DNA of 64,000 bases from Chthoniobacteraceae bacterium. Its GTDB lineage: Bacteria > Verrucomicrobiota > Verrucomicrobiia > Chthoniobacterales > Chthoniobacteraceae. The notes under the pieces were generated by a model that did not search any database, was not told the origin of the DNA, and saw only the letters and a list, made by a program, of their open reading frames with translations. Within the stretch, counting starts at the first letter, position 1. Every line of letters starts with the position of its first letter. Positions 1 through 64,000 of the stretch are shown in pieces. The position numbers and the translations under genes were made by a program. The stretch is taken from positions 32,001 to 96,000 of the forward strand of contig JANNWY010000170.1 of the NCBI GenBank assembly GCA_031409335.1. The letters run 5' to 3'.

Positions 1-1752
1 GCGATCGCCTACTCGCCGGACGGTCGTTTTCTCGCGACAGCGGATCGCAACGGCGGCATCCAGGTCTGGGAAGGGCCGACCGGGAAGGAATACAACACGC
101 TCCCCGGCCACAAGGTCCGCGTCACGGCGATGTCGTTCATGACGGGCGTGCTCGCGTCCTCGAGCGAGGATGGGAAAGTCGCGCTGTGGGATGTGAAAGA
201 GGCGAAGGAAATTCGGAGCTGGGCCGCGCATCCGGGCGGCGCGGCGTGGGTCGATTTCTCACCGGATGGACGCATCGTTTCGTGCGGGCGGGATAAAATC
301 GCGAAGGTGTGGGATCAGACCGGGAAGGAACTCGGGAAGACCGCGCCCTTCGCGGACATCGCGCTCCGGGCCGCGCTCAGCAACGAGCGGATCGTCGCGG
401 GGGACTGGACGGGTGCGATCCGCGTCAGTGCCATCGACGGCAAGCCGCTGGGCGAGTTGAGCGCGAATCCGCCAACGCTTCAGGATCGGATCGCGGCGTC
501 GCAAAAAAAGCTAACCGACGCGCAGGCTGCCCTCGCGCCGCTGCAGCAGGCGCTCGCCGCCGTGGAGGGAAAACTTGCCGCGGAGAAGGCTGCGCCACCC
601 GCCGCGCCGATGGTGACGCAAGCCGCCGAACTTCAAAAACAACTCGACGCGGTCTCCGCCGAAATCGCGAAACGCCGGGCCGATCGCGCGACGAAAAAGG
701 AAGGCACGCCCGAATACACCGCCGCGGACGCGCTCGTGCAGGGAATCAAACCCGACCTCGAAAAAGCCACCGCCGCACTCGCCGCAGCCCAAGCCGCACC
801 CGCGACGCCAGCCGCGCCCAAACCTTCACCCACCGCGGAGGAAGTCGCGAAAGCGAAAGCGGCATTCGACCAGGCGAACGCGCAAATCGCCACCGCAAAC
901 GCTGAACTGGGCCGCTGGAAACTCGCGCAGATTTTCCAAACCGTTCACAATTCCAAACGCACGCTTGCCGACAAACAGGCGCAGTATGATGGCTTCGTGG
1001 AAGCCGCGAAAACCGCGCTCGCGCCAGTGGACAAAACCAAGGCTGACATCTCCGCGGCAGAAAAAGCGATCGCCGATGCGCCCGCGCAATTGACCGAAAA
1101 GGAGACGCTCGCCGCGCAGACACGAGCCACCGCCGAACCGTTGAGCAAAGCCATCGGTGCCGCGGAAGCAGCATTGACCGAAAAGGAAAAGACCCTCGCG
1201 GGAATGGTCGAGGCAGCGAAGAAAATGGCCGGCAACGTGGATGAACTGACGAAGAAACTCACGGCCCAAACCGCTGACATCGAGAAGCGCCGCGCCGACC
1301 GCGCGACAAAAACCGACGGCACGCCGGAATACGCCGCCGCTGATAAATTGGTGCAGGATCTCAAACCGGAAATCGCCGCGACCGAAGCCGCCATCGCCGC
1401 AGCGAAAGCCGGAACGCCGACCGTCGAATCCGCCGAGATCAAAGCGGTGCTCGCCGAAGTGGCGAAGATGAAAGAGACGCTCACCGCCTCGCGCACCGAA
1501 GCAAAGGCCGCCTCGGATAAAGCCACCGCTGCCGAGCAGGCGCTCGCCGCCGCAAAAGCCGGAGCCGAACAAGCCGCAAAACAACTCGCCGACCTCCGTG
1601 CCAAACTTCCCGCAATCACCAAGACCGCCGAGGCGGCGAAAGCCGAAGCCGAGCGCGCCACGGCAGTGACCGAAAAGGAACTCGCCGCCGCGAAAGCCGA
1701 CACGGAAAAACGCCGCGCCGACTACGACACGGCTGCGCAGGCAAAGCTGTAG
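1..1752 (+). CDS. WD40-repeat protein with long Ala/Lys/Glu-rich coiled-coil C-terminus (5'-partial)
   Basis: Frame is open from base 1 (AIAYSPDGRFLATADRNGGIQVWE). WD40 motifs (GHKVRVTA...LWD, DFSPDG...VWD) are followed by a coiled coil with a duplicated KRRADRATKxxGTPEY motif. Confidence 0.8.
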   Translation, partial: AIAYSPDGRFLATADRNGGIQVWEGPTGKEYNTLPGHKVRVTAMSFMTGVLASSSEDGKVALWDVKEAKEIRSWAAHPGGAAWVDFSPDGRIVSCGRDKIAKVWDQTGKELGKTAPFADIALRAALSNERIVAGDWTGAIRVSAIDGKPLGELSANPPTLQDRIAASQKKLTDAQAALAPLQQALAAVEGKLAAEKAAPPAAPMVTQAAELQKQLDAVSAEIAKRRADRATKKEGTPEYTAADALVQGIKPDLEKATAALAAAQAAPATPAAPKPSPTAEEVAKAKAAFDQANAQIATANAELGRWKLAQIFQTVHNSKRTLADKQAQYDGFVEAAKTALAPVDKTKADISAAEKAIADAPAQLTEKETLAAQTRATAEPLSKAIGAAEAALTEKEKTLAGMVEAAKKMAGNVDELTKKLTAQTADIEKRRADRATKTDGTPEYAAADKLVQDLKPEIAATEAAIAAAKAGTPTVESAEIKAVLAEVAKMKETLTASRTEAKAASDKATAAEQALAAAKAGAEQAAKQLADLRAKLPAITKTAEAAKAEAERATAVTEKELAAAKADTEKRRADYDTAAQAKL

Positions 1753-1772
1753 CAGCGAGGAGGCGCAAAAAT

Positions 1773-1849
1773 GTAGGCGAGGTTTGCAACCTCGCTCCGC
1801 GGCTCCGCCGCGCTTCGCTCGTCGGCGCGAGGTTGCCAACCTCGCCTAC
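1773..1849. repeat. GTAG-headed REP doublet (REPIN-like), copy 1
   Basis: GTAGGCGAGGTTTGCAACCTCGC (1773-1795) and inverted GCGAGGTTGCCAACCTCGCCTAC (1827-1849). Each arm is itself a hairpin. Lies between convergent genes. Confidence 0.8.
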
Positions 1850-1864
1850 TTTCCTCCTGCGTCG

Positions 1865-3757
1865 CTAGCCGGCCGCAGCCTTGATCGCCTCCAGCTCATC
1901 CCACCGCACATACAGCCGCGCGACGGTCTTCTTCGCCGCCTCGTGCCGCGCTTCGAACTCCGGCCAGTCGTTCCCATGCTTCGCGTAGAAATCCGCTGCG
2001 GTGAGCGTCGCTTCGAGATTCGCAACTTCCGCTTCGGCGGCGTGAATTTCCGCTTCGATCGTTTCGAGTTCGCGCTCTTCCTTGTACTTTAGTTTGCGCA
2101 GCTTTTCCTTCGGCGCGGACGGCGCGGTTTTCGCGGGCGCGGCTTTAGTAAAAGCGGCCGCCCTCGCCGACTGCTGCGCGCGCTTTTCCAAGTAGTAGTC
2201 GTAGTTGCCGACGTTCACGGTGATGACGCCATCACCCTCAAACGCGAGGATGTGCGTGCAGACGCGATTCAGAAAATAGCGATCGTGGCTGACGACGATC
2301 ACGCTTCCTTTGAAGGCCACGAGCGCTTCTTCGAGCAGCCGCAGCGTGGCGAGATCGAGGTCATTCGTCGGCTCGTCGAGGATGATCACATTGCCTCCGC
2401 GCTTCAGGATTTTCGCGAGCATGATGCGGCTGCGTTCGCCGCCGCTGAGGTGCTCGATTTTCGTGTTGATGCGGTCTTCGGTGAAAAGAAAACGCCGCAG
2501 GTAACTGCGCAGGGTGATCTGCTCATCGCCGAGCGCCATGTGTTCGCGGCCTTCGCCCACTTCCTCCCACACGGTCTTGTTTTCATCGAGCATCAGCCGG
2601 TTTTGATCGACGTAGTTGATCTGCGTGCGCGACCCGATTTCCACTTCGCCGCGTGTCGGCGCGAGTTCGCCGAGGATGCATTTCAGCAGCGAACTTTTCC
2701 CCAGCCCATTGCGCCCGACCACGCCGAGCCGCGAGCCCGCGGGCAAATCCAGATCCACTTCGTCGAACAGCGTACGCCCGCCCAAATCGAGCCCGACGCC
2801 GCGCAATTCCACGATCCGATTCGCCGTCTTCGGCGCAGGCGGAATGATGAGCTCCACATCGATCTCCTGCTCCGGCGCTTCCTGTCCGGCCATTTCAAAA
2901 TAACGCTCGATCCGGTCCACGGATTTCGTCCGCCGCGCGCGCGGCCCTTTGCGCACCCACTCGAGTTCATGCTTCAAGAACTTCTGCCGCTTCCGCTCCT
3001 GTTCTTCCTCGACGCCGACGCGCTGCGCTTTCGCCAGCAGGAAATCATTGTAGCCGCCGTCGTAGCTCAGGAATTGCCCGCGCTGCAACTCGACGACGCG
3101 CGTCGCGATGCGATCGAGAAAATAGCGGTCGTGCGTGACGAACAGGCACGCGCCGGGATAGCGCGCGAGGAAATCCTCCAGCCACTCGATGCTGCCGGTG
3201 TCGAGATGGTTCGTCGGCTCGTCGAGGATGAGAAAATCCGGCCGCGCCAGCAGCGCACGGCACAGCGAGACGCGTCGCTTTTCTCCGCCGGAAAGCGTGC
3301 CGACGAGCCGCGACTGATCGGGCGCGTGCAGATTCGTGACGAGACTGGTCGCGCGCTGCTCCAGATTCCAGCCATCGAAATGTTCGATCTGGCCGAGCAC
3401 TTCCGCGCTGCGCGCGCTCTCCGGCGGCGCGGTCTCGTATTCCGCGATCAAGTCGAGCACGAGCTGCGCGCCCGCCAGGATGTTTGCCTGCACGGTCTGC
3501 GAATCATCCAGCCCGAACACCTGCGGCAGATAGCCCGTCACGAGTTCGCGCCGCCGCGTGAGCTGCCCGCCATCCGGCTCCAGCACGCCCGCCGCGATGC
3601 GCAGGAAGGTCGATTTCCCGCAGCCGTTCCGACCCACGAGTCCGACGCGTTCGCCTTCGTTGATCGTCAGCGTGGCGCGGTCGAGCACAGTCTGCGTGCC
3701 ATAGCGCACCAGCAGTTCGCTGGCGCTCACGATCGCGTTGAGATTCGGTTCAGACAT
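1865..3757 (-). CDS. uup: ABC-F family ATPase (Uup-like)
   Basis: Two ABC domains (GRNGCGKST/LSGGEKRR/LDEPTNHLD; GRNGLGKSS/LSGGERSR/LDEPTNDLD), no TM segments, C-terminal KLKYKEERELE coiled domain. Confidence 0.88.
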   Translation of the reverse strand: MSEPNLNAIVSASELLVRYGTQTVLDRATLTINEGERVGLVGRNGCGKSTFLRIAAGVLEPDGGQLTRRRELVTGYLPQVFGLDDSQTVQANILAGAQLVLDLIAEYETAPPESARSAEVLGQIEHFDGWNLEQRATSLVTNLHAPDQSRLVGTLSGGEKRRVSLCRALLARPDFLILDEPTNHLDTGSIEWLEDFLARYPGACLFVTHDRYFLDRIATRVVELQRGQFLSYDGGYNDFLLAKAQRVGVEEEQERKRQKFLKHELEWVRKGPRARRTKSVDRIERYFEMAGQEAPEQEIDVELIIPPAPKTANRIVELRGVGLDLGGRTLFDEVDLDLPAGSRLGVVGRNGLGKSSLLKCILGELAPTRGEVEIGSRTQINYVDQNRLMLDENKTVWEEVGEGREHMALGDEQITLRSYLRRFLFTEDRINTKIEHLSGGERSRIMLAKILKRGGNVIILDEPTNDLDLATLRLLEEALVAFKGSVIVVSHDRYFLNRVCTHILAFEGDGVITVNVGNYDYYLEKRAQQSARAAAFTKAAPAKTAPSAPKEKLRKLKYKEERELETIEAEIHAAEAEVANLEATLTAADFYAKHGNDWPEFEARHEAAKKTVARLYVRWDELEAIKAAAG

Positions 3758-3803
3758 GAAAAAAAGGGACGCGCTCTTCGCACCGAATCGCGCCGCGCGC
3801 CAT

Positions 3804-3820
3804 TGCGAATTCGGTGCCAA
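3804..3820 (-). promoter_or_regulatory. Candidate sigma-54 (-24/-12) promoter upstream of uup
   Basis: Minus strand TTGGCACCGAATTCGCA matches TGGCAC-N5-TTGC with one mismatch, ~47 nt before the ATG. Confidence 0.35.
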
Positions 3821-3870
3821 CCAAGATCAAGAGAAACCGGCGACCGTACTTCGTGCGTCTGCGACCGGCG

Positions 3871-4626
3871 TTATTTCACGCATTGGAAATGCAGCGCGAG
3901 TTCGACGCTTCGGTCGAGTGAGTCGTCGGGAAGTGCAAGGCCGGTCTCGCTGGAGATCACGTGGACGGCGGTGAAGCCATGGCTTTCCAAGGCTAGCTGC
4001 TGCGCGCGCGGCCGGACATAGACGTGTTTCAAGACCCCCTCGTCGCCATAGACACCGTCCCAGAAAAGCGCCACGTCCTGGCCAGCGTAGTCCGCGAAGG
4101 GTGCATTGAAGCGGCGGATCGCGGCGCGGCGGCCGGCGTCGAGCAGCGAGAGCGCTCCGTAAGACGCTTCAATGGCCTGCAAATTATGCGCGGAAAAAAG
4201 AAAAGTCCCGCCCGTGCGGAGGACGCGGAAGACTTCGCGCAGGCAATCCGCGCGGCGTGCGGGCGCGAGGCAGTCGAGCCCATTGCAACTGAAGAGCACG
4301 ACGTCGAAAGCCGCATCCGCGCAGGATTTCAGCGCTGCCGCATCCTCCACGCGAAAGGCGAAGTCCGCCGCGCCGCGATAGTCCGCAAAGCGCTCGCGGC
4401 AGAAGTCGATCATGCGCGAAGCGATATCGAGGCCGAGGTAATGGCGGACGAAGGGGAGAAAGAAAAACGATGTTCGCCCCGCGCCGACGCCGAGGTCGAG
4501 CATGTCCACCTTTCCCGCCCGCGCCGTCACCACCTGCAAGAGCCGCGCCTCCGCGGGTGCCAGCAGCGAGGTGAGATAGTGACTGGCGATCTCCGGGCGG
4601 TTGTAGATTTCAGCGAAGGGATTCAT
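3871..4626 (-). CDS. Class I SAM-dependent methyltransferase
   Basis: Motif I MLDLGVGAGR, acidic LDIASRM, FDVV and RVLRTGG motifs. Confidence 0.85.
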   Translation of the reverse strand: MNPFAEIYNRPEIASHYLTSLLAPAEARLLQVVTARAGKVDMLDLGVGAGRTSFFFLPFVRHYLGLDIASRMIDFCRERFADYRGAADFAFRVEDAAALKSCADAAFDVVLFSCNGLDCLAPARRADCLREVFRVLRTGGTFLFSAHNLQAIEASYGALSLLDAGRRAAIRRFNAPFADYAGQDVALFWDGVYGDEGVLKHVYVRPRAQQLALESHGFTAVHVISSETGLALPDDSLDRSVELALHFQCVK

Positions 4627-4656
4627 GCGCGCCGGGAAAACGCCGGCATGATTGCC

Positions 4657-4923
4657 CTACTCCTGCCGCCGGTCGATTTCCTCGAACAACTTCACAAACC
4701 CGAGCACGAGCAGCGCGGGGCGGACCAGCGCCAGCGCAAGTCGGATCAGCGCCGCGGCGATCCGGCCGACCGGGAAAACTGCCACGACGAGGCCGGCTGC
4801 GAAGGCGTAACCGGCGGCTTTGACGGGTTCGTCGCGGATGGTTTTTTCCGCGCAGGCGGTCCAGCCGCGGACGCGGTCTTGAAATCCGGCGCAGCATTCC
4901 GTGGAAGATTCTGGTTCTGACAT
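4657..4923 (-). CDS. Small membrane protein (weakly ElaB/DUF883-like)
   Basis: TIRDEPVKAAGYAFAAGLVV followed by hydrophobic helices. Fills the gap between flanking genes. Confidence 0.55.
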   Translation of the reverse strand: MSEPESSTECCAGFQDRVRGWTACAEKTIRDEPVKAAGYAFAAGLVVAVFPVGRIAAALIRLALALVRPALLVLGFVKLFEEIDRRQE

Positions 4924-5042
4924 ACTAGGTCGAGAATAGAGCATGGCAGCGGGGAAAGGCGAGCGTGGCGCGCAACGCTCCGGTCGAGATGACGGGTTTT
5001 CGCGGTGGATATTCTCAATGCTAAATCCTTAAATCCTCGGCG

Positions 5043-5729
5043 ATGCCCGAAAACTTTCCGCCCGCCGCACCGCTCGACGCCGCCTACGTCACCGCGATGT
5101 CGCATTTCTACCGTGGCGAACTCGGGCGCATCATGTCCTGGCGGCAGCGGCTCGACATCACGACGAGCTGGGCGATCACCGTCACGTCCTCGATTTTCAC
5201 CGTCGCGTTTTCGTTTCGCGAAGTCCCGCATCTCATCTTCTTTTTCAATATCGCCGTCGTCTGGGTGCTGCTCTGGATCGAGGCGCGGCGCTACCGTTTT
5301 TACGACGCCTTTCGCGCCCGCGTGCGGATGCTCGAAGCGCATTTCCTCGTCCCGATCGTCGCTCAGAACAACGCGCTGCTTCAGGGCGATTGGAAAAAAC
5401 TGGTCTGCGAAGACCTGCTGCTGCCTTCCTTCAAAATCAGCCGCTTTGAAGCGGTCGGACGCCGGCTGAAACGCAATTACGCCTTCATCTTCCTCATCAT
5501 CATGGTCGCGTGGATCACGAAGATTTTTCTCCACGCCGAACCGCACATCGATTCGTTCGGATCGTTTTACCAGGCGCTCGGCGTGAAACCCTCGATCCCG
5601 AGCTGGTTCGTCGCCGTGATCTTCGCCGTCACCTTTTTCAGCGTCGTCGGCATCGTGATCCATATCGCCCGGAAGAGCACGGGCGAGATCAGCGAATTCG
5701 GCACCCACCGCGCGGGGTGGAAGATCTGA
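5043..5729 (+). CDS. DUF2270-family integral membrane protein
   Basis: HFYRGELGRIMSWRQRLDITTSWA and IEARRYRFYD signatures, 4 TM helices. Confidence 0.85.
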   Translation: MPENFPPAAPLDAAYVTAMSHFYRGELGRIMSWRQRLDITTSWAITVTSSIFTVAFSFREVPHLIFFFNIAVVWVLLWIEARRYRFYDAFRARVRMLEAHFLVPIVAQNNALLQGDWKKLVCEDLLLPSFKISRFEAVGRRLKRNYAFIFLIIMVAWITKIFLHAEPHIDSFGSFYQALGVKPSIPSWFVAVIFAVTFFSVVGIVIHIARKSTGEISEFGTHRAGWKI

Positions 5730-5844
5730 GGGAGTTCGAAAAGCCGCTGCCGCCTCCCCGGCATTTTCCAAGCCGCCTTGTGACACAAACTTCCGTTGGC
5801 GGACGCCGGGCCGCTGCGTTATTCTCGGTGCCCTTTCCCGAAAA

Positions 5845-7005
5845 ATGAACGCAAGTGAAATCATCTACCTCGACAACAACGCGACGACTCGGGTCGATCC
5901 CGCGGTGGTCGGGGAAATGATGCCGTTTCTCACCGAGTTTTACGGGAATCCATCAAGCGGATACCGCTTTGGCAAACAGGTCGGAAAGGCGCTGGATCTC
6001 GCGCGCGAGCGGGTTGCCGGGCTGCTTGGCTGCGAGCCGGCGGAGATTGTTTTCACGAGTTGCGGCACCGAGTCCACGAATGCGGCGATCCATTCCGCGC
6101 TGCTCATGGACCGCGACCGGCAGCACATCGTCACCACCCGCGTCGAGCATTCCGCGACGCTGAAACACTGCGAGGCGCTCGCCAAACGCGGGACGGAAGT
6201 GACGTGGCTCGGCGTCGATCCACGCGGCCAGGTGGACCTTGCGGAACTCGATCGCGCCATCCGGCCCGACACCGCGCTGGTCTCGGTGATGTGGGCGAAC
6301 AATGAAACCGGCGTGATTTTTCCCGTGGAAGAAATCGCCGCGATCGTCCGCAAAAAAGGCGCGCTGTTTCACACCGATGCAGTGCAGGCGATCGGAAAAA
6401 TTCCACTTCGCCTCACGGACGCGAAGATCAATTTCCTCTCGCTCTCCGGCCACAAGCTGCACTGCCCAAAAGGCGTCGGCGTGCTTTACGTGAACCGACG
6501 CACGAGGTTCGCGCCGTATCTCATCGGCGGCGGACAGGAAAACGCCAAACGCGCGGGCACGGAGAATGTCTCGTCGATCGTCGGTCTCGGCAAAGCGTGT
6601 GAAATCGCGGGCGCATTTCTGGATCACGAAGCGACAGAAGTGCGCGGGATGCGCGATGAATTCGAGAGCAGCCTAGTCTCGCGGATCGAAGGTGCGCAGG
6701 TCAACGGCGACATCGCGAACCGCCTGCCAAACACGAGCAACTTGTCGTTTGAAGGCGTTGATTCCGAGGGCGTGCTGATGCTGCTCGATCAGCACGGCAT
6801 CTGTTGCTCATCCGGCTCTGCCTGCACCACCGGCTCCGTCCACGCGTCGCATGTTTTGAAAGCGATGGGTTTCTCCGATGACCGCGCGCGCGCCAGCCTG
6901 CGGTTCTCCTTCTCGCGTTTCAACACGCGCGAGGAAGTGGCTAGGGCGATCGAGGTCGTCCCGCAGGTGATCGGCAAGCTCCGCCGGGTCGCGGTGGCAG
7001 CGTAA
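5845..7005 (+). CDS. iscS: Cysteine desulfurase (IscS/NifS group I)
   Basis: YLDNNATT, HTDAVQA, PLP-lysine SGHK, catalytic SSGSACT. Confidence 0.92.
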   Translation: MNASEIIYLDNNATTRVDPAVVGEMMPFLTEFYGNPSSGYRFGKQVGKALDLARERVAGLLGCEPAEIVFTSCGTESTNAAIHSALLMDRDRQHIVTTRVEHSATLKHCEALAKRGTEVTWLGVDPRGQVDLAELDRAIRPDTALVSVMWANNETGVIFPVEEIAAIVRKKGALFHTDAVQAIGKIPLRLTDAKINFLSLSGHKLHCPKGVGVLYVNRRTRFAPYLIGGGQENAKRAGTENVSSIVGLGKACEIAGAFLDHEATEVRGMRDEFESSLVSRIEGAQVNGDIANRLPNTSNLSFEGVDSEGVLMLLDQHGICCSSGSACTTGSVHASHVLKAMGFSDDRARASLRFSFSRFNTREEVARAIEVVPQVIGKLRRVAVAA

Positions 7006-7013
7006 TTTCGCGC

Positions 7014-8441
7014 CTACTTTTTCCCGGCGATCGGCGCGTCAAGGTCGAGCTTGCTTTGCGGGATCACTTCGAGCTTTGGAAAAATCTCCCGCATCGGTTT
7101 TGCGACATCGTTCGCGCGGCCCACGACGATGACCGACATCGCGTCCGGCGACAGATGCTTTTCCGCGAACGCGCGCACTTCATCCAAACTCACCGACTGG
7201 ATGCGCTCGACGTGTTTCGCGAGCGTATCGACCGGCAGCCCGTGCAGCGCCAGTTCGGAAACGCGCGCCACGTAGCCGTCATTGGTTTCCAGTTCGCGCG
7301 CGAAATTCCCCGTCAGCACCGCTTTGCGCGAAGCGAAATAATTTTCCGCGACCGGCTCGCTGGAGAGCCGTTTGAGTTCGGCTTGAATGATGCGGATGAC
7401 TTCCGCAGCGGATTCGTTTTTGGTCTGGCAGGAGGCGGCGAAGATGCCGAACTGGCCGCTCGTGGTGAGCCGGCTCGCCGCGCCGTAACTCAGGCCGCGC
7501 TTGAGGCGGATTTCCTGATTGAGCCGCGAGGAATATCCGGTGCCGAGCACCGCGTTGGTTACCTCCGCGATCGTGAAAGCCGCGTCCGCTTTTCCCAAAC
7601 CCGGCGCTCCGACATACACGGCGGCCTGCCCCGCGAAGGGAAGATCGACGAGGATGGCGCGCGGCTTTTGTCCAGGCGTGCTGGCGGCAGGTGGCGCGGG
7701 TGCTTTCGCCGCGGGCCAGTCGCCGAGGACTTTCTCCGCGAGCGCGAAGCCGTCCGCGGCGGTGATATTTCCCGCCATGACAAGCAGCGCATTTCCGGGA
7801 ACGAACGCGCGAGTGTGAAGCCCGGCGATATCCGTCCGCTTGATGCGCGGGAGCGAGGCGAGCGTGCCTTGCGTGGGATGCGCGTATGGCGATGCGCCGA
7901 GCAGCGCGCGTGCGGCGACGGAACGCGCGACCGCGCCGGGCGTTTCCATTTCGAGACGCAAATCGTCGAGCGCCTGCTTGCGGTGGCGCTCGATTTCCTC
8001 CGCGTCGAATTTCGGATTTCGCACCACGTCCGCAAGAATCTCAAACGCCGCGCCGACATTGGCGGACAGCGTCTTCAGCGTCACGTCGATCGAGTCCCAG
8101 CCCGCGTCGGCGACGAGCGACGCGCCTAGGGATTCCACTTCGCTCGCGATCTGCGGGGCGGTGCGTTTCGCGGTGCCTTGCGTGAGCAGGGAAGCCGTGA
8201 ATTTCGCGAGACCCGCGAGTTTTTCCGGGTCCGTCTCGCTGCCGCTGCGGACGATCAGATTCGCGCTGAGCAGCGGCACGCCGGGCCGCTCGATCACGAT
8301 CACGCGCAGGCCGTTCGCGAGCGTCTTTTCCTGCGGCGCGACGAGCTTCGTGGGCCGCAGCGCGGCGGGTTTCGGCAGACCTTCGATTTCGACCGCGACC
8401 GCGGTCGTAAGCGTGAGGAGCAACAACGCGAGTGTTTTCAT
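7014..8441 (-). CDS. M16B peptidase, non-catalytic subunit
   Basis: Signal peptide, LANGLRV, SRLNQEIRLKRGLSYG. HxxEH replaced by KFTASL. ATG overlaps the upstream gene's TGA. Confidence 0.85.
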   Translation of the reverse strand: MKTLALLLLTLTTAVAVEIEGLPKPAALRPTKLVAPQEKTLANGLRVIVIERPGVPLLSANLIVRSGSETDPEKLAGLAKFTASLLTQGTAKRTAPQIASEVESLGASLVADAGWDSIDVTLKTLSANVGAAFEILADVVRNPKFDAEEIERHRKQALDDLRLEMETPGAVARSVAARALLGASPYAHPTQGTLASLPRIKRTDIAGLHTRAFVPGNALLVMAGNITAADGFALAEKVLGDWPAAKAPAPPAASTPGQKPRAILVDLPFAGQAAVYVGAPGLGKADAAFTIAEVTNAVLGTGYSSRLNQEIRLKRGLSYGAASRLTTSGQFGIFAASCQTKNESAAEVIRIIQAELKRLSSEPVAENYFASRKAVLTGNFARELETNDGYVARVSELALHGLPVDTLAKHVERIQSVSLDEVRAFAEKHLSPDAMSVIVVGRANDVAKPMREIFPKLEVIPQSKLDLDAPIAGKK

Positions 8442-9763
8442 TTCTTCTCCTTTGCTGTCGGCAGGTATTCGAGGACGAGCCGGTTGTCGTCGGTGAACCA
8501 CTTTTTTGCCGCTGCCTGGACTTGTTCGGCGGTCACAGCTTCGAGTTTGGCGAGGTCGGTATTCACGAGCGCCGGATCGCCCCGGATGGTCGCGGCTTCG
8601 GCGAGCGCGCTGGCTTTGCCGTCGCACGTTTCGCGTTCGGCGAGCTGGCTGGCGAGGAGCTGGTTTTTCGCAGTGGTGAGCTCGGCGGCGGAGATCGGCG
8701 CATCGGTGAGTTTCTTCACCTCGTCGAGCAAAGCGACGCGCGTTTTCGCGATGTCCGCGCCGCTCGCGAGGATGATCTGGAAAGTGAGCAGCCCGAGATC
8801 CGTCCGCAGATCGGCGGAGAATTGCGCGGTTTGCGCCATCTCCATTTCGTAAATCAGCACGCGATACAGCCTCGACGATTCGCCGCCGCTCAACGCCTGC
8901 TGCAAGACTTGGAATGCGGGCGCTTCCTCGCTCGTGATGGCCGGCCCGAGATAGGTGACGGCGAGCGCGGGCAGCGGAACCTTCGGACTCGAATCGCGCA
9001 ATGTCCGCTCACCGGTGCGCGCGGGCTCTTTCACCGTCACGCGCGGGATCGGCGTTTCCGGCCTGGGGATCGGGCCGAAATACTGATCCACCCACTTCTG
9101 CAAATCCGCCGACTCGAAATCGCCTGCGACGACCAGCACCGCATTGTCCGGCCGGTAAAACGTCGCGTGAAAACTCTTCACTTCGTCGAGGCTGGAAGCG
9201 TCGAGCTCCTCGATGTTTCCGATCGTCGGCCGTTTGTAGGGATGCGCTGCGAACGACATTTTCGGAATCCATTCGCCGAACTCACCGTATGGCTGCGCGA
9301 GCACGCTCTGGCGGAATTCCTCCTTCACCACATCGCGCTCAGTGAAGAAATTTTTCGTGTCCACGCGCAGCGACGAAAGCCGCTCCGCCTCCGCCCAGAT
9401 CAGCCTCTCCAAATGATTCGCGGGCACCGTCTCGTGATATGCCGTTACGTCGTCGGACGTGAAAGCGTTGTTTTCCCCGCCCACATCTTCCGTCAGCCGG
9501 TCGATCGTTTCGTTCGGCATCCGCTTCGTGCTTTTGAACATCATGTGCTCGAACAAATGCGCGAATCCGCTGCGCCCCGCGGGATCATCCTTCGAGCCGA
9601 CGCGATACCAAATCTGGATCGCGGCAGTCGGCGTGGAGTGATCTTCGAGAGCGATGACACGGAGCCCGTTCGCGAGGGTGCGATCGGTGAAGGTGAGTGG
9701 CGGCGCGATGATCTCGGCGCGTGCGACGAGCGGGAGGAGAAGGCAGAGGCAGAGAGCTTTCAC
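8438..9763 (-). CDS. M16B zinc peptidase, catalytic subunit
   Basis: GFAHLFEHMMF (HxxEH), NAFTS, ERDVVKEE. Probable GTG start with signal peptide. Confidence 0.88.
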   Translation of the reverse strand: MKALCLCLLLPLVARAEIIAPPLTFTDRTLANGLRVIALEDHSTPTAAIQIWYRVGSKDDPAGRSGFAHLFEHMMFKSTKRMPNETIDRLTEDVGGENNAFTSDDVTAYHETVPANHLERLIWAEAERLSSLRVDTKNFFTERDVVKEEFRQSVLAQPYGEFGEWIPKMSFAAHPYKRPTIGNIEELDASSLDEVKSFHATFYRPDNAVLVVAGDFESADLQKWVDQYFGPIPRPETPIPRVTVKEPARTGERTLRDSSPKVPLPALAVTYLGPAITSEEAPAFQVLQQALSGGESSRLYRVLIYEMEMAQTAQFSADLRTDLGLLTFQIILASGADIAKTRVALLDEVKKLTDAPISAAELTTAKNQLLASQLAERETCDGKASALAEAATIRGDPALVNTDLAKLEAVTAEQVQAAAKKWFTDDNRLVLEYLPTAKEKK

Positions 9764-9819
9764 GAGGGCGTCACGCTCTGTGGAGTCCGGCGCGATGGCA
9801 ACACGAAAGCGGCTCCGAA

Positions 9820-10953
9820 TCAGCGGTAAAATTCCGCGATCTGCGCCGCGACGTAGCGCTGCTGATCCTCGCGCAGTTCCGGAAAAATCGGGAGCGCGAG
9901 CGTTTCCTTCGCCGCACGTTCGGATTCGGGGAAATCGCCTTCGCGGTAGCCGAGATCGCGGAAACATTCCTGCATGTGGAGCGGCAGCGGATAGTAAATT
10001 TCCGTGCCAATCCCCGCCGCGGTGAGGTGTGCGCGGAGGTCGTCGCGGCGCGGGGCGCGGATGACGAACTGGTTGTAGATGTGATGATTCACGAGCCCCG
10101 AATCGGCATAAGCCTCCGGCGGCGTCTCGATGATCTCATCCAGCTCCAGGCGGCGAAATTCCTCCCGATAAATTGCGGCTCGCGCACTCCGCGCGGCGCT
10201 CCACGCATCGAGATGCGGCAGCTTCACACCGAGCACGGCGGATTGAATCGCGTCGATGCGGAAATTTCCGCCGACCCACTTGTGATAGTAGCGCGTCTCC
10301 ATCCCGTGATTTCGCAGCGCGCGGATTTTCGCCCCGAGCTTCGCGTCCCGGCAGGTCACCATGCCCGCATCGCCGAATGCACCGAGATTTTTCGTGGGGT
10401 AAAATGAGAACCAACCCGCCTCGCCGATCGCCCCCGCGGCACCGAGCGGATGCACCGCACCGAGCGCCTGCGCAGCGTCTTCGAGCACGGGAACACCGTG
10501 ACTTTTCCCCAGCGCACAGATCGCCGCCATGTCCGCGCACTGCCCGAAAAGATGCACCGGCAAGATCGCCTTGACCTTCGCGGAACGCGCCAGCGCTTCA
10601 TCCAGCGCCGCCGGTGAAATATTGAAAGTCTTCGGATCGATATCGACAAACACCGGGCGCGCCCCGAGCCGCGCGATGCAACCCGCCGTGGCGAAAAACG
10701 TGAACGGCGTCGTGATGACCGCATCGCCCGGCCCGATGCCGAGCGCCATCATCAGCACGAGCTGCGCATCGGTTCCCGACGAGATTCCGATGGCGTCGCC
10801 CGCGCCGCAATACGCCGCGACCGCTTTTTCAAACGCCTCCGTTTTCGGACCGAGGATCAGCCCCTGCGAATCCGCGACCGCCTCGATCTCGGCAAGGATT
10901 TGCGATTTGAGCGGAGCGTATTGGAGTTTGAGATCGAGGAGCGGGACTTGCAT
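9820..10953 (-). CDS. DegT/DnrJ/EryC1/StrS aminotransferase
   Basis: PVHLFGQ, EDAAQA, SFYPTKNLGAFGDAG. Confidence 0.92.
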   Translation of the reverse strand: MQVPLLDLKLQYAPLKSQILAEIEAVADSQGLILGPKTEAFEKAVAAYCGAGDAIGISSGTDAQLVLMMALGIGPGDAVITTPFTFFATAGCIARLGARPVFVDIDPKTFNISPAALDEALARSAKVKAILPVHLFGQCADMAAICALGKSHGVPVLEDAAQALGAVHPLGAAGAIGEAGWFSFYPTKNLGAFGDAGMVTCRDAKLGAKIRALRNHGMETRYYHKWVGGNFRIDAIQSAVLGVKLPHLDAWSAARSARAAIYREEFRRLELDEIIETPPEAYADSGLVNHHIYNQFVIRAPRRDDLRAHLTAAGIGTEIYYPLPLHMQECFRDLGYREGDFPESERAAKETLALPIFPELREDQQRYVAAQIAEFYR

Positions 10954-11038
10954 CGGCGCAGGATGGAAAGCATCGCGCGCCCGCGCGTCGAGGTCGTTCT
11001 TGCCACGGGATTGCCGAGATGGGATTCAGTTTGGCCAA

Positions 11039-12184
11039 ATGCTCAACTCCCTGCTGCTTTGCATCCTCGCGCTGGTTTTCGCCTCATCCATCGTCCATGC
11101 GGAAACGGAATTTCGCGGCGCGTGGGTGGCGTCGGTTTTTAATTTGGACTGGCCATCAAAGCCGGGGCTGCCAGCAGCGGAGCAGAAGACGGAATTGCGG
11201 GCGCTGCTGGATCGGGCGGCGGGGCTGAAGCTAAACGCAATCCTGCTCCAGGTGCGGCCCGCGAGCGATGCGCTGTATGCGTCGAAGATCGAGCCGTGGT
11301 CGCAATTTCTCAGCGGCGCGCAGGGCGTGTCGCCGGGTTACGATCCGCTGGCTTTCGCGATTTCGGAAGCGCACGCGCGCGGGATCGAGTTGCACGCGTG
11401 GTTCAATCCGTTTCGCGCGGCGACGAATGCGAACGCAACGCTTGCCGCGAATCACGTAGCGCGCGAGCGTCCCGAGTGGACGCGGCGTTACGGCGGCCAG
11501 CTTTGGCTCGATCCGGGCGAGCCGGCGGCGCGCGAATATGTGATCTCGGTGATGGTCGATGTCGCGCGGCGGTACGAGGTGGATGGCATTCACATCGACG
11601 ATTATTTTTACCCGTATCCAAAGGGCGGCGCAGTATTCCCGGACGAGGCGACTTTTGCAAAATACGGCGACGGGAAAGATCGCGGCGACTGGCGTCGGGA
11701 GAATATCAACCGCTTCGTGGAGACGATGTATGCGCGGGTGAAGTCGGCGCGGCCTTCCGCGAAGGTCGGCATCAGCCCGTTTGGCATCTGGCGGCCCGGC
11801 GTGCCCGCGACGATCGAAGCGCAGCTTGATTCCTACGCGCAGCTTTTCGCGGACTCGCGGAAGTGGCTGGCGGAAGGCTGGTGCGATTACCTCGCGCCGC
11901 AGCTTTACTGGTCGATCGCGCCGTCGAAACAAAGTTTTCCCGTGCTGCTGAACTGGTGGCGCGCGCAGAGCCGCGGCAAGGCGATCTGGCCAGGCATCGC
12001 GACGGAACGCATCGGCGCGGCGCGGCCGGCGCAGGAAATGATCGAGCAAATCGCGCTGACGCGAAGCGGCACGAATTCCCCGGGGCACATTCACTGGAGC
12101 ATGAAATCGCTGATGCGAAATCAGGGCGGCATCGCGGATAAACTGCGCGCGGGGCCGTACGCGGAGCGGGCCGGAGCGCGTTAG
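11039..12184 (+). CDS. Family-10-like glycoside hydrolase (YddW/DUF187 type), secreted
   Basis: EFRGAWVASV..LDWPS, LHAWFNPFR, DGIHIDDYFYPYP, DYLAPQLYW, signal peptide. Confidence 0.88.
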   Translation: MLNSLLLCILALVFASSIVHAETEFRGAWVASVFNLDWPSKPGLPAAEQKTELRALLDRAAGLKLNAILLQVRPASDALYASKIEPWSQFLSGAQGVSPGYDPLAFAISEAHARGIELHAWFNPFRAATNANATLAANHVARERPEWTRRYGGQLWLDPGEPAAREYVISVMVDVARRYEVDGIHIDDYFYPYPKGGAVFPDEATFAKYGDGKDRGDWRRENINRFVETMYARVKSARPSAKVGISPFGIWRPGVPATIEAQLDSYAQLFADSRKWLAEGWCDYLAPQLYWSIAPSKQSFPVLLNWWRAQSRGKAIWPGIATERIGAARPAQEMIEQIALTRSGTNSPGHIHWSMKSLMRNQGGIADKLRAGPYAERAGAR

Positions 12185-13839
12185 CCGGAGATTGCGGCGA
12201 ACTTTTCCAAACACCCGAGCAGATACGGCAGCAGTTGTTTTTTGCGCGAGACGATGCCTGTGAGTTCCCAGATGTGGGGCTGCTTTTGCGGGTAGTCGAT
12301 GGTGGCTAGAAATTCGGGGGAGCCTTGCACGAGCAGGAGTGAGGTCTGGTCGTTGATGTCGGTGACGAGCAGGGCGGCGAAGAGCAGGCCGTCGCGGGCG
12401 CGCGCGGTTTCGAGCGTGGCGAGGAGGGCGTCCTGTTTTTCGGGAAAGTGGGCGAACGTCAGCTCTTCGATTTGCGCGACGGAGAAGCGGTGGCCGGCTT
12501 CCGTGTAGGGTTTGCAGTCGGCATTGATCGCCTGCTCGGGGGTGAGCGTGAGCAGCGGCGAGCCGACGGAGAAGATTTGCTCCGCGAGTTTTCCGGGATC
12601 GGTGGCGGCGATTTTCGACAGGCGATGCAGGATGTCGCAGTCGATCGGCGTCGTGGTGGGCGAAGTGAGATTGAGCGTGTCGGAGATGAGTCCGGCCATG
12701 AGCAGGCCCGCGATCGGTGGCGGAATCGGCACGCCGAGCTGCTGGTAACACATGGCGACGATGCTGCTCGTGGAGCCGACGGGGTTGTTCCAAAACAGGA
12801 TCGGCGCATCGCTCGAAAAACCGCCGAGCTTGTGGTGATCGAGGATTTCGACGATCGGCACTTTGTCCGCGCCGCGCACCGCCTGCGCGAGTTCGTTGTG
12901 ATCGACGAGGATGAGCTGGCGCGGGATTTCTTTTAGGAAATCCGATTTTGACAGGATGCCGACGAGCGCGCCGTCGTCGTCGAGCACGGGGAAGATGAAC
13001 GCGGAAGACTCGGCGGCGGTGCGGCGCGCGTGGTCGAGCAGGGTGTCGCGATGAAAACTGATGTAGTCGGATTCGAGCATGCGGCTGACACGGACGGCAC
13101 CGCGGGCGAGGAGCACGCTGGTGGCGGTGTCGTGTGGCGAGCTGATGACGGTGACGCCGGCGGCGCGGGCGCGGGCGCGCGTGGTTTCATCGATGGGCAG
13201 ATTTCCGGTGACGACGATGGCCTGGACCCGCGCAGCGATGGCGAACTCTTGAATGTGCGGGCGGTCGCCGACGAAGAGGACGACCCGGCGATTCGCGTGG
13301 TGGGCGAGGCGCGGAGTGAAGGACTCGGCATTCATCGCGCCAACCATGAGCAGCATCTCGGCGGGCTCGCCGGAAAGCTGGCCGGTGACGAGCGCGCCGC
13401 CAAACGTGGTGACGATGTCCGCGAGTGACGCGGTGATCAGGCGCGCGGAGGCTGCTTCATCGCGCGGCGGGAAAAGGTAGTGCGTGATTTTGAAAGTACT
13501 GAGCAGGCCGAGGCAGTGGTTGTTTTCATCGACCACGGGCAGGCCGCGCAGCCGCATTTTGTCGATGAGTTGCACGGCGTCGTAGATCGGCGAATCGGCG
13601 TGGACGGAAATGACGTGCGGCTCCATCACATCCTCGACGCGCGGCGAGAGGTCGTTGATGAGCAGCGGCGCGGGGATGCCGAATTTTTCGAGGACGAAGT
13701 CGATGCGTTCGTTGGTGTGGCCGGCCCGCGCGGCGACGACGTTGTCGTGTCCGGACAGGCGCTTGAGTTCCGCGTAGGCGATGGCGGAGCAGATGGAATC
13801 CATGTCAGGATTCCGATGGCCGATGACGATGGTTTGCAT
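12181..13839 (-). CDS. ppaC: Mn-dependent family II inorganic pyrophosphatase with CBS-DRTGG-CBS insert
   Basis: GHRNPDMDS, VGDR (DRTGG), LVDHNE, DHH, ISDTL, SRKKQ. Confidence 0.9.
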   Translation of the reverse strand: MQTIVIGHRNPDMDSICSAIAYAELKRLSGHDNVVAARAGHTNERIDFVLEKFGIPAPLLINDLSPRVEDVMEPHVISVHADSPIYDAVQLIDKMRLRGLPVVDENNHCLGLLSTFKITHYLFPPRDEAASARLITASLADIVTTFGGALVTGQLSGEPAEMLLMVGAMNAESFTPRLAHHANRRVVLFVGDRPHIQEFAIAARVQAIVVTGNLPIDETTRARARAAGVTVISSPHDTATSVLLARGAVRVSRMLESDYISFHRDTLLDHARRTAAESSAFIFPVLDDDGALVGILSKSDFLKEIPRQLILVDHNELAQAVRGADKVPIVEILDHHKLGGFSSDAPILFWNNPVGSTSSIVAMCYQQLGVPIPPPIAGLLMAGLISDTLNLTSPTTTPIDCDILHRLSKIAATDPGKLAEQIFSVGSPLLTLTPEQAINADCKPYTEAGHRFSVAQIEELTFAHFPEKQDALLATLETARARDGLLFAALLVTDINDQTSLLLVQGSPEFLATIDYPQKQPHIWELTGIVSRKKQLLPYLLGCLEKFAAISG

Positions 13840-13907
13840 GGCGGATGCTTGGCGTCAGCGATCGCGGCGCGGGGAAAAGCGCGTGCGTTTTCCTTTTCCT
13901 CGCGGTG

Positions 13908-14498
13908 TCAGAAAGTGCGGATGCTCGCGATGGCGTTCGGCGCGCGGAGAAGTGCGCTCATTTTTTCGCGATCTAGCGCGCTTGCGGGATTGAAAGCCGT
14001 GCCATGCGTCGCGCGGAACTGCGCTTCGCGCTTGGACGATGCGTTGTTTTTCGCATGGTGGCGATGCCGTTCGGGAGGCGCGATCTGCTTGCCATCTTCC
14101 GGCCCGACGATCTCCACATCGCGCCCAACGTAGAAACGAATCTGCTGCTGCGTGCCAGCATTTGGCAGCCACGTCGGGCGACCGCTGCGTTCATCCTTGA
14201 TCCACCACGGATACGTCGGATTCGAGTCATCGCGGTAGATCACTGCGGTGCGCTCGGAGATGGCGTCGTCACGCAGTCGGCTGCGGTAGCGATACTGATA
14301 AGTCACCACCTTGTGCTCGATGCGCGCGGCTTTCAGTTCGTGGTGCAAACCTTCCGCATAAATCCTCGACGTGTCTCCCTCGCGTGGAACATCGATCCGG
14401 GAGCGGACGACTTTATCCCAAGTGGGCGACTTTTGAAAAAGCGCGCAGCCGGTGAATGCGAAGCAGGCGAGGATCGGAAGGAACAGTGATTTCGACAT
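13908..14498 (-). CDS. Hypothetical lipoprotein
   Basis: Signal peptide with lipobox FAFTG-C. Confidence 0.6.
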   Translation of the reverse strand: MSKSLFLPILACFAFTGCALFQKSPTWDKVVRSRIDVPREGDTSRIYAEGLHHELKAARIEHKVVTYQYRYRSRLRDDAISERTAVIYRDDSNPTYPWWIKDERSGRPTWLPNAGTQQQIRFYVGRDVEIVGPEDGKQIAPPERHRHHAKNNASSKREAQFRATHGTAFNPASALDREKMSALLRAPNAIASIRTF

Positions 14499-14615
14499 GG
14501 TGCTGGAAGTCCGGGCGGAGCGAACGAGTGCGATAGCGGTGGCGCAGAGTTTTCTCAAGCCGTTTCTCCCCACGCGCGGGTTCGCTGTGGCGGGCGTTTC
14601 TGTCCCGGACTCGCG

Positions 14616-15257
14616 TTACACTGTCACCCCGTCGAGGTCCGCCTTCGCGGTCGCAAGCGCCTGCCGCAGCGCATCGCGATCGCGCAGGATTGCGTCGAAA
14701 TCCCGGAGGAAATTTGCCGCGTCCCGCTTCAGCGCCCCATTTTCACGCAGCAGCGTGTCGCGTTCGCCGACCGCCCGCCGATAAATCTGAACGGGCACGC
14801 TGGAATCTTCCATGTCGGCGGCCTGCAAGGTCGCGGCGCCGAGAATCTCCAACTGCCGTTGCAGCGCGGCCACCTTGTCTTGAAGATCGCGGTTGTCGCG
14901 CTTGAGAAATTCCACCTCGGATTTGCTGGGTGCCGGGGGATTGCGGAATTCGCCGAGATCGGCTGGCACCTCGGGCGAGAAGTCCGCCGCGACATTCCCA
15001 AATCGAATCCGGCAGGGAACGTGAAGGTGGAAATCCTTCACGGGCTGCCCATCGACGCATGAAAGATTCGTCGAATCGAGATCGTGCAGTCGGTAGGTGC
15101 CTTGAACGAGGATAAGTTCGGCGTGATGCGCCGATACGCTGCGGTCGAGAATCTGAATCGTGTTGTCCGCGGCGCGTCCGATCGTGATGCGATTGCCCTC
15201 GAGGATCTGCCCGATCGGTTCTGGCTGATTCGGAAGTGTAAGGCGGAGAAATGGCAT
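14616..15257 (-). CDS. FHA-domain protein with C-terminal coiled coil
   Basis: ITIGRAADN, SVSAHHA, DLDSTN FHA motifs. Confidence 0.85.
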   Translation of the reverse strand: MPFLRLTLPNQPEPIGQILEGNRITIGRAADNTIQILDRSVSAHHAELILVQGTYRLHDLDSTNLSCVDGQPVKDFHLHVPCRIRFGNVAADFSPEVPADLGEFRNPPAPSKSEVEFLKRDNRDLQDKVAALQRQLEILGAATLQAADMEDSSVPVQIYRRAVGERDTLLRENGALKRDAANFLRDFDAILRDRDALRQALATAKADLDGVTV

Positions 15258-15413
15258 TAGTCGGGCGGTCGTGCGCGGCACCATCGCTCCAGCAGCGCTC
15301 ATGCCGGGGGGCGCGGGCGCTTGTGAAACGGGCGCATCGGGGTGTGATTGAAAATGGCCCCAGCAGAGTCTCTGACCTCCACCTTTTTGCCTAAAAGCGG
15401 CGGTGGAGATTGC

Positions 15414-15565
15414 CGCGGAGGACACGGAGGACGCGGAAAACACGGAGAAGGAAGAGGTTGCGTCCCGTGTTGCCGGGAGGGCGTCGTTCACCGATTGGGT
15501 GAGCGGCGCGAGCTTCGTAAATCTCCGCGTCCTCCGTGTCTTCCCCGTTGTCCGCGTTGTCCGCG
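15414..15565. repeat. Inverted pair of 9-bp tandem arrays (C[AG]CGGAGGA-type)
   Basis: Left arm CGCGGAGGA CACGGAGGA CGCGGAAAA CACGGAGAA (15414-15449). Right arm is five reverse-complement units (15521-15565). Confidence 0.7.
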
Positions 15566-15616
15566 ATTTCCATCGCCGAATCTAGCTTCAGGCGCACGCC
15601 ACCGAGAGCGGCTCGA

Positions 15617-15648
15617 CAACCTATTGTTGCAAATGCAACAAAAGGTTG
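15617..15648. promoter_or_regulatory. AT-rich 15-bp inverted repeat, operator-like
   Basis: CAACCTATTGTTGCA-AA-TGCAACAAAAGGTTG, one mismatch between arms. Confidence 0.5.
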
Positions 15649-16034
15649 CAGCGCGGGAAGCGTCCGCGAGTAACGCACGGGTTTTCTGCCCACGGTGCCT
15701 CGGGCTCGATCCGGGCTTCGCAGCGGATCGGAGTGTCTGCGTTACGGAGCTGCACTGGCGGGCGCGATCGGCCCCGAATAGTCCACCGGCCGCGCCGGTA
15801 GCTGGAAGCAGCCCTTTTCATCCACGCCACCCTCGGAAATTCGGATCGTGACCGCTTTCCGGCGCGCACGCGAGAGAGCAGCGCTGCCGCACGAATGCGC
15901 GCGGTCAACGAACGTGAACTGATCGACGTCGCCAGCGTGGCTCGCAGAGCTGCGCCACTTGATGCGGGAAAGTGCCTGAGATTTTCAGGCCATACGCGGC
16001 CTCGCGCAGCACGAGCGCTGCGGGAGAGAAGGGA

Positions 16035-16787
16035 TTAAACGGTCGCTTTTCCGCGCCGCCGGGTAGCAGAGCAGAATCCCATCAGCGCAAGCCCGAAGAG
16101 CGCCGTGGTCGGTTCTGGGACTGGTGGGGCCTGAACGACTGGGCCTGCGGTGATCGAAGCGATTTTGAAGCGATCTTCATCCGTCGAGGAACCTGCCCCG
16201 GTATTTGGCGGCTCGCCCACGTAGGTTCCGAAGAGAATGGTGTTGCCGGTCTTTCCGATTGCAACGGCCAACGAAGTCTCACTCGGGGTGCTCAACGCGT
16301 CGAAACGGCCTTGCGTAAATCCCAGAGCCGACAACTGCGCATACGACTTCCCGGTGAGATCAGTGCCGGGCGTCACATTCCCCACCCAGTAGCTCACATC
16401 CCGATCATAGATACCGAACGGGTCGATGTTTATGGACGAGATATCGACGGGATTGCTCCCAAAGTTGAACATTACAAAATTGTCCGGCCCGATGTTGTCC
16501 ACTTGGTGCGAGGGATCGCCAGCAGCCAATCCCTCCCCACGATCACTCACGCCAAGACCTGTGCTGTACTGGCCCAAGCCGGCGTTTTCAAAAAGGGTGC
16601 CGGCGGAACCGGTGTACCCCCAAGCGGACGCGGTGACCGTCAGCCCATTCTGACTGAAGGTGAGGGTGTTTCCAAAACTGGCGGGGTTCCCGGCGGACCC
16701 GGCCAGGTTTAGCGTGGTGAAAGCGGCATTTGCAGATGCGATTCCCGCGAAAATCACGACTGCGGAGGAGAGGAAATGGAGTTTCAT
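16035..16787 (-). CDS. PEP-CTERM sorting-domain protein
   Basis: Signal peptide (ASANA), C-terminal VPEPTTALFGLALMGF...RRR. Confidence 0.88.
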   Translation of the reverse strand: MKLHFLSSAVVIFAGIASANAAFTTLNLAGSAGNPASFGNTLTFSQNGLTVTASAWGYTGSAGTLFENAGLGQYSTGLGVSDRGEGLAAGDPSHQVDNIGPDNFVMFNFGSNPVDISSINIDPFGIYDRDVSYWVGNVTPGTDLTGKSYAQLSALGFTQGRFDALSTPSETSLAVAIGKTGNTILFGTYVGEPPNTGAGSSTDEDRFKIASITAGPVVQAPPVPEPTTALFGLALMGFCSATRRRGKATV

Positions 16788-17087
16788 ATCAGAATGAGTG
16801 GAAAAATTGGAGCACTACTGGAACAATGTCTAATCAATTTAGAAATGGAACGCGATGGGAAATGCACCGTTTCTTTAGTCCGACTCTGTCCTACACGTTT
16901 CGGCGAACGATCCGGACCCGTCGAAAAACGGCAACGGTCGGCTGTGGCGTGATCCGATCGCCTTTTAGAATGAAACACTCCGTGCAATCGGCCCGCGCCC
17001 TTGCACGACGGCGTGATGGCGATAATATCCGCGTTTTCGATCGCGCCGCCGAGACGCGGCATCGAACGTGATGTCCGAAATGCAAAT

Positions 17088-18806
17088 ATGCAACTGACTG
17101 GTATAACCCCTGACGACCTGGCGATTGCCGCGCGACGGAGAAGGCGGATCTTCTGGATTGTCGTTTCGACGCTGCTTGTCGGGGCAGTTTGCGGTTCACT
17201 CGTTTATCATCCGTGGCGTTTGAGAAGCCTCCACCAGGCATCGCGGGCGGCGATGGAAAAAGGCGATTACAAAGGCGCGGCGTTCATGGCGCGGTGCGCG
17301 CTCGCGATCGATCCGAATTTTGTGCCAGCGTGCGTCACCATGGCGGAAGCCAGCGAGCATGATCGGGCTTCGTCCGCGGTCTTCTGGCGGGAGCAAGTGC
17401 TGCGTTTGGTGGGGGAATCCACTGATACGTTGATCGGTTTGGCATCGACTGCGTTGAGTTTCGGAAAGATTTCCACCGCACGGTCCGCGCTCCAGCGCAT
17501 CCCCGAGAAAGATCGCAGCCGCGAGGATTTTCTCGTCCTTTCCGGGGCGATGGCTCTGGAGGAAAGGGACTATGTCGGATCGACCCGCCACTATGAAGCC
17601 GCGCTCCGGCTCAACCCCGAAAAGGCAGAATACCGACTCGCTCTCGGGAGGGCAAAATGTGCGTCCGCAGATTTTCTCACGCGCGAAGAAGGGCGTCGGC
17701 TTTTGGAGAATCTCACGGGTCATGAAACGCATGGCTTGACGGCGCTCAGACTGCTCGCAGCGTCGTTTGAGGCGCATCAGGAATTTCAAGCGGCGCTGCG
17801 ATGTGCCGAGCTACTGATGGCGCTCCCGACGCACACCTACTCCGACGAGGTGCTCCGGCTCCGACTGCTGCACAAGACCGGGGCAACCCGTTTTGCGGCC
17901 GAGCTCGCCGAAGCTCAACAGTTGGCCAGGAGCATTCCGAATCACGCCGGCGCGCTCGTCCTCTGGATGAGCATGGATGGGCTGGCACAGGAAGGTCTCG
18001 ACTGGGTGCTGAAACGCGTGCCGAAACTGGGACAGTCTCCAGAGCTGCGACCCGCGATCGCCGGATGCCACCTCGCACTGAATGATTGGGCTGCGCTCCT
18101 CAATATCACGCAAATGGGCGAATGGCCGTCCGCGGACTACGTCCGCCATGCCTACCGGGCGCGCGCGCACCACGGGCGGTCGGAAATTTCGCTGGTCGGC
18201 AAGGAATGGGGGTTTGCGATCGATTCCGCCGGCCACCAGATCGACACGCTCACCTTGCTGGTCCAGATGGCCACCGAATGGAAGTGGGTGGACGAGGCCG
18301 AGCAGGCGCTCTGGGCGGTGCTATACGACGCGCCGGGATCGCGCTGGGCCATCGACGCCCTCCAGAAGTCTTACCTGGAAAAAAACAACACCTTGGGACT
18401 CCGCCGCATCGCCCTGCATTTGGTGAAAACGGATCCCGCCGACGAAAACGCGAAGAACGATCTCGCCTTGGTTTCGCTGCTTTTGAACATCGAAACAGAG
18501 CACGCCATGAAGACCGCGCGAGACCTGCACGAAAAGCGTCCCGACAACGCGGCGTTCAACTCCACGTATGCCTTCGCCCTGTACTTGACTGGCCGCACGG
18601 TGGATGCCTTGGAAGTGCTTGAAATGCTGCCGCCGCAGAATCTGGAAGTTCCCTCCATCGCCGCCTACTACGGAATCGTGCTCGCGGCGAACAACTCTCC
18701 CGAAAAAGCATCCCGCTTTCTGGAACTCGGCCGCCAAGCCAGCTTGTTGCGGGAGGAAAAAGACCTCGTCGCCAAAGCGGAAAGCTCGATCCTGGATCCA
18801 AAGTGA
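17088..18806 (+). CDS. Membrane-anchored TPR-repeat protein
   Basis: N-terminal TM, TPR-like ALAIDPNF, ALRLNPEK and NDLALVSLL repeats. Confidence 0.8.
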   Translation: MQLTGITPDDLAIAARRRRRIFWIVVSTLLVGAVCGSLVYHPWRLRSLHQASRAAMEKGDYKGAAFMARCALAIDPNFVPACVTMAEASEHDRASSAVFWREQVLRLVGESTDTLIGLASTALSFGKISTARSALQRIPEKDRSREDFLVLSGAMALEERDYVGSTRHYEAALRLNPEKAEYRLALGRAKCASADFLTREEGRRLLENLTGHETHGLTALRLLAASFEAHQEFQAALRCAELLMALPTHTYSDEVLRLRLLHKTGATRFAAELAEAQQLARSIPNHAGALVLWMSMDGLAQEGLDWVLKRVPKLGQSPELRPAIAGCHLALNDWAALLNITQMGEWPSADYVRHAYRARAHHGRSEISLVGKEWGFAIDSAGHQIDTLTLLVQMATEWKWVDEAEQALWAVLYDAPGSRWAIDALQKSYLEKNNTLGLRRIALHLVKTDPADENAKNDLALVSLLLNIETEHAMKTARDLHEKRPDNAAFNSTYAFALYLTGRTVDALEVLEMLPPQNLEVPSIAAYYGIVLAANNSPEKASRFLELGRQASLLREEKDLVAKAESSILDPK

Positions 18807-19025
18807 GTGAGGTTTTGCCACTGGCCAATCGCGGAAACGCAGGGCGCCGTTTAAGCGCGAGCGATTCCACGGATCGCTCGACTGCGGCAGCATAGTGCCT
18901 GCCTCGTCAGCAAGCGCGCGACTGGCTCCGGGGCGATGTCGCGGTTGCCGATGAGTGAGCACGTTTCTGGCTACAGAAAGACCTTCGCGATTCCTGATTC
19001 GAACCTGTTCCCGCTTCATTCCCAT

Positions 19026-20264
19026 ATGCTTGATTTTTCAACCACCGCCCCCGCAAACCCGAGCGTCACCCTGGACTCAGTTTTTCCCACCGTGGATGCG
19101 GTCGCGCGCCGACCGCTCCTCCTTTTCGGGGACGATCTCGGCTGGCTCGCTGGCCGGAGTGAACTGGCCGGACGCAAGATCGTTTTCGCCCCTCCCGACG
19201 CCGATGTCCGGGCCGCGCTGGCAACCGAACCGGTCGATGGTGTGGTGGCGAGTTTTTCAGACGTCGGCAAAAGCGTGGCACTCCTGCGCGCCGTGCGGGC
19301 GCGGGACCCCGGATTGATGGCGATGCTGCGCGGCGATGGCAAGGAACTGGCCGGCATTTCGTGCCCCTATCCGCTGCTGCCGCGGGTCGATTCGGTGGAG
19401 GTTTTGGACGACCAAATCCGCACCCAACTCGCGGTCGCCGCGTGGCAGGCCAAACCGGCCCTCGCGAATCTGCTCAAGCTGATCACCCACGTTCCCACGC
19501 TGCCGACGATTTACACGCAGCTCACGGCCGCACTGCAAAGTCCCGCCAGCTCCATCGAGGACATCGCGGGAATCGTCGCAAGGGAACCCGCCGTGAGCGC
19601 GAAACTTTTGCAGATGGTCAATTCACCCCTCTTCTCGCTGCGCGGAAGTGTGACCTCGGTCCGCGACGCCACCAACCTCCTCGGCCTGAGCCGGGTGCGA
19701 TCGCTGGTGATGGCGACGTGCCTTTTCCGGCAGTTCGATGTTTCAAAATGCCGCAGTTTTTCGATGAGCCGGTTCGAGGCCACGAGCCTCCAAGTCGCGA
19801 CGTGGGCTTCCACGATCGCGATGAGCGAAACCCGCGACAAACATCTGGCCGAGATGGCCTTCACCGCCGGCATGCTGCACAACTTTGGCGTGCTCCTGCT
19901 CGCGGCGAATATCCCGGGTGTTTACGAGGAGGTGCTGAGCACGGCGCTCAAGCGGCACGGCAGCCTGGCCTACAGCGAATTTCAGACGTTTGGCACGACC
20001 CACGCCGCGCTCGGGGGCGGCTTCCTCGCCTCGTGGCGCATCCCTTTCCCGATTGTGAATGCGGTCGGCTGGTATCCCTTTCCGTCGTCCTCGGAAGACA
20101 CCGCCTTCTCCCCGCTCACAGCGGTCCATGCGGCGAGCGCGGTGGATTCCTTCGCGCAGACCGGCATGTACGCATACGACCACGATTACATCGAAAAACT
20201 GGGCCTCACCGAGAAGATGGAGGAGTGGTGCGCAACCCTGCCGGGGGAGACATTGGCGGCGTAG
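19026..20264 (+). CDS. HDOD-domain signalling protein with degenerate receiver-like N-terminus
   Basis: VPTLP, EPAVSAKLLQMVNSPLF, AFTAGMLHNFG, HAALGG..LASW. Confidence 0.85.
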   Translation: MLDFSTTAPANPSVTLDSVFPTVDAVARRPLLLFGDDLGWLAGRSELAGRKIVFAPPDADVRAALATEPVDGVVASFSDVGKSVALLRAVRARDPGLMAMLRGDGKELAGISCPYPLLPRVDSVEVLDDQIRTQLAVAAWQAKPALANLLKLITHVPTLPTIYTQLTAALQSPASSIEDIAGIVAREPAVSAKLLQMVNSPLFSLRGSVTSVRDATNLLGLSRVRSLVMATCLFRQFDVSKCRSFSMSRFEATSLQVATWASTIAMSETRDKHLAEMAFTAGMLHNFGVLLLAANIPGVYEEVLSTALKRHGSLAYSEFQTFGTTHAALGGGFLASWRIPFPIVNAVGWYPFPSSSEDTAFSPLTAVHAASAVDSFAQTGMYAYDHDYIEKLGLTEKMEEWCATLPGETLAA

Positions 20265-20289
20265 GTCGTTCTGGAACGCCGACGAGCGT

Positions 20290-20495
20290 TTCCCCATTCG
20301 ACTGCCCGCGTCAGGCCGGAGGCATCAAGCGCGATCACGCCGTGCCCCATTTCGCGGAGCGCAGTTTGCAAATCGTCGATTTCTTCGCGCTGCCCGGCGA
20401 GTTCCTCGGCAGATACGCGTCCGTAAAACTCCCGGGAAAGATCCAACCGGTGAAACTCGTTCGCGGGAAGAAAATCGGAGATCTTCGCGGCGCCC
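20290..20495 (-). pseudogene. Probable fragment of a LuxR-type regulator sensor region
   Basis: AAKISDFLPANEFHRLDLSREFY...LQTALREMGHGVIALDASG resembles, from memory, sensor regions of LuxR-HTH regulators. No start or HTH domain. Confidence 0.35.
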
Positions 20496-20617
20496 TCCCG
20501 TCTCCTTCCACGCCGCGCCAGCGCAAGCCGTAGCACACCCAGAAAACCGCCCTTGCTCATGCCATCCAAGCATCCATCAAAGCCCCAGCCTCCGGTGTCA
20601 TTTTCCCGGGAGGCAAC

Positions 20618-20716
20618 GCGTCCCGGTTTCTGGAGATCGGGCGTCAAGCCAACTTGTCGCGCGAAGAAAGAAACCTCGTCGCCAAAGCCGAAAGCGCGAT
20701 TTTGAAATCCAAGTGA
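20618..20716 (+). pseudogene. Relic 3' end of a paralog of the upstream TPR gene
   Basis: 79/99 nt and 24/32 aa identical to 18708-18806, including the stop codon. Confidence 0.8.
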
Positions 20717-20773
20717 GTCGAGCCGGGTGATCACCACGTTTGCGGTCGGCCGCAGCGCGGCGGCGTTGACGCC

Positions 20774-21199
20774 CTAAAACTGATCGAGCAAATAGCGGAT
20801 CAAGTCCGTGCTCGTTACGATTCCGAGGAGCGTTTTGCCGTCGGTGTCCACGATCGGGACGGAGTGAAAATCGCCTTTCGACAACACCTCCGCGGCATCG
20901 CGGATGGACGCGGTTTTCGTCAGAGTCCTGGGCGCGGCATGCATGATTTGCTCGAGCTTCATCGTGTGATCGAGCGTCGCATCCGCCGCGCGCTGATCCG
21001 TCCCAAACGCGTCCCCGATGCTCACGCGCAAGATGTCGGAAAGGCTGATGATGCCGATGATTTCGCGACCGCTGACGACCGGAACGTGATGGATTCCCTC
21101 GTCTTGCATGAGCTTGCGCGCTTTGGAAATCGGATCGCCATGATGCACCGTGACGAGTTCAGTGATCATGATTTTGGAGACAGGTTCATTGCGTTTCAT
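20774..21199 (-). CDS. Tandem CBS-domain protein
   Basis: IHHVPVV..GIISLSD and FHSVPIV..GIVTSTD. Confidence 0.88.
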   Translation of the reverse strand: MKRNEPVSKIMITELVTVHHGDPISKARKLMQDEGIHHVPVVSGREIIGIISLSDILRVSIGDAFGTDQRAADATLDHTMKLEQIMHAAPRTLTKTASIRDAAEVLSKGDFHSVPIVDTDGKTLLGIVTSTDLIRYLLDQF

Positions 21200-21297
21200 G
21201 CCCGCAAGTTAAGCGGCCCCGCCGCGCCGCGCTCTCCAGCGGTTGTGAAACGCAGGGCGGATGTTGTGATATGCACCGTTTCCGTGGGAAATGCCGC

Positions 21298-21912
21298 TCA
21301 GTTTTTCGGCAGCAGTTTTTTCAATGCCGTCACCGCTTCCGTCCGGTCCACACCGAGACCGGCTTGTTGAAAGAGGACGTCGCCCTTGCCATTGAGCACG
21401 GTGATGAGGAGCGAATGCGCGAATTGCGTCTCCGAGCCGGGGACGTAGTTGAAACCGATGTGCGCGGCGAGTTCGCGCACGCCATCCGCATCGCCGCGCA
21501 GGAGTGTCCAGCGATCTGGGGCGAGCGAGTGTTTCGCGCGAAAGGCTTTCAGCGCCTCCAGCGAATCGCGCGCGGGATCGATGCTCGCGAGGAGGAACGT
21601 CACCTTGTCGCGCGATTTCCGCGGCAGCTTCGCTTCGATCTGTTTCATGTCCGCGACGATGATCGGGCACGAGTGCGCGCAGTTTGTGAAGAAGAGCGCG
21701 AGCACGACCGGGCGCTGGTGCAGCGCGCTGAGTTTCAGCGTTCGCCCGGTGTCGGAACGCCAGGTCGATTCCAGCCGGTAGATCGACTTTTCCGAATACT
21801 TGCCCGCAGGCAGGCCGACTTCGCAGGTGGTCTTTTGCGGCGGCGCTTCCGCCACGGCAAAGCCACGGACGGTGAGGGCGAGCAATGCGAGCAGTTTGAC
21901 GAGCGGATTCAT
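21298..21912 (-). CDS. SCO family copper-binding protein
   Basis: FFTNCAHSCP (CxxxC), SIDPARD, conserved His (FAHS). Confidence 0.88.
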   Translation of the reverse strand: MNPLVKLLALLALTVRGFAVAEAPPQKTTCEVGLPAGKYSEKSIYRLESTWRSDTGRTLKLSALHQRPVVLALFFTNCAHSCPIIVADMKQIEAKLPRKSRDKVTFLLASIDPARDSLEALKAFRAKHSLAPDRWTLLRGDADGVRELAAHIGFNYVPGSETQFAHSLLITVLNGKGDVLFQQAGLGVDRTEAVTALKKLLPKN

Positions 21913-22010
21913 GATTGCTGAATACAGCGTCCCGACGCCGACGCTGCCCGCGCGTTGGCAAAGCGTGCGCCTTCCTTGTCGTGCCGGATGATTGCCGATT
22001 CACCTTCGCT

Positions 22011-22145
22011 CGTTGCGTTCGCCCGGCATTTGCGGAAAGGTCCGCGCCTTCCAATGCTCGCCGAGATCCAGCGCCGCCGCACGTTTGCCATCATTTCGCA
22101 TCCCGATGCGGGGAAGACCACGCTCACCGAAAAGCTCCTGCTTTA
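22011..22145 (+). repeat. Direct repeat copy 1: truncated prfC 5' end (43 nt leader + 30 codons, then TAA)
   Basis: 133/135 identical to 24802-24936. Encodes [30 protein letters not shown]. Confidence 0.92.
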
Positions 22146-24602
22146 AGCATGCTCGCGGTGGATGCGCCGGAGGCGGAAAAGGCCGAGGGTAGCGAGCCCG
22201 AGGATCGGGAGCGATGCTGGCTCGGGGACGGAGGTGAAGGTGACGTTGACGGATCGCGTCGCGCCTGTCGTGACAGTGAAGGTGCCGCTCCAGCCGGCGG
22301 CTGCCGCGGCGGGCGCGATTCCGAAGTTGGAGACAACGAGGTTGGTAGAAGATGGAACTTCCAATACTCGATAACTGATGCTGGTCGCGGTGCCGCCCAG
22401 ATCATGGAAATCGAAGAGAATGGGGGCGTTGCCTGAAACAAAACCGCTCGCCGGGTCGGTCACGGTCCACATGTCGCGAGCGGTGGAGCCGAGATCGTAA
22501 CGGACCGTGAGCGCGGAGCCTGCAAAAAGCGAAAACGAATTCACGGCGAGCGCGGCAGCTACCGAACCCCCGATGTCCAAAGTATCGGCGCTTTGCAGTG
22601 AGAGACTGGACAGTGTGCCATCGATGAGCAGGGAGCCACCCATGAGATTCGCCTGTCCCGAGGTGGCGTTAGGAAGGGCGAGCGTCCCTTCGGAGACGAA
22701 CACCGGGCCTTTCGCCGGATTGAGCAACGTGAGGGTGCCGGCTCCAGTCTTATCAATGCCGCTGAGATTCGCGCCGGAGAGGGCCACATCGAAGCCGCCA
22801 GTATCGATCTGGCCGATGAGTTCGGTGCCACGGGTGAGGTTCTTGGCGGAACTGAAGGATTGCGCGGCTTTCAGCGTGCCACCGTTGAACTCAATGGCGG
22901 AGCCATTGCCGAGATTGGCATCGGAAGAGACGATGAGAGTGCCTTGATTGATCGCCGTGACGCCGGTGTACGTATTCACGCCGCTGAGCGTCAACGCTCC
23001 GGCGCCGCTCTTGATGAGCGCGCTGCTTCCGACCGCCTCGCCGATGCTGGAGGCGATGGTGAGATCGTTGCGAGTGGTGACGATCAACTCCGCGCCGCCG
23101 GCACGAAGCACGCCATTTTCGATCCGGCCCGCGGCGTTGCCGCTCGAAAGCACGCCGCCTTCACTCAGGGTGAGCATATTGGGGGCGCCGAGATCGATGG
23201 CCGCGACCGCAGCGTCGTTATTTTGAAAATTGAGCGTAGCGCGCGTGGCCGTGGCGGCGAGTGCGGTGCTGCCACCGACGATCTTCACATGAGCGGTGGG
23301 AGCGGCGGTATTCAGATCGCTCGCATACACGGCCAGCGGGCTGGCAAATCCATCCGCGCCAGTCACGGCCCAATCCGTGCCCACGGTAACGTGACTACCT
23401 ACAATGCCCGTGACGCCGTTCGCCAGGCCCGTCCACCCAATGCGACCGTTCCCGATGAGATCGAGCGTGCCGTGGTTCTGTCGCACGGCGCCGGCGAAGG
23501 TTAGCGAGGCAAGCGCGCCCGGCTGATTGGTACTAATGACGGTAGCTCCCGAGAACTGCAAAGGGCCTGCCTGCTCCGCGATGGCTGTCGTGCTATGCCC
23601 GATGAACTCGAACCGTCCACCCTTGATTGTTACGTCCAGCGAATCGGAAAGACGGTTGCTGTTTGCGACCGCGGTACTATCCAGCCGAAGCGTGCCATAG
23701 GTGGATACAAACATGGCGGAATTAAGCGCTGAGCCGTTGCCGGAGAACTCGACGCTCCCGAGCGCGATGGTGGTCGGGCCGGAGTAGGTGTTGGCATTCG
23801 TCAGAATCTGCGTGCCCAGGTTAGTGGGCCGCGCCCGAATCAGGACGTCTGTTCCGGAGGTAATGCGCGTAAAATCATTTCCGGTGAGAAGATCGAACGC
23901 CAGTTTTCCGGCGCCGTTATCCTGAATGACGCCTCCGAAGGTGCCCGACTCACGAATCGTCGCCTCTACGGTGCGGGCCTGTCCATCCGGTCGGAGAATG
24001 CCACCGGAGGAACCGCCGCCCGAGAGCGATTGCAGGAAAACGTCATCCCGAATTCGTCCCAGTGTTAGCATCACTCCCGGAGCATCGGCGAGTGTAGTCC
24101 GCGGTATGGGTGTGCCTGTCGCCCCTCCAGCCACATACTCGCCCGCGTTGACGCGGAGGTTTAAGATTGAGACAACGCCGCTCACCGTGAGGGCCGCGGT
24201 GCCCTCTTTCACCAGCGTCGCGTTGGCTCCTGCAAGGGGCGAACTGATCGTGGCGGCTTGATTGGCAGTGACGGTCAGGGTAGTGCCTGGCGTCCTCACT
24301 GTGCCGCTCCGAATTGTGTAACCGGGGACATCGAATGTCAGTCCCGTCGCTATGACGCCGTCAAAACGAACGTTTACGAATCCGCCCGTGCCAGAAAAGA
24401 ACGCCACGCCATTATTCCACGGCACGTTATTGGTGCCATTCCACCAATTGGCAGTGAAGGCATTCCATTCGCCAGAACCGCCCGCGCCGCCCGGCCCCCA
24501 AATTAACTGCGCGGAAACTGGCTCCGCAACCGCACCAGCGAAGGCGAAAAACAATGCGAGGCGGGTGCCGCGATGATGGAAAGTGCGCGCTGCGATTTTC
24601 AT
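22143..24602 (-). CDS. Autotransporter-associated beta-strand repeat protein with PEP-CTERM
   Basis: [28 protein letters not shown] repeats, C-terminal [22 protein letters not shown]. Start may be 24650. Confidence 0.85.
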
Positions 24603-24801
24603 GGGAGGAACAAAAGCGGGTGGAAGATGGAGTTTGTGAATAGCGATCATCGTAATTGAGCTTATGGGGTCGGTCAAAAGGTCGATCGCGTGCGTCTGCG
24701 CATTCTCGTCCGCATTCTCGATGAAGCCGCCCGTAGTGGCCAATCGGGAAGCGGCGCGTTCCACCTCGTGTGCTCGCGTCCGTCGCGCGCCGGGTTTCCC
24801 C

Positions 24802-24936
24802 CGTTGCGTTCGCCCGGCATTTGCGGAAAGGTCCGCGCCTGCCAATGCTCGCCGAGATCCAGCGCCGCCGCACGTTTGCCATCATTTCGCATCCCGATGC
24901 GGGGAAAACCACGCTCACCGAAAAGCTCCTGCTTTA
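24802..24936 (+). repeat. Direct repeat copy 2: functional prfC 5' end
   Basis: Matches 22011-22145. Confidence 0.92.
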
Positions 24937-26404
24937 CGGTGGCGCGGTGCAGCTCGCGGGCACGGTAACGGCGCGGAAAAATGCGCGCGCGACGACTTCG
25001 GACTGGATGGAACTGGAGCGCAAACGCGGTATTTCGATCTCGAGCACGGTGCTGCAATTCGACTACGACGGCTACCGCGTGAACCTGCTGGATACGCCGG
25101 GTCACAAGGATTTTTCCGAAGACACGTATCGCGTGCTGACGGCGGTGGATGCAGTCGTGATGGTGATCGACGCGGGCAAAGGCATCGAGGCGCAGACGCG
25201 CAAACTTTTCGAGGTCTGCCGCCGCCGGGGCGTGCCGATTTTCACGTTCATGAACAAGTGCGACCGACCCACGCGCGATCCGCTCTCGCTGCTCGATGAA
25301 CTCGAAAGTGTGCTCGGCATCGGCGCATTCGCGGTGAACTGGCCGCTCGGCAACGGCCCCACTTTTCGCGGCCTCTACGATCGCCAGACGAAGGACGTGC
25401 ATCTCTTCGAGCGTACCGTCCACGGCGCTTACCGCGCGCCCGAGCAGGTGGCCGATCTCAGCGATCCGCTGGTGAAGGACAAGTTGGATGCCGACGACTA
25501 CGCGCGCGCCGTCGAGGAGCTGGAGATGCTCGAAATCGCGGGCGTGGATTACGATGGGGCGGCGGTCCATGCGGGAACGCAGACGCCCGTCTTTTTCGGC
25601 AGCGCCGCGAACAATTTCGGCGTGCAGCTTCTCCTCGACGCCTTCCTGCAACGCAGCCTGCCGCCGCAAACGCGCGCGAATGTGCCGCTCGACGGTCCGT
25701 TCAGCGGCTTCGTTTTCAAAATCCAGGCGAACATGGACCCGCGCCATCGCGACCGCATCGCGTTCCTGCGCATCTGCTCGGGCCACTTCGAGCGCGACAT
25801 GAATGTGATCCACGCGCGCACCGGAAAAAAAGTCCGCCTCGCCAGCGCGCACAAACTTTTCGGGCAGGATCGCGAGACGATCGACGATGCGTTCGCGGGT
25901 GATGTCATCGGCCTCGTCGGGCATTCCGAATTCGGAATAGGAGACACGCTCACCGTTGATCCTGGCATCCAGTTCAGCGAAATCCCGCGCTTTCCGCCGG
26001 AGTGTTTCGCGTATCTGCACAACCCGAATCCCGGCAAGTTCAAACAGTTCCGCCAGGGCCTCGAACAGCTCCTGCAGGAAGGCGTCGTGCAGGTCTTCGA
26101 GCTGCGCGATTCCGTGCAAAAAATCCCGCTCCTCGCCGCCGTCGGCCCGCTGCAATTCGAGGTCGTGCAATACCGTCTCGAAAGCGAATACGGCGCGCCG
26201 AGCACGCTCGAAGTCGCCAGTTGGCAATCCTTCCGCTGGCTTGCCGCTGGCACCGATACGACCGCGCTAAAACTCCCCACCGGCTGCCGCCTCGCCTACG
26301 ATTCCACCGGCCAGCCCGGCATCCTTTTCCCAAACGCGTGGACACAGAAATATTTCGCCGAGCAAAATCCGGGAGCGGTTTTGCAGGAACTGCCGACGGC
26401 GTAA
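24845..26404 (+). CDS. prfC: Peptide chain release factor 3
   Basis: [48 protein letters not shown]. Confidence 0.97.
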   Translation: MLAEIQRRRTFAIISHPDAGKTTLTEKLLLYGGAVQLAGTVTARKNARATTSDWMELERKRGISISSTVLQFDYDGYRVNLLDTPGHKDFSEDTYRVLTAVDAVVMVIDAGKGIEAQTRKLFEVCRRRGVPIFTFMNKCDRPTRDPLSLLDELESVLGIGAFAVNWPLGNGPTFRGLYDRQTKDVHLFERTVHGAYRAPEQVADLSDPLVKDKLDADDYARAVEELEMLEIAGVDYDGAAVHAGTQTPVFFGSAANNFGVQLLLDAFLQRSLPPQTRANVPLDGPFSGFVFKIQANMDPRHRDRIAFLRICSGHFERDMNVIHARTGKKVRLASAHKLFGQDRETIDDAFAGDVIGLVGHSEFGIGDTLTVDPGIQFSEIPRFPPECFAYLHNPNPGKFKQFRQGLEQLLQEGVVQVFELRDSVQKIPLLAAVGPLQFEVVQYRLESEYGAPSTLEVASWQSFRWLAAGTDTTALKLPTGCRLAYDSTGQPGILFPNAWTQKYFAEQNPGAVLQELPTA

Positions 26405-26478
26405 CGGTCGGTGGCGGGAGGTTTTTAGAATGCCCAACTTGCGGCATTGGGGAGCCGTTCTAAGTTGGCTGGCTTTTT

Positions 26479-29400
26479 ATGCACCGTCGTCCCCTCATTT
26501 TCATTGGCGCGCTCGCGTCGCTTGCCGCCAGTGCTTTTTCACAGGAGGCGATGCTTCAGTATTTCAACACGTCGTGGAAAGAGATCGAGCGGCGCATCCC
26601 GGAAGTCGCCGAGGCGGGCTACACTTCGCTCTGGCTGCCGCCGCCGTCGAAGGGCAGCTCAGGCGGATTTTCGGTCGGCTACGATCCGCTCGATCGCTTC
26701 GATCTCGGCGATAAAAATCAGGCGGGTGGCGTGGCGACGCGCTACGGGACGAAGGCGGATTTGCTGCGGCTGGTCGAGGTCGCGCAGCGGTTCGGACTGC
26801 GCGTGTATTTCGACAACGTGATGGCGCACAACGCGGGGCCGCTCGACAACGTCGCGCCGGGCACGCTTTTCCCCGGCGTCCCGGGCTTCGTGCCGGAGGA
26901 TTTTCATCTCGTGAAAAAGCCGGGCGGCGGCTGGAAGAAGGCGAGCGACAGCATCAACTACAACGACGAGTGGCAGGTGCTGAATCGCAATCCGTTCGCG
27001 TGGGACATCGCGCTGGAGGACTTCGCACCGAATACGCCACCGTACTGGAATACGAGCTTCGATCCGGTCGGGCAGGCGGAGGATACCAACTACGCGAAAT
27101 GGGTCGGCATCCGCCATCCCGGCAAGACCTGGCTTTATCCCGACACCAATCTCCCCGGCGTGACCGATGCGAATGGCATCGTGTTTCGCCCGTTCGCCGA
27201 CAAGGAGCCGTATGTGGACGCGAATGGGAATGGGCGCTTCGACTGGACGGACACAGTAATTGTGAACGGCCAGCACGATGCGGGGGAAGCGAGCGAGGCT
27301 TTCACCGACACGGGCGTCGATCCGACCGTGCCCGCGCACCAGGTCGCGGCGTGGGGTTTCGGCGACGGGCGCTACAATATGGGCAATCCCGTGGCCGAGG
27401 ATGTGAACAACATGCTCATCCGCTCGATCCGCTGGACGATCGACCAGACGGGCTGCGACGGTTTCCGGCTCGATGCCGTGAAGCATGTGCCGAGTTATTT
27501 CTTCGGCCTGCAAAGCGGGAGCAAGGATTCATCGAGCGCGGGTTATTTGGGAAATGCGCAGGCGCAATTCAACCTGACGCGCGGCTTCACCGACTGGTCG
27601 AATCATCGCAACTCCTCGTACTCCACGCGGATCGTGCGCGATGACCTGCTGCTCTTCGGCGAGCACCTCGGCGCACCGCCGAATCCGAACGATTATGTCG
27701 ACGCCGGGATGCGCATCGCGAACGACACCTTCGCGAACAACATCGGCGGCTTCAGCGGCATCGGCTCGAGCATGGTCGGGCTGGATGCGCCGGGTGCATC
27801 CACCTTCGGCGTGGATAACGGGATGATGTATTGCCTGAGCCACGACAACAATTACATGGCCGGCAGCGAGCGCCCCGCCGCGCATCAATACATGCTCACG
27901 CGCGCGGGCGTGCCGATCGTTTATACCGACGGCTACAACATCGCGGGCGGTCCCGATTTTTTTCCAAAGCCGGCCTACATCCCGTTTCTCGGGCAATACG
28001 ATCAGACTTACATCACCGGCGCGCTGCCGGTGCGGCGCGATTTCATGCGCGGCGATCAAATCGCGAAGTGGTCCTCGCAAAATTTCTGCGCGTGGGAATT
28101 TCGCGACAAAAGCGAGAACGCTGGCATGTCCGACGCGGACGGGACGACGGTCGTGGTGATGCACGCGCGGAATTACGTGGCCGGTCAGCAGATGCTGTTT
28201 GGCACCACGTTCCCGGCCGGTGCGCGGCTGCAAAATTACTCGCCGTTTAATGGCGGCTTCCACGCGACGGTCGGCGGCGACGGTCGGCTGCGCGGCGATG
28301 GCGATCCGAATCCCGTGATCGTCCCGACCGGCGGCTACTTCGCTTTTTCCTACGATCTGCCGGAACTGCCCACCGTGTGGAGCGGCTCCTCAAAAGTTCA
28401 CGCCATCGACATTCTCGAAAATGGCGTGCTCGTGCCGACGATCGGCGTGCTGCGCAAGGACGGCGCGAACGGCGACGCGGGATACCAGTACACCGCGCAA
28501 ATCCCGCTCGTGCGCAGCGGCGCGAACCTGCGTTTCACCGCGCGCGCCGATGGCTCGGCGGCAAATTTGCTGATGAAGCTCGATGGCGGGACCGATCTGA
28601 ATTCGCAGATGGGCGCGGGTTTTCCGACGGGCCGCGACAATCCGCCGGGCACCGCGCGCGATACTTTCCTCGGCTACGAGCAGATGCGGTTCGTGCATCG
28701 CACGACGGAAAAATTCGCCGCGCGACTGATTACCTCGCCCGCGCGCGACATCATCGGCTCGGTCGGCGCTGAGAATTGGCAGTGCGCGATCGGCACCGCC
28801 GGTTTCACCCGCATCGACGGCAGCGGCGTGAGCACGGACACGGACACGGCGGATTGGGTCTTTCACAATCCCACCGCCGCCGACATCGACGGCTCCGCGC
28901 AGACGCAGTTTTTCCCCGCGCCCGCCGCCGCCGCCGGGCAACCGATCAGCGTGTGGGTGAAAGTCGGCTACAAGGCCGACGACATCACGGACGCGTGGCT
29001 CTACTACACGACCGACGGCGCGACGTATCCCGAAGGCAGCGTGGGTCAGGGCCGCGGGACGACGCAGACCGTCGCGCTCGCGTTCGATCGCGATGGCGCG
29101 GCGGATGGCAGCGGCACGCCGGAGTGGTGGCGCGGCACGATCCCCGCGCTGCCCGCCGCGACGGTGCTGCGCTACAAGATCGGCGTCCACAAAACCGATG
29201 CCGCGAACCGCTTTCCCACGAACGCGGATCAGATCGAGAAGAAGCAGAAAATGGACACGATGTATGAGGTCGCGAATTTCAACGCGACGACCTGCACCGT
29301 GTATCCGCACAACGATCTCGGCGCGCGGCGCACGGGACTCGCGGAGGGTTTTCATGTGCTGCGGACGCGCGCGTTTTTGTCGCGCATTGGCCAGGCGTCG

Positions 29401-30549
29401 ATCTTCAAAACGAACACGCAGACTTTTTACTACGACACCCAGCGCCCGGCTGGCGCGGTGCTTTTCCCGACTGAAAACGCGACCATCGGCGGCACGACTT
29501 ACGGCTGCGTGGTGGCGACCGATGCGAGCGTGACCGGCGTGCAATTCAACATCCTCGACTCGAACGCGGGGAACGATTCCGCCCCGAATGGCAACGGCGC
29601 GAGCAACTGGGCCGCAGCCACCGAGGTCACGCCCTCGCAACTCGGCGCGACCGGCTACGTGCGCGAGTGGCGCTTTGATTACAAAAACATTCCGGCCAGC
29701 GGTGCCGCGATCGTGAACGTGCGGCTGCGCGAGGCATCGTCCTCCGCGAACAATGCGCTCGACGACACGACCGGCTGGTTCACGACGCTGGAGCGCAACC
29801 TCAACACCGGCTCGACGGTGAATTATCGCATCCAATTCCCGACGACGGACGGCACCGTGGTGGACTCGAACTACATTGGAAAAGTGTATTTCAACAAGAG
29901 CCTCGCCACCGGCATCTCCGCCGCGCAGATGGTGAGTGAATTCACGATCACCGTCGATGACGTGCTCCTCCCGCGCGCCGGCTACGTCTTCATCGCGAAC
30001 GAAACCGCGAACGAAAGCGCGATGTCGTTCCACTTCCCAAATCTCTACACCGGCAACCCCGACGACCTCCACGAACTCCGCGCCACGCACCAGCGCGCCG
30101 ACATTTCCCTCACCGACACGCGCCTCGTCAAAGCCGCCCCCGGCGCGATCGTCGATAGCGACGGCGATGGCCTGCCGGATTATTGGGAGAATCAAAACAG
30201 CCTCGATCCGAACAACCCGGATGGCATCGAAGGCGACGACGGCGACCCCGACGCCGACGGCGTTTCCAACAAACTCGAATTCCTCGCCGACCTGAATCCG
30301 AACGATCCGCTGGAAGGCATCATCGCGGTGACGCCGCTCATTTCCAAAAACGGCGCAACCTGGCGCCTGCAACTGCGCACGATCCCAAACCGCCGCTACC
30401 AAATCGAAAAAAGCGCCGACCTGCTCTCGGGCTGGTCGAATGCGGGCGCGAGCTTCACGGTTCCAACGGCGAACCCCGCTTACCAGTGGAACGATCCCGC
30501 GCCTGACCCGACGAAACGCTTCTACCGCGCGCGGATCAGCCTGCCATAA
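26479..30549 (+). CDS. Secreted multidomain GH13 (alpha-amylase family) protein with Ca-binding DxDGDG repeats
   Basis: SVGYDPLDRFDLG, GFRLDAVKHV (nucleophile), FGEH, SHDNN, C-terminal DSDGDGLPDYWE and ...KRFYRARI. Confidence 0.85.
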   Translation: MHRRPLIFIGALASLAASAFSQEAMLQYFNTSWKEIERRIPEVAEAGYTSLWLPPPSKGSSGGFSVGYDPLDRFDLGDKNQAGGVATRYGTKADLLRLVEVAQRFGLRVYFDNVMAHNAGPLDNVAPGTLFPGVPGFVPEDFHLVKKPGGGWKKASDSINYNDEWQVLNRNPFAWDIALEDFAPNTPPYWNTSFDPVGQAEDTNYAKWVGIRHPGKTWLYPDTNLPGVTDANGIVFRPFADKEPYVDANGNGRFDWTDTVIVNGQHDAGEASEAFTDTGVDPTVPAHQVAAWGFGDGRYNMGNPVAEDVNNMLIRSIRWTIDQTGCDGFRLDAVKHVPSYFFGLQSGSKDSSSAGYLGNAQAQFNLTRGFTDWSNHRNSSYSTRIVRDDLLLFGEHLGAPPNPNDYVDAGMRIANDTFANNIGGFSGIGSSMVGLDAPGASTFGVDNGMMYCLSHDNNYMAGSERPAAHQYMLTRAGVPIVYTDGYNIAGGPDFFPKPAYIPFLGQYDQTYITGALPVRRDFMRGDQIAKWSSQNFCAWEFRDKSENAGMSDADGTTVVVMHARNYVAGQQMLFGTTFPAGARLQNYSPFNGGFHATVGGDGRLRGDGDPNPVIVPTGGYFAFSYDLPELPTVWSGSSKVHAIDILENGVLVPTIGVLRKDGANGDAGYQYTAQIPLVRSGANLRFTARADGSAANLLMKLDGGTDLNSQMGAGFPTGRDNPPGTARDTFLGYEQMRFVHRTTEKFAARLITSPARDIIGSVGAENWQCAIGTAGFTRIDGSGVSTDTDTADWVFHNPTAADIDGSAQTQFFPAPAAAAGQPISVWVKVGYKADDITDAWLYYTTDGATYPEGSVGQGRGTTQTVALAFDRDGAADGSGTPEWWRGTIPALPAATVLRYKIGVHKTDAANRFPTNADQIEKKQKMDTMYEVANFNATTCTVYPHNDLGARRTGLAEGFHVLRTRAFLSRIGQASIFKTNTQTFYYDTQRPAGAVLFPTENATIGGTTYGCVVATDASVTGVQFNILDSNAGNDSAPNGNGASNWAAATEVTPSQLGATGYVREWRFDYKNIPASGAAIVNVRLREASSSANNALDDTTGWFTTLERNLNTGSTVNYRIQFPTTDGTVVDSNYIGKVYFNKSLATGISAAQMVSEFTITVDDVLLPRAGYVFIANETANESAMSFHFPNLYTGNPDDLHELRATHQRADISLTDTRLVKAAPGAIVDSDGDGLPDYWENQNSLDPNNPDGIEGDDGDPDADGVSNKLEFLADLNPNDPLEGIIAVTPLISKNGATWRLQLRTIPNRRYQIEKSADLLSGWSNAGASFTVPTANPAYQWNDPAPDPTKRFYRARISLP

Positions 30550-30556
30550 GGCGCAC

Positions 30557-33500
30557 TCACCGATCGGCATGCCGGCGACGAAATCCCAGCACCGCGAGCC
30601 CGGCCACAACCGTCGCGATGATCGAAGGCTCCGGCACCGCGTGAATCGTCACGTCGTTACCCGAGCCGCCAGTGTAGCTGAAAAGCCACGCCTGCCCGCC
30701 CGCGTAAAACACTTCTCCTTCATCAAGCGCGTTCCCGGCAAAGACGAGCGGTGCCGGGACGGATTTCGAAATTGGACTGCCGCTGTCGTTTCGGATCAGG
30801 ATGAACTCGTCGAAATCGTCGATGGGATCGAAGCCCGGCGCGAGTTGCAGATCGAGGGTGACATTGCTTCCGAGTGAAGGCGCATTGAGCGATACGACCC
30901 GATCGAAGAGCGTGCCGGAGTCGAGCAGGATATGCAGAGTCGCGCCGGTTTCCAGTTGCAAGGTTCCCGCAGAAATTTCACCGGCACCAACGCTTGGGTC
31001 CAATGTGCCGTCGATAGATAGATCGCCACTCACGCTGCCGTCGCCAGTGACAGTCGTTCCGGCAATTGCCGTGATACTTCCTGCAAGAGGGCCGCGCAGA
31101 TCAAGGGTGCCTTCGTTGACCATCAGCGTTCCGATGAATTCCGCGCCGTTGGCGATTGTCAACCGACCCAGCCCGCGCTTCGTCAACGGAAAGGAGTTTT
31201 GCGAACTGAGCGGTCCGAGGAGCGAGATATCGAAGCCATTAGTGTCCAGCGCGAAAAAGCCGATGGTGGTCTGGAGGGGCTTCGAGGTCGTCCAGGGGCC
31301 GGTGACTTTGAGCGATCCGGATTCGAGGAATATCTGCGAGCTTTGACCGAAGGCTGCATCTCCGTTGATCGTCAGGTCGGTGTGGATTGTCGTCGGACCC
31401 GTGTAACCGTTCACGCCGGTAATGCTCATCGAGTTGGAGAATTGCAGACTCAGCCCGCCGGGGCCGGTGATCGGTGCGGTGAATTGAAAGACCGAGCCAG
31501 ACGAACCCTGGAAACCGATCACTCCGCCCCCGAGGCGCAATGGACGGTCGAAGACCAGCGTCCCGCCTCCCTCCTGTTCAAAGCCCGCGTTGTAGATGGT
31601 GATTTGACTTGAATCGGGTCCGAAGGCGCTAAGGTCGTTGAACCGAATAAACCCACCATTGATGACCAGCGGCCCGGTGAAGGAATTGGCCTCACCGAGG
31701 CTGATATCCCCTCCGGACAACGTCAGCCCGCCCGTCCCACTTATCGGAGCGTAGATCCGAGCATTTCCCATGATGTGACCCTGCCGGCTGCCAAAGCTAA
31801 GCGGGATCAAAATGACCGAATCGCTCAGTAGCGCCACTCCCCCTGTGATCTCGATGCTCCCGTCGCCAACGATCAGACCACTGCCCGTCATGTCAGAAAG
31901 GCTGTTGACGGTGATCGCTGTGTCGATCGTGGTGAAGCCAGAGTTGGGGAGGCGATAATTTGAGCCTGGAACAGGCGTGAAGCTGTACTCGGCGTCGGTG
32001 AGCATGCGCAGCCCTCGTGTCGGATCGTACGTTACCAGCCTGCTGGGATCGGTCCCGTCCGCCGCATTCGTGGCATACATAAAAGGGATGACCGGCGTGA
32101 CACCGGGACCGCCAGCCAGGTGCGAGGAAAAACCATCACCGAAACGGAGATTCGCCACGCCGGGGCCGGGAGCGGCACCGAGATTGGCATTGCTCGCATC
32201 GACCCTGAAAGTCGCCGCACCCTCCGGTCCGCGACTCAATCCGGCGAAATCGACTTGAAGCGCCGCGACATCGTGTTTGGGAACGATCCTCCCAAATCCG
32301 CAACCCGTCAGCAGCCCAAGTTGGAGCGCGGCGCTGCCGGGCTGGAGATCGAGCGTACCTCCCCGCAGAAAAATGGAAGTCGTCGTCGGGATGCCGAACG
32401 TGTTGCGCAAAGAGATGGTGCCAGAATTGTCAGCCGCGACTGAATTCACTTCCGAAAGTCGCCCCATGCCTTCGAGCACCAGAGAACCGTTGACGTCCGC
32501 AACGATCAAGCCTCGATGATTCAATGTGCCCGCGGGAGTGAAAGCTACCGATCCGGGGAGGTCGTAAAAAACCCGGAGCGTCCCCGTTCCGCGGGTACTC
32601 CCGGCAAAGTCGCTGTTTCCCTTCACTGAAAGCATCCCATTCGTGCCAAGGTCGATCATCCCTCCGCCGTGCAGCGAATAAACCGTGACCGAGCGCGATG
32701 CGGTGTCGAGCGTCGCCCCCGGCGCGACAGAAACGTTGGCATTCGCGAGAGCATCCGGGTTTCCGAGTCGCACCGTCCCCTCCTCGATATAGGCAGGTAA
32801 GCCGGTGACATTTCCGCGCAAGTTCAGCACAGCCGGACCGAGTTTGTGAAACGTGTTCAATCCACTCCCGGAGTTCCTGATCGGACTTGTCACATCAAGG
32901 TCGCTGCCAGTCAAAAACACCGCCCCGCTCGAGAACCGGAGCGCGCCGCCTTCGATTGACGCGCTGCCTGGGCCGACTTTCGTGAAGACCACCGTTCCAC
33001 TGACCGTCAACTGGCTTAACACCGGAATCTTCAAATTCGCCCCGGCGTTCATCCCGATCGTTGCCACCGTATTCGATGGGCCGGCTGCCGTGGTCGCGGT
33101 GCCAACCAGGAAATTTGCCGTCGTCGGAGTGCTGCCGCCGTTCGCTGGATTTTGGATCGTCGCACCAGTTACGTATTCTTCGGCTCGCGCCGCCCTGACC
33201 CCGATCGGCCCCGCCGAATCCACCGTGCCATCATAAACCCCCAGCCCCAGCGGTGTGCCGTTGGTGTCCGCCACGATCAGCCCTCCGACAAACGAGCCGC
33301 TCGCTGGTGCGAGGGTCGTCTGCACGATTCGCGTGAAAGCGCCTCCGGGTCCGCCACCGAGCGCATCAGCCTGCACCACGGCCAGTGCTCCCGCGCCGCG
33401 CGAAAATGTTTCCACATTCAGGATATGGCCCGCGCCGCCCGGCGCCGTCAGCCGGATGCTGCTCAGCGTCGAATTGCTGAGGCTCAAAGTCGAAATGCGC

Positions 33501-36500
33501 TCGACGACCGAAACCAGCGGGTTGCCGAGCAGTTCCAGCACGCCGCCAGCGAGTTCGAGTCTTCCATTTGAAATCAACCGGCCACCGTTCAGCGGGTCCG
33601 CGTTGTCGAAAACGATCGCTCCTTCCGCGATGGAGATTCGTCCGCCAAAACCCGCAGCGTCCGCGATGGTCGCACGGCCCGCGCCGGTTTTGAGGAGCAC
33701 TCCACTGCCAGTAAGCGGGCCGGAGAGGACCACGTCGAATCCCGCGGTGTCGAGCGTACCGCTGGTAGGAACCAAGACCTCACGCGAGCTATTCCACGGC
33801 CCGGCGAGCACCAGCCTGCCGTTGTTGAAGCGCACCTGCGGACTCGCCCCGAGCAACGCATCCGAGCCGAGCGTGAGCGTGCCGGAGATCATCGTCGCGC
33901 CGGTGTAAGCGGGCGCGTTGTCGAAAATCAAGCGCCCCGTGATGTTCAATCCACCCGGCCCCGTCACGGGTTGCGCGACGTGCAGCGTGCCGGTCGCGCC
34001 GGTCGTACCGAGCACACCGAATCCGCCATTGAGTCGGATCGCGCGCGGCAAAACCAAGTCGCCGCTGCCCGACCACAACACCCCGCCGCTGTGCATCACG
34101 ATCTCGCCGGAGTCGGTGCCCAGTTGGGACGGCGTGGCGAAAGAGAGCGCGCCCGCATTGATCGTGAGCGGGCCGGCGATGTTGTTGACCGGCGGAAGGA
34201 CGAGCGCGCCGGTTCCCGATTTCGTCAGGCCACCCGAGCCGTTCAGCGCACCGAGCAGCCTAAGGCTGGTTTGGTCGATGACAAAATTCGCCTCGGCAGA
34301 ACCGAAGCTCAGACCGTTTTCAATTTGCCCCGCGCCATTTGCACCGAAAAATCCGCTGGAAATTGTGATCGTTCCGGTGCCGAGAATATCCCTCAGCGTC
34401 ACCAGCGAGTTCACCGTCACCGCAGCATTATTCGTCGGTCCGGGATTGCTGCGAATATGCACGTTGGCACCCGTGGTGAGCGTCGCAGACAGCTCGCCCG
34501 CAGTGAGGCGACGGATGCCAGTGGCGACGCTAAACGTCACGGGGACCGTTCCGATGGTGCTGTCGAAACCGGAGGCGAACGGCAGGATCGGGACGTTCGT
34601 CGCCGTCGTGCCCGCGCCCACGAGATTTATGGAGAGCCCCGCCGGGAACAGGACCTTGGCCGCACCGCCGAGAGTCGCCGCCGATTCGAAGCGCAGCGTG
34701 GCGCGATCGTTCCGCGTGAAGCCAGCGAACGCGAGCGCGGCACCGGTCTCCACTTTGAAAGTCGCCAGCCCGCGCACCGAGAGCGCACCAAGATTTTCGA
34801 CCACGGAGCCGCCCAGCCCGCCCGCGAGCGAGAGCATTCCGCCGCTGATCTCGATCGGCACCGTGCCGAGCCGCGCGAGCACCTTGGTCGCGTTGTCGAG
34901 ACTCAGCCTGGCACCCGCGCCGATGAAGACCGACGAGGCAGCGAGCGCGCTGGCATCGCCATTGAAATACACGTTGGGATTGACGCTCGGGTATGGATTG
35001 TCGGCGGTCGCGATGAGCGGTCCCGAAAAGGTCAGCGGCGCAGCAAAGTTGGCGTTTGAGGTGATCTTCAATCCGCCCTGCCCGCCGACGCTGACGCCGC
35101 CGGAAAAGTATTGCACCGTCAGCATCCCAGCGGCGGGCAGCTCGATCGCGCCCGCTCCGGTAATCGTCCCGACGCTGGCGGGAATTTGCGAAAAGCGGAG
35201 CGTCGTCCCGGCGGACACGTTCACCGTGGCGAAGCGCAACACATCGCCCGCCGTCACATCTATCGTGCCGCCGTTGAGATTCAGCGTGCCGGGCAGCTTC
35301 GCCGCCCCATTGAGCGTGAGCGTGCCGCCACCGGCTTTGTTCACGGTCGTCCCGGATACGCGGCTGCCGAGCGAGAGATCGCCGAGCGCGATGATGTAGG
35401 CCGGACTGCTGGGAAAATTGAGCGTGCCGCCCGCGATGGTGGCGTGCGCGCCGGAATCGACGAGCAGGCTCGCGGCATCCAGCGACAAGACCTGGCCGGG
35501 ATCGAGCGCCACGCTTCCCGAGCCGCCAAGCCGCAGGGTGTTGACTCGATTGAACGCACCACCCGTCGTGGTCGGACCGCTCGCGAAAAAGTGGGCCGTC
35601 ACAGGGGTCGTGCCGCCATTCGCCGGGTTGCGAATTTCCGCGCCGGTCGTGTAATCGGCGGCAGTGAGCGCGCGCACGCCGATCGTTCCCGCGGCGTCAC
35701 TCGATGCATTGTAAAAGGCCAGCGACGTGCCGGACTCCGTGGACGAAGTGTCGGCGAGCGCGCCGGGAATCATGCCATTCGTGAACACCGGCGCATTGGC
35801 AAAAACGATCCGTGTGAAGGCAGTGCCCGCCGCACCGCCGAGCTGGTCGCCGCGGAAAAGAATACTGCCCGTTCCTTGCGTGAAACTCCCAAGCGTCAGC
35901 GTCGCGGTGGCCGCGCCCGGCGCGCTGACGGTCAGGATGTTCGTGGTGTTTGCACCGAGGCTCACCGCGCCGACTCGTTCCGTCACCGCCGTCCCAGCGT
36001 TTCCCACCAGACTGAAACCGCCGCCGTTCAGCGTGACCGTCCCAGTGTCCACGAGCCGGTTGGCGGCGACGGTCGCGCTGTGATCGATCCGAAATTCCCC
36101 ACCGCTCGCGACGGACACATTCGCTGCCAGCGCGCCATCATCCGAGAGAGTGAATGTTCCGCCCTGCACTGCCACCGTTCCGCGAAAACGCGACGGCGCG
36201 AGGAGCCGCAACTCGCCTGCGCCGCGCTTGGTGAGCGTGCCCGCGCCCGTCACCGCGCCAGACCAAGCCGCGTCGAAGCCAGCGGTGTCGAGCGTCGTGG
36301 AGACGAGGTTGATTTCGCGCGCGGTGCTCCAATTTCCCGCGAGCGCGAGCGTGCCTCCGGCGAGATTCAGCGCGCCGCCCGCGCCGAGCGCGGAGTCGCC
36401 GGGAATCAAGAGCCGGCCTGAGCCGAGATGGGTCGTGCCCGCGTAAGTGCTGCCCGCCGGGAGCGCGATCGTGAGGCCGCCCGTCGCCGCGATTTGCAAG

Positions 36501-38494
36501 CCGCCCGCTCCGGCGATCGGAGCCGTGATTTGGAAATCGCCCGTGCCGCCCGCACTGAGCAGCGCGAGGCCGGTGCGGGTTTCGATGGGGCGCGAAAAGG
36601 CGATCACGCCCGCGCCGATGTAGCTCAGGCCCGCGCCGTGCCCGTTGATGACGATCGCGGAATCCGCCCCGCCGAGGCCGACCCGCGCGTTGAAAGCGAT
36701 CGTGCCCGCGTTGATCGTGAGCGTTCCCGTGAAGAAGTTTGCCGCGGCGAGCGTGAGCGTTCCCGAGCCCGATTTGGTGAGCCCATTCGTGCCCGCCACC
36801 GCACCGCCCAGCGTCAGATTGGCGGTGGTGAAAATGTTCGCCTCCACGTTTCCAAAATCCAGCGGCACCGTTATGCCGCCCGCGCTGCGCTGAAATAACG
36901 CGCCGCTCGCAATGGTCAGCGTGCCCGTGCCGCTCACGCTGCCGCCGTCGAGCAGCAGCGCGTTGACGGTGCGCGCGGCGTTCAGTGTTTGCGGTTCGCT
37001 GAGCCGCACGTTTTCATTCGCTGCCGCGGAGGCGAGGGTCATGCGATATTCGGTCGTGTTGTTCAGCGGGCGCAGGCCAGTCGCGCCGTAGGTGACGAAG
37101 CCAATGCCCGTGCCGGCTGCGCTCGTGTCCCCGACGGCGTAAGGCAGAATGCTGATCGCCGGGCCGGTGCCGCCGCCGCCGACCAAGACCGGCGGTGCCG
37201 TATTTACGAAGATGCTGCCGACGCCGCTGCCGGGCGTGCCGCCAAGGCCCGTGCCGCGAAAAAGAAAAGTGCCGCGCGCCGTGCGCGCGAGCGATTGCAG
37301 ATTCAGCCGCGTGCCGATCCCGGTCGTGGCCGAGGAGGTGATCGGGGAATATCCCGCGCCTTCCACCGGGCCGACCGTTTCCGTTTGCTGCGCTCCGCCG
37401 GGCGTCGTCGCGAGGTAAAGCAGGCCGCCGCCGCGGAGATGGATCGGCGTGGTGTCGGCAACGCGATTATCGGTGGCGGCGCTTCCATTCAATCGCAGCG
37501 TGGACCCGGCGCGGATGTTGAAATCGGATGTTTGCAGCAGGGAGCCATTCGTTCCGCCAAGACTCAGGATGCCGCCCGCGAGCGTCGCGGACTGTGGCAA
37601 AATGCTGTAGTCCAACGTGGTCGCGCCTGTGTAAGTCGAGGAAGCCGACAGCGTCACCGTGCCGCCACCCGCCCGCAAAATGACCCCCGCCCCGGCGGTC
37701 GCGCCGCTGATGACTCCGGTGAGATTCTGGGAGCCGCCGGAACTGCCCAGAGCGGCGAGCGTGAGATCGCCCTGCAACACGACGGAATTTCCAATCACGA
37801 GCCCAGTGCCCGCGAAGCTGAACGTTCCGCCGCGCACCGTGAGCGCGCCCGTGCCGAGCGCGCTGGCCGAGGCGACGGCGAGATTTCCCGACTGCAAAAC
37901 CACGCCGCCGGAAAATGTTTGCGTGCCGGAAAGCCGGACCACGGACGCATTCGCCGAGGTCGCGCCAGTGTCGATGGTGAGCGGCTGCGCGAGCGCGCCC
38001 TGGCTGATCGCACCGAACAAATCGAGCTGGCCCGGCCCGCTCGCCGAGATGGTCAGGCCGCCGCCGGTCGCGTCGAGTTGCAGCGGCAGGCCGATCGTCG
38101 CATCGCCGATGCCGCGCAATTCGATGCCCGGATTCGCGCCCGTGAAGCGCAGGGTGCTCCCCGCATTTCCGACGATGGAAACGCCGGTCGAGGCGGTGGT
38201 GTCGAAGATGATTTTGCCGAGGGCAAAGGCTCCCGCGAGATCGTCGGTCGCGGTCACCGCATTCGTGAAACGTAGCGCCAGCGCCGCATCGCCCCCGGCT
38301 GCGGGAGCCGTCCCATCGAGCCAGTTCGCCCCGGCGCTCCACAGGCCGTTGCTTTCGCCGATCCACACCTCCTGCTGGGCCGACGCGGTTTGCCCCGCCA
38401 GAAGTGCCGCGGCAAAAGCGGCAAGCGAACTTCGCCTCGCATACCGCCGACGTTGGGACGCATTGCTTCCAATCAGAATACCGGGGAGGAACAT
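30557..38494 (-). CDS. Giant autotransporter-associated beta-strand repeat adhesin with PEP-CTERM (~2,645 aa)
   Basis: Many LTKxGxGTLTL...TYTGxT repeats, C-terminal VPEPSIIATVVAGLAVLGFRRR. Confidence 0.88.
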   Translation of the reverse strand: MFLPGILIGSNASQRRRYARRSSLAAFAAALLAGQTASAQQEVWIGESNGLWSAGANWLDGTAPAAGGDAALALRFTNAVTATDDLAGAFALGKIIFDTTASTGVSIVGNAGSTLRFTGANPGIELRGIGDATIGLPLQLDATGGGLTISASGPGQLDLFGAISQGALAQPLTIDTGATSANASVVRLSGTQTFSGGVVLQSGNLAVASASALGTGALTVRGGTFSFAGTGLVIGNSVVLQGDLTLAALGSSGGSQNLTGVISGATAGAGVILRAGGGTVTLSASSTYTGATTLDYSILPQSATLAGGILSLGGTNGSLLQTSDFNIRAGSTLRLNGSAATDNRVADTTPIHLRGGGLLYLATTPGGAQQTETVGPVEGAGYSPITSSATTGIGTRLNLQSLARTARGTFLFRGTGLGGTPGSGVGSIFVNTAPPVLVGGGGTGPAISILPYAVGDTSAAGTGIGFVTYGATGLRPLNNTTEYRMTLASAAANENVRLSEPQTLNAARTVNALLLDGGSVSGTGTLTIASGALFQRSAGGITVPLDFGNVEANIFTTANLTLGGAVAGTNGLTKSGSGTLTLAAANFFTGTLTINAGTIAFNARVGLGGADSAIVINGHGAGLSYIGAGVIAFSRPIETRTGLALLSAGGTGDFQITAPIAGAGGLQIAATGGLTIALPAGSTYAGTTHLGSGRLLIPGDSALGAGGALNLAGGTLALAGNWSTAREINLVSTTLDTAGFDAAWSGAVTGAGTLTKRGAGELRLLAPSRFRGTVAVQGGTFTLSDDGALAANVSVASGGEFRIDHSATVAANRLVDTGTVTLNGGGFSLVGNAGTAVTERVGAVSLGANTTNILTVSAPGAATATLTLGSFTQGTGSILFRGDQLGGAAGTAFTRIVFANAPVFTNGMIPGALADTSSTESGTSLAFYNASSDAAGTIGVRALTAADYTTGAEIRNPANGGTTPVTAHFFASGPTTTGGAFNRVNTLRLGGSGSVALDPGQVLSLDAASLLVDSGAHATIAGGTLNFPSSPAYIIALGDLSLGSRVSGTTVNKAGGGTLTLNGAAKLPGTLNLNGGTIDVTAGDVLRFATVNVSAGTTLRFSQIPASVGTITGAGAIELPAAGMLTVQYFSGGVSVGGQGGLKITSNANFAAPLTFSGPLIATADNPYPSVNPNVYFNGDASALAASSVFIGAGARLSLDNATKVLARLGTVPIEISGGMLSLAGGLGGSVVENLGALSVRGLATFKVETGAALAFAGFTRNDRATLRFESAATLGGAAKVLFPAGLSINLVGAGTTATNVPILPFASGFDSTIGTVPVTFSVATGIRRLTAGELSATLTTGANVHIRSNPGPTNNAAVTVNSLVTLRDILGTGTITISSGFFGANGAGQIENGLSFGSAEANFVIDQTSLRLLGALNGSGGLTKSGTGALVLPPVNNIAGPLTINAGALSFATPSQLGTDSGEIVMHSGGVLWSGSGDLVLPRAIRLNGGFGVLGTTGATGTLHVAQPVTGPGGLNITGRLIFDNAPAYTGATMISGTLTLGSDALLGASPQVRFNNGRLVLAGPWNSSREVLVPTSGTLDTAGFDVVLSGPLTGSGVLLKTGAGRATIADAAGFGGRISIAEGAIVFDNADPLNGGRLISNGRLELAGGVLELLGNPLVSVVERISTLSLSNSTLSSIRLTAPGGAGHILNVETFSRGAGALAVVQADALGGGPGGAFTRIVQTTLAPASGSFVGGLIVADTNGTPLGLGVYDGTVDSAGPIGVRAARAEEYVTGATIQNPANGGSTPTTANFLVGTATTAAGPSNTVATIGMNAGANLKIPVLSQLTVSGTVVFTKVGPGSASIEGGALRFSSGAVFLTGSDLDVTSPIRNSGSGLNTFHKLGPAVLNLRGNVTGLPAYIEEGTVRLGNPDALANANVSVAPGATLDTASRSVTVYSLHGGGMIDLGTNGMLSVKGNSDFAGSTRGTGTLRVFYDLPGSVAFTPAGTLNHRGLIVADVNGSLVLEGMGRLSEVNSVAADNSGTISLRNTFGIPTTTSIFLRGGTLDLQPGSAALQLGLLTGCGFGRIVPKHDVAALQVDFAGLSRGPEGAATFRVDASNANLGAAPGPGVANLRFGDGFSSHLAGGPGVTPVIPFMYATNAADGTDPSRLVTYDPTRGLRMLTDAEYSFTPVPGSNYRLPNSGFTTIDTAITVNSLSDMTGSGLIVGDGSIEITGGVALLSDSVILIPLSFGSRQGHIMGNARIYAPISGTGGLTLSGGDISLGEANSFTGPLVINGGFIRFNDLSAFGPDSSQITIYNAGFEQEGGGTLVFDRPLRLGGGVIGFQGSSGSVFQFTAPITGPGGLSLQFSNSMSITGVNGYTGPTTIHTDLTINGDAAFGQSSQIFLESGSLKVTGPWTTSKPLQTTIGFFALDTNGFDISLLGPLSSQNSFPLTKRGLGRLTIANGAEFIGTLMVNEGTLDLRGPLAGSITAIAGTTVTGDGSVSGDLSIDGTLDPSVGAGEISAGTLQLETGATLHILLDSGTLFDRVVSLNAPSLGSNVTLDLQLAPGFDPIDDFDEFILIRNDSGSPISKSVPAPLVFAGNALDEGEVFYAGGQAWLFSYTGGSGNDVTIHAVPEPSIIATVVAGLAVLGFRRRHADR

Positions 38495-38642
38495 GGTGAA
38501 GACAGGAACGAGTTCCGGTCCGTGTGTCAAATCGGAAGACGGTCTTTACACTGAGAAGGTCAACGAAGTCTTCCCGTCCTTCCCGGAAACGCGGCGCACC
38601 TTTCAGCTCACGGAGCCGTTTGGCGGCTTCTCCGATCGGTTG

Positions 38643-39779
38643 CTACCGCGCCTCCAGTTTGAAAATCAGCGCGTCGAGGACCATGTCCGCTTTCACTTTG
38701 ATCCGCCGTCCGTCGCTGATCGGGTCCTCCGGCGGCAGGCGCTTGATCATTGTGGCGATCACCTCCGCGGAGCGGTCGCTGGCCGCTTTGAGCAGATCGT
38801 CCACGGCGGCGGACACCGATGCGGCTGGCGCGGCTTTCTCACCGTTCGGGCCGCTTTGGAGAAAGTGCGCCGCTGATTCCGCGCCGATGCGGATGTGCCA
38901 GGCATCGTTGTTCGCGAAAAAAATTGCCAGCGCGCCCCGCTTGGCCACGCCCAGCCGCGCGGCTTCCTTTTCGAGCCACGCGTCGAGCTGGTCGCCCTCC
39001 GCAGCGGCGGGCGGTTTGGCATGGACGCGCGCGGCGAGCTTGGTGCCAGTGAAGCGCTGGAAGTTCACCAGCTTGTAGTTGAATTGCTTCGCGCGGTCCC
39101 ATTCGGTCGGGAGGATTTTGTCGGGATCGTCAAAGGGCGCATCCGGCCCCGGCTCGCGCGGCCCGGGGTAGCGGCTCGCTTTCGCGACGAGCGCATCGAA
39201 GGCCGCCTCATCCGCGCGGAACGCCCGCGCCGCCGCGCCGAGGCGCAGGATTTTCACCCGCATCGTGTCGCCCTGCTGGATCTGCGGCAACAGCTCCAGC
39301 CCGCGGACCACGCGGCCAAAGACGTTGTGCTGATAGTTCAGCCGGTGCTGCGCGCTGAGCATCAGGCAAAACTGCGACCCGTTCGTGTCGGGCCCGTCGT
39401 TGCCCATTTGCACCGTCCCCATCCCATCGTGCCGCAGGCCGGGGACGATTTCATCGGGGAAAAGATAACCCGCGTCGCCCTCGCCCGTCCCCTTTGGATC
39501 GCCGCCCTGCACCACCAACCCCGGCACCACGCGGCACCACGTCAGCCCGTCGTAAAACGGCTTGCGCGGCTTCGGCCCCAGCGCGCCCTCGGCCAGCGCC
39601 ACATGATTGGCCACCGTCATCGGCACCTTCTCGTAAAACAGCTCGCACACCACCACCCCGCGCTCCGTGGTGATCTCGCTGTAAAGCCCGTCCGGCAGGC
39701 CGTGCGGATGCTCCGCGCGGCACAGGCCGGAGACGACGAGTGAAAGCAAAAGGACGAGGAAGCGCGTGAGGTTTTTCAT
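38643..39779 (-). CDS. Cyclophilin-type peptidyl-prolyl isomerase with C-terminal extension
   Basis: PMTVANHV, FYDGL.., QGGDP, TNGSQF, VFGRVV, signal peptide. Confidence 0.85.
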   Translation of the reverse strand: MKNLTRFLVLLLSLVVSGLCRAEHPHGLPDGLYSEITTERGVVVCELFYEKVPMTVANHVALAEGALGPKPRKPFYDGLTWCRVVPGLVVQGGDPKGTGEGDAGYLFPDEIVPGLRHDGMGTVQMGNDGPDTNGSQFCLMLSAQHRLNYQHNVFGRVVRGLELLPQIQQGDTMRVKILRLGAAARAFRADEAAFDALVAKASRYPGPREPGPDAPFDDPDKILPTEWDRAKQFNYKLVNFQRFTGTKLAARVHAKPPAAAEGDQLDAWLEKEAARLGVAKRGALAIFFANNDAWHIRIGAESAAHFLQSGPNGEKAAPAASVSAAVDDLLKAASDRSAEVIATMIKRLPPEDPISDGRRIKVKADMVLDALIFKLEAR

Positions 39780-39884
39780 CGGGATCACGCCGCAGGCGAG
39801 CGCAGCCAACGGAGGTTGTCCAGCGTCAAACCGGTTCCGGTCACCGCGGATTGATCTCGCGCGCGGCGTGCCAATCTCCCGCAA

Positions 39885-39955
39885 GCGCGAGCGTGCCTCT
39901 GGCTGATCGCACCGGACAAATTGAGCTGGCCTGGCCCGCTGGCGGAGGTGGTCAG
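39885..39955 (-). pseudogene. Relic fragment paralogous to the N-terminal region of the giant adhesin
   Basis: 39900-39955 is 50/56 identical to 38001-38056 (LTTSASGPGQLNLSGAISQ vs LTISASGPGQLDLFGAISQ). Confidence 0.75.
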
Positions 39956-40066
39956 CGAGTTCACGATCTCCGTGGGTGACAGGTTGATTCGGCATGATCG
40001 TGGACACTTGCTCCACCCGAAGAGCGGAAGGAGGGCGGAATAGCGGACATCGGGTGAGTTGGCGGC

Positions 40067-40094
40067 TTGACAGATCGCGGTTCGCCCACAGAAT
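40067..40094 (+). promoter_or_regulatory. Candidate sigma-70 promoter for hpnH
   Basis: TTGACA-N16-CAGAAT, ~60 nt upstream of the ATG. Confidence 0.4.
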
Positions 40095-40153
40095 CGCGCC
40101 ACTTTTTCGGCGACCGACGACAGACTGGACGCCTGCTTTTCACCGTACAAACA

Positions 40154-41443
40154 ATGAGATTCCCGCTGCCGCTCACTGCCAAGATCGCCGCCTACATCAT
40201 CAAGCATAAGATCAAGCGGACGCCGCGATTCGCGACGGTGCTGCAATTGGAGCCGCTCCATACGTGCAACCTGAGCTGCACCGGCTGCGGGCGGATTCGC
40301 GAATATTCGACCTCGATCAAGGACCTCATGCCGCTCGAAGACTGCCTCGGCGCGGCGGCGGAATGCGATGCGCCGATGATCTCCATCTGCGGGGGCGAGC
40401 CGCTCATTTACCCGCAGATCGAGGCGCTGGTGAAAGGCCTGCTCGATCAAAAGCGGATCGTTTACATCTGCACGAACGCGATGTTCATGCGGAGGAAGAT
40501 GCGCGAATACCTCGCGGTCGAATTTTCCAAGAGGCCCGAGCAGACCGAGGCGCGGATCGAGCGGCTGCTTTCCCAGGAACTGATCTCCGGCAAAGACGCG
40601 GACGAAATTCGCAAAGGTCCGAAGGACGCGGCGAAGCCGGTGATCGGGCCGTCGATGTGGATGTATTGGAACGTGCATCTCGATGGCTTGGAGCGGACGC
40701 ACGATCTGATCGTCGAGCGCGAGGGCGTCTTCAAGGAATGCGTCCTCGCAATCCGCATGGCGAAGCTGCTCGGCTACCAGGTCGCGACGAATACGACGAT
40801 CTACAAGGAAACCGACATGACCGAGATCGAGCGGATGTTTGAATACCTCGCGCACCTCGGCGTGGATGGCCACACGATCTCGCCCGGCTACGAATACGAT
40901 GCCGCGAAGAAGGACATGGTGACGCGGCTCGACTTGCAGCCGGAGGATTTTTTCCTGACGCGCGAGATGACTGTGCAGAAGTTCAAGCACATCGAAAAGT
41001 GGGGCCGCGACTACACGCTGTTCGGCACGCCGATCTATCTCGAATTCCTCGCCGGCAAACGCAACCTGACCTGCTCCGCCTGGGCTATCCCGACGCGCAA
41101 CATCCGCGGCTGGAAAGGCCCGTGCTACCTAATGACCGATGGCCATTGGAAGAGTTACAACGACCTGCTCAATCAGGTCGATTGGGACAAATACGGCATC
41201 GTCGATGGCATCGCTAAAGACCCGCGCTGCGAGAACTGCATGGTCCACTGCGGCTACGAGCCGAGTGCGATGCTCGGGCGGGATGCAAAGCCCGGCGACA
41301 CCTGGAAAAACATCGTGTTCAACTTCGCCGCAAAGCCGCAGCCCTCCGGCGCAGGCCGCAGCGTGAAGCCGTTCGACGGCGTGAGCGCGGGCAATGGGCA
41401 CCTAACCGGCAAGAAGGCGGAAGTGTCGGTGGAAGTGGCGTAA
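40154..41443 (+). CDS. hpnH: Radical SAM adenosyl-hopene transferase HpnH
   Basis: LEPLHTCNLSCTGCGR (CxxxCxxC), GGEP, C-terminal PCYL...CENCMVHCGYE (DUF3463-type). Confidence 0.85.
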   Translation: MRFPLPLTAKIAAYIIKHKIKRTPRFATVLQLEPLHTCNLSCTGCGRIREYSTSIKDLMPLEDCLGAAAECDAPMISICGGEPLIYPQIEALVKGLLDQKRIVYICTNAMFMRRKMREYLAVEFSKRPEQTEARIERLLSQELISGKDADEIRKGPKDAAKPVIGPSMWMYWNVHLDGLERTHDLIVEREGVFKECVLAIRMAKLLGYQVATNTTIYKETDMTEIERMFEYLAHLGVDGHTISPGYEYDAAKKDMVTRLDLQPEDFFLTREMTVQKFKHIEKWGRDYTLFGTPIYLEFLAGKRNLTCSAWAIPTRNIRGWKGPCYLMTDGHWKSYNDLLNQVDWDKYGIVDGIAKDPRCENCMVHCGYEPSAMLGRDAKPGDTWKNIVFNFAAKPQPSGAGRSVKPFDGVSAGNGHLTGKKAEVSVEVA

Positions 41444-41447
41444 AAAA

Positions 41448-41522
41448 GTAGGCGAGGTTTGCAACCTCGCACGGTCGAGCAAAGCGAGACGGGCACTGCG
41501 CGAGGTTGCAAACCTCGCTTGC
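41448..41522. repeat. GTAG-headed REP doublet (REPIN-like), copy 2
   Basis: GTAGGCGAGGTTTGCAACCTCGC (41448-41470, identical to 1773-1795) and inverted GCGAGGTTGCAAACCTCGCTTGC (41500-41522). Between convergent genes. Confidence 0.8.
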
Positions 41523-42241
41523 TATTCGAGATAGAGATCCACCGTCGTCACCACCCGCACGCTTTTCCTGTCCGGCGAGCTGCCGTCCACGTCCTCGATT
41601 TCAAACGGGCCCTGCACGGCGTGGCGGATGCGGCCGATGCGGCTGCCGGAGTCGCCGGCGAATTTCTCCGCGGCGATGCGCGCGTTCTTGTTCGCCTCCT
41701 GGATCATGGCGGGTTTGATTTCATTGAGCCCGGTGTAGAGGAACTGCGCGCGCCCCGAGGCGAGGAGGATGCCCTGCTGCACGAGCTTGTCGCAGTTTTC
41801 GAGCGCGTTTATCACCGCGGCAATTTTGTTTGTGCGAAGCAGCACGGTCACCGTGGCGTCGTAGTGCGGCGGCGGCGGCGGGCCGTCGTCCTTCTCCTTC
41901 GCGCCGGGGCGCACCTCGCGCATATTCGGCGGGGAATTGGAGATCTCCGTCGCGTCGAAGCCGGATTCCTTCAGGAAGGCGTGAATGATTTCGCGCGACT
42001 TCACGAGCCTCTCCTGGAGCTTGCCGAGGTTTTCCTCGGTGAGCGTGAAGGTGACTGGCCAGACGACGGTGTTCGCGGGCACCTCGCGCTCGGAGAGGCC
42101 CTTCACCGTCACGTATTCGTCGAGCCGCTTGTAGCTGCGCGCCGCGTGGCCGAGGAGCAAGGCAAAGAGCGCTAATCCGAGGATGAAGGAAATGCCGATG
42201 ATGCCGGCACCGGATCGCATGGGTTTTGGTTGGTCGTTCAT
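41522..42241 (-). CDS. SIMPL (DUF541) domain protein
   Basis: N-terminal TM, VTVKGLSEREV, LNEIKPAMIQEA, GRIRHAVQGPF, KSVRVVTTV. Confidence 0.85.
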   Translation of the reverse strand: MNDQPKPMRSGAGIIGISFILGLALFALLLGHAARSYKRLDEYVTVKGLSEREVPANTVVWPVTFTLTEENLGKLQERLVKSREIIHAFLKESGFDATEISNSPPNMREVRPGAKEKDDGPPPPPHYDATVTVLLRTNKIAAVINALENCDKLVQQGILLASGRAQFLYTGLNEIKPAMIQEANKNARIAAEKFAGDSGSRIGRIRHAVQGPFEIEDVDGSSPDRKSVRVVTTVDLYLE

Positions 42242-42349
42242 GTGGGTGAATACGTGGATGCGCGCGGATTCTTTCAACGGAAAGCAAATTTTTTAACTAG
42301 CGCCATGTCGGGCAGGAAATTTGCCAACGAAAAAAACGACGGGGCACTC

Positions 42350-43705
42350 TCAGCGCATGGCGGCTTTGAGTTCCGCGAAGCGGCGGCGCATCTCGGTGAG
42401 TCTCTCATGTTGCGCGGGGTCGGCGATGAGGTCATTTTCTTCCGAAGGGTCAGCCTTCAAGTCGAAGAGTTGCTCACGTTTGAAGTCGGGCCAGAAAAAA
42501 TACTTCGCGTCCTTGCGCACGAGTGCTTCCGAGGAGGGGATGAAGCTCGTGTTTTTGATCGTCGCGTGCTCGTAGAAAAACTCCGCGCGCCATTCGGGCC
42601 TCGTCGCGGCGAGGTAGAGCGGCGCGAGGTCGCGGCCCTGCATGGTGATGGGTGCCTGGATGCCGGTGGCGGCGAGGATGGTGGGAGCCAAGTCCACGTT
42701 CAGCGCGAAGTCATCATTGGTCTGTCCGCGCGCGGCCTTACCCATGCGGGGATCGCGCACGATCAGCGGCACGCGGATACTTTCCTCGTGCGGATACCAT
42801 TTGTCGGCGAGGCCGTGCTCGGCGTGGAAGTAGCCATTGTCGCCGGTGAAAATGACGAGCGTATTGTCGAGCAAACCCTGCTTCTTCAACTCCGCCAGCA
42901 CGCGCCCGCACGTCGCATCCACCTCGGTCGCGAGACGGTAGTAGTTCTTCATCATCGCCTGGTATTTCTCCGGCGTGTCGAAACGCCAGTGCCAGCGAGC
43001 GCGGCCTTCGTTCTTCTCATTCGCGATGAAAGGCGGGAGCCGCCGGAAGGACTCATCTGTCGCGTTCGGCGGCACGGGAATGGTCACGTCCTGATATAGC
43101 TTCATGCTTTCCGGCTGGGGTAGATATTGCAGCGGATTTCCGTCCTCCGCATGGATGGCGAAAAACGCGAGTGTGAGACAGAACGGCTTGTCCGCAGGCC
43201 GCGTGCGCAGGAACTCCAACGCATCGTTTTCGTTCTTCTGCGTGACGTGGATCTTCGTGCCGTCGGCCTGCTTCAGCCAATGGGTTCCGGAGTAGGCGCG
43301 TCCGAAGTCAAAGTTCCCGGCGGGGAACTTCCCATTGTGCCATTTCCCGATATGTCCCACGTAGTAGCCATTCGCGCGCAACAGGCCGGGATAAGTCTCC
43401 GTCCACGGTGTCTTGAACATCGCAAACGCCGGATTCCCATGCCGCGACATCCATTGCCCCGTGAACAGCGACGCCCGGCTCACCCCGCAAATCGCCGTCG
43501 TCACGCAGGCATGGGTAAAGCGCATTCCCTCGCTGGCTAACTGGTCGAGATGCGGCGTCTTGACGACCGGGTTCCCCGCGCAGCCGAGTGTGTTGTAGCG
43601 CCAGTCGTCGGCGTAGAGGACGAGAATGTTCAGCGGCTTTTCCGCGGCGGTGGCGGGCGGGCAGAGGAAGCTCAGCAGCGTTGCGAGAACGATGAGCGGT
43701 TTCAT
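42350..43705 (-). CDS. Sulfatase (S1 family)
   Basis: [30 protein letters not shown]. Confidence 0.9.
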
Positions 43706-46326
43706 GGCTGGAACATCGCATGAGTCTTGTCTCCTCCACTTAGGACGTAGGCGAGCAGGTCGAGGACTTCCTCCTTGGTCAGCATGTTCAGCAGCATTGG
43801 CGGCATCGGTGAGATTTTACTGGGTTCGATGCTCTTCACTTGCTTGCGATCGACGTTCACCCGCTGGTTGGGATCACTCAGATCGGTATTCAGTGTAACA
43901 CCGTCACCACTGAGATTCACGACGACGCCGGAGAGGATGTCGCCATCGTTCTTGGTCACGATGATGGGTGCGAACTGCTCGTTGATCTCCTTGCTGGGAT
44001 TGATGATCTGATCGAGCAAGTCGTGCGGGCTGTAGCGTCCGCCTGCACCGGTGAGATCGGGGCCGGTCATGCCGCCGGCATTGCCAAAGCGGTGGCAGGT
44101 ATAGCACGCGGATGCGGTGAACATTGTACGGCCGGTGGCGAACGTGCGGTTCTTCATGCCAGTCTTCGCAGCGGCACTGAGTTCATCGAGCGTCCACATG
44201 GTGGGAGTGCGTCCACTGAAAATCGCGCCGACGTTTTCGATGGCGGATTTGGCCTCCGGTTTCCTGGCGATGAGTTCGGCAAAGTGCGCGGTTTCCGCGG
44301 GCGTGAAGGTGGCGAGCGAGTCTTTGCGGATGAAGTCGATGAAGATGGCGAAGCTACTTCCGCCCTTGTAGTTCGCCGCCTTGAGGAACCATTCGAGCTG
44401 CTGGGTGCGCAGTGCGTTCGTCCAGCCAGTCTTTAACATGCGCAGGCTGCGTGCGTATTCGATCTGCGGCTCCTGACTCTCCGCGGCGGCGATGAGAGCC
44501 ATGCCTTTCGTCGCGGTGTTCGGCGCTTGCAGGTGAGCGAGGGTTTCGATGAGCAGCCAGTTTAACTCGAAGCTATCGGCGGGAAACGCGGGATCGAGCT
44601 TGGCGATGATCGCGGCGATGGTGGCGTCGTTGGGTTTGCCAAAGCGATTGAGCACGATCTCGGTGAGGCGCACGTGGGCGAGGCGTTGCTCCGGGGTGAG
44701 TTTGCCAAAGTCGTGCTTCAGCAGCGCAGCGAGGACGGCGTCGCGTGTTTTCTCATCCGTCTTATAGGACGTATTGGACTCATTCGACCTATGCGTCGGA
44801 CAGACGCCCACGCGGCGGGTAAGTGCGAGCAGGGCCTCGAGCTGGCTGGTGATGTCGGTTTCCGCGAGCGCTTTGTTTTCCCACCCGGCGAGCGGCTGAT
44901 GCTCGATCGCGGTGCGCGCGGCGGCGCGGATGAAGCGATCGTTGTGTCCGAGATGCGGCCAGGCGGTGGGGATGGCTTGCGGGTCTTGCTTGCCGTGGAA
45001 GGCGGCGAGGCTTCGGCGTAGCGCGGTGGCTTTGTCGGATGGGTCAGATAGGTCTGACGCCACGGCGCTTTCCGTCCCCGTGTAAGTCACGCGGTAAAGC
45101 CCCGATTGCACGCGCCGGCCGCCGATGGCGAAATACATCGCGCCATCTTTGTGGATGATCGCGTCCGTGACCGGCAGCGGGCCGCCGGTGACGAATTCTT
45201 CCTTCGTCGCGCGGTAGCTCGCACCGTCCCGCTTCAAATGAACCGCGTAGATTTTGCCCCAACTCCAATCGAGCACGAACAAGGCTTCCTGGTACTTCGC
45301 GGGAAACTTCGCGCCGTAGCCAAACGTCGTGCCAGTGGGTGATCCGGGGCCGATGTTCAGCGTGGCGGGAAGGTTGTCGTAGTAAAATTCAGGATACTTT
45401 CCCGCACCGTTGCGCCAGCCAAATTCCGCGCCGCTGACGACGTGATTGATCCGCGTGGGCCGATACCACGAAGTGTTGAAATCATACTCCATGTCCGCAT
45501 CGTAAGTGAATAGTTCGCCATCCCGATTCACGCTCGCGTCAAAAATATTGCGAAAGCCGGACGCGAAAATCTCGAACTCCTTCCCATCCGGCGAGACGCG
45601 ATAAATGATGCCGCCGGGAGCCATGACGTGGCGGTTGTGACCGCGACCATCCGGCATCCGCGGGAGAAGGTGGTCGTCGCCCCACAGCTTTGGCACCGGC
45701 GAAGTCGCGGTGGTTTCCGTGAGGATGGCATTGTTGCCGCAGACGAGATACAGACCCTTGCCATCGGGTGTGAGCACCACGGCATGGACGCCGTGATCAC
45801 CCTTGGAATCGAAACCGCGCAAGAGTTCCACCTTGTCGAGTTGGTCGTCGTCATCGCCATCGGAGATGCGATACAGCCCGCTCTTGATCTTCTGCTCGTA
45901 GTCATTCACGCCGACATAGAGCGCGCCAAAGGCGAACAGCATCCCATTCACCGCGCGGATGTCTGCGGGCACTTTTTGCACCTTCGCCGGATCGAGCGGC
46001 TGCCCGGTTGGCGGTGGAGTAAAGCGATAGAGCCCGCCGTATTGATCGCTGGCATAGATGCGGCCCTTGTCGTCGCTGCAAAGATTTACCCAAGATCCCT
46101 GCTCGCCGCCAGGCACGGAATAGAGCAGCTCCACTTTGAAATCCTTCGCCGCCTTGATGCGCGCGACCGGCGTCGCGGTGTTTTCCCCGATGGCTTCACC
46201 GACGGCGTCCTGCTTCTTAGGCCGCGGCTTCGCCACGCGACCCGGCGCCGACTCTTGTGCGGATCCCACGTGGACCGCGCACCATGCGATGGTGCCGTAA
46301 GTGAGGATGAATTGGCTGTATTTCAT
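43702..46326 (-). CDS. PVC-type beta-propeller/HEAT protein with C-terminal heme-binding CxxCH
   Basis: GFRNIFD, DADMEYD, WYRPTR, CYTCH, GPDLT, SPMP. Confidence 0.85.
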
Positions 46327-46629
46327 GGGTTATATTTTCGCGGGCACTGGTTTGGATTTCATTCGTCATCCGGCGCTTTTGCGTCGGGAGAATAGGTCTG
46401 GTTTTGTCGAGGTCACGGCTGTTCTTCATCGCGCGCACGGTTTCGATGCGGGGCGCACCCCGCGAGGTGCTTACCATTGCCGCTTTTTACAGGAGCGGAC
46501 GTAGGCGGCGGCGAAAAAATGAAGATGCGCGCGCTCCGTAAGATCATGCGCGGAAAACTTTCGACTAGCAAATCGCGGATAGCGCGGCGGATTGGCAATG
46601 CGACTGGAATTGAGTCTGGCCGCGCGCCG

Positions 46630-48813
46630 CTAAGTCCTGCTCTTCCCCCGCTTGCCTTTCACGTAAGTCACAGGCCGCCGCTTCGGTTCGATCTTGGAAA
46701 TGCCGGTGCCGGTTTTGAGTTCGGCGATTTGGTCGCGGAGCAGGGCGGCTTTTTCGTATTCGAGATTGCCGGAGGCGATGAGCATTTCCTGCTCTAGTTC
46801 GCGCAGGGTTTCGCTGAGGGAAAAATCGCCGCCGCCTTCGCGCACTACATTTTCCTCGATCTGCCGAGCGCGCAGGATGGTGTGCAGGCTTTCCTGCACG
46901 GCGCGCTGCACGCTGCGCGGCGTGATGCCGTGTTTTTCGTTGTACTCAAGTTGCTTGGCGCGGCGGTATTCGGTGATCGCCAGAAGCGCGTCCATGCTTT
47001 TCGTCACGGTGTCGGCGAAGAGATAAACTTCGCCGTTCACATGCCTCGCGGCGCGACCTGCGGTTTGGATGAGCGAAGTCTGTGAGCGCAGGTAGCCTTC
47101 CTTGTCGGCATCCAGGATACAGACGAGTGAGACTTCGGGTAAGTCCAAGCCTTCGCGGAGAAGGTTGATGCCGACTAACACATCGAACTCCGCCGCTCGG
47201 AGGGCACGCAGGATTTCCACGCGTTCGATGGTGTCGATGTCGCTGTGCAGGTAGCGCACTTTTAAGCCGACTTCGCGGAAGTAATCGGAGAGATCTTCGG
47301 CGGTGCGTTTCGTGAGGGTGGTAATAAGAACGCGCTCGTTTTTCTCGATGCGCTGACGGCAAAGCTCGAGCGTCTCGTCGATCTGCGACTTGAGCGGGCG
47401 GATGGTGATGCGTGGATCGAGCAGGCCGGTCGGGCGGATGATTTGCTCGACGACCAGCGGCGCGCCGGGCGTGTGGACATCGAATTTTTCCACCGGCGCA
47501 TCCGTGCGCGACAACTTCGGCGCAGTGCCAGGGAGCACGAATGGGATGGCTTCCTCTTCGCCGATGCGGTCGCGTTTGTGGGGAAAGTATTCGGCGTTTC
47601 CGACGATGGAGTTTTTGATCTCAAACTCCGCCGGGGTCGCGCTGATGTAGAGCGCCTGGCCGGTACGCTCCATGAATTCGGGGAAGCGCAGCGGGCGATT
47701 GTCGAGCGCGCTGGGCAGGCGGAAGCCGTAATCGACGAGCGTGGTTTTGCGCGACTTGTCGCCTTCGTACATGCCACCGATTTGGGGAATGCTCGCGTGC
47801 GACTCATCGACGACGAGCAGGAAATCGCGCGGGAAGAAATCCAGCAGCGTGAAGGGTCGTGAGCCGGGCGGACGTCCGCTGAGATGGCGCGAGTAGTTCT
47901 CGATGCCGCTGCAAAAGCCCATCTCCTGCATCATCTCGAGATCGTATTCCGTGCGCTGCTTTAGCCGCTGCGCTTCGAGGAGTTTGCCCTGCTTTTCCAA
48001 CTCGATGATGCGTGCGTCCAGTTCCACGCGGATCGTCCCCATCGCGACGCGCATCTTTTCGTACGGCGTCACGAATTGCTTCGCCGGATACAGCGTGGTC
48101 ATCGTGATCTGCTCATACACATGCCCCGTGAGCGGCTCGAAGCGTGTGATGCGGTCAATCTCGTCGCCGAAAAATTCGATGCGGATTCCCTCCTCGTCCA
48201 AGTTCGCCGGCTGCACTTCCACCACATCGCCGCGCACGCGAAATCTGCCGCGTTCAAAGGCGATGTCATTCCGCTGGTAAAGCATCTCCACCAGCTTCGC
48301 GAGCACGCCCTCACGCGAGATGGTCTGCCCGACTTTCAGCGTCAGCAGCATGTTCATATAGTCTTCCGGTGAACCCAGGCCGTAGATACACGATACGCTC
48401 GCGATCACGATCACATCCTTCCGCGAAAGCAGCGAGGAAGTCGTCGAAAGCCGCAGCCTTTCAATCTCCTCGTTAATACTCGAATCCTTCTCGATATAGG
48501 TATCGGTGCGCGGGATGTAAGCCTCGGGCTGATAGTAGTCGAAGTAACTCACGAAATACTCGACCGCGTTTTCCGGGAAGAACTGTTTGAACTCGGAGTA
48601 AAGCTGCGCGGCGAGGGTCTTGTTGTGCGAGATCACCAGCGTCGGCTTTTCCACATCGCGGATCACATTCGCCGCCGTGAAAGTCTTCCCCGACCCCGTC
48701 ACGCCGAGCAGCGTCTGATGCCGGTTCCCCGCGAGGATCGACTTGCTCAGCTTCGCGATGGCCTGCGCCTGGTCGCCCTTGGGCTGGTAGTTGGAAGCGA
48801 GTGAAAAGGACAT
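46630..48813 (-). CDS. uvrB: Excinuclease ABC subunit B
   Basis: [29 protein letters not shown] domain (YEKAALLRD). Confidence 0.97.
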
Positions 48814-48843
48814 TCGCGCAGCGTAATGCGGCGCGAGTGCGAA

Positions 48844-51204
48844 TCAATGACCGCGGCGCACCCGACGCGAGCCGAGCCATCCCGCGCCGATCAAGAGCAA
48901 TGCGACGGTGCCCGGTTCGGGCACAACGGGGACCGTCGCCGGATCGACGGGCTTGAGGCCGTGCCGATCATATTGCTGCTGCGTTTCCAGAACGACTGCG
49001 CCGCTCACGGGCGTGACGAGTTGGAGTTGCACCGCGAGCTTTTCCGCCTCCTCCCGCTGCGTGGGCGTGACGCGCATCCGCTCGATTTCCTCGCGCCCCC
49101 ACAAACGCGCCACATGCCGGTCAGCAGCCTTCGCCGGGCCGGTGATTTCTGAGCGCGGGATGCGCTCGCGCTCCACGACGTAGCGATTCGCGCGACCCGC
49201 CCAGCGATCGAGCAGCAGCGCCAGCCGATCTGCCGCTTTCCAGCCATCGAGCACGCGATGCCACGTGACGAGCGTGTCGATTTTTTCGGCGATGCGATTG
49301 GGGCCGGTGCCGATGTCGATGTCGAAGATTCTCGGATGCGGTTCATCGCTGGCAAAGCTTTCGATCAGCGGATTGATTTCGCCGAGCAGGACGGGCTGCG
49401 TCCCGTGAATCCAGACGATGCCCGCGTCGGATTCTCCGCGCAGTTTTTGCCACGCGGCAGTGAGTGCGGGCACGTTGGCGCGCCCACCGATGCACTCGTG
49501 CATTTGCAGCCAGTCTTTCAGCGGCCCAGTTTTTGGCTCCCACGCGGAGATGGCGTCGCCTGCAAAAAACACCAAGTCCGGCGCGTGTTCCGTCTTTGCG
49601 GCCAGTTCGATCAGTCCCTTGAAATGCGGACGCATTTCGCGTGAGCCGTCGATGACCCAGGCGACCTTTTTCGGACGCGCGCTTTTTTCCACCCGGACCG
49701 TCTGCCGGATAGCGGAGGCCGGATCGGCGGGATCGTCCGTGGCGGAATCGCTGGCGCTTTCCGGCAGCGCGATGAGGAGCGGCGTGGCTTCTTGAAAGGC
49801 ACGGTCGCGGAGTTCGCGGAGCGCGGTGGTGCTGCCGCCGATGAAAGGCACGTTCGACTCGATCTTCGCGTGATGGGCGAGGCCGCTGGCGGATGCAAAA
49901 TTCGTCTCTATCAAACGCGGCCAATCGACCGCGCCGCCGCGCGCGGCGGTGAGCCGGACGGGCGCGGTGATACCGATGCGAATCTTCATCTCGCCGCCAT
50001 CCGCCGGGACGGGAAAGCACTGCATGAGGATGCGATCCGGCCCACAAGTATTGACCAGCACAGGATCGCGCCGCTGCACCACGGCGATCTCCCGATACGC
50101 CGCGCGCACCTGCTCGCGACTGCCAAACGCCGCCTCGCGCGGCTCGCCGCCGATCCACAAAGTCAGCCGCGAGACGACGCCGCCCGGCGGCAGTTCGATC
50201 TGCGCGCGCGCCTCGCTCGCGTCGCCCGCGATGTTTTTGAAAACCATCGTCCACTCCGTGTAGCTGGTGAGCCCGGTGGCATCGACTTTACCTTCGAGCT
50301 GCGAAGTTTCCATCGTGAGGCCCGCGACTTTTCCAGCGACGCGCTCGCCGCCGATGTGCTGGTCGAAATTGCGGATGCCCCGTCCGCTCCGACCCGTGAC
50401 GGAGACCGCCGAGGGAGCGGGCTTAGAATTGTACGGAACGCCCGTCACGCGGTAATAGACCTTCTGATTCGTCTCAAGGTCGCTCACGTTTGAAAACAGC
50501 CTGGCGTTCATGATGGTCGTCCACGGATCACTCGCCGTGCGATAGCAGACCTCCCGCATCGTGCGTTCACTGCCGATGTGGCGGAGCCATTGGATTGCAC
50601 TCGCCTGCTCCCCGGCTCCGCGCGCTGTGGAAGCTTTCTCGATGAGTGCACAGGTCGCCATTTCCCAGGCAAGCGGCAGAGCCAGCGCGGCGAATCCGAG
50701 CGTGAATCCGACGACGGGGCGTTTGTCGCGGGGCTGGAAAATCGGCGCTTTCCTGAGCGCATGCAGGTTTGCCGCAAACGCGAGGATCGGCGTGAGTGGA
50801 AGCAGCCCGAGACCGAGGAACACGAGGGCAATTCCCGCCATTGGCAGCATTGGCAGAAAGACGACCGTGTATGACAGCGAAACTGCCAGCGCAGCGGGGA
50901 GCAGGTATGGCAGCCACGCATCGGCGCGATTTCCAGAATGGTTGACTCTTTTGAACGCGAGGAAATTTGCCGCCGGCACGAGCGCCACGAGCAGCACATG
51001 CCACCACCTCGGGATGGGATCGAAGATGGCTCCTCCGCAAAAGTGTGTGAACAGCTCGAGCCCGAGCGTGAAGATCGGTAGCGCGATCCCGAACGCGACG
51101 AACCACGAGCCGAATGGCCGAATTGGCTTTCCTCGAAGTGGCGTGGGCGAAATGCTGGCGTGAGTTGGGGAACGATCGACGGCGGGAGAGGGGCGCTCAG
51201 TCAT
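48844..51204 (-). CDS. Multi-pass membrane protein with VIT domain and C-terminal PEP-CTERM
   Basis: N-terminal TM helices, YTEWTMVFKN...EARAQIELPPGGVVSRLTLWIGG...RRDP (VIT), VPEPGTVALLLIGAGWLGSRR. Confidence 0.8.
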   Translation of the reverse strand: MTERPSPAVDRSPTHASISPTPLRGKPIRPFGSWFVAFGIALPIFTLGLELFTHFCGGAIFDPIPRWWHVLLVALVPAANFLAFKRVNHSGNRADAWLPYLLPAALAVSLSYTVVFLPMLPMAGIALVFLGLGLLPLTPILAFAANLHALRKAPIFQPRDKRPVVGFTLGFAALALPLAWEMATCALIEKASTARGAGEQASAIQWLRHIGSERTMREVCYRTASDPWTTIMNARLFSNVSDLETNQKVYYRVTGVPYNSKPAPSAVSVTGRSGRGIRNFDQHIGGERVAGKVAGLTMETSQLEGKVDATGLTSYTEWTMVFKNIAGDASEARAQIELPPGGVVSRLTLWIGGEPREAAFGSREQVRAAYREIAVVQRRDPVLVNTCGPDRILMQCFPVPADGGEMKIRIGITAPVRLTAARGGAVDWPRLIETNFASASGLAHHAKIESNVPFIGGSTTALRELRDRAFQEATPLLIALPESASDSATDDPADPASAIRQTVRVEKSARPKKVAWVIDGSREMRPHFKGLIELAAKTEHAPDLVFFAGDAISAWEPKTGPLKDWLQMHECIGGRANVPALTAAWQKLRGESDAGIVWIHGTQPVLLGEINPLIESFASDEPHPRIFDIDIGTGPNRIAEKIDTLVTWHRVLDGWKAADRLALLLDRWAGRANRYVVERERIPRSEITGPAKAADRHVARLWGREEIERMRVTPTQREEAEKLAVQLQLVTPVSGAVVLETQQQYDRHGLKPVDPATVPVVPEPGTVALLLIGAGWLGSRRVRRGH

Positions 51205-51277
51205 GCGGGGAGGTTGGCACCTGCCGCAGTGCGGGCCAAGGGGGAATCTGTTCCCGGCAGCGAGGGCCTGGCCGAAA

Positions 51278-51832
51278 TCAAATCTCCGGGATGGATCGCC
51301 GGATTTCTTCAAAGCGCACCCATGTCCCGTGCTCGCGACACCATTTTTCGATGTAGCCGAAATCGAGCGCGTCTGCTTGGACGGCGATGATGTTACGGGC
51401 GTCGTCGAGATCCTTGCTGCGCGCCCAGCGGAGTTTTTGGATGACGAGATCCTCGGGCGCTGGCACCCAAAAGGTGCGGCCAATCGAGGACAAGGAGGCC
51501 TGCCGGCGACGCGTAAATTCCTCTTGATGGCGGGCATCGTCGGAAAGGTGAAACATCTCAACGCAAAAGTCCGAACCGACCACATTGATGATCCATCGAT
51601 AGCTCCCGGTGATGAGTTCCATTCGCGGCTGCGGGTCGATGAGGAAGTTGGCCGGCAGATGCTTCGCCACTTCTTCGATTCCACCCATTTTTACTCCGAG
51701 CAGGAAATCCGCATCCTTGGTCGTACGGGCAAATGTGTAACAATTAACGGCGAGGGCACCGACGATCACATAGTCAATTTTCGTTTACTCAACGGCAGTT
51801 AGCGCCGCGATCACGATTTCCTGCGACGTCAT
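51278..51832 (-). pseudogene. Nucleotidyltransferase-fold protein interrupted by in-frame TAA
   Basis: MTSQEIVIAALTAVE*TKIDYVIVGALAV...RTTKDADF...EDLVIQKL..RSKDLDD. TAA at 51785-51787. ATG overlaps the upstream TGA. Confidence 0.7.
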
Positions 51833-52092
51833 TCTTTTGCGGGAATGCGCTTTGGAGAATAGATTCCCTCCTCGGATAGATACCGCTGAATGCGAAGACG
51901 CCGCTGCCATTGGCGCTGACGTTCCTCCAGCGAAGCGTCCGGAAACTGCATGTCCACTCCATCGCGACTTACCGAATAAGCGAAATCCGTGATTTCAAAC
52001 GTGCCGAGAAATCGTCGTTCAAGGCTTTGCGCCCGCGCATCCAGAATTTGCTCCCGGTAAAGCTGATCGATCAACGGCTGGAACTCGTTCAT
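51829..52092 (-). CDS. Small helical protein, partner of the nucleotidyltransferase (antitoxin-like)
   Basis: 87-aa ORF translationally coupled (ATGA) to the NTase gene. Confidence 0.55.
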   Translation of the reverse strand: MNEFQPLIDQLYREQILDARAQSLERRFLGTFEITDFAYSVSRDGVDMQFPDASLEERQRQWQRRLRIQRYLSEEGIYSPKRIPAKE

Positions 52093-52181
52093 TTCCGCGA
52101 AGATTGCTTCCTTCGTCGCGGAACTCAATCGCAGACTCGCCTTCCGCCGACGCCTTCGCGTAAAAGCCGCGGCTCAAATCC

Positions 52182-53468
52182 ATGCGTTACTCACCAATCG
52201 ACCCAACTCTCTTCACCGAAAACCGCGCCCGTCTCAAGGCGCTCATGGAACCGCGCACCCTCGCGGTGGTGAATGCGAACGACATTCCCCCGACGAATGC
52301 CGATGGCACGATGCGGCTCGTTCAGAACTCGGACCTGTTTTACCTCACGGGCGTCGATCAGGAGGAAAGCGTGCTCGTGCTCTTTCCGGACGCGGTCGAT
52401 GAGAAGCAGCGCGAGATTCTTTTTCTGCGCGAGTCGAGCGAGCTGATCGCGATTTGGGAAGGCCACAAGCTCACCAAGGAAGAGGCGCAGAAACGCACGG
52501 GGATCAAGGAAGTGCGCTGGCTCACGGAGTTCCCCGTGCTGCTCCGGCAGCTCATGTGCGAATGCAGCGCGGTGTATCTGAATTCCAACGAACACAGCCG
52601 CGCGCAGCTCGTCGTCGAGACCCGCGATGCGCGGTTCATTCGCGAAACCCAGCGGCGGTTTCCCTTGCACCGATATCTCCGGCTCGCGCCGCTGATGCAC
52701 GGGCTGCGGCTCGTGAAATCGGCGCACGAAATCGACATGATCCGCAAGGCCTGCGCGCTGACGGAGAAAGGATTCCGGCGCGTCGCGAAATTCACGCAGC
52801 CCGGCGTGAACGAGATGGAGATCGAGGCGGAGTTTGCGCATGAGTTCATCCGCGGCGGCGGGAAATTTGCGTATGGGCCGATCATCGCGTCGGGCTCGAA
52901 TGCGTGCGCGCTGCATTACGAGGACAACGATCAGCGCTGCAAGAAGGGCCAGCTTCTGCTGCTCGATGTCGCGGCGAGCTACGGCAATTACATGTCCGAC
53001 CTGACGCGCACGATCCCGGTGAGCGGCAAGTTTTCGCGCCGGCAAAAGGAGATCTATCTCGCCGTCCTGCGCGTCCTGCGCGGCACGATCGCGCTCGCCG
53101 TCCCCGGCAAGATGCCAAAGGCGTGGCAGAAGGAAGCCGAGGCGCTGATGGAGAAAGAGCTGCTCGATCTCGGGCTGCTCAAACCTTCCGAAATCAAAAA
53201 GCAGGATCCCGACAAACCGGCGCTCAAAAAATATTTCATGCACGGAGTCGGCCATCCGATGGGCCTCGATGTCCACGATGTCACGCTCGCCCATCTGCCC
53301 TTTCAGGAAGGCTGGGTGCTCACCGTCGAGCCCGGCATTTACCTGAAGGATGAAGGCTTCGCGGTGCGCCTTGAAGACGACATCCTCGTGACTGCGCGCG
53401 GGCCGGTGAACTTGATGGAAAACATCCCGATCGAGCCTGGCGACATTGAGGATTTGATGAATCGCTGA
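52182..53468 (+). CDS. pepP: Xaa-Pro aminopeptidase (M24B)
   Basis: QNSDLFYLTG, LHY, SDLTRT, HGVGHPMGLDVHD, TVEPGIY, RLEDD. Confidence 0.92.
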   Translation: MRYSPIDPTLFTENRARLKALMEPRTLAVVNANDIPPTNADGTMRLVQNSDLFYLTGVDQEESVLVLFPDAVDEKQREILFLRESSELIAIWEGHKLTKEEAQKRTGIKEVRWLTEFPVLLRQLMCECSAVYLNSNEHSRAQLVVETRDARFIRETQRRFPLHRYLRLAPLMHGLRLVKSAHEIDMIRKACALTEKGFRRVAKFTQPGVNEMEIEAEFAHEFIRGGGKFAYGPIIASGSNACALHYEDNDQRCKKGQLLLLDVAASYGNYMSDLTRTIPVSGKFSRRQKEIYLAVLRVLRGTIALAVPGKMPKAWQKEAEALMEKELLDLGLLKPSEIKKQDPDKPALKKYFMHGVGHPMGLDVHDVTLAHLPFQEGWVLTVEPGIYLKDEGFAVRLEDDILVTARGPVNLMENIPIEPGDIEDLMNR

Positions 53469-53487
53469 GCGGCATCGGGAACTCGCC

Positions 53488-53964
53488 GTGACGGTTCTTT
53501 CGCCAATGCGCCCGGAGGCGTTTGATGCCTACTTGAGCGAGGCGATCGAGGGATACGCCGTGGACAATGTTGCCGCGGGGCGTTGGCCGCGGGAGGGGGC
53601 GATCGAGCGTTCGCGCGCGGACTTCGAGAGTTCCCTGCCGCGAGGGCTCGCGACGCCGGATCACTATCTTTATGAAATCAAGGCAGCCGAGGATGGCCCA
53701 ATCGTGGGAGCCATTTGGTTTGCGGTCATCGCGCGCAATGGGATTCGCTCGGCGTTTGTGTACGATCTCGAAATCAAAACCGAGTGGCGTCGCCAGGGCC
53801 ATGCGACGCGCGCCATCCAAGCGCTGGAGCCGATCGTGAGCGCGCTGGGCCTGTCCTCGATTGGCCTTCACGTCTTTGCTCAAAACGCGGGCGCGCAGGC
53901 TTTGTACGCGGGCCTCGGCTATGGCGTGACCGGCTTCAATATGACGAAGCGGCTCGGTGAATAG
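53488..53964 (+). CDS. GNAT acetyltransferase
   Basis: WRRQGHA motif A, NAGAQALYAGLGY. Confidence 0.88.
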   Translation: MTVLSPMRPEAFDAYLSEAIEGYAVDNVAAGRWPREGAIERSRADFESSLPRGLATPDHYLYEIKAAEDGPIVGAIWFAVIARNGIRSAFVYDLEIKTEWRRQGHATRAIQALEPIVSALGLSSIGLHVFAQNAGAQALYAGLGYGVTGFNMTKRLGE

Positions 53965-53976
53965 CGTCCCGCAATC

Positions 53977-55245
53977 CTACGGCGCGACGTTCACATTGAA
54001 CGGCGCAAAGATCATTTTTCCCTCGACGAGCACCTGGCAGAAGACCCGGAGGAATCCCGGACGCAGCGGGTAAAATTTGAAGCCGAGCACCGGTCCGCCG
54101 CGGAGGTCGTCGCGCGTGACGTCGCCACCTTCGGGGTGGAGGTGGACGACGGTGCGGTAGTCGTCGTAGAAGCCGACGAGGTGGCAGAAGGCGTTCATCA
54201 CGGGCTCGAGTTTGCGGACCGGTTTGCCGGCGGCGTCGGTGATTTCGATTTGCATGATGCGGACCTGTTTGGCGCGGGGCAGCGCGCCGTTTTCAAAGGT
54301 GAGCCGGAAATTCAGACCACCGGCCTGGCTCGAGAAGCGGCCGGACATGTCGCCGATGGAATCCGGCGTGCCGCTGCCGGGAAGTTCGACGGCGGGATAC
54401 TCCTGCACGCCGCTGTCGGCGGGGACGAGGTCGGCCCAGATGCGGTAGCTGGAGCTTTTTTTCGGGATGAAGGAGAAGGCGTATTCGCCGGGAACATCGG
54501 TGGGGACGGGGTGCTCGTGGTGGTAGTCGGTGAGGCCGGGGTCCACGATGAGGAGATGGATGGGCTCGGTGTGCATGACGAGGAGGTCTTTGATGAGGAC
54601 GGGGGTGCCGTCGCGGCGCTGGATTTGCACTTTGATGTCGGCCTTCTTGCCGGCTTCGAGCGGGCCGGTGGCGAGAGCTTTCAAAAGCATGGTGGGCTCG
54701 CCGGGCGGGACGTAGATGAAGGAGTAAGGGATGCGGCGCTTGAGCATGTCCATGCCGCATTTTGCGCAGGGCGTGGTGTGGTTCGGTGCGACGCATTCGG
54801 GGTGCATCGGGCAGAGCGAGATTTCGGTGGCGACGATCTTCGGGTCGAATTGCGCGGCCATTTTCGCGATCACTTCGCGCAGTTCATCGAAGGCTTTGCG
54901 CGTGCCATCGCGGTCCTTGCCGGTGCTGGCGATGGCGATGTTGTTGATGAGGGCGAGGCCGCGGACGGACTGGGCTTTGAGTTCGGCGCTGCGCTCGGGC
55001 GGCGTGGTTTCCATGGCGAGCCTGCGCAGTGCGGGGCTGCAGAGGGAGACTTGGACTTGGATTTCGGCGAGGCGCTCTTCCTTGAGCAGTCGTTCGATAT
55101 TCGCGGTGGCGAGGCCGATGACGTTCCATGCCTCGGGCGCGGTGGGTGGGTCGAGGACATTCAGTGGCACGGCGACGTCGGCCCTGGCATTTACGAAGAG
55201 GCTGGCAACGATCGCGAAGAGTCGGAGGAGAGGCGCGGGTTTCAT
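53977..55245 (-). CDS. Secreted heavy-metal-binding protein
   Basis: CPMHPE...CAKCGMDM, two His-rich modules (MH..IHL..YHHEHP; CHLVG..VHLHP). Confidence 0.75.
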   Translation of the reverse strand: MKPAPLLRLFAIVASLFVNARADVAVPLNVLDPPTAPEAWNVIGLATANIERLLKEERLAEIQVQVSLCSPALRRLAMETTPPERSAELKAQSVRGLALINNIAIASTGKDRDGTRKAFDELREVIAKMAAQFDPKIVATEISLCPMHPECVAPNHTTPCAKCGMDMLKRRIPYSFIYVPPGEPTMLLKALATGPLEAGKKADIKVQIQRRDGTPVLIKDLLVMHTEPIHLLIVDPGLTDYHHEHPVPTDVPGEYAFSFIPKKSSSYRIWADLVPADSGVQEYPAVELPGSGTPDSIGDMSGRFSSQAGGLNFRLTFENGALPRAKQVRIMQIEITDAAGKPVRKLEPVMNAFCHLVGFYDDYRTVVHLHPEGGDVTRDDLRGGPVLGFKFYPLRPGFLRVFCQVLVEGKMIFAPFNVNVAP

Positions 55246-55313
55246 GGGAAGCAAAAACGCTTCGCACGCGAGACCGCGAATGGGAAGCCGCTTCCCGAGG
55301 CGGGCGCGCTCCG

Positions 55314-55970
55314 TCAGCGGGAGTTTCCGTTCGATGCGAGGACCGCACGGCGGTTCAGCTCCGCGCCGTCTTTGAGCCGGAGCTTGTCCCTGATCCGCTG
55401 CCGGTGCGTCTCGATCGTCTTCACGCTCACACCTAATTCCAAAGCGATCGCGCGTCCTGAGCGGCCCGCGCCCAGCATCTGGAAAACCTGCCGCTCGCGC
55501 TGCGAAAGCACCCCGGTTTCATCGCCGCTCAACTGCACCGCACCGCACGCGAGTTTTTCCAGCAGCACATCCTCGACGCACGGCCCGACATGCCGCTCGC
55601 CTTTCACCGCACCCACGATCGCGGCCATGACCGCCGCCAGCGGATCGCGCCGCGTGACGTATCCGCACACACCCGCCTGAAACGCGCGCTGCACGCTCAA
55701 AGCATCCTCCAGCGCGGTGAACGCGACCACATTCGGACGCGCCTTCGAGCGCCTCAGCTCCGCGATGAAATGCACCCCGTCGCCCAGCGCGGGATCGACC
55801 ACGACGACCTCCGGTTTCAGTCTGGAAGCCATTTCGCGGGCGACCGCCAGCGAGTCCGTCTCCCCCGCCACGCGCAGCAGCGCATGTGAACCGATCAACT
55901 GCACCATCCCAAATCGCGCGACCGCTTCCGCGTCCACGACGAGCACATTTGCTTTCCGAGAGTTAGGCAT
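55314..55970 (-). CDS. NarL/LuxR-family response regulator
   Basis: Receiver fold plus LSQRERQVF...IALELGVSVKTIETHR HTH. Confidence 0.88.
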   Translation of the reverse strand: MPNSRKANVLVVDAEAVARFGMVQLIGSHALLRVAGETDSLAVAREMASRLKPEVVVVDPALGDGVHFIAELRRSKARPNVVAFTALEDALSVQRAFQAGVCGYVTRRDPLAAVMAAIVGAVKGERHVGPCVEDVLLEKLACGAVQLSGDETGVLSQRERQVFQMLGAGRSGRAIALELGVSVKTIETHRQRIRDKLRLKDGAELNRRAVLASNGNSR

Positions 55971-56109
55971 ATTGGAGTCCTCCGAGTCAAAAGGGTTGTA
56001 GGACATCTCCCGACGCGAAATCAAGGCGCGTTGTAAGAAAATTCGCGACACGCCCACGGGTGCCCAGTCCCGCCAGACGCCCGACAGAAAATGAAGGAGC
56101 GAGCCCGAT

Positions 56110-56126
56110 ATGCAACCCCGCCGCCA
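56110..56126 (-). promoter_or_regulatory. Candidate sigma-54 promoter for the response regulator
   Basis: Minus strand TGGC-GGCGGGG-TTGCAT (TGGC-N7-TTGC). Confidence 0.35.
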
Positions 56127-56320
56127 TCCGCTCTACTCCGGCCCGTGACGAGGAAAGCAATGACCCAAACATCGGGAAGACCATCCGGCAGCACTGAGCG
56201 CATCGCGTGGAAACGCGGTGGCGACTTTCTCCCGGCCCGCGCAAGCGCCGAATCATGGCCGGACGGCCCGGCCCAGTTCGCGCCGCACTTTCATCACTCC
56301 ACAATCAACCCGCTAAAATC

Positions 56321-57721
56321 ATGAACATCATCCGCTATTGGAACGATCTCTCCCAGCGCCTCGTCGCCGACGACCACACCGGCAGCCCTGCTCCCGCCAA
56401 TCGCGGCGGTCCCGTGCAGACCAGCTACGCCCTCGCGCTCCTGCACCTCGCGCTGCACGATACCGTGGCGAAAACCGGCGGCGGCTTTTCACCTTACCTC
56501 ACCACGCACGGCGCGGCCACGGCGGGCACCATGCAGGCGGAGGCGCTCACGGGAGCCTTCACCCGCATGGCCACGGAAATGTATCCGGCGCACAGCGCGA
56601 CCATCACGGCAGCGCGGGAAGGTGCGCGCAATGCGCTCGGCAGCGCTGGCATGTATCCCAACGACTCGGAGAAATACGGCATCGCCATCGCGCAAAAGCT
56701 CATCGATGCCCGCATCGGGGATGGGACGCAGGTGATGGAGACTTACCAATTTGGCAATGAGCCGGGCGAGCACCGGCCCGACCCGGCGCAACCCGGCCAG
56801 GGTGCCCTCGGCAGCAAGTGGGGAGGGGTGACGCCTTTCACCTACGCCAAAGGCAAACACCCGCACATCCCCGGCCCGCCGGCGCTCCAGAGTGCGGCCT
56901 ACCTGGCGGCTTACAACCAAGTCTATTCCGAAGGCCGGAGCGACCTCGCGCTGCGTAAGCCACAGCAGGCCATGATGGGGGTCTTTTGGGGTTACGATGG
57001 GCCGCAAAAACTCGGCACGCCGCCGCGCCTTTACAACCAGGTCGTCCGCGCCATCTCCGATCCGCTCAACCTCAGCCTCGCCGACGAGGTGCGGCTGCTC
57101 ACGCTCATCAATGTGGGCATGGCCGATGCCGGGATCGCGTGCTGGTACCATAAATACGAATGCAATTTCTGGCGACCCGTGGTCGGCATCCGCGAGGCCG
57201 CGTACGGAGCGGGCCCGAGCGAGCGGGGAGATACTTACGCAAAGACGGCGGGCGATCCTTTCTGGCTCCCGCTCGGCCTCCCGCACACGAACGCCGCGCG
57301 CCCAGCCCACTGCACGCCCGGCTTTCCCGCCTACCCGTCCGGCCACAGCACGTTTGGCGCGACCGCCTTTTTGCTCGCGGCAAAATTCCTCGGGGCCAAG
57401 CCGGAAAAGATCAAATTCGATTTCGTCTCGGATGAATTCAACGGCGTCAACCGCGACGACCACGGCGTGATTCGCCCGCGGCTGCGGCGCAGCTTCACGC
57501 TGGCCAGCGCCATCGAGGAAAACGCGGACAGCCGCATCTACCTCGGCGTGCATTGGAAATTCGACGCCACCGACGGCATCAAACTCGCCAAACAATTGAT
57601 CGACGGCATCGACGCCAAATTTGGCAAACCCCGCGCGCCGCAAGGCTGCCTGACCCGCGCGAGCAAGGCCGGCCCCGAGTCGCTCCCGCCGCAGACCTCC
57701 GTGCGCCAGCAGATGCGCTAA
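56321..57721 (+). CDS. Vanadium-dependent haloperoxidase (chloroperoxidase-like)
   Basis: WYHKYECNFWRP, FPAYPSGHS and SRIYLGVHWKFD vanadate motifs, N-terminal GPVQTSYALALLHLALHD. No signal peptide. Confidence 0.85.
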   Translation: MNIIRYWNDLSQRLVADDHTGSPAPANRGGPVQTSYALALLHLALHDTVAKTGGGFSPYLTTHGAATAGTMQAEALTGAFTRMATEMYPAHSATITAAREGARNALGSAGMYPNDSEKYGIAIAQKLIDARIGDGTQVMETYQFGNEPGEHRPDPAQPGQGALGSKWGGVTPFTYAKGKHPHIPGPPALQSAAYLAAYNQVYSEGRSDLALRKPQQAMMGVFWGYDGPQKLGTPPRLYNQVVRAISDPLNLSLADEVRLLTLINVGMADAGIACWYHKYECNFWRPVVGIREAAYGAGPSERGDTYAKTAGDPFWLPLGLPHTNAARPAHCTPGFPAYPSGHSTFGATAFLLAAKFLGAKPEKIKFDFVSDEFNGVNRDDHGVIRPRLRRSFTLASAIEENADSRIYLGVHWKFDATDGIKLAKQLIDGIDAKFGKPRAPQGCLTRASKAGPESLPPQTSVRQQMR

Positions 57722-57761
57722 GACAGCCAGGCCACCGAACCAGTCAGCCAGTTAGAAAGCC

Positions 57762-59615
57762 ATGCCCAAGTCCATTACCGTCGAGGCTCTCAAAACGTAC
57801 GTGCGCAACGAAGCGTCGTACTTTTTGGACAAGCCCAACGTCACCTCCATCGGAGTCGGCTACAAACAGGTCGGCGGGAAAGCGACCAGGGAACTTTGCA
57901 TCCAGCTCACCGTGGGTGAAAAATCCGCGCCCGAGCGACTCGAATCGCTGGGCGTGGAGGCGCTGCCGAAAAAGCTCGTCGTCGGCGGCATCGAAGTGCC
58001 CACCGATGTGATCGAGCGCAGCTACGACGCCCACCTGCGTCCGCAGGCCGCGCCGCGCAAACCCGATCGCAAGAAGCGCCTCGACCCGATCGTGCCGGGC
58101 ATCAGCATCGCGCATGTCGATGTCACCGCTGGCACCGTCGGCGCGGTCGTCTATGATGCGCGCACCGGCGCGCCGTACGTGCTTTCCAACTGGCACGTCC
58201 TCCACGGCGACACGGGCGGCATCGGCGACCCAATCTCGCAGCCCGGCTCCTTCGATGACAACCGCGTGCAGCAAAACCTCTACGGTCATCTCGTGCGCAG
58301 CCACCTCGGTGCCGCAGGCGACTGCGCCATCGCCACCATCGAAGGCCGCCAGCTCGCGCCAGAAATCCTCGGCCTCGGCGTCGCCGTGGACCGGATCGCC
58401 GAGCCCGCGCTCGGGGACAAAGTGATGAAGTCCGGCCGCACCACCGAAATCACGCACGGCATCGTCGCCCGCGTCCACGTCACCGTGCGGATCGATTACG
58501 GCGCGGCGGGGAGTCACGACATCGGCGGCTTTGAAATCCAGCCCGACCCAGCGCATCCCGCCCGCGACGGCGAGATCAGCATGGGCGGCGACTCCGGCGC
58601 GGCGTGGGTGGGCAGCGAGCGGGGGAAAGCCACGAGCACCATGGTTGGCCTGCACTTCGCCGGCGAAGTCGGCAACGCCCCCGAACACGCGCTGGCGTGT
58701 TATGCCGGTTCCGTCTTCCAAAAACTCGAGATCGTCCCGAAGCGTCCGGAGGCTCGCGACATCGAGCCGGACAGCGGCCGCGGCTTCGCCACCGCCTTCC
58801 TCGCCCGCCCCGTGGCGCTCCCGCAGCCCGCATCGCGGAGCGTGGAAAACGACCTCGTCGTCGTGAACGGTCGCGCGGTCGTGGACTACACCCACTTCTC
58901 GCTGGCGATGAGCAAAAGCCGACGCTTCGCCCGCTGGGTCGCGTGGAACATCGACGGCGGCTCCATGAAGCGCATCAGCCGCGACGGCATCCCCTTCATC
59001 AAGGATCCCGGCGTGCCCGCGCAATTCCAGATCGGCAACGAACTTTACTCGAACAACCCGCTCGACCGCGGCCACATCGCGCGCCGGCAAGATTTGCTGT
59101 GGGGATCGCTGGCCGAAGCCGAACGCGCGAACACCGACTCGTCTTTTTACACGAACATCACGCCCCAGCATTCCGCCTTCAATCAATCCGGCGCCCGCGC
59201 CATCTGGGGCGAACTCGAAAACGCCATCTTCGACGATGTCGCTGTCGCCGACCTGCGCGTCAGCGCCATCGGCGGGCCGATCTTCGGCGACCGCGATCCC
59301 GAATACCGACAGGTAAAGCTGCCGCGCGAATTCTTCAAAATCCTCTACTGGCGCGAGCGCGGAAGCGACGCCCTCAGTGCCAAAGGCTACGTGCTCACGC
59401 AGGCCGACCTCATCAATGAACTCGAAGCGCTCGAACTCCCCGAGTTCGCAGTCTTCGAGGTCCCCATCGGCGAAATCGGCCGCCGCAGCGGCCTGGTCCT
59501 CCCCGCCGCCAGCGCACCCCAAGCCGCTGCGGGCCGCGCGCGCGCCGCCAAAGCCGAGGCGGATGAAAGGCCGGGAATCCGCCGCGTGGGGTCGGTAAGG
59601 GAGATCGTCGGATAA
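57762..59615 (+). CDS. Trypsin-like (NAL1-type) serine protease fused to DNA/RNA non-specific (EndoG/NucA) endonuclease
   Basis: Triad LSNWHV / DCAIA / GGDSGA. Nuclease motifs YTHFS, LDRGHIARR, TNITPQ, FNQ, WGELE. Confidence 0.88.
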   Translation: MPKSITVEALKTYVRNEASYFLDKPNVTSIGVGYKQVGGKATRELCIQLTVGEKSAPERLESLGVEALPKKLVVGGIEVPTDVIERSYDAHLRPQAAPRKPDRKKRLDPIVPGISIAHVDVTAGTVGAVVYDARTGAPYVLSNWHVLHGDTGGIGDPISQPGSFDDNRVQQNLYGHLVRSHLGAAGDCAIATIEGRQLAPEILGLGVAVDRIAEPALGDKVMKSGRTTEITHGIVARVHVTVRIDYGAAGSHDIGGFEIQPDPAHPARDGEISMGGDSGAAWVGSERGKATSTMVGLHFAGEVGNAPEHALACYAGSVFQKLEIVPKRPEARDIEPDSGRGFATAFLARPVALPQPASRSVENDLVVVNGRAVVDYTHFSLAMSKSRRFARWVAWNIDGGSMKRISRDGIPFIKDPGVPAQFQIGNELYSNNPLDRGHIARRQDLLWGSLAEAERANTDSSFYTNITPQHSAFNQSGARAIWGELENAIFDDVAVADLRVSAIGGPIFGDRDPEYRQVKLPREFFKILYWRERGSDALSAKGYVLTQADLINELEALELPEFAVFEVPIGEIGRRSGLVLPAASAPQAAAGRARAAKAEADERPGIRRVGSVREIVG

Positions 59616-59685
59616 AACCAGCGTTTCTTCACTTTCACAGCTTCGTTTCACATCTATGCACACGATCCAGAGTCTAGTTTGACAT

Positions 59686-60939
59686 ATGAAAGCAACCCCA
59701 AAAAGCCGACTCTTTTCGCTCCTAGCACAACTATGCCGGTCCCGCCCTCTCGCATGGCTCATCCTAGCGATTCCGATGGCGGGTTGTCTCTCAACGATGA
59801 CCACGCGCCAACTCGGTGCGGAAGATCCCGTCGGCAATCACGGGGTTGAGCGGAGCCGAAACGGAGTGGGCTACAATCTGCCTTCCGGGCGGATTAAGAT
59901 AACGGCGGTGAAACAGCCTGGACAGACGCCGACGATCACGGTCGAGACACAGTATGTGAGTGATCCGAGCTATGCGTTGACTCTCTCGCCAAAGGCATCA
60001 GGTATGGCGGATGAGGACGTGAGCATCGATAAGGAGCCGGGAACGGAATTGCTTAAGAAGATCACTGCAAATTATACCGATAAGACTGGCGAGGTGGTCG
60101 AAACCTTGGTGAAGACAGGAGTGAAAGCGTTCCAGCTTGCCCACGGCATCCTCCCCGCTCAAAAGGAGCGCGCGATGCTGGGGCAAACGGAGCGAATGGC
60201 GGAGCGGTTCTACTCCTTCACATGGGAGTTCCATCCATTTGATCAGCGTCAGCTCGCTGCGGCCAAGGCGCTATTTCGCAAGCATGACTTGACCCTGGAT
60301 TTCCGCGGGCGGCTCAGCACACGCACGCATAACTATTCTGAAATCCCAACGGATAACCGGCGCGTCTATTACCGCACCCTGCTGCCTTACCAACTCGTCG
60401 TCCAAGACCCGCTGTCGAACAGCTATCACGCGGCGACTGTAATGCTGCCGGACGAGTCGCCCATTCTTTCGCTGGATGTGCGCCGAGCACTCTTTGTAGC
60501 AAAGGTCAATGAAGTAACCTTCGACCACGGAATGCTGACGGCAGTACATACCGTCAAGCCAAGCGAGGTGCTGGCGATGACCAAGACGCTAGGGAACATC
60601 GTGGACCAGATCGCCGCACTTTCGCCGATCCAGATCAAGATCGACCAGTCATCCGCACGCTCCGCCTTACTTCAGCAGCAGACGGCTGAAATCACGCAGC
60701 GTGGCAGCCAATTCGACGCGATGCTCGCGGCAATAAACTCAAAGCAGACATTTACCACCCGCGAGGATGAGATTCGCCGCCAGGCCGAGGAGGCCAAGGC
60801 ACAAGCGGAACGCAGCAAACGCAGCGCGCAGGACGAACGCGCCAAACGCGAGGACGCTGGCCAGAGCCTGAAGGCGTCGATGGATCGGGAGGCGGCGGCG
60901 CGCAAGGAACTTGAAGCATACAAAATGTTGCATCCATGA
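59686..60939 (+). CDS. Lipoprotein with duplicated beta-rich domain and coiled-coil tail
   Basis: Lipobox MAG-C, two similar GVGYNLP/RVYYRTL modules, charged coiled coil. Confidence 0.65.
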   Translation: MKATPKSRLFSLLAQLCRSRPLAWLILAIPMAGCLSTMTTRQLGAEDPVGNHGVERSRNGVGYNLPSGRIKITAVKQPGQTPTITVETQYVSDPSYALTLSPKASGMADEDVSIDKEPGTELLKKITANYTDKTGEVVETLVKTGVKAFQLAHGILPAQKERAMLGQTERMAERFYSFTWEFHPFDQRQLAAAKALFRKHDLTLDFRGRLSTRTHNYSEIPTDNRRVYYRTLLPYQLVVQDPLSNSYHAATVMLPDESPILSLDVRRALFVAKVNEVTFDHGMLTAVHTVKPSEVLAMTKTLGNIVDQIAALSPIQIKIDQSSARSALLQQQTAEITQRGSQFDAMLAAINSKQTFTTREDEIRRQAEEAKAQAERSKRSAQDERAKREDAGQSLKASMDREAAARKELEAYKMLHP

Positions 60940-62105
60940 ACCCAATCCCAATCGCACTCATCCCAACTCTGGCATTTGCGCTGACCGCTTCAGCTCAAGT
61001 CACCACTGGCCGTTTTCCAGCCGAGCCGCGCAATCCCGCTGGGGAGAGGTTTGGAATCTTCAAGGTGCCGGCAGAGGCCGTAAAAAAGCTGAGCGCAGCG
61101 CAAGCATTCGCCGATGGCTTGGGCTTAAAATCTGCAAGAGAGTTCAACCAAACCTTTGCGCGCGCGCTGAAACTCTCCGAAACCGAAATCCGCATCGACG
61201 AAAGCGCCCACAAGCAGCCGTCTAGCTTTGGCGCGTCAAACTTCAACCAACGGACGACGACTTTTCAGAAGTTCATTCGTATCGACGGCCCGCGTAGTTT
61301 GGCGAATGATGAGGTTTACAATACCGGACTGAAGCGACTGATCGAGCAAACGCAGCGAGGCGAGCGAATCATGGGAGGCAAGACCGCAGGCCCGTTTGAA
61401 CTGCGGGATTGCGTGGCGGTGGGCGACAGTGTCGATTACTTTGCAACTGGCACGTTAATCAGCGAACAACTGGTCTTGAGTGCCGTGCATGTCGCCCGGC
61501 GCCGGATGCCAAAGAAGATTTTCATTGGTCACAATCTCAATATAGCTGGCGGCGGACGCGAAATCGAGGTGGCCTCCGTGCATGCGCAGACCGGCGCAAC
61601 AGTTGGAGTGGATACCCCGGAGGGGTTGCTCCTACTAGTGCTCAAGGAAAAGGTGACCGATGTATCGCCGCGTCGGTTGCCACCGCAAGCGATGTCGGCG
61701 AGCTATCCGTGGGAGAATACCGATCCCGGATTGCAGTTACTACGCATCGCTGGTTTCGGAGCAGCTTCTGGGGACGGTCTTTCCGGTTTTGGTATCAAAC
61801 GGCTTGCGGAAGTGCCCACTGCGGGGCGTTTGCCTGACGTTTATGGATTTGATCCTGCCAGCGAGTTTGCAGCGGGGTTTGACGACTTAGGGATCGACTC
61901 ATGCAGCGGTGACAGCGGCGGACCAGCTATGGTCTATATGCCGACAGAACAGGATTGGTTTCTAGTTGGCTGCACGTCACGCTCGACCAAGAGCGCGAGT
62001 GACGACGTGTGTGGAGATGGAGGTATCTACTTGAGGGCTGACACTCAGAAAGCGCGCGAGTGGATATCCACAGTCGCGGCAGCAAACGAGGTTAGATTCC
62101 CATGA
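60936..62105 (+). CDS. Secreted S1 trypsin-like protease with pro-region
   Basis: Signal peptide, R/IMGG activation site, LSAVHV, DSCSGDSGGP. Confidence 0.82.
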   Translation: MNPIPIALIPTLAFALTASAQVTTGRFPAEPRNPAGERFGIFKVPAEAVKKLSAAQAFADGLGLKSAREFNQTFARALKLSETEIRIDESAHKQPSSFGASNFNQRTTTFQKFIRIDGPRSLANDEVYNTGLKRLIEQTQRGERIMGGKTAGPFELRDCVAVGDSVDYFATGTLISEQLVLSAVHVARRRMPKKIFIGHNLNIAGGGREIEVASVHAQTGATVGVDTPEGLLLLVLKEKVTDVSPRRLPPQAMSASYPWENTDPGLQLLRIAGFGAASGDGLSGFGIKRLAEVPTAGRLPDVYGFDPASEFAAGFDDLGIDSCSGDSGGPAMVYMPTEQDWFLVGCTSRSTKSASDDVCGDGGIYLRADTQKAREWISTVAAANEVRFP

Positions 62106-62130
62106 CGACCAGATTCTGGATGGTTTCAAG

Positions 62131-62199
62131 GGGGGCGACTGGGGCTTGGCGAATCCGATCGCGGATGTCCTTGCCGAGCTTGAAATCGAGATACTCTGA
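62131..62199 (+). pseudogene. Possible relic C-terminus of a NAL1-type protease
   Basis: GGDWGLANPIADVLAELEIEIL* with no start. Resembles the terminal helix of this protease family. Confidence 0.35.
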
Positions 62200-62213
62200 C
62201 TTAGCGTCCCCGT

Positions 62214-62438
62214 ATGAACGACGACACGCTGCGGGAAGCCAAAACGCGCCTCCGCACGAAATACATTGGCCAGTGCGGAATTCACGGCGTGGGCATTCGC
62301 GAGAGCCGCAATGCCGTGTGTCTCTACCTCGAACTCGCCGGCTCGCCTGAGCAGGAGGAAACGCTGCGCGAAGCGGCGGAAGATGCACTGCCGTTCGAAC
62401 TGTTGACAGTTGAAGCACCGCCCGCTCGGATCATGTAA
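62214..62438 (+). CDS. Small protein resembling the N-terminal domain of the protease-nuclease
   Basis: KYIGQCGIHGVGI...VCLYL...LPFELLTVE parallels YFLDKPNVTSIGVG...LCIQL...VPTDVIE. Confidence 0.55.
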   Translation: MNDDTLREAKTRLRTKYIGQCGIHGVGIRESRNAVCLYLELAGSPEQEETLREAAEDALPFELLTVEAPPARIM

Positions 62439-62471
62439 GTCGCGATCGGTTTCGGAAACTAGCCGTGGGTG

Positions 62472-64000
62472 TCAGCCGATCTTTTGCTCCGCGCGTTTGC
62501 GCATTCCGGCGTTGAGGATCTTTTTGCGGAGGCGCAGGGATTTGGGGGTGACTTCCACGTATTCGTCGGGCGCGATGTATTCGAGCGAGCGCTCGAGCGT
62601 CATGACGAGCGGCGGGGAAAGGGAGATGCCTTTGCCGTCGCCGGTGCTGCGCATGTTGGAGAGCTTTTTGGCGCGGCAGGGATTCACCGGCATGTCGTCG
62701 GGACGGGCGTTTTCGCCGATGATCATTCCTTCGTAAATTTCGGCCTGCGCGCCGATGAAAAGTCGGCCGCGCTCCTGGATGGTTTCGAGCGAGTAGCTGG
62801 TGCTGATCCCCTGCTCCATCGCGACGAGCACGCCGTTGTTGCGGGTCGGGATTTCGCCTTTATACGGGCCGTATTCCTTGAAGAGATGCGACATGATGCC
62901 GTGGCCTTTCGTGCAGTTCACGAGGTCGGTCTCGAAACCGATGAGGCCGCGCGTGGGGACGATGGCCTGCACGGTGACGCTGTGCGGCTGGTGCTCCATG
63001 TGGATGATGTCGGCTTTGCGCCCGGCGAGCGATCGCAGGATGTCGCCGAGGCTGTCGTTGGGGACATCGACGTAGAGGGTTTCAAATGGCTCCATCAGCG
63101 AGCCGTCGTCGGTGCGCTGGTAGATGACCTCGGGGCGCGAGACGAGGATTTCAAAGCCTTCGCGGCGCATCTGCTCGACGAGGATGGCGATCTGCATTTC
63201 GCCGCGGGCCTGGATTTCAAAATGCCCGGCGATGTCGGTGTCGCCGAAGATGATGGAGACATTCGTGCGAGTCTCGCGGATGAGGCGCTCGCGGACTTGG
63301 CGGGCGGTGAGGAGCTTGCCTTCGCGTCCGGCGAGCGGGCCGTCGTTGATGCAAATCTTCATGGTGATCGTGGGAGGATCGATGTCCATGAAGGGCAGCG
63401 CGACGCGCTCCTCGGTGTCGGTGATGGTCTCGCCGATGAAGGCGTCCTCGAAGCCGCACAGGCCGATGATGTCGCCGGCGCTGGCGTGCTTCACTTCGAC
63501 TTTTGCGAGGCCTTCATGGGAGAAAATCGCGGTGACATTGGCGCGCTCGCGCGAGCCGTCCTTGGCGATGCGCACGCAGGTGTCGCCGAGTTTCACGCGG
63601 CCCGAGACGATGCGCCCGTAGGCGATTCGCCCGAGGTAATCGGAGTAGTCGAGGTTCGAGATGAGGAACTGGAAATACGCGACGTCGGAGGCGGGCGGCG
63701 GCGGGATGTGCTTCACGATGGCCTCGTAGAGCGGCGTCATCGTGGTGCTTTCCTCGTGGATTTCGCGCATCGCGTAGCCTTGCTTTGCGGAGGCGTAGAT
63801 GACTGGGAAATCGAGTTGCGCGTCGGTGGCGTTGAGTTCGACGAAGAGGTCGAAGATGAAGTCGAGGACCTTGTGCGGACGGGCGTTTTCGCGGTCGATT
63901 TTGTTGATGACGACGATCGGTTTCGCGCCGTTTTCGAGCGCCTTGCGGAGCACGAATTTCGTCTGCGCCTGCGGCCCATCGTGGGCATCGACGACGAGCA
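62472..64000 (-). CDS. typA: Translational GTPase TypA/BipA (5'-partial)
   Basis: NKIDR, RGEMQIAILVEQMRREGFE, PTRGLIG, KKLSNMR, EVTPKSLRLRK. Confidence 0.95.
   Translation of the reverse strand, partial: LVVDAHDGPQAQTKFVLRKALENGAKPIVVINKIDRENARPHKVLDFIFDLFVELNATDAQLDFPVIYASAKQGYAMREIHEESTTMTPLYEAIVKHIPPPPASDVAYFQFLISNLDYSDYLGRIAYGRIVSGRVKLGDTCVRIAKDGSRERANVTAIFSHEGLAKVEVKHASAGDIIGLCGFEDAFIGETITDTEERVALPFMDIDPPTITMKICINDGPLAGREGKLLTARQVRERLIRETRTNVSIIFGDTDIAGHFEIQARGEMQIAILVEQMRREGFEILVSRPEVIYQRTDDGSLMEPFETLYVDVPNDSLGDILRSLAGRKADIIHMEHQPHSVTVQAIVPTRGLIGFETDLVNCTKGHGIMSHLFKEYGPYKGEIPTRNNGVLVAMEQGISTSYSLETIQERGRLFIGAQAEIYEGMIIGENARPDDMPVNPCRAKKLSNMRSTGDGKGISLSPPLVMTLERSLEYIAPDEYVEVTPKSLRLRKKILNAGMRKRAEQKIG

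What the first reader, a model, noticed from the sequence alone, without database searches (positions are those of the whole stretch)
56321..62438. Candidate new conflict/defence locus: vanadium chloroperoxidase + protease-nuclease fusion + lipoprotein/trypsin pair + stand-alone protease N-domain
Seen: five co-directional genes between a divergent LuxR regulator and typA. A cytoplasmic-looking vanadium haloperoxidase with intact vanadate motifs ends 40 bp before a trypsin-like protease fused to a His-Me endonuclease. These are followed by a lipoprotein, a second trypsin and a 74-aa protein like the fusion's N-domain. Known: trypsin and NucA/EndoG domains are recurrent effectors of bacterial conflict systems, while V-haloperoxidases usually sit in natural-product or signal-degradation contexts, and no biosynthetic genes are nearby. 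Inference: a proteolysis-gated toxic module pairing hypohalous-acid production with nucleic-acid degradation. I know of no described system with this combination.
Basis: partly seen in the sequence, partly recalled or inferred. Interest (0 to 1): 0.8.

Follow-up and report, generated by a model that had tools for sequence, protein, structure and literature searches.

The report
Chloroperoxidase beside NAL1-like protease-nuclease fusion
A bacterial island puts an enzyme predicted to make bleach-like oxidants next to a protease-nuclease fusion whose protease half is predicted to resemble the rice yield protein NAL1; the pair recurs loosely in unrelated bacteria and likely acts as two parallel weapons, but the five genes are not one conserved system.

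Summary
All five genes are real, and the junctions are bridged by contigs of a second sample. They are an insertion behind typA with two layers. LuxR, the vanadium haloperoxidase (VHPO) and the protease-nuclease have high GC3; the lipoprotein, secreted trypsin and 74-aa gene have low GC3 and turned up in no related locus.

The fusion fits the predicted trypsin-NucA conflict system of Kaur et al. 2020. Its model, however, matches rice NAL1, and the N-domain keeps residues in the register of NAL1's ATP site, which suggests a nucleotide-bound oligomeric protease.

The VHPO link is facultative. None of 80 fusion loci has an adjacent VHPO. Yet leaderless VHPOs lie within 10 kb of a protease-nuclease fusion in four other genomes, spanning separate VHPO clades and three fusion types, in variable islands with ferritin-like, hemocyanin, LodA and peptidase genes.

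Best reading: parallel, likely co-regulated oxidative and nucleolytic effectors in a mix-and-match conflict island, not a five-gene proteolysis-gated system. The 74-aa protein is only a distant fold relative of the N-domain. Defence function is untested.

The parts
55314..56057 (-). Divergent response regulator (receiver + LuxR HTH); likely regulator of the VHPO
   Evidence: Pfam Response_reg and GerE. The same divergent LuxR-VHPO pair (59% and 44% identity) is in G393. Part of the insertion relative to G003.
56321..57721 (+). Leaderless vanadium haloperoxidase, chloroperoxidase type, with a C-terminal tail (about residues 435-466)
   Evidence: PAP2 and weak VCPO_N; E 5e-42 to PDB 1idq; vanadate residues invariant; clade of 16 tailed proteins; GC3 0.82.
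57762..58031 (+). N-domain of the fusion (residues 1-90): NAL1-type alpha/beta domain, predicted ATP-binding
   Evidence: Model pLDDT 80-92; best fold matches are NAL1 over about 370 columns; R15, K54, D82, R86 in 60 of 60 and K35 in 58 of 60; spacing matches NAL1 R120/K139/D166 (PMC12012508).
58059..58736 (+). Trypsin-fold protease domain of NAL1/alpha-lytic type, triad H145-D187-S278
   Evidence: Triad in 60 of 60 rows; fold search; no Pfam match.
58779..59615 (+). NucA/EndoG His-Me endonuclease domain and C-terminal tail, behind a low-confidence linker (332-339)
   Evidence: PF01223 E 1e-37; NucA and EndoG structures; DRGH, N474, E486 conserved; linker pLDDT below 50.
59686..60939 (+). Predicted lipoprotein (lipobox at Cys34) with a C-terminal coiled coil; low-GC layer
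   Evidence: Lipobox kept in the only non-identical homologue found (85%); Atlas look-alikes unnamed, DUF4831 only a lead at 26% of one cluster; GC3 0.67.
60936..62105 (+). Predicted secreted trypsin-like S1 protease; H185 and S327 present, Gly230 at the catalytic-Asp position (Glu229 beside it)
   Evidence: PF00089; alignment with 11 homologues; overlaps the lipoprotein stop by 4 bp; GC3 0.60, 2.6th percentile of 654 genes.
62214..62438 (+). 74-aa stand-alone alpha-beta-beta-alpha-beta protein; prodomain-like fold, own family
   Evidence: 106 hits, nearly all 61-140 aa; model and fold search Z up to 7.5, not specific; weak alpha-lytic prodomain match in 3 of 79 members; hhalign to the N-domain P 0.017.
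62472..64000 (-). typA (flank); its 3' side is a variable site in the genus
   Evidence: Four congeneric genomes have four different downstream neighbours; in G003 typA is followed directly by the homologue of window 53977-55254.

Best explanation
The locus is a two-layer insertion behind typA whose core, a leaderless vanadium chloroperoxidase plus a NAL1-type protease-NucA nuclease fusion, likely acts as two parallel stress- or conflict-induced weapons under the divergent LuxR regulator rather than as one obligate machine. Shown: the gene order, intact catalytic residues, absence of leaders, the insertion, the two GC layers, and loose recurrence of the pairing. Inferred steps: (1) the response regulator likely switches on the VHPO-fusion transcript; (2) the fusion likely binds ATP through its NAL1-type N-domain and oligomerises, and its protease would cut the flexible 332-339 linker to unleash the sugar-non-specific nuclease; (3) the VHPO would turn peroxide and halide into hypohalous acid inside the cell or on lysis; (4) the result would be self-destruction of a compromised cell and damage to an invader or competitor. 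The lipoprotein, secreted trypsin and 74-aa gene are likely a later, separate envelope-protease module, in which the 74-aa protein may be a free prodomain-like inhibitor.
For: Insertion: G003 has typA next to the gene that flanks the other side. Layers: GC3 percentiles 90 and 96 versus 10, 3 and 14. LuxR-VHPO pair in G393. A 600-bp contig with 34 differences from another study (X8) bridges VHPO and fusion, with 32 letters on the short side; a 98%-identical contig in X3 does too. Recurrence: L086 (VHPO, ferritin-like, YCF48-like, hemocyanin, fusion; 5.6 kb); G468 (fusion, M4, emfourin, ferritin-like, YCF48-like, decarboxylase, VHPO; 9.8 kb); G1089 (VHPO 435 bp before an HtrA-type trypsin-NucA); G1163 (trypsin, S8-S1/P1 nuclease fusion, S8, VHPO, ferritin-like, LodA). 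These VHPOs are not one clade. Rough chance expectation is 0.001-0.016 per set. NAL1 fold match E 2e-19 and ATP-site register.
Against: 0 of 80 fusion loci have an adjacent VHPO; 1 of 80 VHPO loci and 1 of 28 short loci have a fusion. In 3 of 4 genomes holding both a fusion and a leaderless VHPO they are on different contigs. Oxidase neighbours are a minority of fusion loci (tyrosinase 2 of 80, ferritin-like 1 of 80, RoxA-like 1 of 80). No LodA-like peroxide source was found in this genome with one query. G393 and G002 have the VHPO with no fusion found. PADLOC is blank. In NAL1, added ATP does not change activity and appears structural (PMC12012508). Counts are tiny, and some loci were extended after I saw a promising neighbour.
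Confidence: 0.45

Rival explanations
1. Neutral accretion: independent mobile genes piled up at a typA-linked hotspot, and the VHPO and the fusion have no functional link.
For: The typA 3' site holds different cargo in each of four relatives. Two GC layers. The fusion is mostly found alone in unrelated contexts. Many leaderless VHPOs stand alone.
Against: Five genomes show the pairing, across separate VHPO clades and three fusion types. The gap is 40 bp, GC3 matches, and the junction is kept in a 94%-identical relative.
Confidence: 0.25
2. Biofilm remodelling or competition after lysis: released VHPO destroys signal molecules or neighbours, the nuclease clears extracellular DNA, and the proteases cut matrix. 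This is not immunity.
For: The related islands carry LodA, tyrosinase or hemocyanin, protealysin-type M4 with emfourin, and S8 peptidases. LodA-family oxidases are linked to biofilm development and competition (abstract of PMC4417212). Some bacterial VHPOs modify quorum signals (PMC11312541).
Against: The quorum-quenching VHPOs mostly have signal peptides (PMC11312541) and this one has none. No export route is evident.
Confidence: 0.15
3. One reading: one five-gene, proteolysis-gated anti-phage system in which the proteases activate both the nuclease and the haloperoxidase.
For: All five genes are co-directional with short gaps. The VHPO clade has a conserved basic C-terminal tail that could be a cleavage site. 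G1163 has a 30%-identical trypsin 5 kb from its VHPO.
Against: The last three genes are absent from all related loci examined and differ in GC3. The second trypsin and the lipoprotein are predicted to be exported, while the core is not. The 74-aa family was found in none of 80 fusion loci.
Confidence: 0.07
4. The VHPO is a small-molecule halogenating enzyme of an unlinked or lost pathway, and the fusion is a bystander.
For: G838's VHPO lies with a Trp-halogenase-family gene. G393's VHPO is followed by frameshifted genes, one resembling a flavin oxidoreductase by eye (no Pfam match).
Against: No biosynthetic genes flank it here. Its closest solved relative is the fungal-type chloroperoxidase (E 5e-42); other bacterial VHPO structures match weakly or not at all.
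Confidence: 0.08

Closest known systems
NucA-trypsin 'System 3' (Kaur et al. 2020, PMC7159879; predicted)
   Same: A trypsin-like peptidase and a NucA endonuclease, fused, with a further trypsin gene in the same gene run; proposed proteolytic deployment of the nuclease.
   Different: The protease is NAL1/alpha-lytic type with a predicted ATP-binding N-domain and no Trypsin Pfam match. No EAD1, STAND or TM segment is evident. Not mainly alphaproteobacterial. That paper's main text has no haloperoxidase, vanadium, tyrosinase or ferritin term.
Rice NAL1 protease (PMC12012508; PDB 8pmg, 7y77)
   Same: N-domain plus serine-protease fold (Foldseek E 2e-19, TM 0.60-0.69 by target length); basic and Asp residues in the register of the ATP site.
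   Different: 17% identity; lacks NAL1's first 88 residues that build the hexamer; fused to a nuclease; bacterial.
Fungal-type vanadium chloroperoxidase (PDB 1idq/1vnc)
   Same: All vanadate-binding residues, plus W275 and F335 at the aligned positions; no leader.
   Different: 466 versus 609 aa; clade-specific C-terminal tail; activity untested.
Trypsin-MBL nuclease-protease antiviral pairs (PMC12799240; bioRxiv 2025.09.03.673762; PMC12642450)
   Same: The principle of a protease-activated nuclease; ATP control of a trypsin is reported in one abstract.
   Different: Different nuclease fold, separate genes, and a sensor ATPase; none is present here. PMC12642450 has no NucA, EndoG or haloperoxidase term.
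lodA-like oxidase clusters (PMC4417212)
   Same: Variable clusters with tyrosinase and PF12902 ferritin-like genes; G1163 joins LodA, ferritin-like, VHPO and a protease-nuclease.
   Different: No LodA here; that paper has no peroxidase, protease or nuclease term.

Membership tests
NucA-trypsin System 3 | NucA (Endonuclease_NS) domain with intact active site | tested here: met
   PF01223 E 1e-37; DRGH, N474, E486
NucA-trypsin System 3 | Trypsin-like peptidase fused or in the same operon | tested here: met
   Triad in 60 of 60 rows, trypsin fold; second trypsin downstream
NucA-trypsin System 3 | Optional EAD1, STAND or S8 components | tested here: inconclusive
   No Pfam or NCBIfam match in the five genes; optional in the definition
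NucA-trypsin System 3 | Proteolytic activation of the nuclease | not testable with these tools
   Also only predicted in the source paper
Vanadium chloroperoxidase | Vanadate-binding K, R, SGH, R, H | tested here: met
   K278, R285, S340-H342, R405, H411 invariant
Vanadium chloroperoxidase | Chloride oxidation, free HOCl release | not testable with these tools
   F335 aligns to the Phe of the chloroperoxidase (its role is recalled); needs an assay
NAL1-like protease | Alpha/beta N-domain plus serine-protease fold | tested here: met
   The best-ranked Foldseek rows shown (ranks 1-34) are all NAL1
NAL1-like protease | ATP-site residues | tested here: inconclusive
   K35/K54/D82/V83 match R120/K139/D166/V167 by spacing (19 and 28 versus 19 and 27) and are conserved; no residue-level superposition was seen, and R122/K123 equivalents are not conserved
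NAL1-like protease | Trimer or hexamer cage | not tested
   No complex prediction was obtained
Catalogued anti-phage systems (PADLOC 2.0) | Profile match to a system component | tested here: not met
   Only PbeC at E 0.045 on a coiled coil; the library dates from 2023
Conserved five-gene system | Gene set recurs together | tested here: not met
   Lipoprotein, trypsin-2 and the 74-aa gene were found in 0 of 80 fusion loci and 0 of 80 VHPO loci; close homologues of them had no obtainable context
74-aa protein as stand-alone copy of the fusion's N-domain | Significant homology and shared conserved residues | tested here: inconclusive
   Same topology, hhalign P 0.017; its conserved residues (K10, G19, G22, H24, G27, P60) differ and the K54/D82 equivalents are missing

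The most novel reading that the evidence does not exclude
Bacteria have repeatedly and independently coupled a haloperoxidase with a self-activating protease-nuclease, a prokaryotic analogue of the animal oxidative burst plus DNA destruction. Here the trigger is a NAL1-type ATP-binding domain that senses the nucleotide state of an infected or dying cell, making this fusion a bacterial model for both NAL1 and EndoG.
Probability: 0.2. Interest if true: 0.85.

Novelty: new variant of a known kind. Interest (0 to 1): 0.52.

Why it matters
If the pairing is functional, hypohalous-acid chemistry joins the list of bacterial conflict effectors, and an unexplored class of mix-and-match islands (leaderless VHPO, ferritin-like, LodA, tyrosinase, peptidases, protease-nuclease fusions) gets a testable purpose. 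Separately, the widespread fusion (386 confirmed candidate stretches in GTDB) appears to be a bacterial NAL1 relative with a nuclease payload. That gives a simple system for asking what the unusual ATP site of NAL1-type proteases is for, and makes the predicted NucA-trypsin system directly testable with single mutants.

Tried and rejected
PADLOC and NCBIfam gave nothing meaningful. The single-protein VHPO scan of metagenomes found nothing. The alignment scan returned only relatives of 36-47% identity, so the contexts of the 15 closest tailed VHPOs remain unseen. That clade was not found in the 300 phylum genomes; the eight hits among 150 family genomes were only 34-44% identical. An all-ORF clustering timed out and was redone on a filtered gene set. 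Promoter, terminator and repeat scans were at chance level, and no boundary repeat was found. No RNA holder was listed. Low contig cover of the last three genes in study P2 is not evidence; a 33-letter joint 56166-61889 there was not trusted. The 74-aa family was not found in 191 genomes of G469's phylum (no positive control), and its three family-level hits were spurious on inspection. Its fold search was unspecific (Z below 8). No complex prediction was obtained, so binding of the 74-aa protein to either protease is open. The lipoprotein was not folded. Three look-ups of earlier findings were empty. Eight literature searches listed no paper pairing a haloperoxidase with a protease-nuclease; the library lacks most subscription papers, and no supplements were read (the Kaur 2020 source data may list such loci).
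Full report
OBSERVATION. The five ORFs are present as described, with gaps of 40, 70, -4 and 108 bp. Pfam gives PAP2 and a weak VCPO_N match for gene 1, Endonuclease_NS for gene 2, Trypsin for gene 4, and nothing for genes 3 and 5. NCBIfam and PADLOC add nothing. Difference-free contigs of a second sample of the same study (X2) bridge LuxR-VHPO, VHPO-fusion, fusion-lipoprotein, lipoprotein-trypsin and trypsin-74aa-typA, so the locus is not a misassembly. The holders are sediment metagenomes; no RNA holder was listed.

AN INSERTION IN TWO LAYERS. Four congeneric genomes have typA at 89-97% identity. In G003 it is followed directly by a 79%-identical homologue of window 53977-55254, so LuxR through the 74-aa gene is an insertion or was lost there. 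The other three have unrelated neighbours; G002 has a CHAT-ATPase-TPR gene plus a DUF900 hydrolase. Against 654 genes called by my script, GC3 percentiles are VHPO 90, fusion 96, lipoprotein 10, trypsin-2 3 and the 74-aa gene 14. G393 (same family) has a 59%-identical LuxR divergent to a 44%-identical leaderless VHPO, with no fusion found in that genome.

THE VHPO. It has no leader. It aligns to the solved vanadium chloroperoxidase at E 5e-42 with all vanadate residues. It belongs to a 16-member group with a basic C-terminal tail, sister to a largely cyanobacterial leaderless clade (quick tree, 143 careful tree of 23 rows). The genome has four distant paralogues; the two put in the tree group apart and have leader-like N-termini.

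THE FUSION. It is widespread: 386 of 505 candidate stretches were confirmed in GTDB and the best 80 kept, at 51-63% identity, from Actinomycetota, Acidobacteriota, Planctomycetota, Bacteroidota, Cyanobacteria, Proteobacteria and an archaeon (record titles). The protease triad and the nuclease residues D435, H438, N474 and E486 are present in 60 of 60 aligned rows (59 of the 80 loci plus the window). This meets the definition of the predicted NucA-trypsin System 3 (PMC7159879; section 32 read in full, other passages by term search). The AlphaFold model (pLDDT 83, pTM 0.56; linkers 93-99, 332-339 and 585-602 low) matches rice NAL1 best (E 2e-19, about 370 columns, 17% identity), ahead of alpha-lytic proteases and EndoG. 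NAL1's domain 89-172 binds ATP through R120, R122, K123, K139, D166 and V167 (PMC12012508, passages). The fusion's N-domain has K35 (58 of 60, otherwise R), K54, D82 (60 of 60) and V83 at spacings 19 and 28, against 19 and 27 in NAL1, plus invariant R15 and R86. ATP binding is thus inferred, not shown. The R122/K123 equivalents are variable, and in NAL1 the ATP appears structural.

DO VHPO AND FUSION TRAVEL TOGETHER? Mostly not. None of 80 fusion loci has an adjacent VHPO (74 had at least 1.5 kb upstream), and one has a distant, leader-bearing VHPO-like gene 4 kb away. One of 80 VHPO loci has the fusion (48 had at least 2 kb downstream; about 12 were leaderless by a crude rule, 22 unclassified). 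Of 55 fusion-bearing genomes searched (55 of 80), four have a leaderless VHPO, and three of these are on other contigs.

But the pairing recurs. (a) L086: VHPO, ferritin-like, YCF48-like, hemocyanin, fusion; 5.6 kb, co-directional. (b) G468 (record title Chamaesiphon): M28, fusion, M4, unknown, emfourin, ferritin-like, YCF48-like, PLP decarboxylase, unknown, VHPO; 9.8 kb. It was the only one of 351 genomes in its phylum sample with the fusion, and was included as the centre. (c) In the family of G469 (record title Pyrinomonadaceae), 30 of 299 genomes had a VHPO match (leaving out two unpublished genomes). One of 28 short loci (G1089) has a 638-aa HtrA-type trypsin-NucA 435 bp downstream, only 30% identical to ours in the nuclease part, followed by a patatin. 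(d) Of seven of these extended after inspection, G1163 has trypsin, an S8-S1/P1 nuclease fusion, S8, VHPO, ferritin-like and LodA in one run. Cases (a) and (b) share genes and may descend from one island. The five VHPOs are rejected as one clade (p-AU 6e-6; group named after the first tree was seen). Rough chance expectations are 0.001, 0.008 and 0.016, from tiny counts and a borrowed background density. At genome level NucA fusions occurred in 4 of 30 VHPO-positive and 2 of 46 VHPO-negative family genomes, which is not a clear difference. A 600-bp contig with 34 differences from a second study also bridges the VHPO-fusion junction, with 32 letters on the short side.

Plasmid records extend the theme: tyrosinase 48 bp before the fusion in Rhizobium, and VHPO, ferritin-like, radical SAM, LodA-like and DyP genes in Nostoc. 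Such oxidase neighbours are a minority of the 80 fusion loci; peptidases (S8, M4, M6, M10, M28, C1, C14) are commoner (102 of 170 listed neighbours, mostly non-actinobacterial, were scanned).

THE LOW-GC TRIO. The lipoprotein has one non-identical homologue (85%, lipobox kept) and only unnamed Atlas look-alikes. Trypsin-2 has a signal-peptide-like start, so it would be in another compartment than the fusion; it has Gly at the catalytic Asp, as do its two closest aligned relatives. The 74-aa protein heads a family of 106 hits, nearly all stand-alone. It has a prodomain-like topology, weak alpha-lytic-prodomain and NAL1_N leads and only P 0.017 to the N-domain; its profile found no member in any fetched locus. 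None of the three occurs in the fusion or VHPO loci examined.

MECHANISM AND VERDICT. Most likely (0.45) the core is a facultative pair of parallel effectors, likely co-induced by LuxR: a predicted ATP-bound, self-cleaving protease-nuclease and a hypohalous-acid generator, in a mix-and-match oxidase/peptidase island; the trio is a later add-on. Rivals are neutral accretion (0.25), lysis-released biofilm or competition enzymes (0.15), small-molecule halogenation (0.08) and the five-gene gated system (0.07). No function was tested.

LITERATURE SEEN. Passages by term search: PMC8195603, PMC11312541, PMC4417212, PMC12642450. Listing and abstract start only: PMC12799240 and bioRxiv 2025.09.03.673762. 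Eight searches listed no paper with this pairing; no supplements were read. Novelty: new variant of a known (predicted) kind; interest 0.52.

Noticed in passing
L180:1856-6983 (G002, behind typA): The closest relative carries a CHAT-ATPase-TPR gene overlapping a DUF900 alpha/beta hydrolase at the same site, a protease-effector pair; the typA 3' side may be a conflict-gene hotspot in this genus.
   Followed up: partly
window:57623-57721: The VHPO clade has a flexible C-terminal tail ending in a conserved basic motif; leaderless VHPOs of G469's family have other conserved tail endings. Possible cleavage, sorting or assembly signal.
   Followed up: no
L249:2190-12342 (G1163): Subtilase fused to an S1/P1 nuclease, in one run with trypsin, S8, VHPO, ferritin-like and LodA genes; a candidate peroxide source next to a VHPO. 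A 30%-identical subtilase homologue lies on contig C226 of the window's genome.
   Followed up: partly
L213:12001-23864 (Nostoc plasmid NZ_CP151101.1): Co-directional VHPO, unknown, ferritin-like, radical SAM, LodA_C/ferritin-like and DyP genes on a conjugative plasmid.
   Followed up: partly
L205:14131-18108 (G824): Leaderless VHPO followed by a split animal-type haem peroxidase and a lipoprotein-like gene: two haloperoxidase chemistries side by side.
   Followed up: partly
L216:6341-12517 and L217:5834-12739: A conserved plasmid cassette in Agrobacterium and Paracoccus: a regulator-like gene, two unknown genes, a VHPO and a membrane-protein-like gene; undescribed as far as checked.
   Followed up: no
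L214:8900-11854 and L044:5288-8848: Tyrosinase directly beside the same protease-nuclease family (co-directional in Rhizobium, divergent in Conexibacter), recalling protease-activated phenoloxidases (analogy recalled).
   Followed up: partly
window:60936-62105: Trypsin with Gly at the catalytic-Asp position and an acidic residue one place earlier, and Ala/Val where relatives have the two Cys near the catalytic His; shared with two close homologues.
   Followed up: partly
window:51278-52128: Two-gene pair (99-aa protein plus DUF6036 nucleotidyltransferase-like gene) in a lower-GC patch; toxin-antitoxin-like.
   Followed up: no
window:48844-51684: 946-aa membrane-anchored VIT-domain protein ending in a PEP-CTERM-like tail (motif recalled).
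   Followed up: no
L184:7805-10125 (G393): Genes behind the LuxR-VHPO pair are frameshifted (an unknown protein and a flavin-oxidoreductase-like gene); assembly error or decay.
   Followed up: partly
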